NCBI GenBank assembly: GCA_047602405.1
Contig: JASGHJ010000001.1
Location: 2,144,001 to 2,208,000, forward strand
Length of the DNA: 64,000 nucleotides
Source of the DNA: Anaeromyxobacteraceae bacterium
GTDB lineage: Bacteria > Myxococcota > Myxococcia > Myxococcales > Anaeromyxobacteraceae
Reading direction: 5' to 3'
A program made the position numbers and the translations under genes. The stretch's first letter is position 1, and the number at the start of each line of letters is the position of its first letter. Under the pieces are notes generated by a model that had not been told where the DNA came from, did not search any database, and saw only the letters and a program-made list of their open reading frames with translations. Positions 1 through 64,000 of the stretch are shown here, piece by piece.

Positions 1-648
1 GCCGTCGAGGAGGAGCAGCGCGAGCGGCAGCGTGACGAGCGTCGGCTTCGCGAGCAGGGACGCCGCGTATGCCGCGGCGACCGCGGCGTACCGGCCCGCC
101 GACGGGCGCTCCACGTGGCGCGCCCAGAGGAGGAGCGCCGCTGCGCCGAGCGCGATCGAGAGCACGTCCTTCCGCTCGGAGATCCACGCGACCGACTCGA
201 CGCGGAGCGGGTGGAGCGCGACGAGCGCGGTCGCGAGCGCCGCGGGCCAGGGGTCGCGCGTCAGGCGCGCGAGCGCGAGGAACAGGAGCGCGGCCGCGAG
301 CGCGTGCCAGAGCGCGTTCTCGAGCAGCATGGGCCCGGGCCGGAGCCCGCCGAGCAGGGACACGTCGGCGAGGTAGGAGAGCCAGGTGAGCGGGTGCCAG
401 TTTGCGCAGCGCAGCGTCGTGAACGCCCAGGCGATCGACTCCGCGCCGAGCCCGCCCCGGACGTGCGGGTTGTCGGTGAGGTAGCAGCCGTCGTCGAAGC
501 GGACGAGGTCGTGCGAGGAGACCCCGAGGTAGGGCGCGAAGGCCGCGACGGCGAGCGCGGCCGCGAGCGCGAGGGTGCGCGGGCCGGGCCGCGCGGCGGC
601 CTTCGGCTGGCCGGGCGGAGCGGTCCGCGGCGGCCTCGCCCGCGCCAT
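1..648 (-). CDS. TMTC-like GT-C membrane glycosyltransferase (5' part only; runs off the window)
   Basis: ATG at 648 overlaps the gspN stop (ATGA). Manual translation gives FDDGCYLTDNPHV, NWHPLTWLSY, LHPLRVESVAWISERKDVL and LLAKPTLVTLP, motifs typical of TMTC-like GT-C/TPR proteins. Confidence 0.75.
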   Translation of the reverse strand, partial: MARARPPRTAPPGQPKAAARPGPRTLALAAALAVAAFAPYLGVSSHDLVRFDDGCYLTDNPHVRGGLGAESIAWAFTTLRCANWHPLTWLSYLADVSLLGGLRPGPMLLENALWHALAAALLFLALARLTRDPWPAALATALVALHPLRVESVAWISERKDVLSIALGAAALLLWARHVERPSAGRYAAVAAAYAASLLAKPTLVTLPLALLLLDG

Positions 649-1565
649 CAGCGCGCGGGCCGCGCCGCGGGACGGGCGAGGCTGCCGGACAGCTGGTAGA
701 CGTACGCGTCGCCGGACTTCGCGCCGGCCATGGCCGCCTCGGCGAGGCCCCGCAGCCCCGCCATGTTGCCCTGCGCCCAGAACGCGTCGCGGATCCTGAG
801 GCGCGCCCGGCCGGAGATGGGCGAGTCCTTCAGGCGCGGCTGCACCACGAGGAAGAGGTCCTCGGCGGAGGCCTCGGCGTCGCCGCCCTTCGCCTCGAGC
901 TTCTGGAAGGTGGCCTTGCCCTGGTCGATCTTCACGTCGGCGACCACGTCGCCGAGCGAGAGCTTCGGCACCGGGATGCCACCCTCCATCCCCGGCACCG
1001 GCACCTTGCCGCCGGAGACCCCGGCGCCGGTGACCTTCGCGTCGGCGCGCCCGCCGAGCTTGCCCTGGGGCGTCGCCGGCACCACGAGGTCGGCCTCCCC
1101 GGTGAGCTTGCCCACGAGGTCGAGCCCGGACGCGCGCCGGAGCGGGATCGCCCGGGCGAGGTCGAGCCCCTCGAGCGAGACGGCGACCGCGCGCTCGTCG
1201 CCGGAGACGTCGGCGGTGCCCCGCACCCGCCCGTCCCAGAGTTCCACGTCGAAGGCCACCGAGCGGCGGCCGCCGAGGAGCGGCAGGACGCGCAGCGCGA
1301 CGCTCGCCGAGTCGACGGGGAACTTGAGGCCGGTGCCGTCGTCGACGGTGATGCCCTCGGCGCGCACGCCGAGGAGCCCGCCGCCGAGCCCGGCCTTCTG
1401 CACGCTCACCGCGTAGCCGCGGGCGGCGGCCTCGGCGACGATGCGCTCCCGGAGCGCGTCGGAGGGGAAGGTCCAGCGCAGCGCGAGCACGAAGGCGACG
1501 ACGGCGAAGGCCCCGTAGCCGAGGCGGACGCGCCAGACGTTCCAGTCGAGGTTCGGGCGGGCCAT
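648..1565 (-). CDS. gspN: type II secretion protein GspN
   Basis: N-terminal TM followed by TFP.DAL, beta-rich periplasmic part ending LSGSLARP; last gene of the gsp series. Confidence 0.8.
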   Translation of the reverse strand: MARPNLDWNVWRVRLGYGAFAVVAFVLALRWTFPSDALRERIVAEAAARGYAVSVQKAGLGGGLLGVRAEGITVDDGTGLKFPVDSASVALRVLPLLGGRRSVAFDVELWDGRVRGTADVSGDERAVAVSLEGLDLARAIPLRRASGLDLVGKLTGEADLVVPATPQGKLGGRADAKVTGAGVSGGKVPVPGMEGGIPVPKLSLGDVVADVKIDQGKATFQKLEAKGGDAEASAEDLFLVVQPRLKDSPISGRARLRIRDAFWAQGNMAGLRGLAEAAMAGAKSGDAYVYQLSGSLARPAARPAR

Positions 1566-2143
1566 GTCGGTCGGGGTCTCGCTGAGCTCTTCAGCTGGTA
1601 GGTGGAGACGACGAGGGTCGCGTCCACGAGCATCGGGTCGTCGGTGCGCGTCGAGAGGCGGATCCGCCGGACCTTCACGACCCCGGCCGTCCGCTCCAGG
1701 TTCTGGAGGAGCGCGGAGAGCTTCTGGAGGTCGATGCGGGCGAGGTTCACCTCGACCGACTCCTCGCGCAGGCCGTCCACCTCGGTGGGGGCCCCCGTGG
1801 GCCTGAGGTCGTTCACCTCGACCCCGAGCGCGGCGCCCGCCTGGGCGACGTGGGTCATGAGCGCGACCGGCTGGGCGCGCAGGCGCGCCTCGACGGCGCC
1901 GCGCTCGGCCTGCCGCTGCCGGTAACCGTCGGCGAGCTTGCCGAACTGGGCGAGCACCCGCGACTTGGCCTCGATGCGGTCGGTGCGCGCGCGCATCGCG
2001 TTGCCGTAGGTGAGGGACACGAGCCAGACCGTGAAGATGGCGACGGCGGCGGCCGCCGCGGTGACCATCAGGCGCTCGCGCGGCGAGAGGGCGGACAGCC
2101 AGCTCTCGAGCGCGGCGCGCAGCCTGCGGAGGCGCTCCATCAT
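1406..2143 (-). CDS. gspM: type II secretion protein GspM (expected end ~1583; reads through into gspN)
   Basis: MMERLRRLR...LSPRERLMV, TM, coiled coil and ferredoxin-like C-terminus; ATG overlaps the gspL stop. Confidence 0.8.
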   Translation of the reverse strand: MMERLRRLRAALESWLSALSPRERLMVTAAAAAVAIFTVWLVSLTYGNAMRARTDRIEAKSRVLAQFGKLADGYRQRQAERGAVEARLRAQPVALMTHVAQAGAALGVEVNDLRPTGAPTEVDGLREESVEVNLARIDLQKLSALLQNLERTAGVVKVRRIRLSTRTDDPMLVDATLVVSTYQLKSSARPRPTWPARTSTGTSGASASATGPSPSSPSCSRCAGPSPPTRSGSASSPRPPPAATR

Positions 2144-3771
2144 GGCTTCTTCTCCTCCGGGCCGCCCTCGAGGCAGGTCAGGCTCGAGTCGATCGAGAAC
2201 TCGAACTTCGAGTCGGAGCCGCGGCGGCGGGCCCCGCCGGAGCGGGCGTCGCCGAAGCAGCGCGACGACTGCAGCGCCGCGACGAGCTTGTCGACGCCCT
2301 CGGCGGCGTCGGTGGTGCCCTGCAGGTGGAGCTTCTCGCGGGTGATCTCGACGCGGTCGAAGCGCACCGGGACGGTGTCCGGCACCTTCGCCGAGAGCTC
2401 GGCGAGGATCTCGACGGCCGCGACCTTGGGCAGCGCCGCCGAGGGCGAGCCGCGGCCCTTCAGCACCGACTGCGCCTGCTCCCAGTCGTCGTAGCACTTG
2501 CCGAGCAGGCTCTGCTCGGCGTCGCAGAGCGCGCGGTCGACCACCGCCTCGCGGCGGGCGAGCGCGAACGCCTCCACCGCCGAGCCGGCGACCCACAGGA
2601 GCGCGACGAGGCTCGCCCACGCGGCGAGCTTCAGCACCTTGCCGCGCACGTGCTCGAAGTCGCGCGTGAAGGCGAGGTCGCCGCGGCGCAGGTTGGTGCG
2701 CCCGGCCTTCGCCCCGAGGAGGCCCCGGAGCGCGAGGGCGAGCGCGAGCGCGTGCGTGCCGGCGGCCGGCCCGAGCGCCTCGGCGGGGCCGGCGAGCTCG
2801 AGGGGCGCGACCGGGCCGTCGGCCTCGGGCACGAGGAGCTCGGCGAGGCCGGGGAGCCGGCCGGCCTCGCCGGCGAGCAGGATGCGGCGGGCGGGGCGGG
2901 CCCCGGCCCGGGCGCGCCAGGCCCGGAGCGTGGCGCGGAGCTCGCGGACGAGCGGGACGAGCGCGCGGCGCACCGCCTCCGCGGCGCGGGGATCCTTCGC
3001 CGCGGCGTCGAGCGCGAGCGGCACGCGCTCGCCGCGCGCCTCGGCGGAGAGGATCGCGGCGCCGTCGGCCGGCGCGAGGCCGAGCTCGGCGGCGAGCGCG
3101 CGGGCGAGGTGGGCGCCGCCGAACGGGAACGTGCGGGCGGCCTCGAGGCCGTCGGCCGTGCCGACCGAGACGGTGGTCCGCTCCGCGCCGACGTCGAGCA
3201 CCACGTCGGCCCCGGCGGGCTCGCCGGGCTCGGCCCCGGAGCCGCCGAGGAGCGTGGGCACCGCGCCGGCGGCGAGGAGGCCCTGGAGCGCGGGGCCCGC
3301 GGGCACGACCGCGCGGGGATCGACCCCGGCGGCCTGCAGCGCCGCGAGGAGCCCCGCGAGCTCCCCCTTCTTCACCACCGAGACGAGGAGCTCGGTCTTC
3401 CCGTCGCGCGTGCCGAGCGGCTGCCAGTCCCAGGCGACGTCGGCGAGGTCGAACGGGATGAGCCCCTCGACCTCGAAGCCGATCGCCTCGGCGATGCGGC
3501 GGGAGTCGGTGAAGGGCAGGGTCACCTGGTGCGACGAGACCGCGGCGCCGGGGAAGGCCACCACCGCCGTGTCGAACTTCCAGGCCTCCCCCGCGAGGAG
3601 GGCCTGCACCGCCGCGCCGAGCCGCGCGGGGTGGTCGGGGCCGCCCTCCGTCGCGGGGGCGACGGGCGCGCTGCCGTGGTCGACGAGCGTCCAGCCGCGG
3701 TAGGCGCTCTCGAGGAGCACCCCCTTCACCGCGGCCACGCCGAGGTCGAGCCCGAGGATCCGCTGGGCCAT
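2140..3771 (-). CDS. gspL: type II secretion protein GspL (PilM-like actin fold + TM + periplasmic domain)
   Basis: RILGLDLG..VK start, FEVEGLIPFDL and LDVGAERT motifs, TM near the C-terminal third; operon position. Confidence 0.85.
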   Translation of the reverse strand: MAQRILGLDLGVAAVKGVLLESAYRGWTLVDHGSAPVAPATEGGPDHPARLGAAVQALLAGEAWKFDTAVVAFPGAAVSSHQVTLPFTDSRRIAEAIGFEVEGLIPFDLADVAWDWQPLGTRDGKTELLVSVVKKGELAGLLAALQAAGVDPRAVVPAGPALQGLLAAGAVPTLLGGSGAEPGEPAGADVVLDVGAERTTVSVGTADGLEAARTFPFGGAHLARALAAELGLAPADGAAILSAEARGERVPLALDAAAKDPRAAEAVRRALVPLVRELRATLRAWRARAGARPARRILLAGEAGRLPGLAELLVPEADGPVAPLELAGPAEALGPAAGTHALALALALRGLLGAKAGRTNLRRGDLAFTRDFEHVRGKVLKLAAWASLVALLWVAGSAVEAFALARREAVVDRALCDAEQSLLGKCYDDWEQAQSVLKGRGSPSAALPKVAAVEILAELSAKVPDTVPVRFDRVEITREKLHLQGTTDAAEGVDKLVAALQSSRCFGDARSGGARRRGSDSKFEFSIDSSLTCLEGGPEEKKP

Positions 3772-3772
3772 C

Positions 3773-5098
3773 TCACTCCTCCCGCCAGCGGAGGACCCGG
3801 CCCACGCTCGTGCCGTCTGCGACGGAGGCGGTGGTGGTGGTGCCGGTGGTCGTCTCGCTGCGGTTCTGGTTGGGGTCGAAGGTCACGACGACGTCGAGGG
3901 TCCGGTTCACCTGGCCGGCGGAGCCGACGGAGCGGATCCGGTACACGTAGGAGCGGTCGGTGAGCGGGTTCCGGGGGCTGTTGGGCGTGGTGAGGTCGGA
4001 GGAGACCTGCACGCCGAGGGCCTGGAGGGTCGCGGCGAACGCGGCGGGGCTGAAGCCGAGGACGCCGCCGAGCGTCTGATCCATCACGGCCTTCTGCAGG
4101 CGCGTGCGGAACTCGGGGTCGTAGAGCACCGCCTGGCCGGGCGGGTAGGCGACCGCCTTCGCGAGCTCGACCAGGCCGGAGGGGTTCCTGGGGTCGAGCG
4201 TGCGCTTCGCGTCCTTCGGGAGGTAGACCGTGAGCTGCTCGCCGAAGACGGCGCCGACCGCGTCGGAGAAGCCCTGCACGAGGTAGAGCTCGTCGGGCGA
4301 GTCGAAGCGCGAGTTCTTCGTCTTGTAGCGCTCGTCGGTGGGGCCCACGTCGTAGGCGTAGTTCTCGTCGCCGAAGCCGTTCTGGAAGGGCGGGCTCGCG
4401 ACCTCGATGTTGCAGGTGCCGCCCGGGAACCCGGCCTGGAGCGTCGAGGTGGTGCGGTCGTCGTCGACCCAGTCGCGCAGGTTGACGATGAGCTCCTGCC
4501 GCGTGGTCTTCCGGCCGCGCGCGTCCTCGCGATCGAAGATGGGGTCCCAGCGCGGGTCGCAGACGAGCTGGTAGAGCCCGATCACCGCGGGCTTCAGCTG
4601 GCCGCCGCTCTCGAGCATGTCGAGCTGGGCGTTCACCTTCGCGCCCTCGTCGTCGACCGTCGCCTCGAAGGCGCCGTCGAAGTCGCCGAACTTGCGCACG
4701 ACCGGGCCCTCGCGCGGGTCGCCCTCGTGGCGGGCCGGCTCCGCCTTCCCGCCGCCGAAGAGGCCGGTCACGAGCCCGGAGCTGATGGGCACGAGCGACC
4801 AGATGCGGATGTTGAGGTTGAGGCCCTGCGCGCCGGCGGCGCCGGCCGCGGCGCCCGCCGCCCCGCCGGCCGCGCCGGTGGTGGCGTCGATCTGCTGCTG
4901 GAAGGCGAGCACCAGCCGCGAGGTGGCGACGCCGCTCTTCGCGAGCCAGGTCGCGCGCAGCTCGTCGCGGGCGTCGCCCGCGAGCTGGAGCCGGACCCGC
5001 GAGGCGTAGGCGAGCTGGGCCGCGAGCGCGGTGAGCACCGCCACCGCGACGATGACGATCAGCAAGGCCATTCCGCGCTGTGGTCCCCGGGCGCGCAT
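3773..5098 (-). CDS. gspK: minor pseudopilin GspK
   Basis: RG/MALLIV prepilin-like N-terminus; DEGAKVN, LRDWVDDD and KNSRFDSPDELYLVQG motifs. Confidence 0.9.
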   Translation of the reverse strand: MRARGPQRGMALLIVIVAVAVLTALAAQLAYASRVRLQLAGDARDELRATWLAKSGVATSRLVLAFQQQIDATTGAAGGAAGAAAGAAGAQGLNLNIRIWSLVPISSGLVTGLFGGGKAEPARHEGDPREGPVVRKFGDFDGAFEATVDDEGAKVNAQLDMLESGGQLKPAVIGLYQLVCDPRWDPIFDREDARGRKTTRQELIVNLRDWVDDDRTTSTLQAGFPGGTCNIEVASPPFQNGFGDENYAYDVGPTDERYKTKNSRFDSPDELYLVQGFSDAVGAVFGEQLTVYLPKDAKRTLDPRNPSGLVELAKAVAYPPGQAVLYDPEFRTRLQKAVMDQTLGGVLGFSPAAFAATLQALGVQVSSDLTTPNSPRNPLTDRSYVYRIRSVGSAGQVNRTLDVVVTFDPNQNRSETTTGTTTTASVADGTSVGRVLRWREE

Positions 5099-5745
5099 CA
5101 GAAGTCCAGCGGCCGCGTCACCGCGATCCGCGCCTCCGTCACGAACTTCTCCCTGCGGCCGTCGCCGAGCACGGTCTCGAGCTCGATCTCCACCCGCGAC
5201 GGCAGGTCCGAGGCGTGCTCGGTCGACTTCGTCGACCACTCGCGCACCCAGTCGTTCTTCTTCGGGTCCCAGTAGCGGAACCGGAGCGAGGCCACGTGGC
5301 CGGCGACCGCGTCCCTGCGGCCACCGCGGTCGGGCTCGGTGTCGATCCGGACCTTCTCGCGCCGGAAGAGGGCCTTCGCGTTCCGGTCCTTCGGGTCGTC
5401 GTCGAGGCCGTACTCGACCACCATCTGGTCGGACTCGCGCGCGTCGAGCCAGAGCCGCTCGTGCGCCATCGTCGCGAAGAGGAGCGTCTCGTCCTTGCCG
5501 ACGAAGACCGTCGGCCGCTCGCGCAGCTGGTTGCGGTCGTAGTGGTCGGAGACGAACGCCATCGAGAGCTCGCGCGCCATGCGGGTGAGCGCGGTGCGCG
5601 AGGCGCCGTAGCGGTCGCCCTGCTCCTCGACGGCGCGGGTGGCGCGGTCGACCGAGCTGAAGGTGCCCACCACGAGCCCGCCGATGGCGGCCGTGATGGC
5701 CATCGCCACCATGAGCTCCATGAGGGTGAAGCCGCGCTGCTTCAC
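5098..5745 (-). CDS. gspJ: minor pseudopilin GspJ
   Basis: GTG start, QRGFTLMELMVAM N-methylation motif, C-terminal W..W...LPSRVEIEL. Confidence 0.85.
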   Translation of the reverse strand: MKQRGFTLMELMVAMAITAAIGGLVVGTFSSVDRATRAVEEQGDRYGASRTALTRMARELSMAFVSDHYDRNQLRERPTVFVGKDETLLFATMAHERLWLDARESDQMVVEYGLDDDPKDRNAKALFRREKVRIDTEPDRGGRRDAVAGHVASLRFRYWDPKKNDWVREWSTKSTEHASDLPSRVEIELETVLGDGRREKFVTEARIAVTRPLDF

Positions 5746-6383
5746 TTGGGCAACCCCTGCGGCGCGAGGACGACGAGGTGGGTGACGACGGTGAACGAGC
5801 CGTCGACCTTGCCGTCCGGCCAGCTCACGGTGAGCCGGAGCTCGCGGACGCCCTTCTTGATGGTCTCGCCGAAGCGGAGGAGCTGGGTGTCGAGCATCGG
5901 TCCGAACAGCGCCGCGCGGGGGTCGACCGTGGTGGGGCCGCCGCCCTGCGGCTTCGTGACGTCGCCGAGGAGGGCCTGCATGTCGGAGGAGCCGGTGAGC
6001 ATCTCCAGGATCTTCTGGCTGGAGAGGTCCACCTGGGGCTTCATCACCTCGGTCTTCCACTTCACCTCGGCGTGGCCCTGGTCCTCGAACGTGCCGTCCT
6101 CGGCGTCGTCGAAGTCCTTGAAGCCGGTCCGCTCGTAGCGCTCCTCGAGCTCCACCATCTTGCCGCGCGCGAGCAGGGTCGCGACGTCGAGCTTCTGCGC
6201 GCGCACCTCGTTGCGGAGCGAGGCGGAGACGATCTGCGAGATGGTGAGGAGCGCCGCCGCGAGGATCGCGAGCGCGACCATGACCTCCAGCAACGTGAAG
6301 CCTGCCTTTCGGAGGGGGGCTCGGCGCCCCCCTCCCCGCGGAGCGGAGCTCCGCGGGTCCCCACCCCGGCAGCACGCCCGCAT
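5742..6383 (-). CDS. gspI: minor pseudopilin GspI (long leader containing a repeat element)
   Basis: AGFTLLEVMVALAIL motif; ATG coupled to the gspH stop. Confidence 0.8.
   Translation of the reverse strand: MRACCRGGDPRSSAPRGGGRRAPLRKAGFTLLEVMVALAILAAALLTISQIVSASLRNEVRAQKLDVATLLARGKMVELEERYERTGFKDFDDAEDGTFEDQGHAEVKWKTEVMKPQVDLSSQKILEMLTGSSDMQALLGDVTKPQGGGPTTVDPRAALFGPMLDTQLLRFGETIKKGVRELRLTVSWPDGKVDGSFTVVTHLVVLAPQGLPK
6311..6375. repeat. double-hairpin dispersed repeat, copy A (inside the gspI leader)
   Basis: GGAGGGGGGC-tcggc-GCCCCCCTCC, then CCCGCGGAGC-gga-GCTCCGCGGG, then CCCCACCCCGGCAGCA; matches 15912-15974. Confidence 0.75.
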
Positions 6384-6964
6384 CACGGCTTCACCTCGCC
6401 CACGACCACCGAGGCGCGGCCGGTGAACGGCTCGAGCACGACGGTGTACCTGAAGTTGCCGTCGACGACCGGGACCTTCGCGGCCTGCGCCCGCCCGCCC
6501 GGGAAGAAGTAGACGTACGCCGAGCCCTTCTCGAACGGATCGTGCCGGCCCTCCACCTCCACCGGGCCGAACTTCGCCCCGCCGGGCAGCTCGCGCTTCG
6601 TGACGAGCCGGTCCCCGAGCTCCCCGTACTTGCTCTTCGCGAGCACCGCCCGGACCTGCTCGTCCTTCTCGTCCGGGAAGCGCTCGACGAGGTCCTCCTT
6701 GCCGTCGGCGGAGACGCCCGCGCGGCCGGGGGCGCACTCGGCGCGCCAGGTGCTCTTGTCGAGGTCGAGCACGAGCCGGCAGGTCGCGTGGCGCAGGCCG
6801 GCGATCTCGAAGAGCGCACGCATGGAGCCGGCGAGCTCGCCCGCCGACCTCCGGGCGTTCGCGCCGGTGAGCGAGGCCATGGCGGGCACGACGAGCAGGG
6901 CGGCGGAGCCGATGACGGCCATCACCACCATGAGCTCGACGAGCGTGAACCCGCGACGTGCCAA
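6383..6964 (-). CDS. gspH: minor pseudopilin GspH
   Basis: TTG start, RRGFTLVELMVVM, C-terminal YFFPGG and EPFTGR. Confidence 0.85.
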   Translation of the reverse strand: MARRGFTLVELMVVMAVIGSAALLVVPAMASLTGANARRSAGELAGSMRALFEIAGLRHATCRLVLDLDKSTWRAECAPGRAGVSADGKEDLVERFPDEKDEQVRAVLAKSKYGELGDRLVTKRELPGGAKFGPVEVEGRHDPFEKGSAYVYFFPGGRAQAAKVPVVDGNFRYTVVLEPFTGRASVVVGEVKP

Positions 6965-6988
6965 GACCGTGCCCCGTCCCTTCCCGAC

Positions 6989-7402
6989 TCAGTAGTTGAC
7001 GATGTCGTCCTGCGTGCCGGGTTGGCCGTCCGGGCCGGCGCTCTTCACGTCGTAGCCGTCCGCGTTCTTCTGGCCGGGGTACAGGTAGACGTACTCCTTG
7101 CCCCACGGGTCGGTCATCGAGCCCTTGTCGTTGTTGGCCTTGAGGAACCCGTCCTTGATCAGGATCCCGAGGCCCTCCTCGGTGGTGGGGAAGCGGCCCT
7201 TCATCACCTTGAAGGCGTCGACGCCCTGGGAGGCGATGTTCTGCACGTCGGACTTCGCGCGCTCGAGGTTGGCCTTCTCGCGCGCCTGCACGACGTTGAC
7301 GCCGACGGCCGTGGCGATGAGCCCGAGGATCACGAGCACGACCATGATCTCGATGAGGGTCATGCCGCGCTGCTGGGCGCGGACGAGCTTCTGGAAGTTC
7401 AC
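6989..7402 (-). CDS. gspG: major pseudopilin GspG
   Basis: GTG start, RGMTLIEIMVVLVILG, FPTTEEGL, DPWGKEYVY, SAGPDGQPGTQDDI. Confidence 0.95.
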   Translation of the reverse strand: MNFQKLVRAQQRGMTLIEIMVVLVILGLIATAVGVNVVQAREKANLERAKSDVQNIASQGVDAFKVMKGRFPTTEEGLGILIKDGFLKANNDKGSMTDPWGKEYVYLYPGQKNADGYDVKSAGPDGQPGTQDDIVNY

Positions 7403-7404
7403 GG

Positions 7405-8631
7405 CTATCCTCCGGCGAGGCTGTTGATCTGCAGGATGGGCATGAGGACGGAGAAGACGATGAAGGCGACCACCGCGCCCATCGTCACGATGAGGAGCGG
7501 CTCGAGCAGCGAGGTGAGCGCGGAGATGGTCGTGTCGACCTGCTGCTCGTAGGCGTCGGCGACGTTGCCGAGCATCTCCTCGAGGGCGCCGGAGCGCTCG
7601 CCGATCGCCACCATGTGGTGCACGAGCGGCGGGAACTCCCCGGAGCGCTTCAGCGGGGCGGCGATCGACTCGCCCTCGCGGATGGCGTCGCGGGCCTGCT
7701 CCACCACCTCGGCGAGGCGGCTGTTCCCGACGACGTTCTTCACGATGTCCATCGCGGTGAGGAGCGGGACGCCGGAGCGGAGCAGGGTCGAGAGCGTACG
7801 GGCGAACCGCCCGAGCGCGACCTGCCGCACGATCGAGCCGAAGATCGGCGCGCGGAGCACGAACCGGTCCCAGCGGGCGATCCCCTCCGGCGTCTTCTTC
7901 CACCGCAGGAACGCGTAGAGCCCGAGCCCCGCCGCGATGAACACCGCCCACCAGTAGCTCGCCATGAACTGCGAGAAGGCGATGAGCACCCGCGAGTACC
8001 AGGGCAGCACCACGTTCATGGAGTCGAAGATCCGGGTGATCTTCGGCACCACCACCGTGAAGAGCACGCCCATGATGATCGTGCCGATCACCATCATCGC
8101 GGCCGGGTAGGCCATGGTGCCGGCGATCTTGGAGCGGAGCTTCGCCTGGCTCTCGGTGAAGTCGGCGAGCCGCACGAGCACGATCTCGAGCGCGCCCGAG
8201 GTCTCGCCCGCCCGGATCATGTTGACGTAGAGGGTCGAGAAGATCTTGGGGTGCGCGGCGAGGGCGTCGGCGAGCGAGGCGCCCTCGTTCACCTTCTGCT
8301 TCACGTCGCCGAGGGTGCGCTTGAGCCGCTCGTGCTCGACCTGCTCGACGAGCGCGGTGAGCGCGTCCACCAGCGGCACGCCGGCGCGGGTGAGCACCGC
8401 GAGCTGGCGGGTGGCGATGGCGAGGTCGCGCGGGCCGACCCGGCGGATGAGCCGGCGCACCGAGACCTCGCGCCGCTGCTGGGCCTGCTGCTGCTGCTCG
8501 CCGAGCACCTCGGTGAGGAACACGCCGTCGCGGCGGAGCGCGGCGCGCAGGGTCCGCGGCGAGTCCGCCTCGCGCAGCCCCTGCACCGACTTGCCCGCCC
8601 CGTCGAGCGCCCTGTACTGGAAGACCGGCAT
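7405..8631 (-). CDS. gspF: T2SS inner membrane platform protein GspF
   Basis: MPVFQYRALD, AGETSGAL, FARTLSTLLRSGVP, IGERSGAL; three TMs. Confidence 0.95.
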   Translation of the reverse strand: MPVFQYRALDGAGKSVQGLREADSPRTLRAALRRDGVFLTEVLGEQQQQAQQRREVSVRRLIRRVGPRDLAIATRQLAVLTRAGVPLVDALTALVEQVEHERLKRTLGDVKQKVNEGASLADALAAHPKIFSTLYVNMIRAGETSGALEIVLVRLADFTESQAKLRSKIAGTMAYPAAMMVIGTIIMGVLFTVVVPKITRIFDSMNVVLPWYSRVLIAFSQFMASYWWAVFIAAGLGLYAFLRWKKTPEGIARWDRFVLRAPIFGSIVRQVALGRFARTLSTLLRSGVPLLTAMDIVKNVVGNSRLAEVVEQARDAIREGESIAAPLKRSGEFPPLVHHMVAIGERSGALEEMLGNVADAYEQQVDTTISALTSLLEPLLIVTMGAVVAFIVFSVLMPILQINSLAGG

Positions 8632-10458
<1,827 letters not shown>

Positions 10459-10459
10459 G

Positions 10460-13210
10460 TCAGGGCTGGGTGGGCGTCGGGTTCGGGGGCGGCGGCTGCG
10501 GCTGCGGGACCGGCTGCGGCGCCAGCTGCTGGGGGGCCGCCTCGGGCGGCGGGGTCGCGGGCGCGGGGGCCGCGGGCGGCGGCGCCGCGTCGGGCGGGGC
10601 CGGGGGCGACGACGGGCGCTCCGGGAGCGGCGCCTCGCCGGGGGGCCTCGCGAGCCCCTCGCCGGGCCGGCCGCGGCCGCCGTTCTCGAGCTTGTTCTGC
10701 TCGTCGGCCACGGCGGCGCGCACGAGCGAGTACGGTCCGGCCTTCTTCGACCAGTCGATGTCCACCTCGTAGCGGGCCTGGCGTCCGTAGAACTGCTCGA
10801 CGAACTCCTGCTGCTCCTTGCGCTTGCGCTCGTAGATCTTCCGGTAGTCCTCCTCGCCGCGGATGATGTACGGCGTGAGGAAGAGGAGGAGGTTGGTCTT
10901 CGTCTTCGTGGTCACCTCGTCGCGGAAGAGCCAGCCCAGGATCGGGATCGAGCCGAGGAGGGGGACCTTCCTGACGCTGCGAACGGCCCGCTCCTGGATG
11001 AGCCCGCCGATGACGATGGTGCTCTGATCCTTCGCGACCACCTGGGTCTTCATCGAGCGCTTCGAGGTGGTCGGGCCGAGCTGGGCGTCGTTCGAGGCGA
11101 TCTCCTCCACCTGCTCGTCGATCTGGAGCCGGACCGTGCCGCCCTCCGAGATCTGCGGCTTGATCTTCACGCGCAGCTCGACGTTCTGGCGCTGGATCGA
11201 GGCGATGTTGGAGGTGAGGCCGGAGCCGAGGAGGTTCCCCAGGCCGGAGCTGGCGGCGGAGCTGGAGGAGTTCCCGAGGAGCGAGGCGAGGTTGTTCGGC
11301 ACGTAGCCCGACTGGAAGGGCACGTTCTGGCCGACGCCCATCTCCGTCTCCTCGTTGTCGGTCGCCAGCAGGTGCGGCGTCGACAGCACGTTCACGTCGG
11401 AGCTCGACTGCATCGCCTGCACGAGGAGGCCGAGCGAGGGCAGGTTGAGGCCGAGCGCCTTCGCCTCCGCGGAGACCGGGCCCTGGAAGCCGGTGAGGAA
11501 GCCGCCCAGCGACGCGACGCTCGCGATGTTGAACGAGCTGAACCGCGCCGAGGCCGCGTCGACGATGGGCAGCACGCCGGACTTGCCGCCGATGGTCAGC
11601 GGCACGAGGCCGTGCGCCGAGACGCCGTACTGATCCTCGTTCTTGAGGTTGACCTCCATGATGACCGCCTCGACGAAGACCTGCCGGCGCGGCCGGTCGA
11701 GCTTCTGGATGAGGCGGCTCATGGCGACGAAGTCCGCGCCGCTCGCCTGGATGAGGAGGGCGTTCTGGGTCTTGTCGGCGGTGACCTTCACCTCGCCGCT
11801 GAAGAGCTCCGCGGTGACGTCGCCGACCGGGCGCGCGGTGTTGGCGGGCTGCGCGGCCGGGTTCGGGTTCGGGAAGCCGGCCATCTGCGGGACGGGCGCG
11901 CCGGGGGCGTTCGACTTCGGCTTCGTGCCCGAGGCGAGGTTGGAGAGGGTCTGCGCCATCTCCTCCGCGTTCGCGTTGCGGAGGAACACGACGTGGATGC
12001 CGCCCTCGGCGGTGGTCGGCACGTCGAGCTGGTCGATGAGCTCCTGGATGCGCTGGAAGCTCTTCTCGTCGGCGATGACGATGAGCTTGTTGGTGCGGTC
12101 GTCGGAGAGGACCTTCGAGATGGAGACCTGGGTCGGGCCGCCGCCGAGCCCGGGCGGGGCGACCTGGCCGGGCGCGGGCGCCGGGGCGCCGGAGACGACC
12201 GTGCGCCGGCCGCCGCGGCCGCCGGGCGTGCCGCCCTGGGCCTGGAAGATCTGGTTCACCTTGTCGGCGACGTCCTTCGCGGAGGCGTAGCGGATCTGGA
12301 CGATCCGCACCGCGTCGCCGGCGCCCGCCCGGTCGACCGTCTCGATGAGCTTCTCGATGCGCCGGAGGTTCACCCCGATGTCGGTGACGATGAGGAGGTC
12401 GGGCGGGAGCGACTGGACGTCGGCGCCCTGCGGGGAGGTGAAGTTGCCGAGGATGCCGCGGAGCTGGTCGGAGTCGGCGTAGGAGAGCCGGAAGATCTTC
12501 GTGACCGGCTGCTCGGTGCCGGGCGTGCCGTCCTCGCCGTCGAGCATGGGGATCGGCGTCTTCCGCGCGTCGGCGGCGCGGACGAGCTTGTAGTACCGGC
12601 CGGTCGGGTAGAGCGCGATGTTGTTGGAGGCGAGCGCGGCGAGGAACGCGGCGTACGCCTCGTCGACGGTCACCGGCGTGGTGGAGAGGAGGGTGATCTT
12701 CCCGCGCGCGATGTCGTCCGTGTAGATGAAGTTCCGGCAGGTGTACCGGCTCATGAGCTGCAGCACGGCCACGATGTCGGTCGGCTTGTCGAAGTCGAGC
12801 GAGACCCTCCCGGTCGTGGGCGTGCAGCGCGCGTCGAGCGGCTTCATCGTCTGCGTGCCGCCGGCCGGCGCCTGCGTCGGGCGCGCGGCGGGGCTCGCCG
12901 GACGGGCCGAGGGCGTCGGCGTCGCGCCGGGCGGGGTCGGCGCCGGTGCGGGCGGCGGGGCCCGGAGCGGCTGCCCGGGCGACGGGCGGGGCGCGGTCGG
13001 GACGCCGAGCCGCTGCTGCTGGCGGTCGACCTCCTCGAGCCGCTCGCGGCGGCGGCGCGCGCGCTCGGCGGCGGCGTCGGCGCCCTGCTGGGCGGTGTCG
13101 CCCTCGTCGGAGGGCGCGGCGGAGTCGGGCCGCGGGACGTCGGGCGGCGGCGGGCGCTGGGCCACCGCGAGGGTCGGGAGCAGCGCGCTGAGGAGCAGGA
13201 TCTTTCGCAT
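10460..13210 (-). CDS. gspD: T2SS secretin GspD
   Basis: Signal peptide, N domains, LDRPRRQVFVEAVIMEV, KVPLLGSIPILGWLF, NLLLFLTPYII. Confidence 0.95.
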   Translation of the reverse strand: MRKILLLSALLPTLAVAQRPPPPDVPRPDSAAPSDEGDTAQQGADAAAERARRRRERLEEVDRQQQRLGVPTAPRPSPGQPLRAPPPAPAPTPPGATPTPSARPASPAARPTQAPAGGTQTMKPLDARCTPTTGRVSLDFDKPTDIVAVLQLMSRYTCRNFIYTDDIARGKITLLSTTPVTVDEAYAAFLAALASNNIALYPTGRYYKLVRAADARKTPIPMLDGEDGTPGTEQPVTKIFRLSYADSDQLRGILGNFTSPQGADVQSLPPDLLIVTDIGVNLRRIEKLIETVDRAGAGDAVRIVQIRYASAKDVADKVNQIFQAQGGTPGGRGGRRTVVSGAPAPAPGQVAPPGLGGGPTQVSISKVLSDDRTNKLIVIADEKSFQRIQELIDQLDVPTTAEGGIHVVFLRNANAEEMAQTLSNLASGTKPKSNAPGAPVPQMAGFPNPNPAAQPANTARPVGDVTAELFSGEVKVTADKTQNALLIQASGADFVAMSRLIQKLDRPRRQVFVEAVIMEVNLKNEDQYGVSAHGLVPLTIGGKSGVLPIVDAASARFSSFNIASVASLGGFLTGFQGPVSAEAKALGLNLPSLGLLVQAMQSSSDVNVLSTPHLLATDNEETEMGVGQNVPFQSGYVPNNLASLLGNSSSSAASSGLGNLLGSGLTSNIASIQRQNVELRVKIKPQISEGGTVRLQIDEQVEEIASNDAQLGPTTSKRSMKTQVVAKDQSTIVIGGLIQERAVRSVRKVPLLGSIPILGWLFRDEVTTKTKTNLLLFLTPYIIRGEEDYRKIYERKRKEQQEFVEQFYGRQARYEVDIDWSKKAGPYSLVRAAVADEQNKLENGGRGRPGEGLARPPGEAPLPERPSSPPAPPDAAPPPAAPAPATPPPEAAPQQLAPQPVPQPQPPPPNPTPTQP

Positions 13211-13253
13211 GGCGTGGGATCGGGGCCGCGGGGGAGCGGAGCTTCCCCCCGGG

Positions 13254-14219
13254 TCACGGGGTGATGGAGTACTCCTTCTTGATGACCTGGCCGGCGCGCT
13301 CGAGCTCGATGGAGACCTGCTGCGACTCCTTGAGCTTCGAGTAGAGCTCGAGCCCCTTCTCGGGCGAGTTGATCTCGTAGCCGTTGATGCGCTGGATGAC
13401 GTCGCCGTTCTCGACGCCGATCGCGGAGTAGAGCGAGCCGGGCTGGATCGAGAAGAGCTTGAAGCCGTTCGACTGGCCGTTCTTGAACGACGGCACGATG
13501 CGCGCCTGGGTGGCGATCTTGTTGAGGTCGGAGAGGGTCGTGTCGATGACCTTCCGCTCGATCTCGTACTTGTTCGGGCCCACGGTGCGGACGCCGGCGA
13601 GCTGCTCGCCGCCGCCGGGGCGCGGGGGCGGGACCGGCGAGACGCCGACGTTCCCGGCGGACGCGAGCTCGGCGCCGCCGCCGCCGAGCTCGACGTACTC
13701 CTTCGTGCCCGCGTTGCAGAGGACCGCGACGACCTTCCAGCCCTTCACGTTGTTCTCGTCGGCGTCGCGCACGCGCACGAGCTCGAGCAGCTTCGCCCCG
13801 CCGAACTCCTCGCCGACCCGCACCGCGCGCGTCTCGCCGGCGTCGGTCATGGACGCCATCGAGCTCCGCGGGCTGTCGGAGACGACGGCGGCGACGAGCT
13901 GGAGCCGCAGGCTCGAGCGGGCGGGCTCGGCGAGCGGGTCGTCGCAGTTGCGCGGCGAGGGCGGCGGCGCGTCGACCGCGGCCGCGACGGCGGGCGGCTT
14001 CTGGCCGATGAGCTTGTAGAGCCGGTCGGTCTCGAGCGACACCGGCACGCTGACCCGGGCCGGCTGCGCGGGCCGCGCGGCGGAGGCCTCGGCGCCGGGC
14101 CGCGGGCGGATCGCGATGCCGGCGATCGTGTTCACGGTCCGTGCGAGGAGCCAGGCCGCCGCGAACAGGAGCACGAGGTTCGCGGTCCAGGCGTATTTGC
14201 GGAAGAAGAGGTCGAGCAT
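13254..14219 (-). CDS. gspC: T2SS protein GspC with PDZ domain
   Basis: N-terminal TM; ARIVPSFKNG..GFKLFSIQPGSLY..IG...GDVI..ING (PDZ). Confidence 0.92.
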   Translation of the reverse strand: MLDLFFRKYAWTANLVLLFAAAWLLARTVNTIAGIAIRPRPGAEASAARPAQPARVSVPVSLETDRLYKLIGQKPPAVAAAVDAPPPSPRNCDDPLAEPARSSLRLQLVAAVVSDSPRSSMASMTDAGETRAVRVGEEFGGAKLLELVRVRDADENNVKGWKVVAVLCNAGTKEYVELGGGGAELASAGNVGVSPVPPPRPGGGEQLAGVRTVGPNKYEIERKVIDTTLSDLNKIATQARIVPSFKNGQSNGFKLFSIQPGSLYSAIGVENGDVIQRINGYEINSPEKGLELYSKLKESQQVSIELERAGQVIKKEYSITP

Positions 14220-14241
14220 GGATGCCCCGGGGCCTCACCTG

Positions 14242-14257
14242 AGCAACCGACGTGCCA
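14242..14257 (-). promoter_or_regulatory. sigma-54 (-24/-12) promoter of the gsp operon
   Basis: Minus strand TGGCAC-GTCGG-TTGCT, a perfect consensus just upstream of the gspC ATG. Confidence 0.85.
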
Positions 14258-14341
14258 CCGCCGGGCTCCGGGTTCGGCATTCAACCGTTCGAGGATACTC
14301 GCGAATTCCGCCGGAGAGGGGCCTCGATCCCACGCCCGGGC

Positions 14342-14394
14342 TGCCATTCTGGCAAAGCCGCCGCCCGCCCGCGCGGTCTCCCGCCATTTTGGCA
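14342..14394. promoter_or_regulatory. putative enhancer (two bEBP sites)
   Basis: TGCCA-TTC-TGGCA (14342-14354) and CGCCA-TTT-TGGCA (14382-14394), 40 bp apart and ~85-140 bp upstream of the -24 box. Confidence 0.6.
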
Positions 14395-14426
14395 GGAGGC
14401 CGCGGCCGGCGGGGCCGACATCGGCG

Positions 14427-15890
<1,464 letters not shown>

Positions 15891-15911
15891 GGGGACAGTC
15901 TACTGTCTTGC

Positions 15912-15974
15912 CGGGGGGCTCGGCGCCCCCCGCCCCGGCCAGCGAAGCTGGACCGGGGCCCCACCCCGGCAGCA
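15912..15974. repeat. double-hairpin dispersed repeat, copy B
   Basis: CGGGGGGC-tcggc-GCCCCCCG, CCCCGGCCAGC-gaa-GCTGG(a)CCGGGG, CCCCACCCCGGCAGCA. Confidence 0.75.
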
Positions 15975-15984
15975 ACGCGCCGGA

Positions 15985-16152
15985 TCAGCGCGCGGGCGGG
16001 GCGGGTGAGGCCTGGGCGGCCGGGGCCGGTTGCCCCAGCCCGAGCGCGGCGCGGAGCTCGTCCCCGAAGATCGCGACCGCCCCCGCCGCCGCGATCACGA
16101 GGAACGCGGTGACGAGGGCGTATTCGACGAGGAGGCGCCGCTGGCGCTCCAC
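15985..16152 (-). CDS. small Flp-pilin-like membrane protein (55 aa)
   Basis: GGAGG RBS plus GTG; MERQRRLLVEYALVTAFLVIAAAGAVAIFGDELRAALGLGQPAPAAQASPAPPAR has an EY followed by a hydrophobic helix. Not in the ORF track. Confidence 0.65.
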   Translation of the reverse strand: MERQRRLLVEYALVTAFLVIAAAGAVAIFGDELRAALGLGQPAPAAQASPAPPAR

Positions 16153-16170
16153 GGCCGGACCTCCTGGCTG

Positions 16171-16545
16171 CTACTCGGCGGGCTTCGCCTCGGGCGCGGC
16201 GGCCTCGGCGGCGGCCGGGGCGGCGTCGGCCTTCTTGGCGGACTTGCCGGACTTGGCGCGCTTCGCGGCCCGGTTCTCCTTCGGGGCCTCGGCCTTCTTC
16301 GCGGCGGGCTCGGCCTTCTTCGGCTCGGGCTTCGCGGGCGCGGCGGGCGACGCGGCGTAGCGCGTCTTGAACTTCTCGATGCGGCCGGCGGTGTCCATGA
16401 TCTTCTGCTTGCCCGTGAAGAACGGGTGGCAGTTCGAGCAGATCTCGATGTGGAAGTCGCCGCGCACCGAGCGGGTGACGATCTCGTTGCCGCAGGCGCA
16501 GAGGACCTTCGCCGCCTTGTAGTCCGGGTGGATGCCTTCCCTCAT
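16171..16545 (-). CDS. rpmE: 50S ribosomal protein L31 (Zn-binding type) with Ala/Lys/Pro tail
   Basis: [32 protein letters not shown]. Confidence 0.97.
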
Positions 16546-16619
16546 GACGTCTTCTCTTCTCTCTGGCCGCTTGCACCCTCGCGAAGGCGAGCGTGGTCCG
16601 GGCCCGTTTGGGATCGGGG

Positions 16620-16648
16620 GATCTAGTCGGAACGGGGGCTTACGTCAA
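16620..16648 (-). promoter_or_regulatory. putative sigma-70 promoter of rpmE
   Basis: Minus strand TTGACG-N17-TAGATC. Confidence 0.45.
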
Positions 16649-16666
16649 CCCCGACGTGCCCCAAGC

Positions 16667-17980
16667 CTACTTCCCGCCGCCCACCATCATCTTGAAGAAC
16701 TCCTCGTGGTTCTTCACCTGCCGGAACTTGTCGAGGATGAACTTCATGGCCTCCACGTTGTCGAGGCCGTTCAGGATGGTCTGGCGCAGGATGTAGATCT
16801 TCGACAGCCAGTCCGCCTGGAGGAGCAGCTCCTCCTTGCGCGTGCCGCTCTTCCCGATGTCCATGCAGGGGAAGATGCGCTTCTCCATCAGCTTGCGGTC
16901 GAGGACGATCTCGGAGTTGCCGGTGCCCTTGAACTCCTCGAAGATCACCTCGTCCATGCGGCTGCCGGTGTCGACGAGCGCGGTGCCGATGATGGTGAGC
17001 GAGCCGCCCTCCTCGATGTTGCGCGCCGCGCCGAAGAAGCGCTTCGGCTTGTGGAGGGCGTTCGAGTCGACGCCGCCGGAGAGGATCTTGCCCGAGGGCG
17101 GGACGGTCGAGTTGTAGGCGCGTGCGAGGCGGGTGATCGAGTCGAGGAGGATGACGACGTCCTTCTTGTGCTCGACGAGGCGCCGCGCCTTCTCGATCAC
17201 CATCTCGGCGACCTGCACGTGCCGGGTGGCGGGCTCGTCGAAGGTCGAGGCGACGACCTCGCCCTTCACCGTCCGCTCCATGTCGGTGACCTCCTCCGGC
17301 CGCTCGTCGATGAGCAGGACGATGAGGGTCACCTCCGGGTGGTTCTGGACGATCGCGTGCGCCATGTTCTGCAGCAGCACGGTCTTGCCCGCGCGCGGCG
17401 GGGAGACGATGAGGCAGCGCTGGCCCTTGCCGATCGGGGAGAAGAGGTCGACGACCCGGGTCGTCATCTCGTTCGGATCGTGCTCGAGCGTGAGGCGCCG
17501 CGTCGGGTAGAGCGGCGTGAGGTTGTCGAAGAGGACCTTCGACTGGCTCTCCTCGGGCGGCTCGCCGTTGATCGAGTCGACCTTGAGCAGCGCGAAGTAC
17601 CGCTCGCCCTCCTTCGGCTGGCGGACCGTGCCGCGGATGGTGTCGCCGGTGCGGAGGTTGAAGCGCCGGATCTGCGAGGGCGAGACGTAGATGTCGTCGG
17701 GCCCGGGCAGGTAGCTGAAGTCGGGGCTGCGCAGGAAGCCGAAGCCGTCGGGGAGCACCTCGAGCGTGCCCTCGCCGCCGACCTCCATCTCCTCCTTCGC
17801 CTCGTCGGCCACCTTCGACTGCGCCTGGAGGATCGCGAAGATGAGGTCCTGCTTCTTGAGCGCGCCGGCGTTCTCGATCGAGAGGGTGCGGGCGAGCGCG
17901 GCGAGCTCGGCGACCTTCATGTGCTTCAGGTCGGTGTGGCTCGACGGAGGGGTCGCGGGTGTCGGGGCGGCTGCGGGCAT
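16667..17980 (-). CDS. rho: transcription termination factor Rho
   Basis: [43 protein letters not shown]; start uncertain (ATG 17980 chosen). Confidence 0.97.
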
Positions 17981-18234
17981 GTCGGTGCTCGGCGGAGAGG
18001 CGGCCCGGCCGGATGGGTGCGCGGGCACGCGCAGGGACGAGGACGGCAGTGCAGCCTCGAGACCGAAGCTGCGGAGAGATCACGAAAACTAAGCGGTGCG
18101 CACGGAGGTGTCAACGAAGGACCCGCCCAAACGGAGCGTGTACCGGACCGTGCCATGAACACGGGTCAGCCCCCGGGAGCCGTCCGGAGTGCCTGGAGCG
18201 CTAACATCGGCTCGGAGGCAAAACCGGAAGTTTC

Positions 18235-19799
18235 ATGCCCGAACCTCATGTCGACGCGGTGCTCGCGGGCACCAAGGGCTTCGCCCTCGCACTCTTCGTC
18301 CCGCTGACGGAGCGGGTCGGCATCCGCCCGCGCGTCGCGACCGACGCCACCCAGGCGCTCACGCTCCTCGAGTCTCCGAAGGGGCTCGTCGTCGTCGAGA
18401 TCGAGGGCGAGGGGACGGTGCGTTCCATCCGCGAGCTCCTCGCCACGCGGAAGGACTTCACGGTGGTCGCGGCCGTGCCGGACGCGCAGGCCGGGACGGA
18501 GCAGGCGCTGCGCGCCCTGGGCGTCGAGCTCGCCCGCTGGGACGGCTCGCCGGCCGCCGTGCTCGGCGCGGTGAGCCGCCGCCTCGGCACGAACGGCTCC
18601 TCCGTGGCGCCGCCGCCTCCCGCGCCGCCGCCGCCGGTCGCCGCCGCCCCCGTCGCGCCGGCCAGCGCGGTCGCCGCGCCGCGCGCGCCGGTCGCCGCGC
18701 CGCCGCCCGCGGTCCCGTCCGCGCCGGCCCCCGCTCCCGCCGCCGCGTACTTCGGCGACCTGAAGGCCACGAAGCCCGCGCCGCCGCCGCCGCTCGAGCT
18801 CGAGGACGAGGCGGAGGACGTCGTCTCCATCGAGGATCTCGGCGTCGAGGAGGACCTCGGCCCCGACGCAGCGGCCGCGCCCGCCGTGGCCGCCGCTCCC
18901 GCTCCCGCTCCCGCCGCGGCGCAGCCGCCGGCCGCCGGCCAGTCCGCCGCGTGGCCCGCGGGGGGCCTCACCAGCGCCGAGGCGCAGAAGCAGCTCGGGG
19001 AGGGGCTCGCAGGCCGCCTCCCATCCGACGCGAAGCTCCGCCCGACGCTCGAAACGGTCCTGTCGAACCTGTCCGCGCTCGAGGCGAACGTGCTCACCGG
19101 CCAGCCGGTCGCGGTGAAGCCGGAGCCGCTCCGCCGCGCCGCCGTCATGCGCCTGCGCGTCGCGCACGCGCTCGCCGGCCGGCCGCCGCCCGGGAGCCCG
19201 GTCGATCAGGCCGCGCTCTCGACGATGCTGGGCGAGATCGACGCCCTGCTCTCCGACGTGAACGCGCTCCTCCCCGAGGCGCCCGACGACGTGGTGCCCT
19301 CCCTCGAGGCCGTGCGGAACGCCCTCGTGAAGGAGGCCATCGACTTCTCGGAGGCCGCGCAGGACTCGGCCCCGGCGCAGCCCGTCGGCCCGGATCCCGC
19401 CGCGCACGAGCAGGCCCGCACCGCGGCGCGCGCCGCGCGCGCCCGGCTCATCAGCGTGTCGAAGGAGCCCGTGGAGCCGGAGCACCCGCGCCGGTTCTGG
19501 GTGATGGTCGCCCTGCTCGTGATCGGCGCGCTCGGGGCGGGTGGGTTCCACGCGTGGCGCTACACGCAGCGGCAGCAGGCCGTCGCCGCGGTCGCGACCG
19601 TCCCCGGGCAGCCGGCGGGCATGTACCTCGTGCCCGGGCCGCCCGGCGACCCGAAGGTCTTCATCCCGTACCCCGGCGCGAAGCTCGACCCCGTCGAGGT
19701 CGCGCGCTTCAAGACGGACCAGCAGGCGAAGGGCCTCGTGGTGGAGGAGCTCAAGGGTGGAGCCCTCCGGATCCGCGAGCCGCAGCAAGGGAGAACGAG

Positions 19800-19803
<4 letters not shown>
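18235..19803 (+). CDS. hypothetical membrane protein (degenerate receiver-like N-terminus, Pro/Ala linker, C-terminal TM)
   Basis: Long ORF with GC3-biased codons; TM FWVMVALLVIGALGAGGF; stop overlaps the pilin ATG. Confidence 0.7.
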
Positions 19804-22542
<2,739 letters not shown>

Positions 22543-22547
22543 CGCCC

Positions 22548-22823
22548 GTGGCGACGATCCGCGTGCACCTCGTCGTCTCCGGCCGCGTGCAGGGCGTGTA
22601 CTACCGGCAGTCGACCGCCGACGAGGCCCGCCGGCTCGGCGTCGCGGGCTGGGTGCGGAACCTGCCCGACGGCCGGGTGGAGGCCGAGGCGGAGGGCGAG
22701 CGCGCCGCGGTCGACGCGCTCGTCGCCTGGTGCCGGAGGGGCCCGCCGGCCGCACACGTGGACGAGGTCGAGGTCACCCCGGTCGCCGCGAGCGGGGCGG
22801 CGGGGTTCTCGGTCAGGAGGTAG
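22548..22823 (+). CDS. acyP: acylphosphatase
   Basis: [32 protein letters not shown]. Confidence 0.95.
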
Positions 22824-22837
22824 GGAGGGGACGGGGG

Positions 22838-22921
22838 CGGAGACGGAGGCGGAGGCGGAATCGGAGACGGATTCGGAGACGGATTCGGAGACGGATTCGG
22901 AGGCGGATTCGGAGTCGGACT
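22838..22921. repeat. 12-bp tandem repeat (CGGAGACGGATT consensus) x7
   Basis: Three exact units at 22862-22897, flanked by four degenerate units. Confidence 0.9.
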
Positions 22922-22936
22922 GCTCGTGATCCCCGC

Positions 22937-23160
22937 CGGGGGAGAGGGACTCGGAGTGAATGGGCCCGACGGCGGGTGAGGGGGCCGTCACCCGTCTGAA
23001 GTGGCCGTCACCGGCCTCCTTCCGGCTGTGGGCTGCGTCTGCTTTGGACGGCGCACGTTTCCTGCCGGGCCACCGCTCGCGTTCGCTCGGTCCCGGGGCC
23101 CGTCATGAAACCTGCGCCGGAAGGGGGCAGACGCAGCCCACAGCCGAAAGGAGCCTTCCG
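22937..23160 (+). ncRNA. conserved structured leader, copy 1 (rod-like hairpin 23013-23155 covering the RBS)
   Basis: Homologous to the reverse complement of 23945-24169; 27-bp outer stem (23016-23042 with 23127-23153, one mismatch) plus an inner stem. An RNA function is inferred. Confidence 0.6.
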
Positions 23161-23511
23161 ATGTCTTCCATCCCCTCCACCTTCGTCGCGTACGACGTCG
23201 CGCTCACCGTCATCGCCTCTCTCCGCGACCTTCGCGGCGCGCTCGCGCGGCGGGACGCGTCGCTCGCCGATCAGCTCTCCCGCGCGGCGTCGTCCATCCC
23301 GCTCAACCTCGCGGAGGGCAACCGCCGCGTGGGCAAGGATCGCCTTCACTCGTTCCGCATCGCCGCCGGCAGCGCGGACGAGGTCCGGGCGGCGCTCCAC
23401 GTGGCGCTCGCGTGGGGCTACGTCTCCTCCGCCGACGCGGAGCCTGCCCTCCGCGCCTGCGATCGCCTCCTCGGCATGCTCTGGCGCCTCACGGCGCCGC
23501 GGGCGGCGTAG
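23161..23511 (+). CDS. four helix bundle protein (23S rRNA IVP/Avd-like family), copy 1
   Basis: LADQLSRAASSIPLNLAEG, F.IA.GSA.EV, GY, L..L motifs; AAAGGAG RBS. Confidence 0.9.
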   Translation: MSSIPSTFVAYDVALTVIASLRDLRGALARRDASLADQLSRAASSIPLNLAEGNRRVGKDRLHSFRIAAGSADEVRAALHVALAWGYVSSADAEPALRACDRLLGMLWRLTAPRAA

Positions 23512-23518
23512 GCGCCTC

Positions 23519-23547
23519 CCGGGCGGGGCCGGCGTGGCCCCGCCCGG
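23519..23547. terminator. GC hairpin between the convergent four-helix-bundle genes
   Basis: CCGGGCGGGGCC-ggcgt-GGCCCCGCCCGG; no U-tract. Confidence 0.5.
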
Positions 23548-23554
23548 CGACGCA

Positions 23555-23944
23555 TCACCGCGTCAGCCCGCGGAGCAGCCGCTGCACGCGATCCGCGGGC
23601 GCGAGCGCCGGCTGCACGGCCTCGCGGGCCAGGTACCCGAGCGCTTCTGCGACGTCGAGGCACGCCTGGACCTCGGCGGCCGACCCGAGCGCGACGCGGA
23701 AGAGGTGCGGGCGGTCCTTCCCGACGCGGCGGTTGCCCTCGGCGACGTTCAGCGGAACGGAGGTGACCGCACGGCGGAGCTGGTCTGCGAGCGAGGGATC
23801 GTGGCGGGCGACGAGCGGGATGACGGAACGCACGGCTCTCGCGAGCTGGATGGCGACCGCGTAGGCGTGGAAGGTGGGGGTGGGGGAGGTGGTACGGGGG
23901 CTGGGGGAGGCGGTACGGGGGGTGGGGAAGGTGGGGGAAGACAT
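23555..23944 (-). CDS. four helix bundle protein, copy 2
   Basis: LADQLRRAVTSVPLNVAEGNRRVGKDR, FRVALGSAAEV; 56/104 identical to the copy 1 core by manual alignment. Confidence 0.9.
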   Translation of the reverse strand: MSSPTFPTPRTASPSPRTTSPTPTFHAYAVAIQLARAVRSVIPLVARHDPSLADQLRRAVTSVPLNVAEGNRRVGKDRPHLFRVALGSAAEVQACLDVAEALGYLAREAVQPALAPADRVQRLLRGLTR

Positions 23945-24169
23945 TGGGAAGGTTCCTTTCGGTTGTGGGCTGCGTCTGCCCCATCCCCGGCGCAGGTTTC
24001 ATGACGGGCCTCCGGCCCGAGTGACGGCGAGCGGAGGCCCGGCAGGAAACGTGCGTCGTCCCAAGCAGACGCAGCCCACAGCCGAAAGGAGGCCAGTGAC
24101 GGCCCCCTCGCCCGATTGACGGTCCCCTCCCCCACCGGCGGGCCATTCACTCCAAGTCCCTATCCCCCG
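23945..24169 (-). ncRNA. conserved structured leader, copy 2
   Basis: 26-bp outer stem (23954-23979 with 24065-24090, one mismatch), same inner stem and upstream motifs as copy 1. Confidence 0.6.
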
Positions 24170-24210
24170 ATATGGGCCCGACAGGGAGAGGGTTCACCTA
24201 CAGTCCAGGT

Positions 24211-24480
24211 CCCGACTCCCGACTCCCGGTCCCCGTCCCGTTCCGGTCCCGGTCCCGATTCCCGGTCCCGACTCCCGGTCCCGACTCCCGGTCCCGACTC
24301 CCGGTCCCGACTCCCGGTCCCGACTCCCGGTCCCGACTCCCGGTCCCGACTCCCGGTCCCGACTCCCGGTCCCGACTCCCGGTCCCGACTCCCGGTCCCG
24401 ACTCCCGGTCCCGACTCCCGGTCCCGACTCCCGGTCCCGACTCCCGGTCCCGTTCCGGCCCCGATCCCCGGCCCCGATTC
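24211..24480. repeat. 13-bp tandem repeat (CCCGACTCCCGGT), 14 perfect units plus degenerate flanks
   Basis: Perfect units span 24267-24448. Confidence 0.95.
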
Positions 24481-24635
24481 CCAATCCCCCGCCGCGCTCC
24501 CAGGTCCCGCCTCCCGGTCCCGCCCCTCCCCCGCCCGCCCCCTCGCCCGGCATTTGCCCCTCCCTCTCCGGCCGTGGTACGCCACCCCCCTTCACACGGG
24601 TAGACACGCGGCTCCAACCCGCGGCCCGGCACGCC

Positions 24636-27323
24636 ATGCGCCTCCCTTCCGCTCGAGAACTGTCCGCGCTCGACGAGCTCGTGCTCGCTGCGCAGAAGCC
24701 CTCCCGTTACGTCGGCCTGGAGTTCGGGGCCGTGAAGAAGGACCTCGCGGACGCGCGCCTGCGCTTCGCGCTCGCCTTCCCCGACACGTACGAGGTCGGG
24801 ATGTCGAACCTCGGGTTCCGGCTCCTCTACCACCTGCTCAACGATCGCCCCGAGATCGCCTGCGAGCGGGTGTTCATGCCCTGGCCCGACCTCGAGGGGA
24901 TGCTGAAGGAGCGGAACCTCCGGCTCTTCAGCCTCGAGTCGCGCGCGCCGGTGAAGGGCTTCGACGTCCTCGGCCTGACCTTGCAGACCGAGCTCGCCTA
25001 CACGAGCGCGCTCGCGCTCCTCGATCTCGCCGGGATCCCGCTCCTCGCGCGGGAGCGCGGCGAGGACGATCCCATCGTGCTCGGCGGCGGCCCCTGCGCC
25101 TACAACCCCGAGCCGGTCGCCGACTTCTTCGACGCCTTCGCGGTCGGGGAGGGCGAGGAGGTCGCGCTCGAGATTGCCGACGTGGTGTCGTCGTCCGGCT
25201 TCCGGCGCGGGGGCAGCGGCGCCTCGCGCGCCGAGGTGCTCGAGCGGCTCGCGAAGGTGCCGGGTGTGTACGTGCCCGCGTTCTTCCGGCCGGTGTACGA
25301 CCCCACCACGAAGGTGCTCACCGCGATCGAGCCGCTCCGCCCCGGCTACGACAAGGTCGAGCGGCGGGTGATGCCGGACCTGAACGCGCTCCCGACCACC
25401 GCGTACACCCGGCCCATCGTGCCGTTCATGCAGACGATCCACGATCGCCTGCCCATCGAGATCCAGCGCGGCTGCACGCGCGGCTGCCGCTTCTGCCAGG
25501 TCGGGATGATCACCCGCCCGACCCGCCAGCGCGATCCGAAGGAGGTGCTGCGCCTCGCCGAGGTGGGGCTGAAGTCCTCCGGCTACGAGGAGGTCGGCCT
25601 CCTCTCGCTCTCCTCCGGTGACTACCAGCCGCTCAACGGGCTGCTCGACGACTTCCTCGCCCGCTGGGAGGGCGAGAAGATCGCGATGAGCCTGCCGTCG
25701 CTCCGCACCGAGACGATGAGCGACTCGCTCGCGAAGAAGATCGGCCGCATCCGCAAGACCGGCTTCACGCTCGCGCCGGAGGCGGCCACCGAGCGGATGC
25801 GCGCCGTCATCAACAAGGGGAACCGCGAGGAGGACCTCCTCAAGGCGGTCGCCTCGGTGTTCGGCAACGGCTGGTCGCTCCTCAAGCTCTACTTCATGAT
25901 CGGGCTCCCCGAGGAGCGCGACGAGGACGTCGTCGCCATCGCCGAGCTGGCGCGGAAGTGCCTGGCCGAGGCGCGCCGCGCCTTGCCGAAGGGGCAGGGC
26001 TCCGCCGCGATCCACCTCGGCGCGTCCACCTTCGTGCCGAAGCCGTTCACCCCGTTCCAGTGGGAGCCCACGCTGCGGCCGGAGGAGACCCGCCGGCGCC
26101 AGGGGCTCATCACCGCCGCGCTCGGGGGCCGCAACGGCGCCATCTCGTTCAAGCCGCACGACTCGCGCCAGTCCTCCATCGAGGCCGCGCTCGCGCTCGG
26201 AGACCGCCGGGTCGGCACCGCCGTGCTCGCCGCCTACCGCGCGGGCCAGCGGCTCGACGGCTGGACCGAGTGGTTCGACGAGCGGCGCTGGATCGACGCG
26301 TTCGCCGCGTGCGAGCGCGAGCACGGCGTCGGGCTCGACGGGTTCGCCCACCGCCGCCGCCGGCTCGACGAGGTCCTGCCCTGGGACCGCATCGACTGCG
26401 GCGTGACCAAGAAGTACCTCGCGAAGGGGCTCGCGGCCGCGCGCAACATGGCGGAGCTCACCGACTGCGTCATCGCCCCGTGCTCGGTCTGCGGCGCGTG
26501 CGACTACGACGTCGTGAAGAACCGGACCTACGACGCGAAGGACTACGTGCCGGAACCGGAGCTGCCGCCGCGCCCGCCGCCGCCCGAGATCCGCACCCAC
26601 GTCCGCCTCCGCTACACGAAGCTCGGCCGGCTCGTCGCGCTCAGCCACCTCGAGACCATCCACACCCTCGTGCGGGCCATCCGCCGGGCCGGGCTGCCGG
26701 TCGCGTTCTCGCAGGGCTACCACCCGAAGCCGAAGGTCAGCTTCGGGCCCGCACTGCCCGTCGGGGTCGAGTCGGTCTGCGAGTACCTCGACCTCGAGCT
26801 CGTCGGCCTCGCCGACGCCCGGGACGTGGGCGACCGCCTCGGCCGGGAGCTGCCGGAGGGACTCCGGGTGCTCGAGGCCTCGGAGGTCGACCCCCGGGAG
26901 CCGTCGGTGAACGAGGCCCAGCGGGCGGTCCACTACCGGGTCGAATTCCCGGCTGATATCGCGGAGGACCGCCTCCGGGGGCAGGTCGAGGCCTTCCTCG
27001 CGGCCGAGCGAGCGGTCGTGACCCGCGAGAAGCCCCCCCAGGGGCCCCGGGCCCGGCGCGATAAGGTCGCGGCCGCCCCGGTGAAGAGGATAGACTTGAA
27101 GGAAATCGTGACCCACCTGGCCGTCGAAGGCCCGGGGGTGGTCGCGTTCAGCTTGCGGGCGGATCCCTCGGGAAGCGCGAAGCCAGCCGAGGTGCTGGCA
27201 GCGATCTTCGGCGACGGGTCCACCCCACGGGGAGTGAAGGTTCTGAAGGAAGGCGTCAGCTTCGCGAGGACGGGAACCGGCCGCTCGGGCCAGCCCCGCG
27301 CCCCTCGCTACCTCGACGCCTGA
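24636..27323 (+). CDS. TIGR03960-type radical SAM protein fused to a TIGR03936/DUF2344 domain
   Basis: QKPSRYVG.E, FPDTYEVGMS, RGCTRGCRFC; C-terminal LSHLE...FSQGYHPKPKVSFGPALPVG. Confidence 0.92.
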   Translation: MRLPSARELSALDELVLAAQKPSRYVGLEFGAVKKDLADARLRFALAFPDTYEVGMSNLGFRLLYHLLNDRPEIACERVFMPWPDLEGMLKERNLRLFSLESRAPVKGFDVLGLTLQTELAYTSALALLDLAGIPLLARERGEDDPIVLGGGPCAYNPEPVADFFDAFAVGEGEEVALEIADVVSSSGFRRGGSGASRAEVLERLAKVPGVYVPAFFRPVYDPTTKVLTAIEPLRPGYDKVERRVMPDLNALPTTAYTRPIVPFMQTIHDRLPIEIQRGCTRGCRFCQVGMITRPTRQRDPKEVLRLAEVGLKSSGYEEVGLLSLSSGDYQPLNGLLDDFLARWEGEKIAMSLPSLRTETMSDSLAKKIGRIRKTGFTLAPEAATERMRAVINKGNREEDLLKAVASVFGNGWSLLKLYFMIGLPEERDEDVVAIAELARKCLAEARRALPKGQGSAAIHLGASTFVPKPFTPFQWEPTLRPEETRRRQGLITAALGGRNGAISFKPHDSRQSSIEAALALGDRRVGTAVLAAYRAGQRLDGWTEWFDERRWIDAFAACEREHGVGLDGFAHRRRRLDEVLPWDRIDCGVTKKYLAKGLAAARNMAELTDCVIAPCSVCGACDYDVVKNRTYDAKDYVPEPELPPRPPPPEIRTHVRLRYTKLGRLVALSHLETIHTLVRAIRRAGLPVAFSQGYHPKPKVSFGPALPVGVESVCEYLDLELVGLADARDVGDRLGRELPEGLRVLEASEVDPREPSVNEAQRAVHYRVEFPADIAEDRLRGQVEAFLAAERAVVTREKPPQGPRARRDKVAAAPVKRIDLKEIVTHLAVEGPGVVAFSLRADPSGSAKPAEVLAAIFGDGSTPRGVKVLKEGVSFARTGTGRSGQPRAPRYLDA

Positions 27324-27513
27324 ACGACAACGCGCCCCGCCGTGCCGCGCTCAGCCGCGGCCGCCCGGCGCGAGGAGATGCGAAGCTCTTGAGCGCGAGC
27401 TCGACAGCCGACCCCACCCACCTGGCCCGAGGGCCCGGTGAACCGTGGTCGTGGCCGTCCGTGAGGACGGGCCTCGCTCTCCCCGCGCGTGGCCGGGGCG
27501 AGGGAGGGCCACC

Positions 27514-30204
27514 ATGGCCGATGGCAACAAGAACGGCGGGAGCGGCAACAACGTCCTCGTGATCAACGCGGCGGGCGCGGAGACGCGCGTCGCCCTGGTC
27601 GAGAACGGCACGATCCACGAGTACTACCTCGAGCGGAAGCGCGAGAAGGGGATCGTCGGCAACATCTACAAGGGCCGCGTCGTCCGGGTGCTCCCGGGCA
27701 TGCAGGCGGCCTTCGTCGACATCGGCCTCGAGAAGGCGGCGTTCCTCTACGTCGGCGACGTCTACGGCGACCCGGACTTCTCCGAGGAGTTCGAGCTGAC
27801 CGAGGGCGAGCACGCCCACGAGGTCTCCGAGGTCCCCGACGAGCAGGAGGCCGAGGCCGAGGAGGCCCGCGCCCAGGCCGCGGCCGCGGCTCCGCCGCCG
27901 GCCGAGGGTCAGCCCGCCCTGGAGGGACCGTCGGTCGCCGAGGCCACGGCCGGCATCGCCGGCCCCGGCCTCGACGAGGCGGTCGCCGAGGTGCCCGCCG
28001 AGCCGGCCACGGCCGACGCCGCACCCGAGGCGCCCCAGGCCGAGGAGGTCTCCCCGAGCGACGTGCACCTCATCGAGGACCCTTCGACTTCGCAGCCGGG
28101 CGGCGGCTTCGCTCGGGAGGCCGCCCGCGAGGTCCCGCCGCCGCTGCCGCTCACGCCGCTGCCGCTCGGCACCGAGTTCGCCGGCATGCCCGCGTCGCCC
28201 TCCGCGCCGGCGCTGCTCGTGCCGGCCGAGCCGCTCGCCGGCGAGGCGCCCGCGATCATCGCGCTCCCGTCGCCGGAGACGGTGACGCCGCTGCCTCCCG
28301 CGCCCGAGGGCGCCGTCGCGCCGCTCGTCGAGATCCAGCCCGGCGCGCCCGCCGAGGCCGCGCCGCCGGTCGGCATCGCGCCCGTGGAGGGCGCCCCCGC
28401 CGCGGACCGCATCCAGGCGCGCGAGCGCGAGGCGGCCCGCGAGGCGCGCCAGGACAGGGAGCCGCGCGAGGGTCGCGACCGCGATCGCGGTCGGCGCGAG
28501 GAGCGCGGGCGCCGCGACGGCCGTGACCGCGACCGCGACGGCGGCCGGGAAGGGCGCGAGGGCGGCCGTGACCGCGGCGGCCGCAACGGCCACGGGCACG
28601 GCCACCGCGAGGAGAAGCGCAAGGAGCCGAAGAACATCCAGGACCTCCTCAAGGAGGGCCAGGAGGTCATCGTCCAGGTCGCGAAGGATCCGATCGGGAC
28701 GAAGGGCGCGCGCATCACGAGCCACATCTCGCTGCCCGGCCGCCACCTCGTCTTCATGCCGACGGTCGACCACATCGGCATCTCGCGGCGCATCGAGAAG
28801 GACGGCGAGCGCCGCCGCCTGCGCGAGATCGTGGACCGGATGCGCCCCGAGGGCACCGGCTTCATCGTCCGCACCGTCGCCGAGAGCGTCGAGGCCCCGA
28901 AGCTCGAGGCCGACATCCGCTTCCTCATCACCGTCTGGAACGAGATCATCCGCCAGAAGGACAAGGTCTCCGCGCCGGCGCTGCTCCACCCGGACCTCGA
29001 CCTCATCCTCCGCGCCACCCGCGACCTCTTCACCTCCGAGGTCGGCAAGCTCGTCATCGACGACCGCGACGAGCACGAGCGCATCTGCCGCTTCGTGCGC
29101 GAGCAGTCGCCGCACCTCGAGAGCCAGATCGAGCTCTACCGCGGCGAGGAGCCGATCTTCGACGCCTACGGCATCGAGCAGGAGCTGAAGCGCGCCGCGC
29201 AGCGCAAGGTCTGGCTGAAGAGCGGCGGCTACATCATCATCGACCAGGCCGAGGCGCTCACCGCCATCGACGTCAACTCGGGCCGCTACGTCGGCAAGAA
29301 GAACCTCGAGGAGACGATCACCAAGATCAACGTCGAGGCGGCGAAGGAGATCGTCTACCAGCTCCGGCTGCGCAACATCGGCGGCATCGTCATCCTCGAC
29401 TTCATCGACATGGACAAGCCCCAGAACCGCGACAAGGTCTTCAAGGCCTTGCAGGAGGCGCTGGGGCGCGACAAGGCGAAGACGAACGTCCTCAAGATCT
29501 CCGACCTCGGCCTCGTCGAGATGACGCGCAAGCGCGTCCGCGAGTCGGTGACCCGGATGACGAGCGAGCCCTGCGCCTACTGCGAGGGCAAGGGGCACCT
29601 GAAGTCGAAGGTGACCGTCGCCTACGAGATCTTCCGCGAGATCCGCCGCGAGGCCGCGCACTTCTCCGAGCCGGTGATGGTGGTGAACTGCCACCCCGAG
29701 GTCGCCCGCATGCTGCAGGGCGAGGAGCGCGAGGAGCTGCGCTACCTCATGGACCGGTTCAACAAGACCATCCAGGTGCGCGCGCAGTCCGGCTATCACC
29801 AGGAGCAGTTCGACCTCTACGGCCGCCAGGATCGTGGCGAGGCCCAGCCGGGCGACCGGAACGAGCCGCGCGCCGACCGTCCGCCCCGCAGCGACTCCGG
29901 CGGTGATCGCGACGGCGGCCGCAACGAGGGCGGCGGCCGCGAGGGCCGCGACCGTGGTGGCCGCGGCGGGCGCGACCGGGACCGCGGCCGCGGGCGCGAC
30001 CGCGGAGGCCGTGGCGGCGGCGGAGGCGGTGACCGCGGGAATCGCGGTGAGCGCGGCGGCGGCGACCGTGGCGGTGAGCGCGGCCAGCAGCAGGGCGGCC
30101 AGCGCGACGCCGGCCCCCGGGAGCAGGGCCAGCAGGGCGGCCAGCGCGAGTCCGGCCAGCAGCCGGCGGCGCCGGCCGGTGAGGCGCCGAAGACGGAGGG
30201 CTAG
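27514..30204 (+). CDS. rne: Rne/Rng family ribonuclease (RNase E/G)
   Basis: GNIYKGRVVRVLPGMQAAFVDIG, EALTAIDVNSG, RLRNIGGIVILDFIDM, CxxC. Confidence 0.9.
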   Translation: MADGNKNGGSGNNVLVINAAGAETRVALVENGTIHEYYLERKREKGIVGNIYKGRVVRVLPGMQAAFVDIGLEKAAFLYVGDVYGDPDFSEEFELTEGEHAHEVSEVPDEQEAEAEEARAQAAAAAPPPAEGQPALEGPSVAEATAGIAGPGLDEAVAEVPAEPATADAAPEAPQAEEVSPSDVHLIEDPSTSQPGGGFAREAAREVPPPLPLTPLPLGTEFAGMPASPSAPALLVPAEPLAGEAPAIIALPSPETVTPLPPAPEGAVAPLVEIQPGAPAEAAPPVGIAPVEGAPAADRIQAREREAAREARQDREPREGRDRDRGRREERGRRDGRDRDRDGGREGREGGRDRGGRNGHGHGHREEKRKEPKNIQDLLKEGQEVIVQVAKDPIGTKGARITSHISLPGRHLVFMPTVDHIGISRRIEKDGERRRLREIVDRMRPEGTGFIVRTVAESVEAPKLEADIRFLITVWNEIIRQKDKVSAPALLHPDLDLILRATRDLFTSEVGKLVIDDRDEHERICRFVREQSPHLESQIELYRGEEPIFDAYGIEQELKRAAQRKVWLKSGGYIIIDQAEALTAIDVNSGRYVGKKNLEETITKINVEAAKEIVYQLRLRNIGGIVILDFIDMDKPQNRDKVFKALQEALGRDKAKTNVLKISDLGLVEMTRKRVRESVTRMTSEPCAYCEGKGHLKSKVTVAYEIFREIRREAAHFSEPVMVVNCHPEVARMLQGEEREELRYLMDRFNKTIQVRAQSGYHQEQFDLYGRQDRGEAQPGDRNEPRADRPPRSDSGGDRDGGRNEGGGREGRDRGGRGGRDRDRGRGRDRGGRGGGGGGDRGNRGERGGGDRGGERGQQQGGQRDAGPREQGQQGGQRESGQQPAAPAGEAPKTEG

Positions 30205-31512
30205 ATGCGGATGCGGGTGAGCCGGGACGCGCTCCCGAGGCTGATCCGGCTCGTCCGGCTCGGTCCGAGGGCGCTCACCACCGCGCTCGGCATCCTGCAG
30301 GGTGAGGGCGTGCGCCTGAGGGCCATGGCCCTCACCTACATCTCCCTCTTCGCGCTCGTGCCCGCGCTCGTGGTGGTCTTCACGGTGGTGCAGGCCTTCA
30401 GCGGGACCGACCGCGTCGCGGACGCGATGCACCGCTTCCTGCTCGAGAACCTCGCCGTCGGCGCGGGCGACGCGGTCCAGCCCTACCTCTCGAAGTTCGT
30501 CACGAACGCGAGCGCCGCGAGCGCGGGGCTCGTCGGCGGCCTCTTCCTGCTCTGGTCGGCGCTGTCGCTCTTCCAGAACGTCGACCGCGCCATCAACGAC
30601 ACCTGGGGCATCAAGCGCGGGCGCAGCCTCACCGGCCAGGCCATCACCTACTGGATGGGGCTCACCCTCGGGCCGCTCCTCCTCGCGAGCTCGCTCACGC
30701 TGGCCTCGAGCGCGCGCAGCTGGCTCGGCGGAGACCTCCGCGCCGTGGCGATGGCGGGCGGGGTGCTCCTCACCTGCACGTTCTTCACGGTGCTCTACGT
30801 CATCGTGCCGGTGACGAAGGTGCACTTCCTGCCCGCGGTGGCGGGCGGCTTCGCGGCGGGGCTCTCCTGGGAGCTCGCGAAGTGGGGCTACGCGGTGCTC
30901 GTCGGCAAGATCTTCCGCTACCACGCCATCTACGGCTCGGTCGCGGCGGTGCCGATCTTCATCTTCTGGCTGTTCGTGTCGTGGTCGATCCTGCTCTTCG
31001 GCGCGCGGCTCGTGTACGTCGTGCAGAACGCGAAGACGATCCTCGGCGGCGCGCCGCACCCGGGCTCGCGCGCCGGGCGGGAGCTCCTCGCCGGGCAGAT
31101 CATGCTGCTCGTGGCGCGCCGGTTCGATCATGGCGCCCCGGCCCCCGACGAGTCGGCGCTCGCGAGCGCGCTCAACGTGCCGGCGGAGGACGTCGAGGCG
31201 CTGGTCGAGCGGCTCCTCCGGGACAAGCTCCTCGTCGAGGTCGCCGATCAGGGCGAGCGTGGTGCCGGCGCGGGCGGCCTCGTGCCCGCACGTTCGCTCG
31301 AGAAGCTCACGCTCGAGGACGTCCGGCGTGCCATCGTGGGTCCCGACCTGCCCGACGGGAGGGGGCCCGTCGCGGCGGTGCTCCGCTCGGTCGAGGAGGA
31401 GGCGGCCGCGCGGCTCGACGAGGTCAGCCTGCGCACGCTGCTCGACCGCGACGGTCCGTCCGCACGCGAGGGGGCCACGGCGCCGGCCCCCCCGGCGGCC
31501 GTCCGGGGCTAG
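30205..31512 (+). CDS. YihY/BrkB family inner membrane protein with C-terminal HTH-like extension
   Basis: AMALTYISLFALVP, AINDTW, YHAIYGSVAAVPIFIFW. Confidence 0.88.
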   Translation: MRMRVSRDALPRLIRLVRLGPRALTTALGILQGEGVRLRAMALTYISLFALVPALVVVFTVVQAFSGTDRVADAMHRFLLENLAVGAGDAVQPYLSKFVTNASAASAGLVGGLFLLWSALSLFQNVDRAINDTWGIKRGRSLTGQAITYWMGLTLGPLLLASSLTLASSARSWLGGDLRAVAMAGGVLLTCTFFTVLYVIVPVTKVHFLPAVAGGFAAGLSWELAKWGYAVLVGKIFRYHAIYGSVAAVPIFIFWLFVSWSILLFGARLVYVVQNAKTILGGAPHPGSRAGRELLAGQIMLLVARRFDHGAPAPDESALASALNVPAEDVEALVERLLRDKLLVEVADQGERGAGAGGLVPARSLEKLTLEDVRRAIVGPDLPDGRGPVAAVLRSVEEEAAARLDEVSLRTLLDRDGPSAREGATAPAPPAAVRG

Positions 31513-31592
31513 ATCCGGGGTCCCGGGCCCCCCCCGGTCCGCGCTCCGGACCGCCCCTCCGGTCCGGTCACAAGGCCATGCAGGCGGAACCC

Positions 31593-31621
31593 TTGCTGAT
31601 TTCGGAGGGTTGGTCTAGGCT
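31593..31621 (+). promoter_or_regulatory. putative sigma-70 promoter of the IHF/HU gene
   Basis: TTGCTG-N17-TAGGCT. Confidence 0.5.
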
Positions 31622-31691
31622 CTCTCGGTCGACGGCTTCTTCCTTTTCGAGGGCCAAGGGCCCCCCGCGCCACGGGCGAAACGGAGTCGTG

Positions 31692-32030
31692 ATGCTGAAG
31701 TCGGATCTCATCAACATCCTCGTCGTGAAGCGCGGCGTGACGCAGAAGCAGGCCGAGGCCACGATCGAGACGATCTTCGACTCGATGCGCGACGCCCTCT
31801 GCCGCGGCGAGAACATCGAGATCCGCGGGCTGGGCGCCTTCCACGTGAAGAAGTACGAGGGGTACCAGGGCCGTAACCCCAAGACCGGAGAGGTGATTCC
31901 GGTGAAGCCGAAGCGCGGCATCCTGTTCCGCACGGGCAAGGAGCTGCGCGACCGCGTGAACCGCCCCGAGGGCGGCGACGACGGCACGAACGGCGGGCAG
32001 GGCACGCCGCCGGTCGCGGCAGGCGCGTAG
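31692..32030 (+). CDS. HU/IHF family DNA-binding protein (IHF beta-like)
   Basis: MLKSDLI, IEIRGLGAF, GRNPKTGE, FRTGKELRDRVN. Confidence 0.93.
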   Translation: MLKSDLINILVVKRGVTQKQAEATIETIFDSMRDALCRGENIEIRGLGAFHVKKYEGYQGRNPKTGEVIPVKPKRGILFRTGKELRDRVNRPEGGDDGTNGGQGTPPVAAGA

Positions 32031-32055
32031 CGTCCGTGTTTCGCGGGGGGAGGCG

Positions 32056-32110
32056 CGTCCCTCGACTCCGCGTCGCACGCTCGGGTCGAGCGGACCCACC
32101 CCGGCAGCAC
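32056..32110. repeat. composite dispersed repeat, copy C
   Basis: 5' part matches the ligA insertion (15-nt exact match); the 3' CCCACCCCGGCAGCAC matches copies A and B. Confidence 0.65.
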
Positions 32111-32165
32111 ACCGAACTCGGGCTTCGCCAAGCTGGCGGGGCCCTTCGCTTTTCGGGGGCGAGGC

Positions 32166-34301
32166 TCAGGGCGACACGGTCGCCTGCGCCGCCGTGAGCC
32201 CGAGCCGCCCCACCGGCCGGACCGGCAGCTCGGGCGGCAGCTCCTCGCAGCTCAGCACCGGCAGCCCGGGGAACCGCGGCGCCACGAGCTGGCGGAGCGC
32301 CCGCCGCACGTCGGCCCCCACGAGCAGGACCGTCTCACGCCCGGCCGCCCGGAGCTCCGCGTCCAGCCGGTCGAGGAGGGCGCCTGCGAGCGCGGGGTCG
32401 AGCGCCGGCACATCGGCACCGTAGCCGCCCCCCGGCCCCGGCAGCGCGTCGCGGAGCGCCTGCTCGGCGGCCGGGTCGAGGAGGAGCGCGGTCAGCGGCG
32501 CGCCGTCGCCGGCCACCCGCGCGGCGATGTGGCGGCGGAGCGCCCGGCGGCACGCCTCGGCGAGCGCCGCCGCGCCGCGGGGCGCGCCCCCGGCCTCGAG
32601 CATCGCCTCGAGGACCGTGCGCAGCGGGCGGATCGTGATGCCCTCCTCGACGAGCCGCCGCAGCACCTCCGCGAGGAGCGCCGGCGGGAGCTGTCGCGCC
32701 GCCTCGCGGACGAGCGCGGGCGCGGAGGGCTCGAGCCCGTCGAGGAGCGCCTGCGCCTCCTGGACCCCGACGAAGTCGTGGGCCCGGCGGGCGAGGGCGG
32801 CGCCGACCGACGCGGCGATCCGGTCGAGCGGACCGAGCACCGGCCCGAGCGCGCCCGCGCGGCGGGCGAGCCCGGCCTCGAGCGCGACCGCGGGGGCGCC
32901 GGTCGCCGGGTGGAGGCCGGGGCCTCCCTCGAGCCCCGCGAGCGCGAGCTCGTCCGGCGGCGCGAGCGCGAGCACCTCCCCCGCGGGCGCGCGCCCGGCC
33001 GCGGCCGGGGCCTCGTCCACGAGGAGCCGCCACACCCCCACGCCGAGCGGCGCCTCGCGCAGCGCGACGCCCGGGAGCGCCACGCCGAGCTCCCGCCAGA
33101 GCCGCTCGCGCAAGGCGTGGAGCCCCTCCCTCACGAACCGCTCGCCGTCGGCGCGCACGAGCGCGACGAGGTCCGGCGCGAGCTCGAGCACCACGGGCGA
33201 GGGCGGGGCGAGCGCGGCGTCCGGGCCACCCTCCGGGGCGCCGCGGCGCCCGTCCGCCGACGCCTCCCCCCGGGCCGCGCGCCGCCGGAGCGCGAGCCCG
33301 CCCGCGCCGCCCGCCGCGGCGGCGAGCAACGCGAAGGGCGCGGCGGGGAGCCCGGGGGCGAGCGCCAGGGCGCCGAGCAGGGCCGCCACCGTGAAGAGCG
33401 CGGCCGGCTCGGCGAGGAGCTGCCCGCCGATCTCGCCGGACAGCGACGCGCCCTCCTCCTCGGCGGCGACCCGGGTCACCGCGATGCCCGCCGACACCGC
33501 GAGGAGGAGCGCCGGCACCTGCGAGGAGAGGCCGTCGCCGATGGCGAGCAGCGCGTAGCGCCGCGCCGCCGCGCCGAGCTCCATGCCCCGGGCGGCGCCC
33601 GCCGCGAGCCCGCCCACGAGGTTCACGAGCACGATCGCGACGCCCGCGATGGCGTCGCCCTTCACGAACTTGAGCGCGCCGTCCATCGCGCCGTGGAGCT
33701 GGCTCTCGCGCTCGAGCGCCCGCCGGCGCCGCCGCGCCTCCGCGGCGTCGATCGCCCCCGCGCGCTGGTCGGCGTCGATCGCCATCTGCTTGCCCGGGAG
33801 GGCGTCGAGCGTGAACCGCGCCGCGACCTCCGCCACGCGCTCCGCGCCCTTGGCGACCACGAGGAGCTGCACGAGCGTCAGGATCGCGAAGACCACCACC
33901 CCGACCACCGGGTCGCCCTGCACCACCACCTGGCCGAAGGCCTCGATCACCCGCCCGGCCTCGCCGCGCGCGAGGACGAGCCGGGTGGACGAGACCGCGA
34001 GCGCGACGCGGAACAGGGTGGTGAGGAGGAGCAGCGTCGGGAAGCTCGCGAAGCGGAGCGCGTCCCGCGCGAAGAGCGTGACGGCGAGGACCGTCGCGGC
34101 GGCGGCGAGGTTCGTCGCGATGAGGGCGTCGAGCGCCGCCGCGGGGAGCGGCGCGACGAGGAGCACGACGAGCCCGAGCACGAGGAGCGCGAGCAGCGCG
34201 TCGCCGGTGCCGCGGAGCCGGGCGAGCCCGGCGTGGAGGAGGCGCAGCGCGGGCGCGAGCCCGGCGTGGAGGCCCGGCAGGGCTGCAGGCGGCGAGGTCA
34301 A
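32166..34301 (-). CDS. sctV: T3SS export gate SctV/FlhA family
   Basis: FPTLLLLTTLFR, KGAERVAEVAARFTLDALPGKQMAIDAD, GAMDGALKFVKGDAIAG; TTG start coupled to the sctU stop. Confidence 0.9.
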   Translation of the reverse strand: MTSPPAALPGLHAGLAPALRLLHAGLARLRGTGDALLALLVLGLVVLLVAPLPAAALDALIATNLAAAATVLAVTLFARDALRFASFPTLLLLTTLFRVALAVSSTRLVLARGEAGRVIEAFGQVVVQGDPVVGVVVFAILTLVQLLVVAKGAERVAEVAARFTLDALPGKQMAIDADQRAGAIDAAEARRRRRALERESQLHGAMDGALKFVKGDAIAGVAIVLVNLVGGLAAGAARGMELGAAARRYALLAIGDGLSSQVPALLLAVSAGIAVTRVAAEEEGASLSGEIGGQLLAEPAALFTVAALLGALALAPGLPAAPFALLAAAAGGAGGLALRRRAARGEASADGRRGAPEGGPDAALAPPSPVVLELAPDLVALVRADGERFVREGLHALRERLWRELGVALPGVALREAPLGVGVWRLLVDEAPAAAGRAPAGEVLALAPPDELALAGLEGGPGLHPATGAPAVALEAGLARRAGALGPVLGPLDRIAASVGAALARRAHDFVGVQEAQALLDGLEPSAPALVREAARQLPPALLAEVLRRLVEEGITIRPLRTVLEAMLEAGGAPRGAAALAEACRRALRRHIAARVAGDGAPLTALLLDPAAEQALRDALPGPGGGYGADVPALDPALAGALLDRLDAELRAAGRETVLLVGADVRRALRQLVAPRFPGLPVLSCEELPPELPVRPVGRLGLTAAQATVSP

Positions 34302-35371
34302 GGGGTGGCCTCCTCCGCGCCCGGCGGCGCGGCGGCGTAGAGGTGCGCGAGCACGGCGGCGGCCGCGTCGTAGAGCGCCTCGGGGATCTCCTCCCCGACC
34401 TCCGAGAGGTGAAAGAGCGCGCGGGCGAGCGGCACGTCGCGCACGATGGGCACACCCGCCCGCCGCGCCGCGGACCGCAGGCGCGCCGCCTCGCGGCCGG
34501 CGCCCTTCGCGAGGACCCGGGGCGCCTCGTCGGCGCCGCGGTCGTGCCGGAGCGCGACCGCGAGGTGGGTCGGGTTCACGACGAGCACGGTCGCCCGCGC
34601 CGTCGCCTGCCCCGGCGTCCCGGCGGGCTCCTCCGCCGCGGCGCGGGCGAGGCGGCGCCGCTCCTCGCGGAGGCGCGGGTCGCCCTCGTCCTCCCGGCCG
34701 TCGCGCCGGACCTCGTCGCGCGTCATCCGGAGCTGCGCGAGGTGCCGCCGGCGGGCGAGGAGCGCGTCGAGGGCGCCGAGCACGAGGAGCGCGGCCGCGA
34801 GGCGCCCCGCGAGCGGGAGGAGCAGCCCCGGCGCGCGGAGGAGGGCCGCCGGCGCCGCGGCGGGGAGGGCCGCGAGGGCGGGCGCGAGCGTGCGGAGCGA
34901 GGTCCAGGCGATCCCGGCGAGGAGGAGCGCCTTCGCGAGGCCGAGCCCGGCCTGGGCGAGCGCGGACGGCGAGGCGAGGCGGCGGAGCCCGCGGGCGAGG
35001 TCGAGGCGATCCGCGCGGGGCAGCGCGGCGGCGGGGCTCCACAGGAAGCCCGCCTGCAGGGCGCCCGCGAGCGCGGCCGCGCCGCCCGCGGCGAGCGCCG
35101 GCACGAGCGCGAGCCGGAGCGCGAGGCCGCCCGCCTCCACGAGGGCGGCGGCCGGCGCGAGGGCGCCGTCCGGGCCCGCGCCGCGGAGCTCGAGCGCCCG
35201 GCGGAGCAGCGCGGCGAGGTCCGCCGCGCCGCCGGGGAGCACCGCACCGGCCGCGAGGAGGCCCGCGCCGAGGGCGGCGGCTCCGGAGAGCTCGCGGCCC
35301 GAGGGCGCCTCGCCGCGCTCCCGCGACCTCCTGAGGCGTCGCGGGGTCGGGTCGTGGGTGCGCTCGCTCAA
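34298..35371 (-). CDS. sctU: T3SS switch protein SctU/FlhB family
   Basis: ERTHDPTPRRL, RMTRDEVRR..REDEGDP, NPTH autocleavage motif, LARAL. Confidence 0.9.
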   Translation of the reverse strand: MSERTHDPTPRRLRRSRERGEAPSGRELSGAAALGAGLLAAGAVLPGGAADLAALLRRALELRGAGPDGALAPAAALVEAGGLALRLALVPALAAGGAAALAGALQAGFLWSPAAALPRADRLDLARGLRRLASPSALAQAGLGLAKALLLAGIAWTSLRTLAPALAALPAAAPAALLRAPGLLLPLAGRLAAALLVLGALDALLARRRHLAQLRMTRDEVRRDGREDEGDPRLREERRRLARAAAEEPAGTPGQATARATVLVVNPTHLAVALRHDRGADEAPRVLAKGAGREAARLRSAARRAGVPIVRDVPLARALFHLSEVGEEIPEALYDAAAAVLAHLYAAAPPGAEEATP

Positions 35372-36210
35372 GGCGCGGCTCCCGCGGCGCGGGCCGCCTG
35401 GCCGAGCCAGCCGGTCGAGAGGGTCACGAGCGACACGAGGCGCCCCGCGACGGCGGAGGCCGCCGCCCCGAGCGCGAGGAGCCCCAGCGCCGCGCGGGCG
35501 GGCTGGGCGGTGTTCACGACGCCGAGCTGGGGCGCGACCCGGCCCGCGAGCGCGATGGCGAGGTCGGCGGCGAGGACGCCCGCCGCGGCGGGGGCCGCGA
35601 GCGCGACGGACGCCGAGACGAGCGCACCCGCGGCCTCGAGGGCGACGCCCGCGGCGGGCGGGGTGAGGAGGCGGGCCGCGCCGGGCGGGACCGCCTCGAA
35701 CGTGCCGAGGAGGGCGGCCACCGCGAGGCGCCCCGCGCCGGTATACGCCGCGAGGACGAGCACGCCCTGGGCGAGGAGGTCGCCGGTCGCGCTCTCCCGC
35801 TGGCGGAGCGGCGCCACGTGGAGCTCCGCGAGCGTCGCGCCGCGGAACGTGTCGGCGAGCCGGCCGCCGGCGCGCGCGGCCTCGATCGGCACCGAGATCG
35901 CGAGCGCGAGGAGGAGCCCGAGCGCGAGCTCGCGCAGCGCCGCGGCGGCGAGCCCGGCGCCGTCCGGCGTGGCCGCCCCGGCGGGGAGGGCCGCCGCGAC
36001 CGCGGCGCCCAGGGTGAGCGCGAGCGCCGCCCGCGCGGGGCCGGGCACGAGCGGGCCGCCCACGAGCGGCGAGGCCATCACGGCCGGGGCGAGGCGGATG
36101 GCGGCGAGGAGCGCCGGGGCGGCGCGGACCGCGAGCTCGGCGAGGGGACGGTGCGGCTCCGGGGGGCCGCCCGGCCACAGGCCGCCCAGCAACGCGGCCG
36201 GGGCGGTCAC
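35368..36210 (-). CDS. sctT: T3SS export protein SctT/FliR family
   Basis: Hydrophobic; AGGRLADTFRG, LAGRVAPQL; operon position. Confidence 0.8.
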   Translation of the reverse strand: MTAPAALLGGLWPGGPPEPHRPLAELAVRAAPALLAAIRLAPAVMASPLVGGPLVPGPARAALALTLGAAVAAALPAGAATPDGAGLAAAALRELALGLLLALAISVPIEAARAGGRLADTFRGATLAELHVAPLRQRESATGDLLAQGVLVLAAYTGAGRLAVAALLGTFEAVPPGAARLLTPPAAGVALEAAGALVSASVALAAPAAAGVLAADLAIALAGRVAPQLGVVNTAQPARAALGLLALGAAASAVAGRLVSLVTLSTGWLGQAARAAGAAP

Positions 36211-36473
36211 GGCGCGATCCGGGGCAGGAGATCGAACGCGGTCTGCGCGAGGCGCACCAGCCGCGCGGCGGCGAACGGCCCGGCGAGCGCGAGCGCGGCG
36301 GCGACGGCGACGAGCCGCGGCACCACCGCGACGGTGGGCTCCTGCACGGAGGTCGCCGCCTGCAGCACGCCGACGACGAGCCCGGTCGCGAGCGCGGCGA
36401 GGAGCGCCGGGGCCGACGCGGCGAGCACCGTGAGGAGGGCCTCCTGGACGAGGTGCTGGAGGGCGGCGTCCAT
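36207..36473 (-). CDS. sctS: T3SS export protein SctS/FliQ family
   Basis: GLVVGVLQAATSVQEPT...VPRL. Confidence 0.9.
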   Translation of the reverse strand: MDAALQHLVQEALLTVLAASAPALLAALATGLVVGVLQAATSVQEPTVAVVPRLVAVAAALALAGPFAAARLVRLAQTAFDLLPRIAP

Positions 36474-36476
36474 CGG

Positions 36477-37175
36477 TCACCCGGCGTAGGAGAGCGCGAG
36501 CGCCCGGGCGAGGAGCTTCCACCCGTCGACCGCGACGAAGAGGAGGAGCTTGAACGGGAGCGCGACCGAGCTCGGCGACAGCTGGGTGAGCCCCAGCGCG
36601 AGGAGGACGTTCGAGACCACGAGGTCCACCGCGAGGAACGGCACGAAGACGAGGAACCCGAGCACGAACGCGCGGCGCAGCTCGGAGACCACGAACGCGG
36701 GCGCGAGCACCGCGAGGTCGTCCTCCGCCGGCGCCGCGCCCGGGGGCCCCGGCCGCGCCGCCTCCCGCGCGCCCGGGGACGTGGCGAGCCGGCGCGCCAC
36801 GTCGACGAACGCGGCGCGGTCGTCCGGCCGGGCGTGACGCGCGAGGAACGCGCGCAGCGGGCCCGCCCCCCGCGCGAGGGCGGCGAGCGCGCCGTCCACG
36901 CCGTGCTCGCCGGGGAGGGGCCGGGCCGCCTCCACGGTCCGCTCGAGGACCGGCCCCATGACGAGCGCGCTGAGCACGAGCGCGAGCCCGGTGACCGCGG
37001 TGTTCGGCGGCACCTGAGGCGCCCCGAGCGCGGAGCGGGCGATCGAGAGGACGACCGAGATCTTCAGGAACGAGGTGAGCGTGACGAGCGCGGCCGGGGC
37101 GAGCGCGAGCACGCCGAGGAGGACGAGCATCTCGACGGGCCGCCCGGCGATGGGGCCGACGAGCTCCGGGCTCAC
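36477..37175 (-). CDS. sctR: T3SS export protein SctR/FliP family
   Basis: TSFLKISVVL, ALG.PQVPPN, PAFVVSEL, ALPFKLLLFVAVDGW. Confidence 0.93.
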   Translation of the reverse strand: MSPELVGPIAGRPVEMLVLLGVLALAPAALVTLTSFLKISVVLSIARSALGAPQVPPNTAVTGLALVLSALVMGPVLERTVEAARPLPGEHGVDGALAALARGAGPLRAFLARHARPDDRAAFVDVARRLATSPGAREAARPGPPGAAPAEDDLAVLAPAFVVSELRRAFVLGFLVFVPFLAVDLVVSNVLLALGLTQLSPSSVALPFKLLLFVAVDGWKLLARALALSYAG

Positions 37176-37453
37176 GGCGCGCTCCCCTCGCCGGCGGGCC
37201 GGCCGGCGCGCGCGGGCGGGTCGAGCTCGAGCACCAGCCGCGGCGGCCCCTCCCCGAAGCCCACGAGCAGCCGCCGCCCGTCGGCGGCGACGAGCGCGAG
37301 CCCGCCCGCGCGGCCGAGGCTGGCCCGCTCCAGCACCGAGAGCCGCGGCGCGGGCGCAGGGACCAGCCGGCCGCGCCGCGCGACGAGCGCGGCGAGGGCC
37401 GCGAACCCGGCCACCGCCAGCGCCGCGCGCGCCGCCATGGCGGCGCCGATCAC
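37172..37453 (-). CDS. FliO-like small membrane protein
   Basis: TM followed by LSVLERASLG...LALV..DGRRLLVG; sits between the SpoA-domain gene and sctR. Confidence 0.65.
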   Translation of the reverse strand: MIGAAMAARAALAVAGFAALAALVARRGRLVPAPAPRLSVLERASLGRAGGLALVAADGRRLLVGFGEGPPRLVLELDPPARAGRPAGEGSAP

Positions 37454-38451
37454 GACGTCACCTCCAGCACGCGCACCCCGACGGCGCCCTCGACGTCCAC
37501 GAGCTCGCCCCGCGCGACCGTCCGCTCGCCGACGACGAGCGCCACCCGGCCGCGCCGGTCGAGGCCGAGCGGGACGACCGCGCCGGCCTCCAGCCGGGCG
37601 AGATCCGAGAGCGTCACCTCCACCCGGGCGAGCTCGACCTCGAGCACGACCGGGACCGTCGCGTTCCGTTCCATGTGGCCCTCCGCGTGAAAGTGGCAGC
37701 TGCCGGCGGTCTCGAGGTCGCAGGGGGCGTCCACGAGTCGCCCCCGCGCCCGGGCCCCACCGGGCAGCACGAGGGACGCGGCCTCGTCCGGTGCGCCCAG
37801 CAGGACCACGTCGCCCGGCGCGAGCGCGGCGCGCTCCGCCGGCGTGAGCGGCGCCTCCCCGCGGCGCAGCGAGGCCGGGAGCCGGAGCGCCGACGCGGCG
37901 AGCTCGCCGTCACCCTCGAGCGCGGCGGCCGCCGCGGCGGGCAGGAGGAGGCGCGCGCGCCCCCGCACCGCGCCGGCCTCGAGCTCGAGCTCCACGGCGA
38001 AGGCGCCGCGCGGCTCCGGCGCCGGCCCCGGCGCGCAGCCCACGAGCCGCGGGGCGAGCGCGAGCTCCACCTCGGGCACCGTCGAGACCCCGTCGAGCGC
38101 CGCGAGGGTGAGGAGCTCGAGCGCCGCCGCCTCGACCGGCGTCAGCGCCGCCGCGGGCCCGGCCCGGCCGTCCCCGCCGGCGAGCCGGTCGACGAGGGCG
38201 ACCACGAGCGAGGCGTCGGCCTCGAGCGCAGCGGGGCCCGGCAGGGCGGCGAGCTCGAGCGCGACGCGCCCCGCGCCCCCGCGCGGGCGCGGCCGGCCCG
38301 GGAGCGCGCGGCCCGACACCCGCACCTCGACGCCCAGCAGGGCGCCCAGCGAGGCGGCCGCGGCCGCCGCGCTGGCCGCCCCGGCCGCGCGGACGGCAGG
38401 CCCTGCGCCGGGGTCCGGGGCGGCTGCGGGGAGATCGAACGGGAGCGCCAT
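37450..38451 (-). CDS. sctQ: C-ring/sorting platform protein SctQ (FliM/FliN SpoA domain)
   Basis: C-terminal VPVVLEVELAR...L.AG.V....ARGELVDVEG.VGVRV. Confidence 0.8.
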   Translation of the reverse strand: MALPFDLPAAAPDPGAGPAVRAAGAASAAAAAASLGALLGVEVRVSGRALPGRPRPRGGAGRVALELAALPGPAALEADASLVVALVDRLAGGDGRAGPAAALTPVEAAALELLTLAALDGVSTVPEVELALAPRLVGCAPGPAPEPRGAFAVELELEAGAVRGRARLLLPAAAAAALEGDGELAASALRLPASLRRGEAPLTPAERAALAPGDVVLLGAPDEAASLVLPGGARARGRLVDAPCDLETAGSCHFHAEGHMERNATVPVVLEVELARVEVTLSDLARLEAGAVVPLGLDRRGRVALVVGERTVARGELVDVEGAVGVRVLEVTS

Positions 38452-38464
38452 GCCGCCACGCAAT

Positions 38465-38479
38465 CCAAGCGGCGTGCCG
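38465..38479 (-). promoter_or_regulatory. possible sigma-54 promoter of sctQ-sctV
   Basis: Minus strand CGGCAC-GCCGC-TTGG (imperfect -12), ~14 nt before the ATG. Confidence 0.4.
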
Positions 38480-38621
38480 ACCGCAGCCCCCCGTGACCAC
38501 TGGGAACGCCGCGAGGGGCGCGGTCCGCGCCGCGGACCCACCGGCCGCGCCGCGGACCTGTCTGCACGGCCCCGCCCCGGCGAGGCGCTCGCCGGCGCCT
38601 CGCCCCCGGCGGCAGGTGCCG

Positions 38622-39875
38622 CTACCCCTCGAACGGCGAGAGCACCAGCGTGGCCCGGCGCTCGGGCAGGAAGGTCCGGCGGGCCACGTCGCGCAGCGCC
38701 CCGGGCTCGAGCACCCGCGGCGCCGCGCCCGGCAGCGGCCGCGCGAGGAGCTCGCCGGGCCAGGCCGCGAACCCCGCGAGCGCCTCGGCGAGCGCGGCGG
38801 GATCGGCCGCGGCGCGATCGGCCTCGCGGGCGAGCCGGCGCGCGACGTCGCGCCGCTCGGCCGCGTCGGCCGGGAAGGCGGCGACGTCCTCGAGCACCCT
38901 GCCGATCCGGGTGGGGAGGTCCTCGGCCTCGATCGACGGGACGTTCACGAGCGCGACGAGGAGCGGGGTCCCCCGCAGGCTCACGCAGCTCGCCGACGCC
39001 TCCCGCGCGATCGCGCGCCGCACCGCGAGCTCCGCATAGAGGCGCCGCTCGACGAGCGCCGCGAGCGCGGGGCAGGCGTCGCGGTCGGCGGGGTCGAGCC
39101 GGTGGGCGACGGCGGTCGCGAGGAGGAGCGCCCGCAGCTTGCGGGTGGCGGGCAGCCGGGCCGCCTCGACGGTGGCGTCGCGGGGCCCCGGGCCCGCGGC
39201 CGGCCCCGGGGGGAAGGCCTGCGCGACGAGGGCGCGCGCGCGCTCCGGATCCACGGCGCCGGTGAACGCGACGGAGATGCGGGCAGGCCGGTAGCGATCG
39301 GCGTGCTGGCGCGCGAGGGCGGCGCGGTCCACGGCCTCGCGCGACTCGTGGTCGCCGATGACGTCGACGCGCGCCTGCCCCTCGAACAGCGTCTCCTCGA
39401 GGAGGTCGAGGACCCCGCGCTCGGAGCCGCCGTACTCGTCCTCGCGCGCGATCACCGCGAGCTCACGGTCGAGCTCCGCGCGCTCGAGGTCGGGCGTCGC
39501 GACGGCGCGGAGCAGGCGCTCCGCGAGCGCCGGGAAGGTCGCGGCCGGGGCGTCGAGCGCGAAGGTGGTGAGGTGGCGGGAGGTGAACGCGTTGAGCCGC
39601 CCGCCGGCGGCGCGCGCGGCCTGCACGGGGTCGAGGCCGTCCTTCCCCACCCGCGAGAGCAGCACGTGCTCGAGCACGTGCGCGAGGCCCTGGCGGCGGG
39701 GCGGGTCGTCCTCCGACCCCGTGCGCACGACGAGCCGGAGCGACGCGGCGCGCGCGCCGGCCACCGGGACCACCGCGAGCTCGAGGCCGGACGGGAGCGC
39801 GCTCCGGGCGGGCGGCGCCGCGGCGGGGCCGGCGCCGGCGAGGAGCGCGGCGGCCAGGAGGGAGAGCGGCGTCAC
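38622..39875 (-). CDS. secreted M16 (insulinase) metallopeptidase, active-type subunit
   Basis: Signal peptide, GLAHVLEH (HxxEH), LNAFTS; GTG coupled to the upstream stop. Confidence 0.85.
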   Translation of the reverse strand: MTPLSLLAAALLAGAGPAAAPPARSALPSGLELAVVPVAGARAASLRLVVRTGSEDDPPRRQGLAHVLEHVLLSRVGKDGLDPVQAARAAGGRLNAFTSRHLTTFALDAPAATFPALAERLLRAVATPDLERAELDRELAVIAREDEYGGSERGVLDLLEETLFEGQARVDVIGDHESREAVDRAALARQHADRYRPARISVAFTGAVDPERARALVAQAFPPGPAAGPGPRDATVEAARLPATRKLRALLLATAVAHRLDPADRDACPALAALVERRLYAELAVRRAIAREASASCVSLRGTPLLVALVNVPSIEAEDLPTRIGRVLEDVAAFPADAAERRDVARRLAREADRAAADPAALAEALAGFAAWPGELLARPLPGAAPRVLEPGALRDVARRTFLPERRATLVLSPFEG

Positions 39876-41632
39876 GGGTTCGCTCCGGCGAAGAGGTAGA
39901 CGGACCGGGCCGGGTCGAGCCAGCCCGAGAGGATCGCGGTGAGGCCCGCCCGGTCGAGCGCGTCGACCTCGCGCGCGACCTCCGCGCCGTGCCAGGAGGG
40001 ACCGCCCGCCGCGAGCGCGGCCGCGAGCGCGGCCGGGTCGGCGTCGACGGCGAGGAGCTCGCCCCGCACCGCGCCCTTCGCGCGGTCGAGGTCGCGCACC
40101 TCGTAGCGGCCGCCGCGGAGCTCGTCCACGAGCGCGCGCAGCTCCGGCTCGAGCCGCCGCGCGTACGCGTGCGCGGGCAGCACCGCGACGAGGAGGGCGG
40201 TCCAGGGCGCCCGGAACGCCTCGGCGCCGGGCGCGTAGCCCGCCCCGCTCAGCCGGAAGCGCTCCCACAGCCCCGCGTCGAGGAGCGCCGCCGCGAGCCG
40301 GAGCGCCGCGGCGTCGCGCGGCGAGGAGAGCTCGACCGGCGCGGCGAACAGCACGACGTGCCGGTCGCTCGCCCGGCGCGCCTCGAACGGCACCGGGGTG
40401 CGCAGCGGCGCGACGGGGGGGCGCGCGCCGCCGCGGTGGGGCCGGACGAGGGCGATCGCCGCCGCGCGGTCGAAGGCCCCCGTCACCACCACGGTCGCGG
40501 AGGCCGGCGAGAAGCCGGCGAGGAGCCGCGCCCGCACCCGCGCCTGGCGGAGCGCGAGCAGGTCGGGGCGCGCGACGACGGGCGGGTTCGCGTAGCCGGG
40601 CTCCTCCGCCGCGAGCTCCGCCACGAGCTCGCCCGGGGTGGGCGTGGTGGGCAGGTCGAGCAGGGCGCGGGTGGTCGCGTCGGGGAGGCGCAAGGGCTCG
40701 AAGGTCGCCGCGAGCGCTGCCTCGGCGAGGCGCCGGGCGAGGGCGGGGAACTCGCGGCGGCCCGCGGTGAGCTGGAACGTCGACTCGCGGACGCCCGTGC
40801 GGTGCTCGAGCCGCGCCCCGGCGGCGTGCACGTCGAGGAGGAACCGGCCGAGATCGAAGCGTGGGTTCGCGGCGAGGAGCGCGTGCAGCGTGAGCTGCGC
40901 CTCGCCGGCCTGGGCGTCGTCGAAGCTGCCGGAGTCGAAGCGGACGAGGATCGACGCGTCGGGCCCCTCGCGCGGCGCGAGGAGCAGCCGGGGCGCGCCC
41001 GGTCCGAGGTCGACGGCCTCGACCGGCGCCTGGAAGCCCTCGAGCGACCCGAGCACGAGCGGGGGCTCGAACGGGCCGCGCCGCGAGGGCGCAGGCCGCG
41101 GCTTCGGTGCGGGCGGCGCCTCGAGGGCGGAGGGCGCGGCGGCGGCTGCTGCGGCCGAGCCTGCCGGCCGGGCGTCGTCGGGCGGCGGCGAGGCCTCGCG
41201 GGCGCGGGTGATGAGGAGCGCGGCCGCTGCCGCGAGCCCGAGCCCGGCGAGGAGGGCCGCGCCGCCGCGCCAGTCGCGCGCCCGCGCGCGGCCGCCCGCG
41301 GGCGCCCCCCGCGCCGGTCCACCGGCGGCCCAGGCCGGGAGCGCGCCCGGCCCGACCCAGGCCACGCCGCAGGTGGGGCACGGCGCGAACGCCAGGTCAC
41401 GGAGCGCCTTCCTCGGCAGCCCGGCGCCGCACTCGGGGCAGAGGATCGCCTTCATCGGACGCGGCGGCGGACGCGGCTCGTCGCCGGCGAGCGCGAGCAG
41501 CTTCGCCTTGCCCTCGGGCCGCAGCAGCATCCCCCCGCAGGAGGGGCACGCGCTCGCGCGCAGCGCCCCGCGCGGTGAAGGCAGCGGCACCTCGGGGTCA
41601 CACTCCGGGCAGCGAAGTCCCTGGCCAGCCAT
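39872..41632 (-). CDS. Zn-ribbon + TM + inactive M16-like domain protein
   Basis: Four CxxC pairs, a TM, then an M16-like region (GSFDD...AQLTLH, no HxxEH; VVVTGAFD). Confidence 0.7.
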   Translation of the reverse strand: MAGQGLRCPECDPEVPLPSPRGALRASACPSCGGMLLRPEGKAKLLALAGDEPRPPPRPMKAILCPECGAGLPRKALRDLAFAPCPTCGVAWVGPGALPAWAAGGPARGAPAGGRARARDWRGGAALLAGLGLAAAAALLITRAREASPPPDDARPAGSAAAAAAAPSALEAPPAPKPRPAPSRRGPFEPPLVLGSLEGFQAPVEAVDLGPGAPRLLLAPREGPDASILVRFDSGSFDDAQAGEAQLTLHALLAANPRFDLGRFLLDVHAAGARLEHRTGVRESTFQLTAGRREFPALARRLAEAALAATFEPLRLPDATTRALLDLPTTPTPGELVAELAAEEPGYANPPVVARPDLLALRQARVRARLLAGFSPASATVVVTGAFDRAAAIALVRPHRGGARPPVAPLRTPVPFEARRASDRHVVLFAAPVELSSPRDAAALRLAAALLDAGLWERFRLSGAGYAPGAEAFRAPWTALLVAVLPAHAYARRLEPELRALVDELRGGRYEVRDLDRAKGAVRGELLAVDADPAALAAALAAGGPSWHGAEVAREVDALDRAGLTAILSGWLDPARSVYLFAGANP

Positions 41633-41837
41633 CGGCCCCCCTCTCACTGCGAGCATACCCCGCCGTGACCCGGGCCCCGGGGCGGATCCCGGCCGCGGCG
41701 CCGAATATCCCGCTCCGCGGGGCGTCCCTGTCCCGCGTCGACGTGACAGCGTGGAATGCGCCCCGCGCTCACGCTGCTTGAGGACGGACGGAGGGCCGTG
41801 TAAACCCGGGAACGTTCTCCCAGGGGGGCGAGCTCAA

Positions 41838-43715
41838 ATGGTGGGTGCAGTCGCGCTCTTCGCGCTCTTGGCGGCGGCGACCCCGAAGGTCGCCGTCCTC
41901 GACATCGAGATCGGGCAGGGCGTCGAGATCCAGGACCGGGCCGTCCTCACGGACGCGCTCGCGAGCGCGCTCCACGATCCGGAGGCGTTCAACCTCATCG
42001 CGACGCGCGACGTCACCGCGCTCCTCGGGCTGCAGTACCAGAAGCAGCTCCTCGGCAACCCGAACGACACCGGCAACGTCGCCCAGGTCGCGCAGAACCT
42101 CGGCACGGACGGCGCGATCGCCACCTCGGTCGGCAAGGTCGGCGACGGCCTCGTCGTGTCGGCCCGCCTGATCGAGACGAAGAGCGCGAACGTGCTCGCG
42201 CGCTCGACGGTCCCGGTCCCCGGCAAGGACATCCTCGCCGCCCTGCGCCGGGTCGGGTACGAGATCCGCAGGGAGTTCCGTGCGGCGAACGGCCTCGCGG
42301 CGCCGCCGGAGCCGGAGCCGCTCGCGGCGGGCGCGGCCTCCGCGCCCGAGGTGAAGCCGCCCGAGCAGTGCACCACCGTCACCGACTGCGATCTCGGCTG
42401 CCGCCAGTCGAGCGCGCTCGCGTGCGTGAAGCTCGGCACGATGCTGGCCGAGGGCCCGCCGAGGGATCCGGGCCGCGCGGCCCCCGCGTTCGAGCGTGCC
42501 TGCGAGCTCGGCGAGACCGCGCAGTGCGCGCCCGCCGCCGACGCGTACCTCACCGTCGGGCTCTCGACGCCGGCCGTGCGCCTCCTGCAGCGCGCCTGCC
42601 TCTCCGGCGAGGTGGAGGGGCCGAAGTCCTGCGCCCGCGCCGCCGAGATCCTCTGGGAGGGCAAGGGGCTCCTGCGCGACGCCACGAGCGCGGTGGCGCT
42701 CGCGAAGCGCGCCTGCGACGCGAACAACGGCCTCGGCTGCGTGATCATGGGCTACGCGCTCGTGAAGGGCGAGGGCGGCGTCCAGAAGGACCGCAAGAAG
42801 GCCGCCGAGCTCATCTCCGGCGCGTGCGCGAAGGGCGACGAGACCGCCTGCCTCGGCATGGGCGACATCGCGAAGGAGGCGAAGCCCGGCGAGGTCACGA
42901 AGGAGCAGCTCGCGCCGCTCGGGCCCGCCTGCGAGAAGGGGCTCCTCGCGGTCTGCGTGCCCGGCGCGGAGGCGGCGCAGCGGTTCGAGGACCCGGAGCT
43001 CGCGCTCAAGCTCTACAGGCACGCGTGCATGAACGACGCGCCCGACGCGGCGAAGGCGTGCGACGTGGGCGGCAACCTGTGGGTGGCGAAGGGCGGGGAT
43101 GCGGCGCCCGTCGGCGCCGAGCTCCAGCGGAAGGCCTGCACCCTCGGCAACAACGACGCCTGCGTGCGCGCGGCGATCTCCGAGTCGTTCCTCGCGACCG
43201 CGCAGCTCCCGCGCATCAAGGACCTGCTCCTCAAGGGCTGCAGCGCCGGCCCCATCCTGCAGGACTGCTTCAACACCGGCCTCGCGCTCGTCACCGGCCG
43301 CGGCAGCCTCAAGGATCCGAAGGTCGCGCTCGCCGTCTTCGAGAAGGCCTGCGCCGGCGGCCACGGCCCCTCCTGCCGCTCGGCGGCGACCTCCTACCGC
43401 GTCGGCACCACCGTCGCGAAGGACGTGGAGCGGTCCGCCGACTTCACCGAGCTCGCCTGCAAGAACGGCCAGTTCCCCGAGTGCATCCCGCTCGCGCAGT
43501 CGTTCGAGGACGGGCGCAGCGTGAAGAAGAACGAGAAGCGCGCCGTGGCCGTGCTCGACATGGCCTGCACCGGCGGCTTCGGCCCGGCGTGCAAGGAGCT
43601 CGCGGACCGCTACCAGGTCGGCAAGAACGTCTCCGAGGACGACAAGCGCTACCGCGAGTACAAGCGGAAGGCGTGCGACGCTGCCACCTCCGTGAAGGAG
43701 ATGTGCAAGCCGTAG
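41838..43715 (+). CDS. secreted Cys-rich Sel1-like repeat protein with N-terminal CsgG/TolB-N-like domain
   Basis: Signal peptide, KVAVLD...SVGKVGDGLVVSARLI; many KAC..G...C..L repeats. Confidence 0.8.
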   Translation: MVGAVALFALLAAATPKVAVLDIEIGQGVEIQDRAVLTDALASALHDPEAFNLIATRDVTALLGLQYQKQLLGNPNDTGNVAQVAQNLGTDGAIATSVGKVGDGLVVSARLIETKSANVLARSTVPVPGKDILAALRRVGYEIRREFRAANGLAAPPEPEPLAAGAASAPEVKPPEQCTTVTDCDLGCRQSSALACVKLGTMLAEGPPRDPGRAAPAFERACELGETAQCAPAADAYLTVGLSTPAVRLLQRACLSGEVEGPKSCARAAEILWEGKGLLRDATSAVALAKRACDANNGLGCVIMGYALVKGEGGVQKDRKKAAELISGACAKGDETACLGMGDIAKEAKPGEVTKEQLAPLGPACEKGLLAVCVPGAEAAQRFEDPELALKLYRHACMNDAPDAAKACDVGGNLWVAKGGDAAPVGAELQRKACTLGNNDACVRAAISESFLATAQLPRIKDLLLKGCSAGPILQDCFNTGLALVTGRGSLKDPKVALAVFEKACAGGHGPSCRSAATSYRVGTTVAKDVERSADFTELACKNGQFPECIPLAQSFEDGRSVKKNEKRAVAVLDMACTGGFGPACKELADRYQVGKNVSEDDKRYREYKRKACDAATSVKEMCKP

Positions 43716-43756
43716 CCGTCGCGGGTCGCTCCAGCGACCTGCGACGCCCGTAGGTC

Positions 43757-44107
43757 CTACCGGCCCCCCAGCCTCTCTGCGCAGACCCGCACGAGCACCG
43801 GGTGCGCCCCCGCCACCGGCGTCCCCAGCTCGATCGCCCCCAGCAATTCCCTCACCCTCGCCCTTTCTCCGGCGCCGACCTCCGCCGCCGTCCGCCCCGC
43901 GGGCCGCGAGAGCTCGAGCGCCTCCGAGAGCGCGCGCAGCCGCTCCCGCCGCGCCGCCCCCACGAGCCACCTCGCCTCCTCCGCGGCCCCCTGCGCCCCC
44001 GCAGCGAGCCGCGAGACGAGCGCGCCCGCCCGCTCCGGCGCGAAGAGCGCCGCGAGCGCGCAGAGCCGCCGGACGCTGCTCGAAGGCGGGTGCGCCGGGG
44101 CGCTCAC
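43757..44107 (-). CDS. hypothetical protein downstream of sctJ (SctK position)
   Basis: GTG coupled to the sctJ stop; Ala/Arg-rich. Confidence 0.5.
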   Translation of the reverse strand: MSAPAHPPSSSVRRLCALAALFAPERAGALVSRLAAGAQGAAEEARWLVGAARRERLRALSEALELSRPAGRTAAEVGAGERARVRELLGAIELGTPVAGAHPVLVRVCAERLGGR

Positions 44108-44817
44108 CGCGCACCTCCCCGGAGCCGCCCGAGGAGCCCAGCCCCCGCGAGCCCGATCGCGCCCGTGCCCGCGAGCGCCGCGAGCCCGAGGAGGAGCGCG
44201 TTGCCGCGGCGCCCGGCCGGTTCCGGCGGCGGCCCGGGCGCCGCGCCCGGCGCGATGACCACCGCGACCGCGCCGGGATCGAGCCCGTCGGCGGCCCCCG
44301 CCACGAGCGCGCGGAGCCCGCCCTCGAGCGCCCGCACCGCGTCGCAGGCGGCCGGCCGGCACTTCACGAGCACCGAGGCGCGCGGCGGCGGCGCGTCGCC
44401 GGGCCGCAGCGGGTCGGCCCGGGCGAGGCCCAGGTGCACCCGGGCCTCCAGCACGCCGTCGACGCTCTCGATCGAGCGCGCGAGCTCTCCCGCGAGCGCG
44501 TGCGCGTAGCGGGCCTGCTCCTCGAGCGGCGTGGGGACCATCGAGCCCTTCGCGAAGACCTCCTCCACGCCGGGGGGCCGGGTGCGCGGCAGCGCCCGCT
44601 CGGCGAGCACGCGGTGCGCGCGCGCGGCCTCCGCCGCCGGCACCGCCACCGAGAACGTGGCGTCCTGGCCCTCGGCGCGGAGCTTCTCGGCGGGGACGCC
44701 GGCCTCCCCGAGGGCCACGAGGACCTCGTTCGCCGCCCGCTCGTCGAGGCCGGTGAGGAGCCCGGTGCTCGACGAGCAGGCGGTGAGAACGAGGAGGATG
44801 AGGGGCGGGGCGCGCAT
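44104..44817 (-). CDS. sctJ: T3SS inner-membrane ring lipoprotein SctJ (YscJ/FliF family)
   Basis: Lipobox LTAC, LLTGLDERAANE, VPTPLEE, GEL.RSI..VDGVLEARVHL, ASVLVK, C-terminal TM. Confidence 0.9.
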   Translation of the reverse strand: MRAPPLILLVLTACSSSTGLLTGLDERAANEVLVALGEAGVPAEKLRAEGQDATFSVAVPAAEAARAHRVLAERALPRTRPPGVEEVFAKGSMVPTPLEEQARYAHALAGELARSIESVDGVLEARVHLGLARADPLRPGDAPPPRASVLVKCRPAACDAVRALEGGLRALVAGAADGLDPGAVAVVIAPGAAPGPPPEPAGRRGNALLLGLAALAGTGAIGLAGAGLLGRLRGGAR

Positions 44818-44825
44818 GCCGACCC

Positions 44826-45173
44826 TCACAGCTGCGTGTTGAGCGCGTGCTTCACCGACTGCGCCCCCTGCTCGACGAGCTTGCCCGCGAGGTCCACCAC
44901 CTGCACCGCGCGGTAGGCCTCGGCCTGCAGGGCGAGGAGCTCGCGCGCCGTGAAGGTCCGGCCGGAGCGCGCGGCCGCGAGCACGCCGTCGAGCCGCGCC
45001 TGCGCTGCGGCGACCGCGTCGAGCCCCTGGCGCGCGGCCGCGGGAAGAGTGCCCGCGCGGGCGGCGGGGCCCGCGCCGCGCGCCTCGAGCGCGGCCTGGA
45101 AGGAGGCGCGCGGGCCCGGCACGGGCGCAGGGCCGACGGGGCGCGCGACGGCGGTGAGCGGGGCGAGCGGCAT
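44826..45173 (-). CDS. putative T3SS inner rod (SctI-like)
   Basis: ELLALQ...VDLAGKLVEQGAQSVKHAL C-terminus; immediately upstream of sctJ. Confidence 0.55.
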   Translation of the reverse strand: MPLAPLTAVARPVGPAPVPGPRASFQAALEARGAGPAARAGTLPAAARQGLDAVAAAQARLDGVLAAARSGRTFTARELLALQAEAYRAVQVVDLAGKLVEQGAQSVKHALNTQL

Positions 45174-45180
45174 GGGGCAC

Positions 45181-45663
45181 CTAGTGAATGTTGGAGATCG
45201 CACCCTTCGCGGTGTCGTGCTTCACCTTCATCACGTTCGAGAGCGCCGAGAACTCGCGGCTCTCCCGCTGTAGCGACTCCTGGAGCTGCAGGTACTGCAG
45301 GTTGTACGTGCGGGCCTCCGCCTGCAGCTGGCGGGTCGCGCTGAGGAGGTCGTCCTCCGTACCGCCTCCGGCGCCCGGCGCCGGCGACGCCCCCAGCGCG
45401 CCGCCCGCGTGGCCGGTGAGCCCGCCCCCGCGCGGCGCGGCGGCACCGTTCAGCGCGCCGCGGACGGCGCCGGAGAGCACGGTGCCCCCGGGCACGAGCG
45501 GCGCCACGGCCTCGACGCCCGCGACGACGCCGCGGGCGAGCCCGTCGGCGGCGCCGCGGAGCGCCGCCTCGAAGCGCCCGGGCTCGGTCTGGCGCTCGGT
45601 GGTGCTCGCGACGTGGATGGTCTCGACCTGCGGCGGGGGCTGCGGCCCATCGATCCGGTTCAT
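45181..45663 (-). CDS. putative T3SS needle/filament-like protein
   Basis: C-terminus YLQLQ...SALSNVMKVKHDTAKGAISNI resembles SctF-type termini; GGAG RBS. Confidence 0.5.
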   Translation of the reverse strand: MNRIDGPQPPPQVETIHVASTTERQTEPGRFEAALRGAADGLARGVVAGVEAVAPLVPGGTVLSGAVRGALNGAAAPRGGGLTGHAGGALGASPAPGAGGGTEDDLLSATRQLQAEARTYNLQYLQLQESLQRESREFSALSNVMKVKHDTAKGAISNIH

Positions 45664-45702
45664 GCGGGTCTCCTTGGCGCGGCGTGCGCAAGGGGCTCCA
45701 TC

Positions 45703-45717
45703 GCAAGCGACGTGCCG
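45703..45717 (-). promoter_or_regulatory. sigma-54 promoter of the needle-rod-sctJ operon
   Basis: Minus strand CGGCAC-GTCGC-TTGC, 40 nt upstream of ATG 45663. Confidence 0.7.
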
Positions 45718-45818
45718 CCCGCAATTCCGCGGAAAGACACGCGCGACGGTGGCCGCGCCGGTCCGCGGCACGGCCGGACGGTCCGCGGCGCGGACCCGGG
45801 CCGGTCAGGGAGGCAGCG

Positions 45819-46265
45819 ATGGGGACGAGGTCGAAGAGGAAGAGGAGCGCGGCGCGCGCGCGGCTGGACGCGCGCAGCCTGGTGACGCTCGAGGTGGTCT
45901 GCGACGGCCCCGCGCGCGGCTGGGTCCACACGCACGGGCTCGCCGCGCTCGGCCACCCGGAGCTCGAGATCCGCGGCGTGCCGATGTTCCTCGGCCACGC
46001 CGCGGCGCAGGTGCTCGGCGACCTCGTCGACTACCTCGTGAACGACGCGACGCACCCCCTGCTCGCGGGCCAGAACGTCGGCCTCGCGCGGGCGTCGTTC
46101 CAGGTGGTCGAGGGGCACCCCGACGAGGCGGCGGGCTACGACGCGTACCACTACGTCGACCCGCGGCTCACGCTCGTCGACCTGCCCCCGCACCCGCTCG
46201 ACTGCGACGAATGCGTGGCCGAGGCGGCGGCGCGCGAGGCGGCCCGCTCGGGACTGCCGAGCTGA
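45819..46265 (+). CDS. hypothetical protein (WVHTHGL..GHPELE motif)
   Basis: GGAGG RBS; coding-like codon usage. Confidence 0.65.
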   Translation: MGTRSKRKRSAARARLDARSLVTLEVVCDGPARGWVHTHGLAALGHPELEIRGVPMFLGHAAAQVLGDLVDYLVNDATHPLLAGQNVGLARASFQVVEGHPDEAAGYDAYHYVDPRLTLVDLPPHPLDCDECVAEAAAREAARSGLPS

Positions 46266-46291
46266 GGCGCCGTGTTACCCTGCCGGCCCAG

Positions 46292-47632
46292 GTGATCGCG
46301 ACCGCCCCCGAGACCGCGTCGTACCTGCACCGCCTCTCGGAGGCGATCCTGCACGCGCAGCGGCCCATCCGCGTGCTGCGCTCCATCAACTGGGGCCCGC
46401 GCGTGCACGACCGCTTCTTCAAGGCCGGCGCGCGCGAGCTGCCACGGCCAGAGTACGCGCCGCTCGGCTTCGACCCGAAGGCGAAGACCCGGGAGCTCCG
46501 GGCGCTGCGCCGGACGATCCGGGGCAAGAACCCGGTCGAGGAGCTCCTCCGGAGGAAGTGCGACGAGTTCGTGCTCGTGGCGGAGCTCCTCGCCGCCCGC
46601 GGCACGCGCCGCTTCTACGAGCTCAGCCGGAAGATCTACGGCGACCCGCGCGATCGCTTCCCGGACCACCACGTCGACAACCTCGCCATCGCGCGCCTGT
46701 GGGCCTCCCGCCCGCGGGCGCGCGACGAGGAGCAGACGCTCTCCGCCGATCAGGCGGCGCGCGAGGTCGCCCGGATCTGCAAGCCGTTCCTCGGCCGCGA
46801 TCTCAAGGTGATCGTCACGAACCGCCTCACCGCGAACGCGGCGGCGGGCGCCACCCGCGTCTCGCTCCGGAAGGGCGCGCGCTTCAGCGAGCGGCAGGCC
46901 CGCGCGCTCGCCCACCACGAGGGGCTCTGGCACGTGCTGACGAGCGTGAACGGCCTGCGCCAGCCGGTGCTCACCGTGCTCGGGGTGGGGCTGCCGCGTC
47001 ACCTCGAGTCGCAGGAGGGCGCCGGCATCCTCGCCGAGTACCTCACCGGCAACATCACCGACGAGCGCTACATCGAGCTCGGCGAGCGGACCATCGCCAT
47101 CGACATGGCGGCCCGCGGGGCCGACTTCCTCGAGGTGTACCGCTACCTCCTCGCCCGGTTCCCCCCGCCCAAGGCGGCGCTCATGAGCGAGCGGGTGTTC
47201 CGCGGCGGCGTCGTGACCGGCGGGGCGCCGTTCACGAAGGACGCCGCCTACCAGCGCGGCTACTGCAGGACCTTCAACTTCCTGCGCACCGCGCTCGACC
47301 AGCGCGACGTCGAGCTCGTGCGGGCGTTCCTCGCCGGCAAGATGAGCGTCGACGACGCCGCGCTCGTGCGCGACCTCGTGGAGGACGGGCTGTGCGTCGG
47401 CCCGGTGCACCTGCCGGAGTGGTTCGTCGACATCGACCGGCTGAACGCGGTCACCACCCACAGCGTCACGATGAACCGCTTCAGCGTGCCGAACGTCACC
47501 CGCTACTACGCCGCCCGGCACGAGCGGCGGAGGGCCCTGGCCGGCCGCACGCCGACCCCGGTGCCCGCCGAGCCCGACTCGGAGGAGCGCGAGCCGGCGG
47601 CGGGCGCCGACGAGGGCGACCTCGGCGAGTGA
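46292..47632 (+). CDS. DUF1704/QEGLA-motif metallocarboxypeptidase-like protein
   Basis: HHEGLWHVLT, QEGAG, RVFRGG...FTKDAAY; start approximate. Confidence 0.8.
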   Translation: MIATAPETASYLHRLSEAILHAQRPIRVLRSINWGPRVHDRFFKAGARELPRPEYAPLGFDPKAKTRELRALRRTIRGKNPVEELLRRKCDEFVLVAELLAARGTRRFYELSRKIYGDPRDRFPDHHVDNLAIARLWASRPRARDEEQTLSADQAAREVARICKPFLGRDLKVIVTNRLTANAAAGATRVSLRKGARFSERQARALAHHEGLWHVLTSVNGLRQPVLTVLGVGLPRHLESQEGAGILAEYLTGNITDERYIELGERTIAIDMAARGADFLEVYRYLLARFPPPKAALMSERVFRGGVVTGGAPFTKDAAYQRGYCRTFNFLRTALDQRDVELVRAFLAGKMSVDDAALVRDLVEDGLCVGPVHLPEWFVDIDRLNAVTTHSVTMNRFSVPNVTRYYAARHERRRALAGRTPTPVPAEPDSEEREPAAGADEGDLGE

Positions 47633-47707
47633 GGCGGGTCGACCCTCCGTCGAGATATGCGGGGAGCCGGTTGAACCGGGCCGGGCGGGTCGACTAGGTT
47701 GGCCTCG

Positions 47708-48421
47708 ATGAAGCGGAACATGGTCCGGATCGACGAGGCGCTGTGCAACGGCTGCGGGGACTGCCTCGCGTCCTGCCACGAGGGCGCGCTCGCGCTCGTC
47801 GACGGCAAGGCCCGGCTCGTGGGCGACGTCTACTGCGACGGGCTCGGGGCGTGCCTCCCGAAGTGTCCGACCGGCGCCATCACCGTCGAGGAGCGGGAGG
47901 CCGCCGCGTTCGACGCGGCCGCGGTCGAGGCCCGCAAGCGCGCCGGCCGCTCGCGGCTGCGCGTCCTCGGCGCGCCGCCCTCCGCGGGCCCCGAGACCAC
48001 CGGCTGCCCGGGGTCCGCGACCCGCACGCTCTCGCCGGGCGGCTCGAAGCTCGGCCACTGGCCGGTCCAGCTCCGGCTCGTGCCGTCCACGGCGGGGTTC
48101 CTCGCCGGCGCGGACCTCGTCGTGTGCGCCGACTGCGTCCCGTTCGCCGTGCCGGACTTCCACGCCCGCTACCTCGACGGCCGCGCGGTCGTCGTCGCCT
48201 GCCCGAAGCTCGACGACGGCGCCGACATGGAGGCCCGCCTCGCCTCGCTCGTCGCGAGCGCCCGCCCGCGACGCATGACCGTGGTCCGGATGGAGGTCCC
48301 CTGCTGCGCCGGCATCGCGAACGCCGCCATCCGCGCGGCCGAGGCCGACGGGGCCGACTTCCCCATCGAGGACCACGTCGCCGGCATCGGCGGCGGGATC
48401 GCGCTGCGGAAGCTCCGCTGA
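47708..48421 (+). CDS. 4Fe-4S ferredoxin-domain protein
   Basis: CNGCGDC..CHEGA, CDGLGAC..CP, WPVQL, CADC, CPKLD, MEVPCC. Confidence 0.9.
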   Translation: MKRNMVRIDEALCNGCGDCLASCHEGALALVDGKARLVGDVYCDGLGACLPKCPTGAITVEEREAAAFDAAAVEARKRAGRSRLRVLGAPPSAGPETTGCPGSATRTLSPGGSKLGHWPVQLRLVPSTAGFLAGADLVVCADCVPFAVPDFHARYLDGRAVVVACPKLDDGADMEARLASLVASARPRRMTVVRMEVPCCAGIANAAIRAAEADGADFPIEDHVAGIGGGIALRKLR

Positions 48422-48469
48422 GCCGGGCCGCCGCCCGGTGAATCGCGGGGTTGGCGCCGCCGTGTGACA

Positions 48470-48487
48470 CCGTCGCAGAACCGTCAC
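48470..48487 (+). promoter_or_regulatory. putative pho box
   Basis: CCGTCGCAGAA-CCGTCAC, an 11-bp periodic direct repeat upstream of pstS. Confidence 0.45.
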
Positions 48488-48552
48488 CCGGCCGCCACGG
48501 GCTCGACCCGCGGCCGTCGCATGCTGCCTCCATGAGAGAAGGAGGCACGCAC

Positions 48553-49386
48553 ATGACGCGATTCCTCGGGGTGGCGACGGCGCTGCTCCTCCCGCTCGCG
48601 GCGAGCGCCCAGGGCCTCACCGTGAAGGGCTCCGACACGATGGTGATCCTCGCCCAGCGGTGGGCCGAGGCCTACATGAAGGTGAAGCCGGGCGCGCGCG
48701 TCCAGGTGACGGGCGGCGGCTCCGGCGTCGGCATCGCCGCGCTCGTCAACGGCACGACCGACGTCGCGAACGCCTCCCGCCCGCTCAAGGACGCGGAGAA
48801 GAAGCAGGTGCAGGGGAAGTACGGCGTCCCGGCGGTCGAGACGCCGGTGGCGAAGGACGGCGTCGCGTTCTACGTCCACGCCTCGAACCCGGTGCAGACG
48901 CTCACCATCGCCCAGCTGAAGGGGATCTACGCGGGCGACATCAAGAACTGGAAGGAGGTCGGCGGGAAGGACGCGCCGATCGGCCTCTACTCGCGCGAGA
49001 ACTCGTCCGGCACCTACGCCTACGTGAAGGACGAGGTGCTCGGGAAGGGCGTCGACTTCGCGGCGAACGCGCAGACCCTGCCCGGCACGGCGGCGGTCGT
49101 GAACGCGGTCGCGAAGGCGCCGGACGGCATCGGCTACGGCGGCGCGGCGTACGCGAAGGGCGTGCGGGAGCTCCGCGTGGCGGCGAAGGCCGGGGAGGCG
49201 GGCGAGCTCCCCACGAAGGCGAACGTGCTCTCCGGGAAGTACCCGCTCTCGCGCGACCTCCTCATGGTCACCCGCGGCGCGCCCGCGGGCGCGGCGAAGG
49301 CGTTCATGGACTGGGCGCTCACGAAGGAGGGGCAGGCGATCGTGGAGACGGTGGGCTACTACCCTGTGTTGCACGGGGTGCCGTAG
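48553..49386 (+). CDS. pstS: phosphate ABC transporter substrate-binding protein
   Basis: KGSDTM, TGGGSGVG, NASR, SRENSSGT, YPLSR. Confidence 0.92.
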   Translation: MTRFLGVATALLLPLAASAQGLTVKGSDTMVILAQRWAEAYMKVKPGARVQVTGGGSGVGIAALVNGTTDVANASRPLKDAEKKQVQGKYGVPAVETPVAKDGVAFYVHASNPVQTLTIAQLKGIYAGDIKNWKEVGGKDAPIGLYSRENSSGTYAYVKDEVLGKGVDFAANAQTLPGTAAVVNAVAKAPDGIGYGGAAYAKGVRELRVAAKAGEAGELPTKANVLSGKYPLSRDLLMVTRGAPAGAAKAFMDWALTKEGQAIVETVGYYPVLHGVP

Positions 49387-49389
49387 GCA

Positions 49390-49470
49390 CCCCTCCCCAT
49401 GCGCAGAGCGCATGGGGCCCCTCCCCTGGATCAGCTCCGCCCCTGCCGCAGCCTTCGGCGCGGCAGGGGC
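49390..49470. repeat. hairpin repeats between the convergent pstS and M13 genes
   Basis: CCCCATGCGC-aga-GCGCATGGGG then CCCCTCCCC; GCCCCTGCCGC...GCGGCAGGGGC. Resembles copies A and B. Confidence 0.55.
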
Positions 49471-49492
49471 TTCGCTGGGTTCGGCTCGGCCG

Positions 49493-51508
49493 CTACCAGA
49501 TCGCCGGGCGCTCCGCCTCGGGGCGCTTCATCGCGTCGCCGTCCTTGCAGCCGAAGGCCGTGTAGAACTCGGGCAGGTTCGCGACCGGCCCGAGCACGCG
49601 GTACTGGCCGGGGCTGTGGACGTCGGTCGCGAGCCGCACGCGGAGCGCCTCGTCGCGGATGTTGTTCCGCCAGACGTTCGCGTAGGAGAGGAAGAACCGC
49701 TGCCCGGGGGTGAGGTCGCCGACCTTCGGGGCCTGGTTGGGATCCTTCCCGAGCGCCTTCTCGAGCGCGGCCCAGGCGATCTTGAGCCCGCCGAGGTCGG
49801 CGATGTTCTCGCCGAGGGTGAGCTTGCCGTTGACGGACGCGTCGGGGAACGGCTTGAACGCGTCGAACTGCTTCACGACGAGCCCGGTGCGCCCCTCGTA
49901 GGCCTTCTTGTCGGCGTCGGTCCACCAGTTCTTGAGGTTGCCCTCGGCGTCGAACTGCGCGCCCTGGTCGTCGAAGCCGTGCGTCATCTCGTGGCCGATG
50001 ACCACGCCGATGCCGCCGTAGTTCACGGCGTCGTCGGCGTCCGGCCAGAAGAACGGCGGCTGCAGGATGCCGGCCGGGAAGACGATCTCGTTCATGTTCG
50101 GCGAGTAGTAGGCGTTCACGGTGGGCGGCGACATGCCCCACTCGGTGCGGTCGATGGGCTTGCCGAGCTTCGCGATCTCGCGCTTCGACTCGAAGGTCGA
50201 GGCGGCCTGCACGTTGTCGAGGTAGCCCGCGCGCTTCACGTCGAGCTTCGAGTAGTCGCGCCACCTGTCCGGATAGCCGATCTTCACGCCGAACGCGGCG
50301 AGCTTCTTCTGCGCGGCCGCCTTCGTCTCGGGGCTCATCCACGCGAGGCCGGCGATGCGCTCCGAGAGCGCCTTGCGCAGGTTCTCGACGAGCGTCTTCA
50401 TCCGCTCCTTCTGCGCGGGGCCGAACGCCTTCTCGACGTAGAGCTGCCCGAGGGCCTCGCCGAGGTTGCGGTCGACCACGCCCTGCACGCGCTTCCAGCG
50501 CGGCTCCTGCTGCTGGACGCCGTTGAGCGCCTTCCCGTAGAACTCGAAGCTCGCCTGGTCGAAGGCCTTCGAGAGGTAGGGCGCCGCGCCGCGGGCCGCG
50601 TGGAAGCGCAGGTAGGTGCGCCAGGTGGCGATGGGCTCCGAGCGCGTGAGCGCGGCGAAGGCCTTCGCGAACTCCGGCTGGCCGACGACGAGGTCCTGCG
50701 CCTTCGGGATGCCCTGCTTCCCGAGGAAGGTGGCCCACCCGTAGCCGGGGGCCTCCTGCTCGAGCTCGGCGAGGGTCCGCTTGTTGTAGTTCGCCTCCGG
50801 GTCACGGAGCGCGACGCGGGTGCGGGCGGCCTGGGCGAGCTTCGTCTCGAGCGCGATCACCGCGGCCGCGTCCTCGCGGGCCTGGCCCTCCTTCTCGCCG
50901 AGGAGCACGAAGAGCGTCGACACGAAGGTCGCGTACTTCTCGCGCAGCCCCTTCGAGCGGTCGTCGTCCTTGAGGTAGTAGTCGCGGTCGGGGAGCCCGA
51001 GGCCGCCCTGCCACAGCGTCGGCACGTAGCGGGTCGAGTCCTTGTCGTCCTGCCCGACGCCGAGCCCGATGCCGCCCGGCACGCCGGCGAGGCTCGCCTC
51101 CGCGAGGTAGGCCGGCAGGTCGTCCGCCGACTTCACCTTGTCGATCCGCGCGAGCCAGGGCTGGAGCGGCTTCGCCCCGGCCTTCTCGATCGCGTCCTCG
51201 TCCATGCCGGAGGCGAAGAAGTCGCCGACCTTCTGCTGGATGGATCCCTTCTTCCAGTCCTTCTTCGCGCTCGTCTCCTCGAGGATGGTCTTCAGGATGG
51301 CGCGGTTGCGCTCGGCGAGCTCCTCGAAGGCGCCGTAGCGCGCCTTGTCGGCGGGGATGGGGTTCGCCTTCTGCCAGCCGCCCACCGCGTGGTGGTAGAA
51401 GTCCTGGCAGGCGGGGACGGCGGGGTCGAGGTTCGCGGGGTCGATGGCCTGCCCGGCCGCGGGCGTCGCGGCCTGGAGCACGGCGAGGATCGGAAGCACG
51501 AGGGTCAC
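49493..51508 (-). CDS. M13 family metallopeptidase (neprilysin/PepO-like)
   Basis: CQDFY, VNAYY, HEMTHGFD, GENIAD. Confidence 0.95.
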   Translation of the reverse strand: MTLVLPILAVLQAATPAAGQAIDPANLDPAVPACQDFYHHAVGGWQKANPIPADKARYGAFEELAERNRAILKTILEETSAKKDWKKGSIQQKVGDFFASGMDEDAIEKAGAKPLQPWLARIDKVKSADDLPAYLAEASLAGVPGGIGLGVGQDDKDSTRYVPTLWQGGLGLPDRDYYLKDDDRSKGLREKYATFVSTLFVLLGEKEGQAREDAAAVIALETKLAQAARTRVALRDPEANYNKRTLAELEQEAPGYGWATFLGKQGIPKAQDLVVGQPEFAKAFAALTRSEPIATWRTYLRFHAARGAAPYLSKAFDQASFEFYGKALNGVQQQEPRWKRVQGVVDRNLGEALGQLYVEKAFGPAQKERMKTLVENLRKALSERIAGLAWMSPETKAAAQKKLAAFGVKIGYPDRWRDYSKLDVKRAGYLDNVQAASTFESKREIAKLGKPIDRTEWGMSPPTVNAYYSPNMNEIVFPAGILQPPFFWPDADDAVNYGGIGVVIGHEMTHGFDDQGAQFDAEGNLKNWWTDADKKAYEGRTGLVVKQFDAFKPFPDASVNGKLTLGENIADLGGLKIAWAALEKALGKDPNQAPKVGDLTPGQRFFLSYANVWRNNIRDEALRVRLATDVHSPGQYRVLGPVANLPEFYTAFGCKDGDAMKRPEAERPAIW

Positions 51509-51600
51509 GGGTGTCTGGCTCCTTCCGGGGTGAACGGACGCCGGAATCTAAGCGAGACCCGAGGGACGCGCCCGTGACCGGGCCGGGGTAAGAATGGCCC

Positions 51601-52950
51601 ATGCGGACCGTCCGGCCCCCCGGCCCCCGCACCCTGAACCCGCTCGGCAGCTACCTGCCGTTCGCGCGCGACCCTCTGGGCTTCCTCGATCGGGTCCGGC
51701 GCGAGCACGGGCCGGTGGCCCGCTTCCGGATGGGCCCCATCCGCATCTGGCTCGTCGCCGAGCCGGAGCTCATCCGGGAGGTCCTCGTGGTGCGCGCGGG
51801 GAGCGTGAGGAAGCCGCGCGGCCTCGAGGCGGCCAAGGTCGTCCTCGGCGAGGGGCTCCTCACCTCCGACGGCGAGCCCTGGCGGCGGCGTCGCCGGCTC
51901 GCGCAGCCGGGCTTCCACGCCGAGCGCCTGCGGGCGTACGCGGCGGTGATGGCCCGCCGGGTTCGCGAGCGCGTGACGCGCTGGAAGCAGGGCGAGGTCC
52001 TCGACGCCTCCGCCGAGATGGCCCGGCTCGCGCTCGAGATCGTGGCCGAGGCACTGTTCGGCCAGGACCGGGTCGACGAGATCGAGCCCGCCGCGGCGGC
52101 GGTGTCGGAGGCGGTGGACGCGTTCCGCATCGGCCGGATCCCGATCGCGAAGCTGCTCGACCGGCTGCCCATCCCCGCGACGCGCCGGCTCCACGCCGCC
52201 CGGGACACGCTCGACACCATCGTCTACCGGTTCATCGCCGACCGGCGGGCGCGGCCGGGCGACGACCTCCTCTCGCTCCTGCTCGCGGCGAGGGACGAGG
52301 AGGGCGGGGCAGGGCTCACCGACCGGGAGGTGCGCGACGAGGTGATGACGCTGTTCCTCGCCGGCCACGAGACCACCGCGAACGCGCTCGCCTGGGCGAT
52401 CGATCTCGTCGGGCGCGACCCGGGCGTGCGGGAGCGCCTCGAGGCGGAGGTGGACCGGGCCGGCGACCTCGCGGAGGTCGCGCTCGCCGGAGCGGCCCCG
52501 GGCGTCGCGGGCCCGCTCGAGCTCACGCGCCGCGTGGTCACCGAGACCCTGCGCCTGCGGCCCCCCGCCTGGAACGTGGCCCGCTCCGCCGTCGAGGACT
52601 TCCCGCTCGGCCCGTACACGGTGCGCGCCCGGGACACCGTCGTGACGCCGCAGTGGGTCGTCCACCGCGACGCGCGGTTCTTCCCGGAGCCGGAGCGCTT
52701 CCTGCCCGACCGCTGGTCGGCGGAGGGCCGCGCCGCGCTCCCCCGGCTCGCCTACTTTCCCTTCGGCGCGGGGCCGCGGCAGTGCATCGGGGAGGCCTTC
52801 GCCTGGGCCGAGGCGACGATCGCGCTCGCCGCGATCGCGCGCGAGGTGCGGCTCCTGCCCGTCTCGCCCGCGCCGCCCCCTCCGGTGCCGCGCATCACGC
52901 TCCGTCCGGGCGGAGGCGTGCCGGTCCGGGTCGAGCGGCGCCGGGGCTGA
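51601..52950 (+). CDS. cytochrome P450
   Basis: AGHETT, ETLR, PERF, FGAGPRQCIG heme motif. Confidence 0.96.
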   Translation: MRTVRPPGPRTLNPLGSYLPFARDPLGFLDRVRREHGPVARFRMGPIRIWLVAEPELIREVLVVRAGSVRKPRGLEAAKVVLGEGLLTSDGEPWRRRRRLAQPGFHAERLRAYAAVMARRVRERVTRWKQGEVLDASAEMARLALEIVAEALFGQDRVDEIEPAAAAVSEAVDAFRIGRIPIAKLLDRLPIPATRRLHAARDTLDTIVYRFIADRRARPGDDLLSLLLAARDEEGGAGLTDREVRDEVMTLFLAGHETTANALAWAIDLVGRDPGVRERLEAEVDRAGDLAEVALAGAAPGVAGPLELTRRVVTETLRLRPPAWNVARSAVEDFPLGPYTVRARDTVVTPQWVVHRDARFFPEPERFLPDRWSAEGRAALPRLAYFPFGAGPRQCIGEAFAWAEATIALAAIAREVRLLPVSPAPPPPVPRITLRPGGGVPVRVERRRG

Positions 52951-53093
52951 GGGGACCGGGGCAGGGCGCGCTCGCTCGGGTGGCTCCCCGCGCGGGCAGA
53001 TGTCGCACCATTGCCGGCCGCCGGGACGGGCCCGACCTTCCCTCGTGCCGCCCGGACCGTCCGGGCGTCCGGAACCCCCACAGGAGAGCACCC

Positions 53094-53558
53094 ATGATCC
53101 ACCGGTTCGCGATGGTCCTGGCTGCGCTGTCCCTCGTCGTCGCCGCGCCCGCGTTCGGGCAGAGCGGCACGACGGGAGGCACGGCGTCGTCGAAGTCGAA
53201 GTCCCACAAGGCGTCGAAGTCCGCGAGCGCGCACCACTGCATGAAGGACGGGCAGATGGTCTCGACCGCGAAGACCGCCAAGGCCTGCAAGGCCGCGGGC
53301 GGCGAGTGGATGAAGGCGGACGGCTCGATGGGCTCGTCCGGCACCGGCTCGACCGGCATGTCCGGCAGCACGAGCGGCGGCTCCACCGGGACCGGCATGT
53401 CCGGCACCGAGTCCGGCACCGGCATGTCGGGCAGCGGGAGCGGCACGTCCGGCAGCTCCTCCGGGACGAGCGGCGCCACGGGCCCGACCGGCGCCACCGG
53501 CTCCGCGCCGGGCACGGACAACCCGGGGACCGGCGCGGGCACGACCGAGAAGCCGTGA
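53094..53558 (+). CDS. secreted protein with a small Cys-pair domain and Gly/Ser/Thr-rich tail
   Basis: AGGAG RBS, signal peptide (APAFG), HCMKDG...ACKAAGGEW, GSTGMSG-type repeats. Confidence 0.75.
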   Translation: MIHRFAMVLAALSLVVAAPAFGQSGTTGGTASSKSKSHKASKSASAHHCMKDGQMVSTAKTAKACKAAGGEWMKADGSMGSSGTGSTGMSGSTSGGSTGTGMSGTESGTGMSGSGSGTSGSSSGTSGATGPTGATGSAPGTDNPGTGAGTTEKP

Positions 53559-53573
53559 CCGGCGGGGCGGCCG

Positions 53574-54689
53574 TCAGCCGACCGCCGCCCCGAACAGCCG
53601 GCCCACCGCGTAGGTGATGCCGGCGGCGAGGGCCGCGAGCCCGACCATCCGGCCGGCGCTCGCGACCATGCTCGTGCCGGAGAGGAAGCCGACGAGCGCG
53701 CCGACGCCGGCGAGCACGAAGCCGGCGAGCCCGGCGGCGAGCGAGATGGCGGGCGTGCCGGTCGTGAAGAGGAACGGCAGCACCGGCACGAACGCGCCGA
53801 CCGAGAAGAGCAGGAACGACGACAGCGCCGCGCCGACGGGCGAGCCGAGGTCCGCCGGGTCGAGGCCGAGCTCCTCGCGCACGAGGGTGTCGGCGGCGCT
53901 CGCCGGGTTCTTCATGAGCTCCGCGGCGGTGCGGCTCGCCTGCTCGGTCGAGAGCCCCTTCTGCTTGAAGATCAGGGCGAGCTCGGCGGCCTCCTCCTCG
54001 GGGGCCTCCTCGATCTCGCGCTGCTCGAGCGCGATCTGCCGCCGGAGGAGGTCGCGCTGCGAGGCGACCGAGGTGTACTCGCCGGCCGCCATCGAGAACG
54101 CGCCCGCGAGCAGGCCCGCGAAGCCGGTGACGACCACGGTGTCCGGCGCGACGCCGGCGCCGGCGACGCCGAGGATGAGCGACAGGTTGGAGAGCAGTCC
54201 GTCGTTCATGCCGAAGATCGCGGCGCGCACGTTGCCGGCGCCGCGGCCGGCGCGGTGCCAGCGCTCGCGCACGGCGATGAGGTCGCGGGCGTCCTTCGGA
54301 TCGCCCTGGCTCATGCCCACGAGCGACTGGCGATGCGCGCGCTCCTCGGCGGCGAGCGCGGTGGCGTCGCCGCCCTGCTCCTCGTACTTGTCGGCGTCGC
54401 CGGCCTCGGCCTCGAGGATCATCGGGACGACCGCGGCCGAGCCGAGGCGGCGCGCGAGCCAGACCAGCGCGCGCACGCGCGAGCTCGGCCGGTCCGCGGG
54501 GATGGCGACCCCCTCCTTCTCGAGCTTCCTCAGCCAGACCTCGGCGTGCCGGCGCTCGGCGGCGGCGAGCTCCAGGAACTCCTTCGCGCGGGCCTCGTCC
54601 TTCTCGTGGCGGGCGAGCCCCTCGTAGAGCGCCGCGCCGTCGCGCTCGTCGAGGAGGTTCTGCAGCCACAGGTCGGTCCGCGGGTTCAT
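53574..54689 (-). CDS. VIT1/CCC1 transporter with rubrerythrin-like N-terminus
   Basis: ExxH motifs (ERRH, ERAH), RAAIFGMNDGL, AGAFSMAAGEY.SV.SQ. Confidence 0.92.
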   Translation of the reverse strand: MNPRTDLWLQNLLDERDGAALYEGLARHEKDEARAKEFLELAAAERRHAEVWLRKLEKEGVAIPADRPSSRVRALVWLARRLGSAAVVPMILEAEAGDADKYEEQGGDATALAAEERAHRQSLVGMSQGDPKDARDLIAVRERWHRAGRGAGNVRAAIFGMNDGLLSNLSLILGVAGAGVAPDTVVVTGFAGLLAGAFSMAAGEYTSVASQRDLLRRQIALEQREIEEAPEEEAAELALIFKQKGLSTEQASRTAAELMKNPASAADTLVREELGLDPADLGSPVGAALSSFLLFSVGAFVPVLPFLFTTGTPAISLAAGLAGFVLAGVGALVGFLSGTSMVASAGRMVGLAALAAGITYAVGRLFGAAVG

Positions 54690-54755
54690 CCGGCGGAATC
54701 TAGCAGGGCGGCCCGCCCACCGACCTCGAAAGCGCGATCGAGACCGTGTCCTCCC

Positions 54756-54784
54756 TCGCCTCGGCAGGGGCGTCCCGCTACAAT
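54756..54784 (+). promoter_or_regulatory. putative sigma-70 promoter of the his operon
   Basis: TCGCCT-N17-TACAAT, ~10 nt before the hisD GTG. Confidence 0.45.
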
Positions 54785-54794
54785 CGCCGGTCCC

Positions 54795-56114
54795 GTGCAG
54801 CGATTCGACACCACCGAGATCGATTTCAAGGACCGCTGGGCCCGCCTCTGCGCCCGCGGGTCCGACGAGGACGAGGCGCCCGTCCGCGCGGCCGCCCAGG
54901 CCATCGTCGACGACGTGCGCGCCCGCGGCGACGCGGCGCTCGTCGAGGCCACCCGCCGCTTCGACGGCTGGGACCCGGGGACCGCCTCCGGGCTCGTCCT
55001 CGGCAAGGCCGAGTTCAGGGCCGCCCACGCCGCCCTGCCGGCGGAGGGCCGGCGCGCGCTCGCGCTCGCCGCGCGGCGCATCGCCGACTTCCACCGCCGC
55101 GAGCGCGACGCCGAGGTGCCGTCCCGGCGCGACGCCGTCGGCGCGACGCTCGCGCAGGTGGTCCGGCCGCTCGCGCGCGTCGGGCTCTACGTGCCGGGCG
55201 GCACCGCCCGCTACCCGTCGTCCGTGCTCATGACCGCCATCCCGGCGAAGGTCGCCGGCGTGAAGGAGGTCGTCGTCTGCTCGCCCGGCGTGAAGGGCAC
55301 GGGCGAGATGGACCGGTGGACCCTCGCCGCCTGCCACGTCGCCGGCGTCTCGACGCTCGTGCGCGCGGGCGGCGCGCAGGCGGTCGCGGCGATGGCGTAC
55401 GGCACCGCGACCGTGCCCGCCGTCGACAAGATCTGCGGCCCGGGCAACGCCTACGTCGCCGCCGCGAAGCGGATCGTCTTCGGCAAGGTCGACATCGACA
55501 TGATCGCCGGGCCGAGCGAGATCCTCGTGCTCGCCGACGCGAAGGCCGATCCGGCCGAGGTCGCGGCCGACCTCATCGCCCAGGCGGAGCACGACGTGCG
55601 CGCGGTCGCGGTGCTCGTCACGACCTCCGCGGCGCTGCGCGACGCGGCCCTCGCCGAGGTGGACCGGCAGCTCGCCGCGCTGCCCCGCCGCCAGATCGCC
55701 GAGGCCTCGCTGCGCGACCGCGGCGCGGCGGTGGTGGCGAGGACCCTCGCCGAGGCGACCGCGCTCGCCGACGACTTCGCCCCCGAGCACCTCGCGCTGC
55801 ACGCCGCGAACGCGGCCCGGCTCGTGCCGAAGCTGTCGCGCGCGGGCGCCGTGTTCGTGGGCACGAGCACGCCGGAGGCGGTCGGCGACTACCTCGCCGG
55901 CCCCTCGCACGTCCTCCCCACCGCGGGCACCGCCCGCTTCGCCTCGCCGCTCTCGGTCGCGACCTTCCGCCGCCGCATGAGCGTGCTCGACCTCACGCCG
56001 CGCGCCCTCGCGAGGCTCGCGCCGGCGGTCGAGGCGCTCGCCACCGCCGAGGGGCTCGTCGGCCACTGGCGGGCGGTCGAGGTGCGGGTGAACAAGAAGG
56101 GGAAGAAGCGATGA
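54795..56114 (+). CDS. hisD: histidinol dehydrogenase
   Basis: GLYVPGG, GPGNAYV, IDMIAGPSE, QAEHD, APEHL, GPSHVLPT. Confidence 0.96.
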   Translation: MQRFDTTEIDFKDRWARLCARGSDEDEAPVRAAAQAIVDDVRARGDAALVEATRRFDGWDPGTASGLVLGKAEFRAAHAALPAEGRRALALAARRIADFHRRERDAEVPSRRDAVGATLAQVVRPLARVGLYVPGGTARYPSSVLMTAIPAKVAGVKEVVVCSPGVKGTGEMDRWTLAACHVAGVSTLVRAGGAQAVAAMAYGTATVPAVDKICGPGNAYVAAAKRIVFGKVDIDMIAGPSEILVLADAKADPAEVAADLIAQAEHDVRAVAVLVTTSAALRDAALAEVDRQLAALPRRQIAEASLRDRGAAVVARTLAEATALADDFAPEHLALHAANAARLVPKLSRAGAVFVGTSTPEAVGDYLAGPSHVLPTAGTARFASPLSVATFRRRMSVLDLTPRALARLAPAVEALATAEGLVGHWRAVEVRVNKKGKKR

Positions 56115-56719
56115 AGACCGCGAAGCCGAAGGGGCAACCCCGCCGCGGCGCCGTCGCCCGGAAGACGAAGGAGACCGAGATCGCGGTCGACCTCCGGCTC
56201 GAGCCCGGCGACGCCGCCATCTCGACGGGGCTCCCGTTCTTCGATCACATGCTCGAGCAGATCTCGCGCCACGGCGGGATGGCGCTCGCCGTGAGGGCGA
56301 AGGGCGACCTCCACATCGACGCCCACCACACGGTCGAGGACGTCGGCATCGCGCTCGGCGAGGCGCTCCGCCAGGCGGTCGCCGACAAGGCGGGCCTCGC
56401 CCGCTACGGTCACGCGGTGGTCCCGCTCGACGAGGCGCTCGCGGAGGTGGTGGTCGACCTCTCCGGCCGCCCGCACCTCACCTTCAACGCCGGCCTGCCG
56501 AAGGGGAAGAAGTTCATCGGCGGCTTCGACGTGGACCTCACCGAGGACTTCTTCCAGGCCCTCGTGAACCACGCCCGCATCACCGTCCACGTGAACGTGC
56601 GGTACGGCCGCAACCTGCACCACGTGGTCGAGGCGATCTTCAAGGCGGCCGCCCGCGCGCTGCGCGCGGCGACCACGAAGCAGGGCGAGGGCGTGCCCTC
56701 GACGAAGGGCACCCTGTGA
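56111..56719 (+). CDS. hisB: imidazoleglycerol-phosphate dehydratase
   Basis: DAHHTVED, NLHHVVEAIFKA, PSTKGTL. Confidence 0.97.
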   Translation: MKTAKPKGQPRRGAVARKTKETEIAVDLRLEPGDAAISTGLPFFDHMLEQISRHGGMALAVRAKGDLHIDAHHTVEDVGIALGEALRQAVADKAGLARYGHAVVPLDEALAEVVVDLSGRPHLTFNAGLPKGKKFIGGFDVDLTEDFFQALVNHARITVHVNVRYGRNLHHVVEAIFKAAARALRAATTKQGEGVPSTKGTL

Positions 56720-56732
56720 CCGGAGCTCGTCC

Positions 56733-57344
56733 GTGACCCGCCCGCCGGGCACCATCGCGCTCGTCGACTACGGCGCCGGCAACCTGCGCTCGGTCGAGAA
56801 CGCCTGCCGGGAGGTGGGCGCGAAGGTCGTCGTGACGCGCGACCCCGAGGTCGTCCGGACGGCGGACCGGGTGGTCGTGCCCGGGCAGGGCTCGATGCCG
56901 GAGTGCGCCGAGGCGATGCGCCGGAGCGGCGTCGCCGACGCGCTCCGCGACGCCGTCGCGCGCGGCACGCCCACCCTCGGCATCTGTGTGGGGCTCCAGA
57001 TCCTGTTCGAGGCGGGCGAGGAGGCGGGCGGCGCGAAGGGCCTGGGCCTCGTGCCCGGGACCATCCGCCGGCTGCCCGCGGGCGTGAAGCTCCCGAACAT
57101 CGGCTGGTGCCCGGTCCGGCTCGTGCGCGACGTGCCGCTCTTCCGCCCCATGGACGGCCAGCACGTCTACTTCGCGCACTCCTACGCGGCCGAGGCCGGC
57201 GCGCCCGGCGCGGCGCTCGTCACGACCCACGGCGTCGAGTACTGCGCGGCGCTGGCGAAGGACAACCTCTACGCGGTGCAGTTCCACCCGGAGAAGAGCC
57301 AGGCCGTCGGGCTCGCCCTCCTGCGCCGCTTCGTGGAGCTCTAG
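56733..57344 (+). CDS. hisH: IGP synthase glutamine amidotransferase subunit
   Basis: DYGAGNL, GICVGLQ, QFHPEKS. Confidence 0.96.
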   Translation: MTRPPGTIALVDYGAGNLRSVENACREVGAKVVVTRDPEVVRTADRVVVPGQGSMPECAEAMRRSGVADALRDAVARGTPTLGICVGLQILFEAGEEAGGAKGLGLVPGTIRRLPAGVKLPNIGWCPVRLVRDVPLFRPMDGQHVYFAHSYAAEAGAPGAALVTTHGVEYCAALAKDNLYAVQFHPEKSQAVGLALLRRFVEL

Positions 57345-58110
57345 ATGCTCGTCATCCCGGCGATCGATCTCATGGGCGGCGAGGTGGTCCGCCTCGAGAA
57401 GGGCGACTTCGCGACGAAGAAGGTCTACGCGCGCCGGCCCGCCGAGGCGGCCCGCGACCTCGTGGCGAAGGGCGCCCGGCTCCTGCACGTGGTCGACCTC
57501 GACGGCGCGAAGGCGGGCTGGCCGGTCAACCTCGACGCGGTCCGCGAGATTCTGCGCGGTGCCCGGCGTGGAGGTCGAGCTCGGCGGCGGGCTGCGCAGC
57601 CTGCCCGACCTCGAGGCCGTGCTCGCGCTCGGCGTCCACCACGTGGTGCTCGGCACCGCCGCGGTGGAGCGGCTCGACCTCGTCGAGCAGGCCTGCCGGC
57701 GGTTCCCGGGCAAGGTCCGCTGCGGCATCGACGCCCGGAACGGCGAGGTGAAGGTCGCCGGCTGGCTCGAGGGCACCGGCCTCAAGGTCGAGGACGTGGC
57801 GCGCAAGGTGAAGGCCGCCGGCGTCTCGATCGTGGAGTACACCGACGTGGGCCGCGACGGCATGTTCACCGGCGTCGACGCCGAGGGCGCCGCGCGCGTC
57901 GCGGCCGCGGCCGGCGTCGAGGTGGTGGCCTCCGGCGGCGTCGCCTCGCTCGCCGACATCGAGGCCTGCCGCGCGGCGAACCTGTACGGCGTCATCGTGG
58001 GGAAGGCGCTCTACGAGGGGCGCATCGACCTCGTGGACGCCTTGAAGGTCGCCGCGGGCGGGCCCCTCGACGGGGCGGACGGCCTCCCGGTCGAGGAGAA
58101 GGGGTCCTAG
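57345..58110 (+). pseudogene. hisA: HisA isomerase, +1 frameshift at ~57550 (possibly a sequencing error)
   Basis: IPAIDL...HVVDLDGA in one frame; GGGLR...TDVGRDG...ASGGV...GKALY in the next; span 766 nt = 3n+1. Confidence 0.85.
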
Positions 58111-58113
58111 CCG

Positions 58114-58897
58114 ATGCCCGCGAAGCGCATCATCCCCTGCCTCGACGTGAAGAACGGCCGCGTCGTGAAGGGGATCAACTTCAAGAACCTGCGCGACGCG
58201 GGAGACCCCGTCGAGGCCGCCGCACGCTACGACCAGCAGGGCGCCGACGAGGTCACCTACCTCGACATCGCCGCCACGCAGGAGAACCGCGGTACGCTCG
58301 TCGACCTCGTCTCCCGCACCGCGGCGCGCGTGTTCGCCCCGCTCACGGTCGGCGGCGGGGTCCGGTCCGAGGCGGACTTCGTCGGGCTCCTCCACGCCGG
58401 CGCCGACAAGGTCTCGGTGAACTCGTCGGCGGTGTCGGACCCCGGCCTCGTCGACCGGCTCTCGCGCATCGCGGGCGCCCAGGCGCTCGTGGTCGCCGTC
58501 GACGTGAAGCGCCGCGCGGGCGCCTCGCCAGCGCAGTGGGAGGTGTTCGTCGCGGGCGGCACGCGGCCCACCGGCAAGGAGGGCGTCGCCTGGTGCAGGG
58601 AGGTCGCCGATCGCGGCTGTGGCGAGATCCTGCTCACCTCGATGGACCGCGACGGCACGCTCGCCGGCTACGACCTCGAGCTCCTCGAGAAGGTCCTGCA
58701 GGGCCGTGACGGTCCCGGTCATCGCCTCCGGCGGGGTCGGCACGCTCGAGCACCTCGCCCAGGGGCTCGAGATCGCCGACGCGGCGCTCGCGGCCTCCAT
58801 CTTCCACGACGGGAAGCACACCGTGGGCGAGGCGAAGGCCTTCCTCAGGGCGCGCGGCGTGGACGTGCGGCCCGTGCCCGGGGAGGGGGCGCCGTGA
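58114..58897 (+). pseudogene. hisF: HisF cyclase, +1 frameshift at ~58696 (possibly a sequencing error)
   Basis: KRIIPCLDV...[13 protein letters not shown] in one frame; VPVIASGG...ALAASIFH in the next; span 784 nt = 3n+1. Confidence 0.85.
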
Positions 58898-59376
58898 ACG
58901 CCGGCCTCGAGAAGCTCCTCGCCCGCGTGAAGTACGACGCCCGCGGCCTCGTGCCGGTGGTGGCCCAGGAGCTCGACGGCACGGTGCTCATGGTGGCCTG
59001 GGCGAACGCCGAGGCCCTCCGGATGACCGTCGAGACCGGGAAGGCCACCTACTGGTCCCGCAGCCGCCGGGCGCTCTGGGTGAAGGGCGACACCTCCGGG
59101 CACTTCCAGGCCGTGCGCGAGCTCGCGCTCGACTGCGACGGCGACACGGTGCTCTACCGGGTCGCGCAGACCGGCCCGGCATGTCACACCGGCGAGCGCA
59201 GTTGCTTCTTCGAAAGGCAGGAGCTTCCATGGCAGACGAGCGCTTCCTCGCCCAGCTCTGGGCCACGATCGAGTCGCGCAAGGCCGACGGCGCGCCGCCG
59301 GAGAGCTACACCCGCAAGCTCCTCGACAACCCCGCCAAGATCCGGCGGAAGGTCATCGAGGAAGCGTACGAGGTGA
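58894..59376 (+). CDS. hisI: phosphoribosyl-AMP cyclohydrolase (tail overlaps hisE)
   Basis: [31 protein letters not shown]. Confidence 0.9.
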
Positions 59377-59546
59377 ACGAGGCCCACCAGGGCCTGCAGG
59401 CGGGCAAGGACACGAAGGACCACGTGGCCGAGGAGGCCGCGGACGTCCTGTTCCACCTGTTCGTGCTGCTCGCCTCGGTCGACGTGACGCCGAACGAGGT
59501 CTTCGCGGTCCTCGAGCGGCGGCACGGGGCGCCGCGGCGGGGCTGA
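59229..59546 (+). CDS. hisE: phosphoribosyl-ATP pyrophosphatase
   Basis: [21 protein letters not shown]; own AGGAG RBS. Confidence 0.92.
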
Positions 59547-59569
59547 GCGCGCGGCGCACGGGGAGGCGT

Positions 59570-61573
59570 CTACCGCCCGCCCGCGAGGCGCGCCGCGGTC
59601 TCCGTGAGCCCGCGGGCCTCGTCGTCCCGGCCCTGCGCCCGGCAGACGTCGGCGAGGGCCGAGTATCCCTCGGCCACCCCGGGCGCGAGGGCGATCGCCT
59701 GGCGCAGCGCGCGCTCGGCCTCCTCGAGGCGACCTCTGCGCGCGAGCGCCCACCCCAGGTAGAAGTGGTGCTCCGCCGCGCCCGGCGCGATCGCCACCGC
59801 CCTCCCGTAGTGCGGGATCGCCTCGGCAGGCCGGCCCAGCCGCACGAGGCAGTGCCCGGCTGCGAGCTCCGCGGCCGAGAGGCGGGCGTCGAGCGCGAGC
59901 GCCCTCAGGTACCAGCCGAGGGCCTCCTCGAGGCGGCCGCCCTGCTCCGCGGCCCTGCCGAGTCCGAGGAGCGTGTCCGGATCGCCCTGCTCGAGCTCGA
60001 GGGCCCGCCGCAGGTGAGGTAGGGCCTCCCCGGCGCGCCCCAGCTCCACGAGGAGGAGCCCCATTCGCTTGTGGCCTTCGGCGTAGTCCGGGCCGAGTGC
60101 GATGGCCCGCTCGAAGTGGGCGATCGCGCGGTCGGGCGCCGCCGTCCCGAGCCCCACGCCGAGGTTGCTCTCCATGATCACGAGCTGATCGAGCCTGGGA
60201 TCCTCGAAGAGCCGTGCGTTGGCGGCCGCCCCCGCCACGAGCGCGAGCCCGCAGGCGAGGGCGGTGGCCCCGGGGTGGCGCCGGATCCGGCCGGGAGCGA
60301 GGCGCGGCAGGCCCGCCACCGCGAGCAGGATGAGCAGCGGCGCGAGCGGTAACCGGTACCGAGCCATGACGTAGAAGGCGACGACCGTCGCGGCGTACAC
60401 GCCGAGGAGCGCCGGCACGACCCAGGCGCGCCGCCAGAAGCCCCAGGACAGCACCAGCCCCGCGACCGCGGCGGGCACGAGCACCCCCAGGTGCAGCACC
60501 GCCATGAGGGCCGAGAGCAGCCGTGACCACTCCGCGTAGGCGGCCGGCATGTCGACGTCTCCGACCTCGACCGCGTTCACCAGGAGCGCGAGCTTCCTGC
60601 CGAGCAGCCGCAGCCATGCGCCCGGGGAGTCCCGGACGAACGCGAGCACCTGCCCCGTCCACCAGTGCGAGACCTCGCCCGCCGTGAGGGCCCTCCCGGC
60701 CCCCTCCTCGGCGATCCGCCGCGCGTCCGCCGCCTCGTACACGGCGTCGCCGTGGCCTGGCACGACGGGCTGGTACATGCCGCTCGCGTCCGGGTTGTTC
60801 CCGATGAAGAGGTTCGGGCCGAGCTGCGAGGTGGTGAGGGCGAGGTCGCCTCCCACGGCCGCGTTGCGGACGAGCACCGGGCCGAGCACGGCGAGGAGCC
60901 CCGCCGCGAAGAGCCCGAGCGCGCGGCCCGGGCGGCCGGGGGCCCGGCTCCGCACGAGGATCCAGCCTCCGAGGGGGAGCACCAGCGCGAGCGCGTTCTC
61001 GCGCGTGAGGCCGAGCAGGCCGAGGGCGACGCCCGCGAGGGCCCAGGCCCGGAGGGCGCGCGTCCGTCGCTCCCACGCGAGCGCCGCCAGGAGCGCCGAG
61101 ACGAGCGCGAGGTCGAGCGCGCTCTTCTGCAGGAGGAGGTCGTGGAAGATGGCGGAGGGCCACGCGGCGAGGAGGAGGCCCGCTGCGAGCCCCCGGCGCG
61201 GGCCGAGGAGGAGGGACGCGGCCCAGGCGAAGAGGCCGCAGCCGGCAGCGCCGAGCAGGAGCTGGACGACGCGCGGCGCGAGGAGGCCGGGACCGAACAG
61301 CTTCATGTTCACGGCGAGGAAGTAGGGGTACAGGGGAGCCTGGTAGAAGGTGCCCTCACCCAGCCACGCGCCGCCTGCGATCCGGGTGGCCCAGGCGTGG
61401 TAGCTGCGCGCGTCTCCGATCAGGACCCGGAGCGCGTCGGCGTCCCGGAGCTCCCACAGGTACGCGAACCGCAGCGCGAGGGCGACGACCACGACCGCCG
61501 CCACGGTGATCGCCCGCGATCGGGCGGTTCGCGCCGGGCAGGGGGCGGGGCGGTGATCGGCGGCGGTCTTCAC
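59570..61573 (-). CDS. GT-C (ArnT/PMT-like) membrane glycosyltransferase with C-terminal TPRs
   Basis: DARSY..WA..IA, FYQAPLYPYFLA, NLFIGNNP, RYRLP, several TPR repeats. Confidence 0.85.
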   Translation of the reverse strand: MKTAADHRPAPCPARTARSRAITVAAVVVVALALRFAYLWELRDADALRVLIGDARSYHAWATRIAGGAWLGEGTFYQAPLYPYFLAVNMKLFGPGLLAPRVVQLLLGAAGCGLFAWAASLLLGPRRGLAAGLLLAAWPSAIFHDLLLQKSALDLALVSALLAALAWERRTRALRAWALAGVALGLLGLTRENALALVLPLGGWILVRSRAPGRPGRALGLFAAGLLAVLGPVLVRNAAVGGDLALTTSQLGPNLFIGNNPDASGMYQPVVPGHGDAVYEAADARRIAEEGAGRALTAGEVSHWWTGQVLAFVRDSPGAWLRLLGRKLALLVNAVEVGDVDMPAAYAEWSRLLSALMAVLHLGVLVPAAVAGLVLSWGFWRRAWVVPALLGVYAATVVAFYVMARYRLPLAPLLILLAVAGLPRLAPGRIRRHPGATALACGLALVAGAAANARLFEDPRLDQLVIMESNLGVGLGTAAPDRAIAHFERAIALGPDYAEGHKRMGLLLVELGRAGEALPHLRRALELEQGDPDTLLGLGRAAEQGGRLEEALGWYLRALALDARLSAAELAAGHCLVRLGRPAEAIPHYGRAVAIAPGAAEHHFYLGWALARRGRLEEAERALRQAIALAPGVAEGYSALADVCRAQGRDDEARGLTETAARLAGGR

Positions 61574-61665
61574 GGGGGCCGGACTCTAGTCCCCGGAGAG
61601 GTCGGAGGTCACGCCCGTCCAGCCGGGAGGAACGGCCTTCGGTCACGCGTAAGTCCCCGCCAGCC

Positions 61666-61694
61666 TTGACAGAGGCGGGCAGACCGTCTAAACC
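61666..61694 (+). promoter_or_regulatory. putative sigma-70 promoter of rpsU-yqeY-dnaG
   Basis: TTGACA-N17-TAAACC. Confidence 0.55.
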
Positions 61695-61796
61695 GCCCCG
61701 GAGCCGCGCGTGAGAGCCGGACGCCCAACGGGGGAGTCCGGCTCGTTTGCGTTTCGGCGAACGACCATAAACCCGCGAATTAGCGAGGGGATCGGC

Positions 61797-61991
61797 ATGA
61801 CCGGAGTCCGCGTCAAGGAAGGCGAGTCCTTCGAGAACGCCATGAAGCGCTTCAAGAAGCAGTGCGAGAAGGCCGGCATCCTCTCGGAGATCCGCAAGCG
61901 CGAGCACTACGAGAAGCCGTCCGTGAAGCGCAAGAAGAAGGCGCTCGCCGCGAAGAAGCGGGCGATGAAGAAGAGCCGCAAGAGCTTCTAG
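61797..61991 (+). CDS. rpsU: 30S ribosomal protein S21
   Basis: [20 protein letters not shown]. Confidence 0.97.
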
Positions 61992-62038
61992 CCGGTCCGC
62001 AGCACGCCGCGAGAGGCAGCACGGGAGAGGCACGCGCC

Positions 62039-62488
62039 ATGGCGCTCAAGGACCAGCTCGACGCGGATCTCAAGGCCGCGATGCGCGAGAAGGCGCAGCT
62101 GAGGCTGGACACCGTCCGGATGCTGAAGAGCGCGATCAAGTACCGCGAGATCGAGCTCATGAAGCCGCTCGACGACGCGGGCGTCCTCGGCGTCGTCTCC
62201 TCCGAGATCAAGCGGCGCAAGGACTCGATCGAGCAGTACCGCGCCGGCAACCGCGCGGACCTCGTGGAGAAGGAGGAGGCGGAGCTCGCCATCCTCCAGG
62301 GCTACCTGCCCGCGCAGCTCTCCGAGGCCGAGGTGAAGGCCAAGATCGAGGACGTCGTGAAGCGCGTGGGCGCCCAGGGTCCGAGGGACATGGGCAAGGT
62401 GATGAAGGAGCTCCAGCCCGAGATCCAGGGTCGGGCGGACGGAAAGACCGTCTCGGAGCTCGTCAAGGCGAGGCTGGCCGGGAAGTAA
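62039..62488 (+). CDS. GatB/YqeY domain protein
   Basis: DLKAAMR, KRRKDSIEQY, YLPAQLS, DMGKVMK, GRADGK. Confidence 0.93.
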   Translation: MALKDQLDADLKAAMREKAQLRLDTVRMLKSAIKYREIELMKPLDDAGVLGVVSSEIKRRKDSIEQYRAGNRADLVEKEEAELAILQGYLPAQLSEAEVKAKIEDVVKRVGAQGPRDMGKVMKELQPEIQGRADGKTVSELVKARLAGK

Positions 62489-64000
62489 GTGATCCCCGAG
62501 GCGGTCATCGAGCAGATCCGCGACCGCGTCGACGTGGTGGCGGTGATCGGCCGCCACATGGATCTGAAGCGGTCCGGCCGCACGTGGAAGGGCAACTGCC
62601 CGTTCCACGGCGAGCGCACGCCGAGCTTCCACGTCTACCCGGAGGACAAGCACTACAAGTGCTACGGGTGCGGGGCGTACGGCAACGTGTTCACCTTCCT
62701 CCAGCAGCTCCAGGGCAAGGACTTCCCGGCCGTGGTGCGCGAGCTCGCCGCCGAGTGCGGGATCGAGATCCCGGAGGGCTCGGAGGAGGAGTCGGCCGAG
62801 GTCCGCCGCCGGCGCAAGGAGCGCAACGAGCTCCTCGCCGCGAACGACGCCGCGGCCCGCTACTGGGCGGCCCGGCTCGCCTCGACGCACGGGGCGGACG
62901 CGCGCGGCTACCTCGAGCGGCGCGGTGTCGGCGAGGAGTCGGTGAGGAAGTTCCGGCTCGGGATCGCCGCGGACGCGTGGGAGGACATCGCGCCCCGCCT
63001 CGCGAGGAAGGGCATCGGCGAGGAGGCCGTGAAGAACGCCGGCCTGCTCGTGCCCCGCCAGAACAAGCCCGGCCACTACGACCGCTTCCGCGGCCGGCTC
63101 ATGTTCCCGATCGCCGCGATGGACGGCCAGGTGATCGGCTTCGGCGGCCGCGCGATGGGCGACGAGCAGGGGGCGAAGTACCTCAACACCCCCGAGACCG
63201 CCCTCTACAAGAAGTCGAAGGTCCTCTACGGCCTCGACCTCGCCCGCGAGACCATCCGCAAGACCCGGCAGGCCGTGCTCGTCGAGGGCTACTTCGACGT
63301 GATCGGGCTGCACCAGGTCGGCGTGACGAACGCGGTCGCGGTGTGCGGCACCGCGCTCACGCCCGAGCACGTCGAGCTCCTCGCCCGGCTCGACTGCCGG
63401 GAGATCACCGTGCTCTTCGACGGCGACTCGGCCGGCCTCGCCGCGCCGGGCAAGGCCGCGGCCGCGCTCCTGCCCGCGGGCATGAACGGGCGGGTGGCGA
63501 TGCTGCCCGCCGACGGCGGGAAGACCGACCCCGACGACTACGCCCGCGCGAACGGCCGGGCCGGCGTCGAGGCGCTCCTCAAGGCGGCGACCCCGCTCTC
63601 CCAGTTCCTCGTCGACCGGGCGGTCGAGAAGGCGTGCGGCGACCGGCCGGCCGAGGCGTCGCTCGAGGCGAAGGTCCTCGCCGTCCGGGAGCTCGCGCCG
63701 TACGTGCGGATGACTCCGGAGGGGCTCGCGCGTTCCGTCTTCGAGGACACCATCGCGAAGAAGCTCGATCTCGACGTGCAGGCGCTCCGCGCCGAGCTGG
63801 CCGGCCCCGCCGACCGGCCCCGGTCCGGGCCCGCCCGGGCGGAGCCGCCGTCCGGCGCGCCCGGTCCGGGCCCCGGTCCGGCCGCACCTTCGCGCCCGCG
63901 CGAGGGGGGTCGCCCGTGGGAGGGGAAGCCCTGGGAAGGTCGGTCCCGTCAGGGTCCCCCCGCTCCGGGGTCGAATGTCCGGGCCCGCGCGATCCTGCCC
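62489..64000 (+). CDS. dnaG: DNA primase (3' end outside the window)
   Basis: Manual translation from GTG 62489: CPFHGERTPSF..CYGC zinc finger, DRFRGRLMFPI, KYLNTPET, VEGYFDV, FDGD, DPD. Confidence 0.96.
   Translation, partial: MIPEAVIEQIRDRVDVVAVIGRHMDLKRSGRTWKGNCPFHGERTPSFHVYPEDKHYKCYGCGAYGNVFTFLQQLQGKDFPAVVRELAAECGIEIPEGSEEESAEVRRRRKERNELLAANDAAARYWAARLASTHGADARGYLERRGVGEESVRKFRLGIAADAWEDIAPRLARKGIGEEAVKNAGLLVPRQNKPGHYDRFRGRLMFPIAAMDGQVIGFGGRAMGDEQGAKYLNTPETALYKKSKVLYGLDLARETIRKTRQAVLVEGYFDVIGLHQVGVTNAVAVCGTALTPEHVELLARLDCREITVLFDGDSAGLAAPGKAAAALLPAGMNGRVAMLPADGGKTDPDDYARANGRAGVEALLKAATPLSQFLVDRAVEKACGDRPAEASLEAKVLAVRELAPYVRMTPEGLARSVFEDTIAKKLDLDVQALRAELAGPADRPRSGPARAEPPSGAPGPGPGPAAPSRPREGGRPWEGKPWEGRSRQGPPAPGSNVRARAILP

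Follow-up and report, generated by a model that had tools for sequence, protein, structure and literature searches.

In an Anaeromyxobacter-like genome (Anaeromyxobacteraceae; the window is a stretch of 64,000 nucleotides of contig JASGHJ010000001.1), acyP and a radical SAM gene (TIGR03960) are separated by a cassette that is real, under selection, multicopy and of a kind not found in the literature searched. It has no transposase and consists of two distinct Avd-like genes of the four-helix-bundle type, one on each strand and each preceded by a long hairpin leader. The hairpin and its gene very probably form one selected unit that changes site. The hairpin itself is quite possibly a split sigma54 promoter, silent in duplex DNA and complete only on the folded, single-stranded template strand, a reading that is advanced tentatively.

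Going rightwards from acyP, the window shows a G-rich array and a leader ahead of the 116-aa gene, then an 11-bp hairpin, after which the 129-aa gene lies on the opposite strand with its own leader and array, up to the radical SAM gene (Table 1). Every part of the two three-part modules that an earlier note on this DNA had placed tail-to-tail between the two host genes was found, and its protein identity of 56/104 residues compares with a measured 57/105 aligned residues. The leaders are indeed better conserved than the genes: at the DNA level, the leaders of about 225 nt are 87% identical, the hairpins 89.9% and the gene cores 68.5%. The conservation of this ~225-nt leader therefore holds, but the leader is composed of two pieces, namely a hairpin of about 138 nt that is tied to the gene and a separate outer REP-like repeat of about 80 nt. 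Partial copies of the outer piece turn up without a gene at three further places in this genome, and in other copies of the cassette it is absent or another sequence takes its place; REP-like repeats adjoin many cassette copies. The hairpin between the two stop codons is, from its sequence, likely to be a shared terminator for both genes. The type-2 gene carries an in-frame 21-nt repeat inside its N-terminal extension (23876-23934).

Table 1. Features of the cassette between acyP and the radical SAM gene (positions are those of the window)
Feature	Position	Strand	Remarks
Left G-rich tandem array	22838..22919	+	12-nt unit x6.8, 6/12-nt period; begins right after the acyP stop codon
Outer REP-like repeat, module 1	22937..23010	+	GGGGAGAGGG...GGGTGAGGG type; not cassette-specific
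Hairpin leader 1	23016..23153	+	27-bp outer stem, 23016-23042 with 23127-23153; Shine-Dalgarno at the end of the 3′ arm
Outward-facing sigma54-like word, leader 1	23052..23067	-	GG-N10-GC intact; from sequence
Gene-facing sigma54-like word, leader 1	23101..23116	+	GT replaces GG at -25/-24
Four-helix-bundle gene, type 1	23161..23511	+	116 aa; PF05635/TIGR02436
11-bp GC-rich hairpin between both stop codons	23520..23546		Present in 4/4 cassette copies
Four-helix-bundle gene, type 2	23555..23944	-	129 aa; PF05635/TIGR02436
Hairpin leader 2	23954..24091	-	89.9% identical to leader 1
Gene-facing sigma54-like word, leader 2	24006-23991	-	GT word
Outward-facing sigma54-like word, leader 2	24040-24055	+	GG word
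Outer REP-like repeat, module 2	24092..24170	-	
Right tandem array	24203..24482	-	13-nt unit x20.8; the minus strand is G-rich and points into the cassette

Both ORFs belong to the four-helix family to which they had been assigned from the letters, since a profile search places them above the curated cut-offs of PF05635 (61.3 and 68 bits against 33.8) and TIGR02436 (62.6 and 67.6 against 24). The structure model of the type-1 protein (pLDDT 94.9) has 2RLD and 2GSC as its best structural matches and resembles BT_0352, Xcc0516 and, more weakly, Avd (TM 0.77, at 11% identity); a protein sequence match to 2GSC was obtained at E 4e-6. PF05635 is present in 24 of the 37 genomes of the genus. Proteins of PF05635/TIGR02436 are widespread, their structures have been solved and Avd is a known relative, but to our knowledge no function is known for them outside diversity-generating retroelements (DGRs).

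The leaders fold far more stably than 200 shuffles (z = -7.0 for leader 1 and -5.9 for leader 2). They are found beyond this locus: a covariance model, for which only the best candidates per genome were scored, matches 8/37 genomes of the genus and 2/150 other genomes of the phylum, and in those two all four matches stand upstream of the gene. The leader is not a generic gene-less repeat, because 17 of the 18 distinct strict-pattern sites in the species-genome collection precede the gene. Among 12 such sites in metagenomes, 10 precede the gene or a remnant of it, one lies at a contig end and one is gene-less, so that gene-less hairpin cores amount to two sites in the two collections together. 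A search of Rfam across 22700-24700 returned nothing near the gathering score and no rRNA match. In an alignment of 24 leaders (two E3 rows left out), 96.4% of the cells are paired and 13/38 pairs change on both sides; this covariation count is not a probability, given the hand-drawn structure and the relatedness of the sequences. The measure of further pair types is lower than in shuffles (19 against 23.9), which indicates that the two-sided changes are of few kinds. The ribosome-binding site lies in the 3′ arm of the outer stem of the class I hairpin. Pairing of the ribosome-binding site in a hairpin is the most widespread feature of the leaders, with or without the dyad of sigma54-like words described below; many relatives in the phylum have such a hairpin and no dyad, and two of these have the class I outer stem alone.

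The genome contains four copies of the two-gene cassette at unrelated chromosomal sites, each with different arrays, and all four are located between protein-coding genes. The paired modules are thus not a recent local duplication, because the repeated unit is the two-gene cassette as a whole. A ninth, lone PF05635 gene is flanked by inverted hexamer arrays and has no hairpin. The acyP/radical SAM junction is empty in all four relatives whose locus holds both genes, namely G010 (whose radical SAM protein is 96% identical), G015, G023 and G022; G009 was left out of this comparison because acyP is not in its locus. No target duplication was recognisable when the filled and empty acyP junctions were compared. 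G010 has two of the four cassette sites of this genome and three further sites, of which two hold just a short inverted hexamer array here and one holds none. The 69 fetched loci make up 57 site groups. The cores of the type-1 gene are 96-98% identical across the four sites in this genome and 83% and 80% identical to the G010 copies at the two orthologous sites, one of which has a flank that aligns with that of G010 at 96%. This pattern suggests that the copies have been homogenised within the genome, possibly by conversion or replacement. The proposal that leader and ORF are a selected unit is upheld by its multiple copies and variable sites: the leader occurs neither here alone nor widely without the gene, and orthologous loci do not always carry the cassette.

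In one relative, G051, three near-identical IS1182 elements of 2,355 bp, with terminal inverted repeats and CTAG flanks, each enclose the hairpin and one gene, and the transposase gene diverges from the outward arm of the hairpin. A short upstream ORF is coupled to the transposase in G051, with no matching start in G005. The ends found in G005 are related to those of the G051 element, and its outward word likewise points at a divergent IS1182 transposase. In a search of the 37 genomes, the IS1182 transposase was detected in four and was absent from this genome (G000), G009 and G010. Thus, IS1182 appears to be one vehicle for the unit and not the rule. Single-stranded DNA stages are expected in plasmids, phages and viruses; no match to the unit was found in plasmid, phage and viral-contig collections, where the phylum is probably thinly sampled, and this counts against the split-promoter reading. 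A search of sequencing runs gave no RNA run with the unit and one DNA run, which yielded short matching pieces only, mostly under 95% alike and too poor to bear on excision.

The orientation of the paired genes follows a strict pattern. When neighbouring PF05635 matches with a gap of up to 600 nt are taken as a pair, 82 of the 118 matches in the genus make 41 pairs in 13 genomes, and all 41 are convergent (tail-to-tail). In other genera of the phylum, 24 of 100 matches (counted without the rows of G000, G005 and G010) make 12 pairs, 10 of which are divergent and two convergent. Same-strand pairs are therefore 0/53, although the 53 pairs descend from few ancestors and are not 53 independent trials. 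All 37 pairs with both members in a quick tree (SH-aLRT support only, 104 columns) unite two different subtypes, and in this tree pairs arose separately in at least three lineages (G000/G010, G009 and a class II group).

Each arm of the hairpin contains a sigma54-like word, scored here against the consensus TGGCACG-N4-TTGC. The outward word, on the bottom strand of the 5′ arm, agrees with 8-10 of the 11 consensus positions in 26/26 leaders, two of which are from other families; its positions -25/-24 and -14/-12 are nearly invariant, and words of that quality number 2,414 in the 12.3 million positions of this genome. The gene-facing word, in the 3′ arm, has GT at -25/-24. The four spacer columns of the word vary and covary. 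The dyad is present in 74/118 gene rows of the fetched loci (a set other than the 118 matches in the genus), with GT on the gene-facing arm in 63 and GG in 11 and a loop of a few to about 85 nt, in a count for which the pattern was written from the very sequences counted and the copies are related. The GG on the gene-facing arm in 11 dyads shows that not every dyad is split. In 26/26 template-strand folds there is no pairing from -7 to -4, a stretch that is also open in most sense-strand folds (21-25/26). From the spacing, +1 is predicted at 23127, where the outer 3′ arm begins; the ribosome-binding site would then be free in an internal transcript and paired in a read-through one. In class II leaders, -24 is paired in 12/42 distinct words, the outward word of one subtype falls short by a base, and the ribosome-binding site and ATG lie in a separate hairpin, the ATG being 79-106 nt past -12; with the start in a second hairpin of its own, the class II transcript would still be occluded.

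Sigma54 is encoded in this genome. It is described as normally requiring an activator (PMC7057263), and destruction of the fork junction near -12 is reported to allow activator bypass in vitro (PMC4551910). With the one motif tried, no enhancer was identified in the hairpin leaders. At the lone ninth gene, a plain GG-N10-GC word follows an IHF-like site, and a search with that one motif found the layout of repeat pair, IHF-like site and GG-N10-G at this gene only. An enhancer shared with HUH transposase genes was considered and rejected, as the single motif tried matched the lone gene only.

The model that best fits these observations, put forward tentatively, is as follows. In duplex DNA, the gene-facing word would be defective (GT at -25/-24), and in read-through transcripts from host genes the ribosome-binding site would be paired; together, these would keep the gene silent. 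On the folded template strand, the other arm would bring GG to the non-template side, with a bubble from -7 to about -1, and a transcript begun within the 3′ arm would leave the ribosome-binding site free. With one gene per strand, expression would be possible whichever strand becomes exposed, and the need of the promoter for single-stranded DNA would explain why same-strand pairs are lacking. The protein probably forms a pentamer, as Xcc0516 and Avd do, and may bind nucleic acid and aid the persistence or copying of the cassette, the spread of which would borrow host functions, namely recombination between copies and, in two relatives, the IS1182 transposase. The action of the protein and the agent of new insertions in this genome are the weakest steps of this explanation.

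Two other readings accept the gene-tied hairpin and place its action elsewhere. The hairpin may act as RNA, hiding the ribosome-binding site in read-through transcripts until it is opened by RNase III or bound by its own protein, through autoregulation or an Avd-like RNA-protein particle. This is rather unlikely, although it would suit the prevalence of hairpins over the ribosome-binding site whether or not the dyad is present, the resemblance of the 27-bp stem to the 28-bp stem cut by RNase III that is described for a 23S intervening sequence (IVS) of the same family (PMC4990558), and the match of the fold to the Avd chains of the DGR ribonucleoprotein. The mismatches speak against an RNA: non-Watson-Crick cells on the sense strand are C.A/A.C in 15 cases against G.U in 4, with some cells constrained by the ribosome-binding site, and the conserved sense-strand mismatches C.C (24/24), C.U (24/24) and C.A (21/24) correspond to G.G, A.G and G.T on the opposite strand. 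Moreover, the template (antisense) strand folds better with DNA energies in 24/24 class I and 47/54 class II leaders, and the antisense strand does so even with RNA energies in 16/24 full leaders and 21/24 cores. The mismatch types and the folding bias thus favour a structure on the template strand, so that the non-coding RNA-protein system suggested in the earlier note is not borne out, and action as RNA would leave the sigma54 spacing and the opposite-strand rule unexplained. No more probable is the reading in which both words are ordinary duplex sigma54 sites, the gene-facing one a weak variant and the outward one driving antisense or neighbour transcription or parking sigma54 as a roadblock, with an inverted repeat that arose by duplication and only insulates translation. 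The 11/74 dyads with GG on the gene-facing arm, the outward word aimed at the divergent IS1182 transposase in G051 and G005, and the documented ability of sigma54 to repress promoters (PMC4551910) are in keeping with this view. On the contrary, a strict pattern in this genome gives 7 GG words and 0 GT words at -24 (small numbers), -24 stays T without drift in 63/74 dyads, and the covariation of the spacer points to selection on pairing, for which duplex promoters have no need.

The remaining readings make the cassette dependent on a mobile-element enzyme. The hairpin could be an end or origin on single-stranded DNA for a trans-acting HUH (RAYT/TIRYT-like) nuclease, with a vestigial sigma54 likeness, which would accommodate the fixed mismatches, the invariant stem sequence, the gene-less cores at two sites, the template-strand folding bias, and the six Y1-type HUH matches and 182 REP-like repeats in this genome. 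This is distinctly unlikely, because PF01797 has no match in G022 (99% complete, 5 pairs) and has matches in G015 and G007, which lack the gene (most matches being weak), the hairpin is away from the insertion boundary and occurs in none of the six HUH flanks examined, and the GTAG preference sought at array junctions was rejected (9/23 against 1,044/4,125, P = 0.15; for TAG, P = 0.08). That all copies are decayed IS1182 passengers is very improbable: the G051 elements and the related ends in G005 invite the idea, but, besides the rarity of the transposase and its absence from G000, G009 and G010, the IS end motif has 4 matches only in G000, all away from the cassettes, the quick tree places the IS-borne genes within class I, and no remnant IS1182 ends were found in the pair flanks examined. 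That the cassette is a non-autonomous retroelement served in trans by a reverse transcriptase, in the manner of Avd in DGRs, is hardly credible, in spite of the similarity of the fold to Avd (TM 0.77) and the report of PF05635 as the commonest Pfam near DGRs (PMC10053308). No PF00078 match was found in the pair-rich genomes G022, G008 and G017 (98-99% complete, 2-5 pairs each), and the 8 reverse transcriptase matches in this genome are all far from the cassettes; seven have identical scores and 484-aa frames, the eighth is a broken copy, and the one copy examined looks like the group II intron type. The co-occurrence with reverse transcriptases or HUH transposases that the earlier note had raised is therefore not seen, as neither reverse transcriptases nor HUH (RAYT) transposases track the cassette.

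Frpo hairpins are described as rebuilding promoters on single-stranded DNA (PMC9849209), and if the split-promoter reading holds, the cassette would work most like Frpo. In the Frpo/ssi elements of F, ColIb-P9 and pESBL, as described, a long and imperfect inverted repeat likewise precedes a gene, with a predicted promoter on the folded strand; they rebuild -35/-10 boxes in plasmid leading regions, whereas the conserved words of the cassette hairpin are of the -24/-12 type (PMC9849209; PMC12672017). A stable template-strand hairpin upstream of a gene is found in both. By contrast, the cassette is not in the leading region of a conjugative element (it lies at chromosomal junctions, with no plasmid match), is multicopy, has genes on both strands and a ribosome-binding site that is also paired, and its promoter is predicted from sequence. 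ORF-bearing 23S rRNA IVSs encoding S23p are reported to share the PF05635 family, a long stem near the ribosome-binding site and short tandem repeats near the start codon (PMC4990558), but the cassette is outside rRNA and beside protein genes, its ORF is 3′ of the hairpin and not in its loop, and there are two genes per unit. Avd and the stand-alone pentamer Xcc0516 have the same four-helix fold (PDB 4DWL, 2GSC, 2RLD; TM 0.77-0.82). Unlike the Avd of DGRs, the cassette has no adjoining reverse transcriptase, and no template/variable repeat pair differing at adenines was found among the repeats of 22000-25500. The cassette may also be set beside MITEs, mobile insertion cassettes and insertion sequences with passenger genes, as these are usually defined. 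Like MITEs and mobile insertion cassettes, it is non-autonomous, multicopy and bounded by inverted sequence; unlike MITEs, the pair is without a fixed terminal repeat or a target duplication and ends in hypervariable arrays directly next to host genes. The features of an IS1182 element with a passenger are found in G051 and not in this genome. REPs with RAYT/TIRYT are described as hairpins with fixed mismatches as well, mostly downstream of genes (PMC3733652); the cassette hairpin differs in being much longer, in its association with one gene family, and in having no GTAG/CGTC tag and no linked tyrosine transposase. The cassette thus lacks the defining features of the IVS, DGR, MITE and REP/RAYT classes and, here, of IS1182. 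No published description of it was found in the literature searched.

The arrays at the ends of the cassette differ between copies, and the repeat unit of the left array is not the same in different copies. However, they are not merely its outer bounds, since short inverted arrays persist in this genome at 2/3 empty sites that G010 has filled. In host genes whose end meets a G-rich array, G makes up a larger fraction of the fourfold sites of the last 40 codons (0.67, n=14) than in other genes (0.52, n=3,727; P = 6e-4, on rough gene calls). At an older shared site, the last 80 codons of a response regulator gene have G:C ratios of 21:6 (G000) and 23:3 (G010), as against 11:20, 15:12, 11:17 and 11:17 in four genomes in which the site is empty; selA at the older shared site shows the same G-ward trend. 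A substitution halo is not clear at the recent insertion in the window, where the last 100 nt on the acyP side have 10 purine-ward and 8 pyrimidine-ward changes and the other side has 6 and 1. It is tempting to speculate, at rather long reach, that the cassette is a chromosomal selfish element that senses single-stranded DNA, in which the split promoter would turn on an Avd-like pentamer only when DNA is unwound, transferred or damaged, opposite-strand pairs would cover both strands, and the protein would drive copying of the cassette, the growth of telomere-like G-rich arrays that point at it and the G-biased halo of substitutions in adjacent host genes.

One branch of the PF05635/TIGR02436 family is now linked to a specific cis element that covaries and yields predictions for single bases and strands (+1 at 23127, T or G at -24, strand dependence), and the cassette provides a lead on the origin of short tandem arrays and local codon skew. 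If the split-promoter reading is true, the hairpin would be a sigma54-type single-stranded DNA promoter of a kind not found in the literature searched, and such promoters would extend from the sigma70 cases of plasmids to sigma54 and to chromosomal elements. If the cassette also proves to sense single-stranded DNA in the way proposed, one cause would account for both the orphan PF05635 family and the tandem arrays.

The REP-like repeat CCYGAGCGYAG-stem-GAGWCGARGG is present in 182 copies across the source genome (G000), where it often adjoins G-rich arrays and forms tandem clusters. Of four related Y1-type HUH transposase genes in this genome, three are nearly identical and have ends in common. 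Seven of its reverse transcriptase matches have the same score and a frame of 484 aa each, and an eighth is a broken copy; these copies are likely to represent a recently spread group II intron. In locus L037, a 611-aa ORF has a C-terminus that appears HNH-like by eye; an SOS-box-like word lies upstream of this ORF, together with an array and the outer REP-like piece.

In the relative G051, three near-identical IS1182 elements each carry, as cargo, the hairpin together with a single four-helix-bundle gene; two of them, mutually inverted, enclose ~2 kb of lower-GC DNA, an arrangement that resembles a composite transposon. The lone four-helix-bundle gene has a plain sigma54-like word in its upstream region, as well as an IHF-like site and a pair of repeats, and is found at the same site in the relative G010. 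The flanks of loci L038 and L042 suggest that two cassette copies have rearranged with each other in G010, where one cassette joins regions that are 2.1 Mb apart in G000.

Compared with their orthologues at empty sites, the array-adjoining host genes of G000 that are listed below have G-skewed synonymous codons over their last 80-180 codons. The last ~19 nt of the gene-less hairpin core of L140 recur as stuttered copies beyond its 3′ end. Because at least one of the five gene-less inverted hexamer arrays (C2:287409-287483) has a cassette-filled counterpart in G010, these arrays may be scars or target sites.

Positions of repeat-associated and mobile features (C1 and C2, contigs of G000; L, fetched loci)
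Feature	Position	Strand
Y1-type HUH transposase genes	C2:2524469, C1:2221901, C2:3257262, C2:3137187	
611-aa ORF	L037:2422-4257	-
Array-adjoining host genes	C1:314760-316251; C1, gene end near 317710	
Gene-less inverted hexamer arrays	C2:199550-199808, C2:235949-236200, C2:1411494-1411848, C2:3741308-3741779, C2:287409-287483	
Gene-less hairpin cores	L140:2289-2400, L182:898-968	
Cargo-bearing IS1182 elements (G051)	L116:591-2945, L116:5000-7354, L117:616-2975	
Lone four-helix-bundle gene, flanked by inverted hexamer arrays	C1:1972306-1973204
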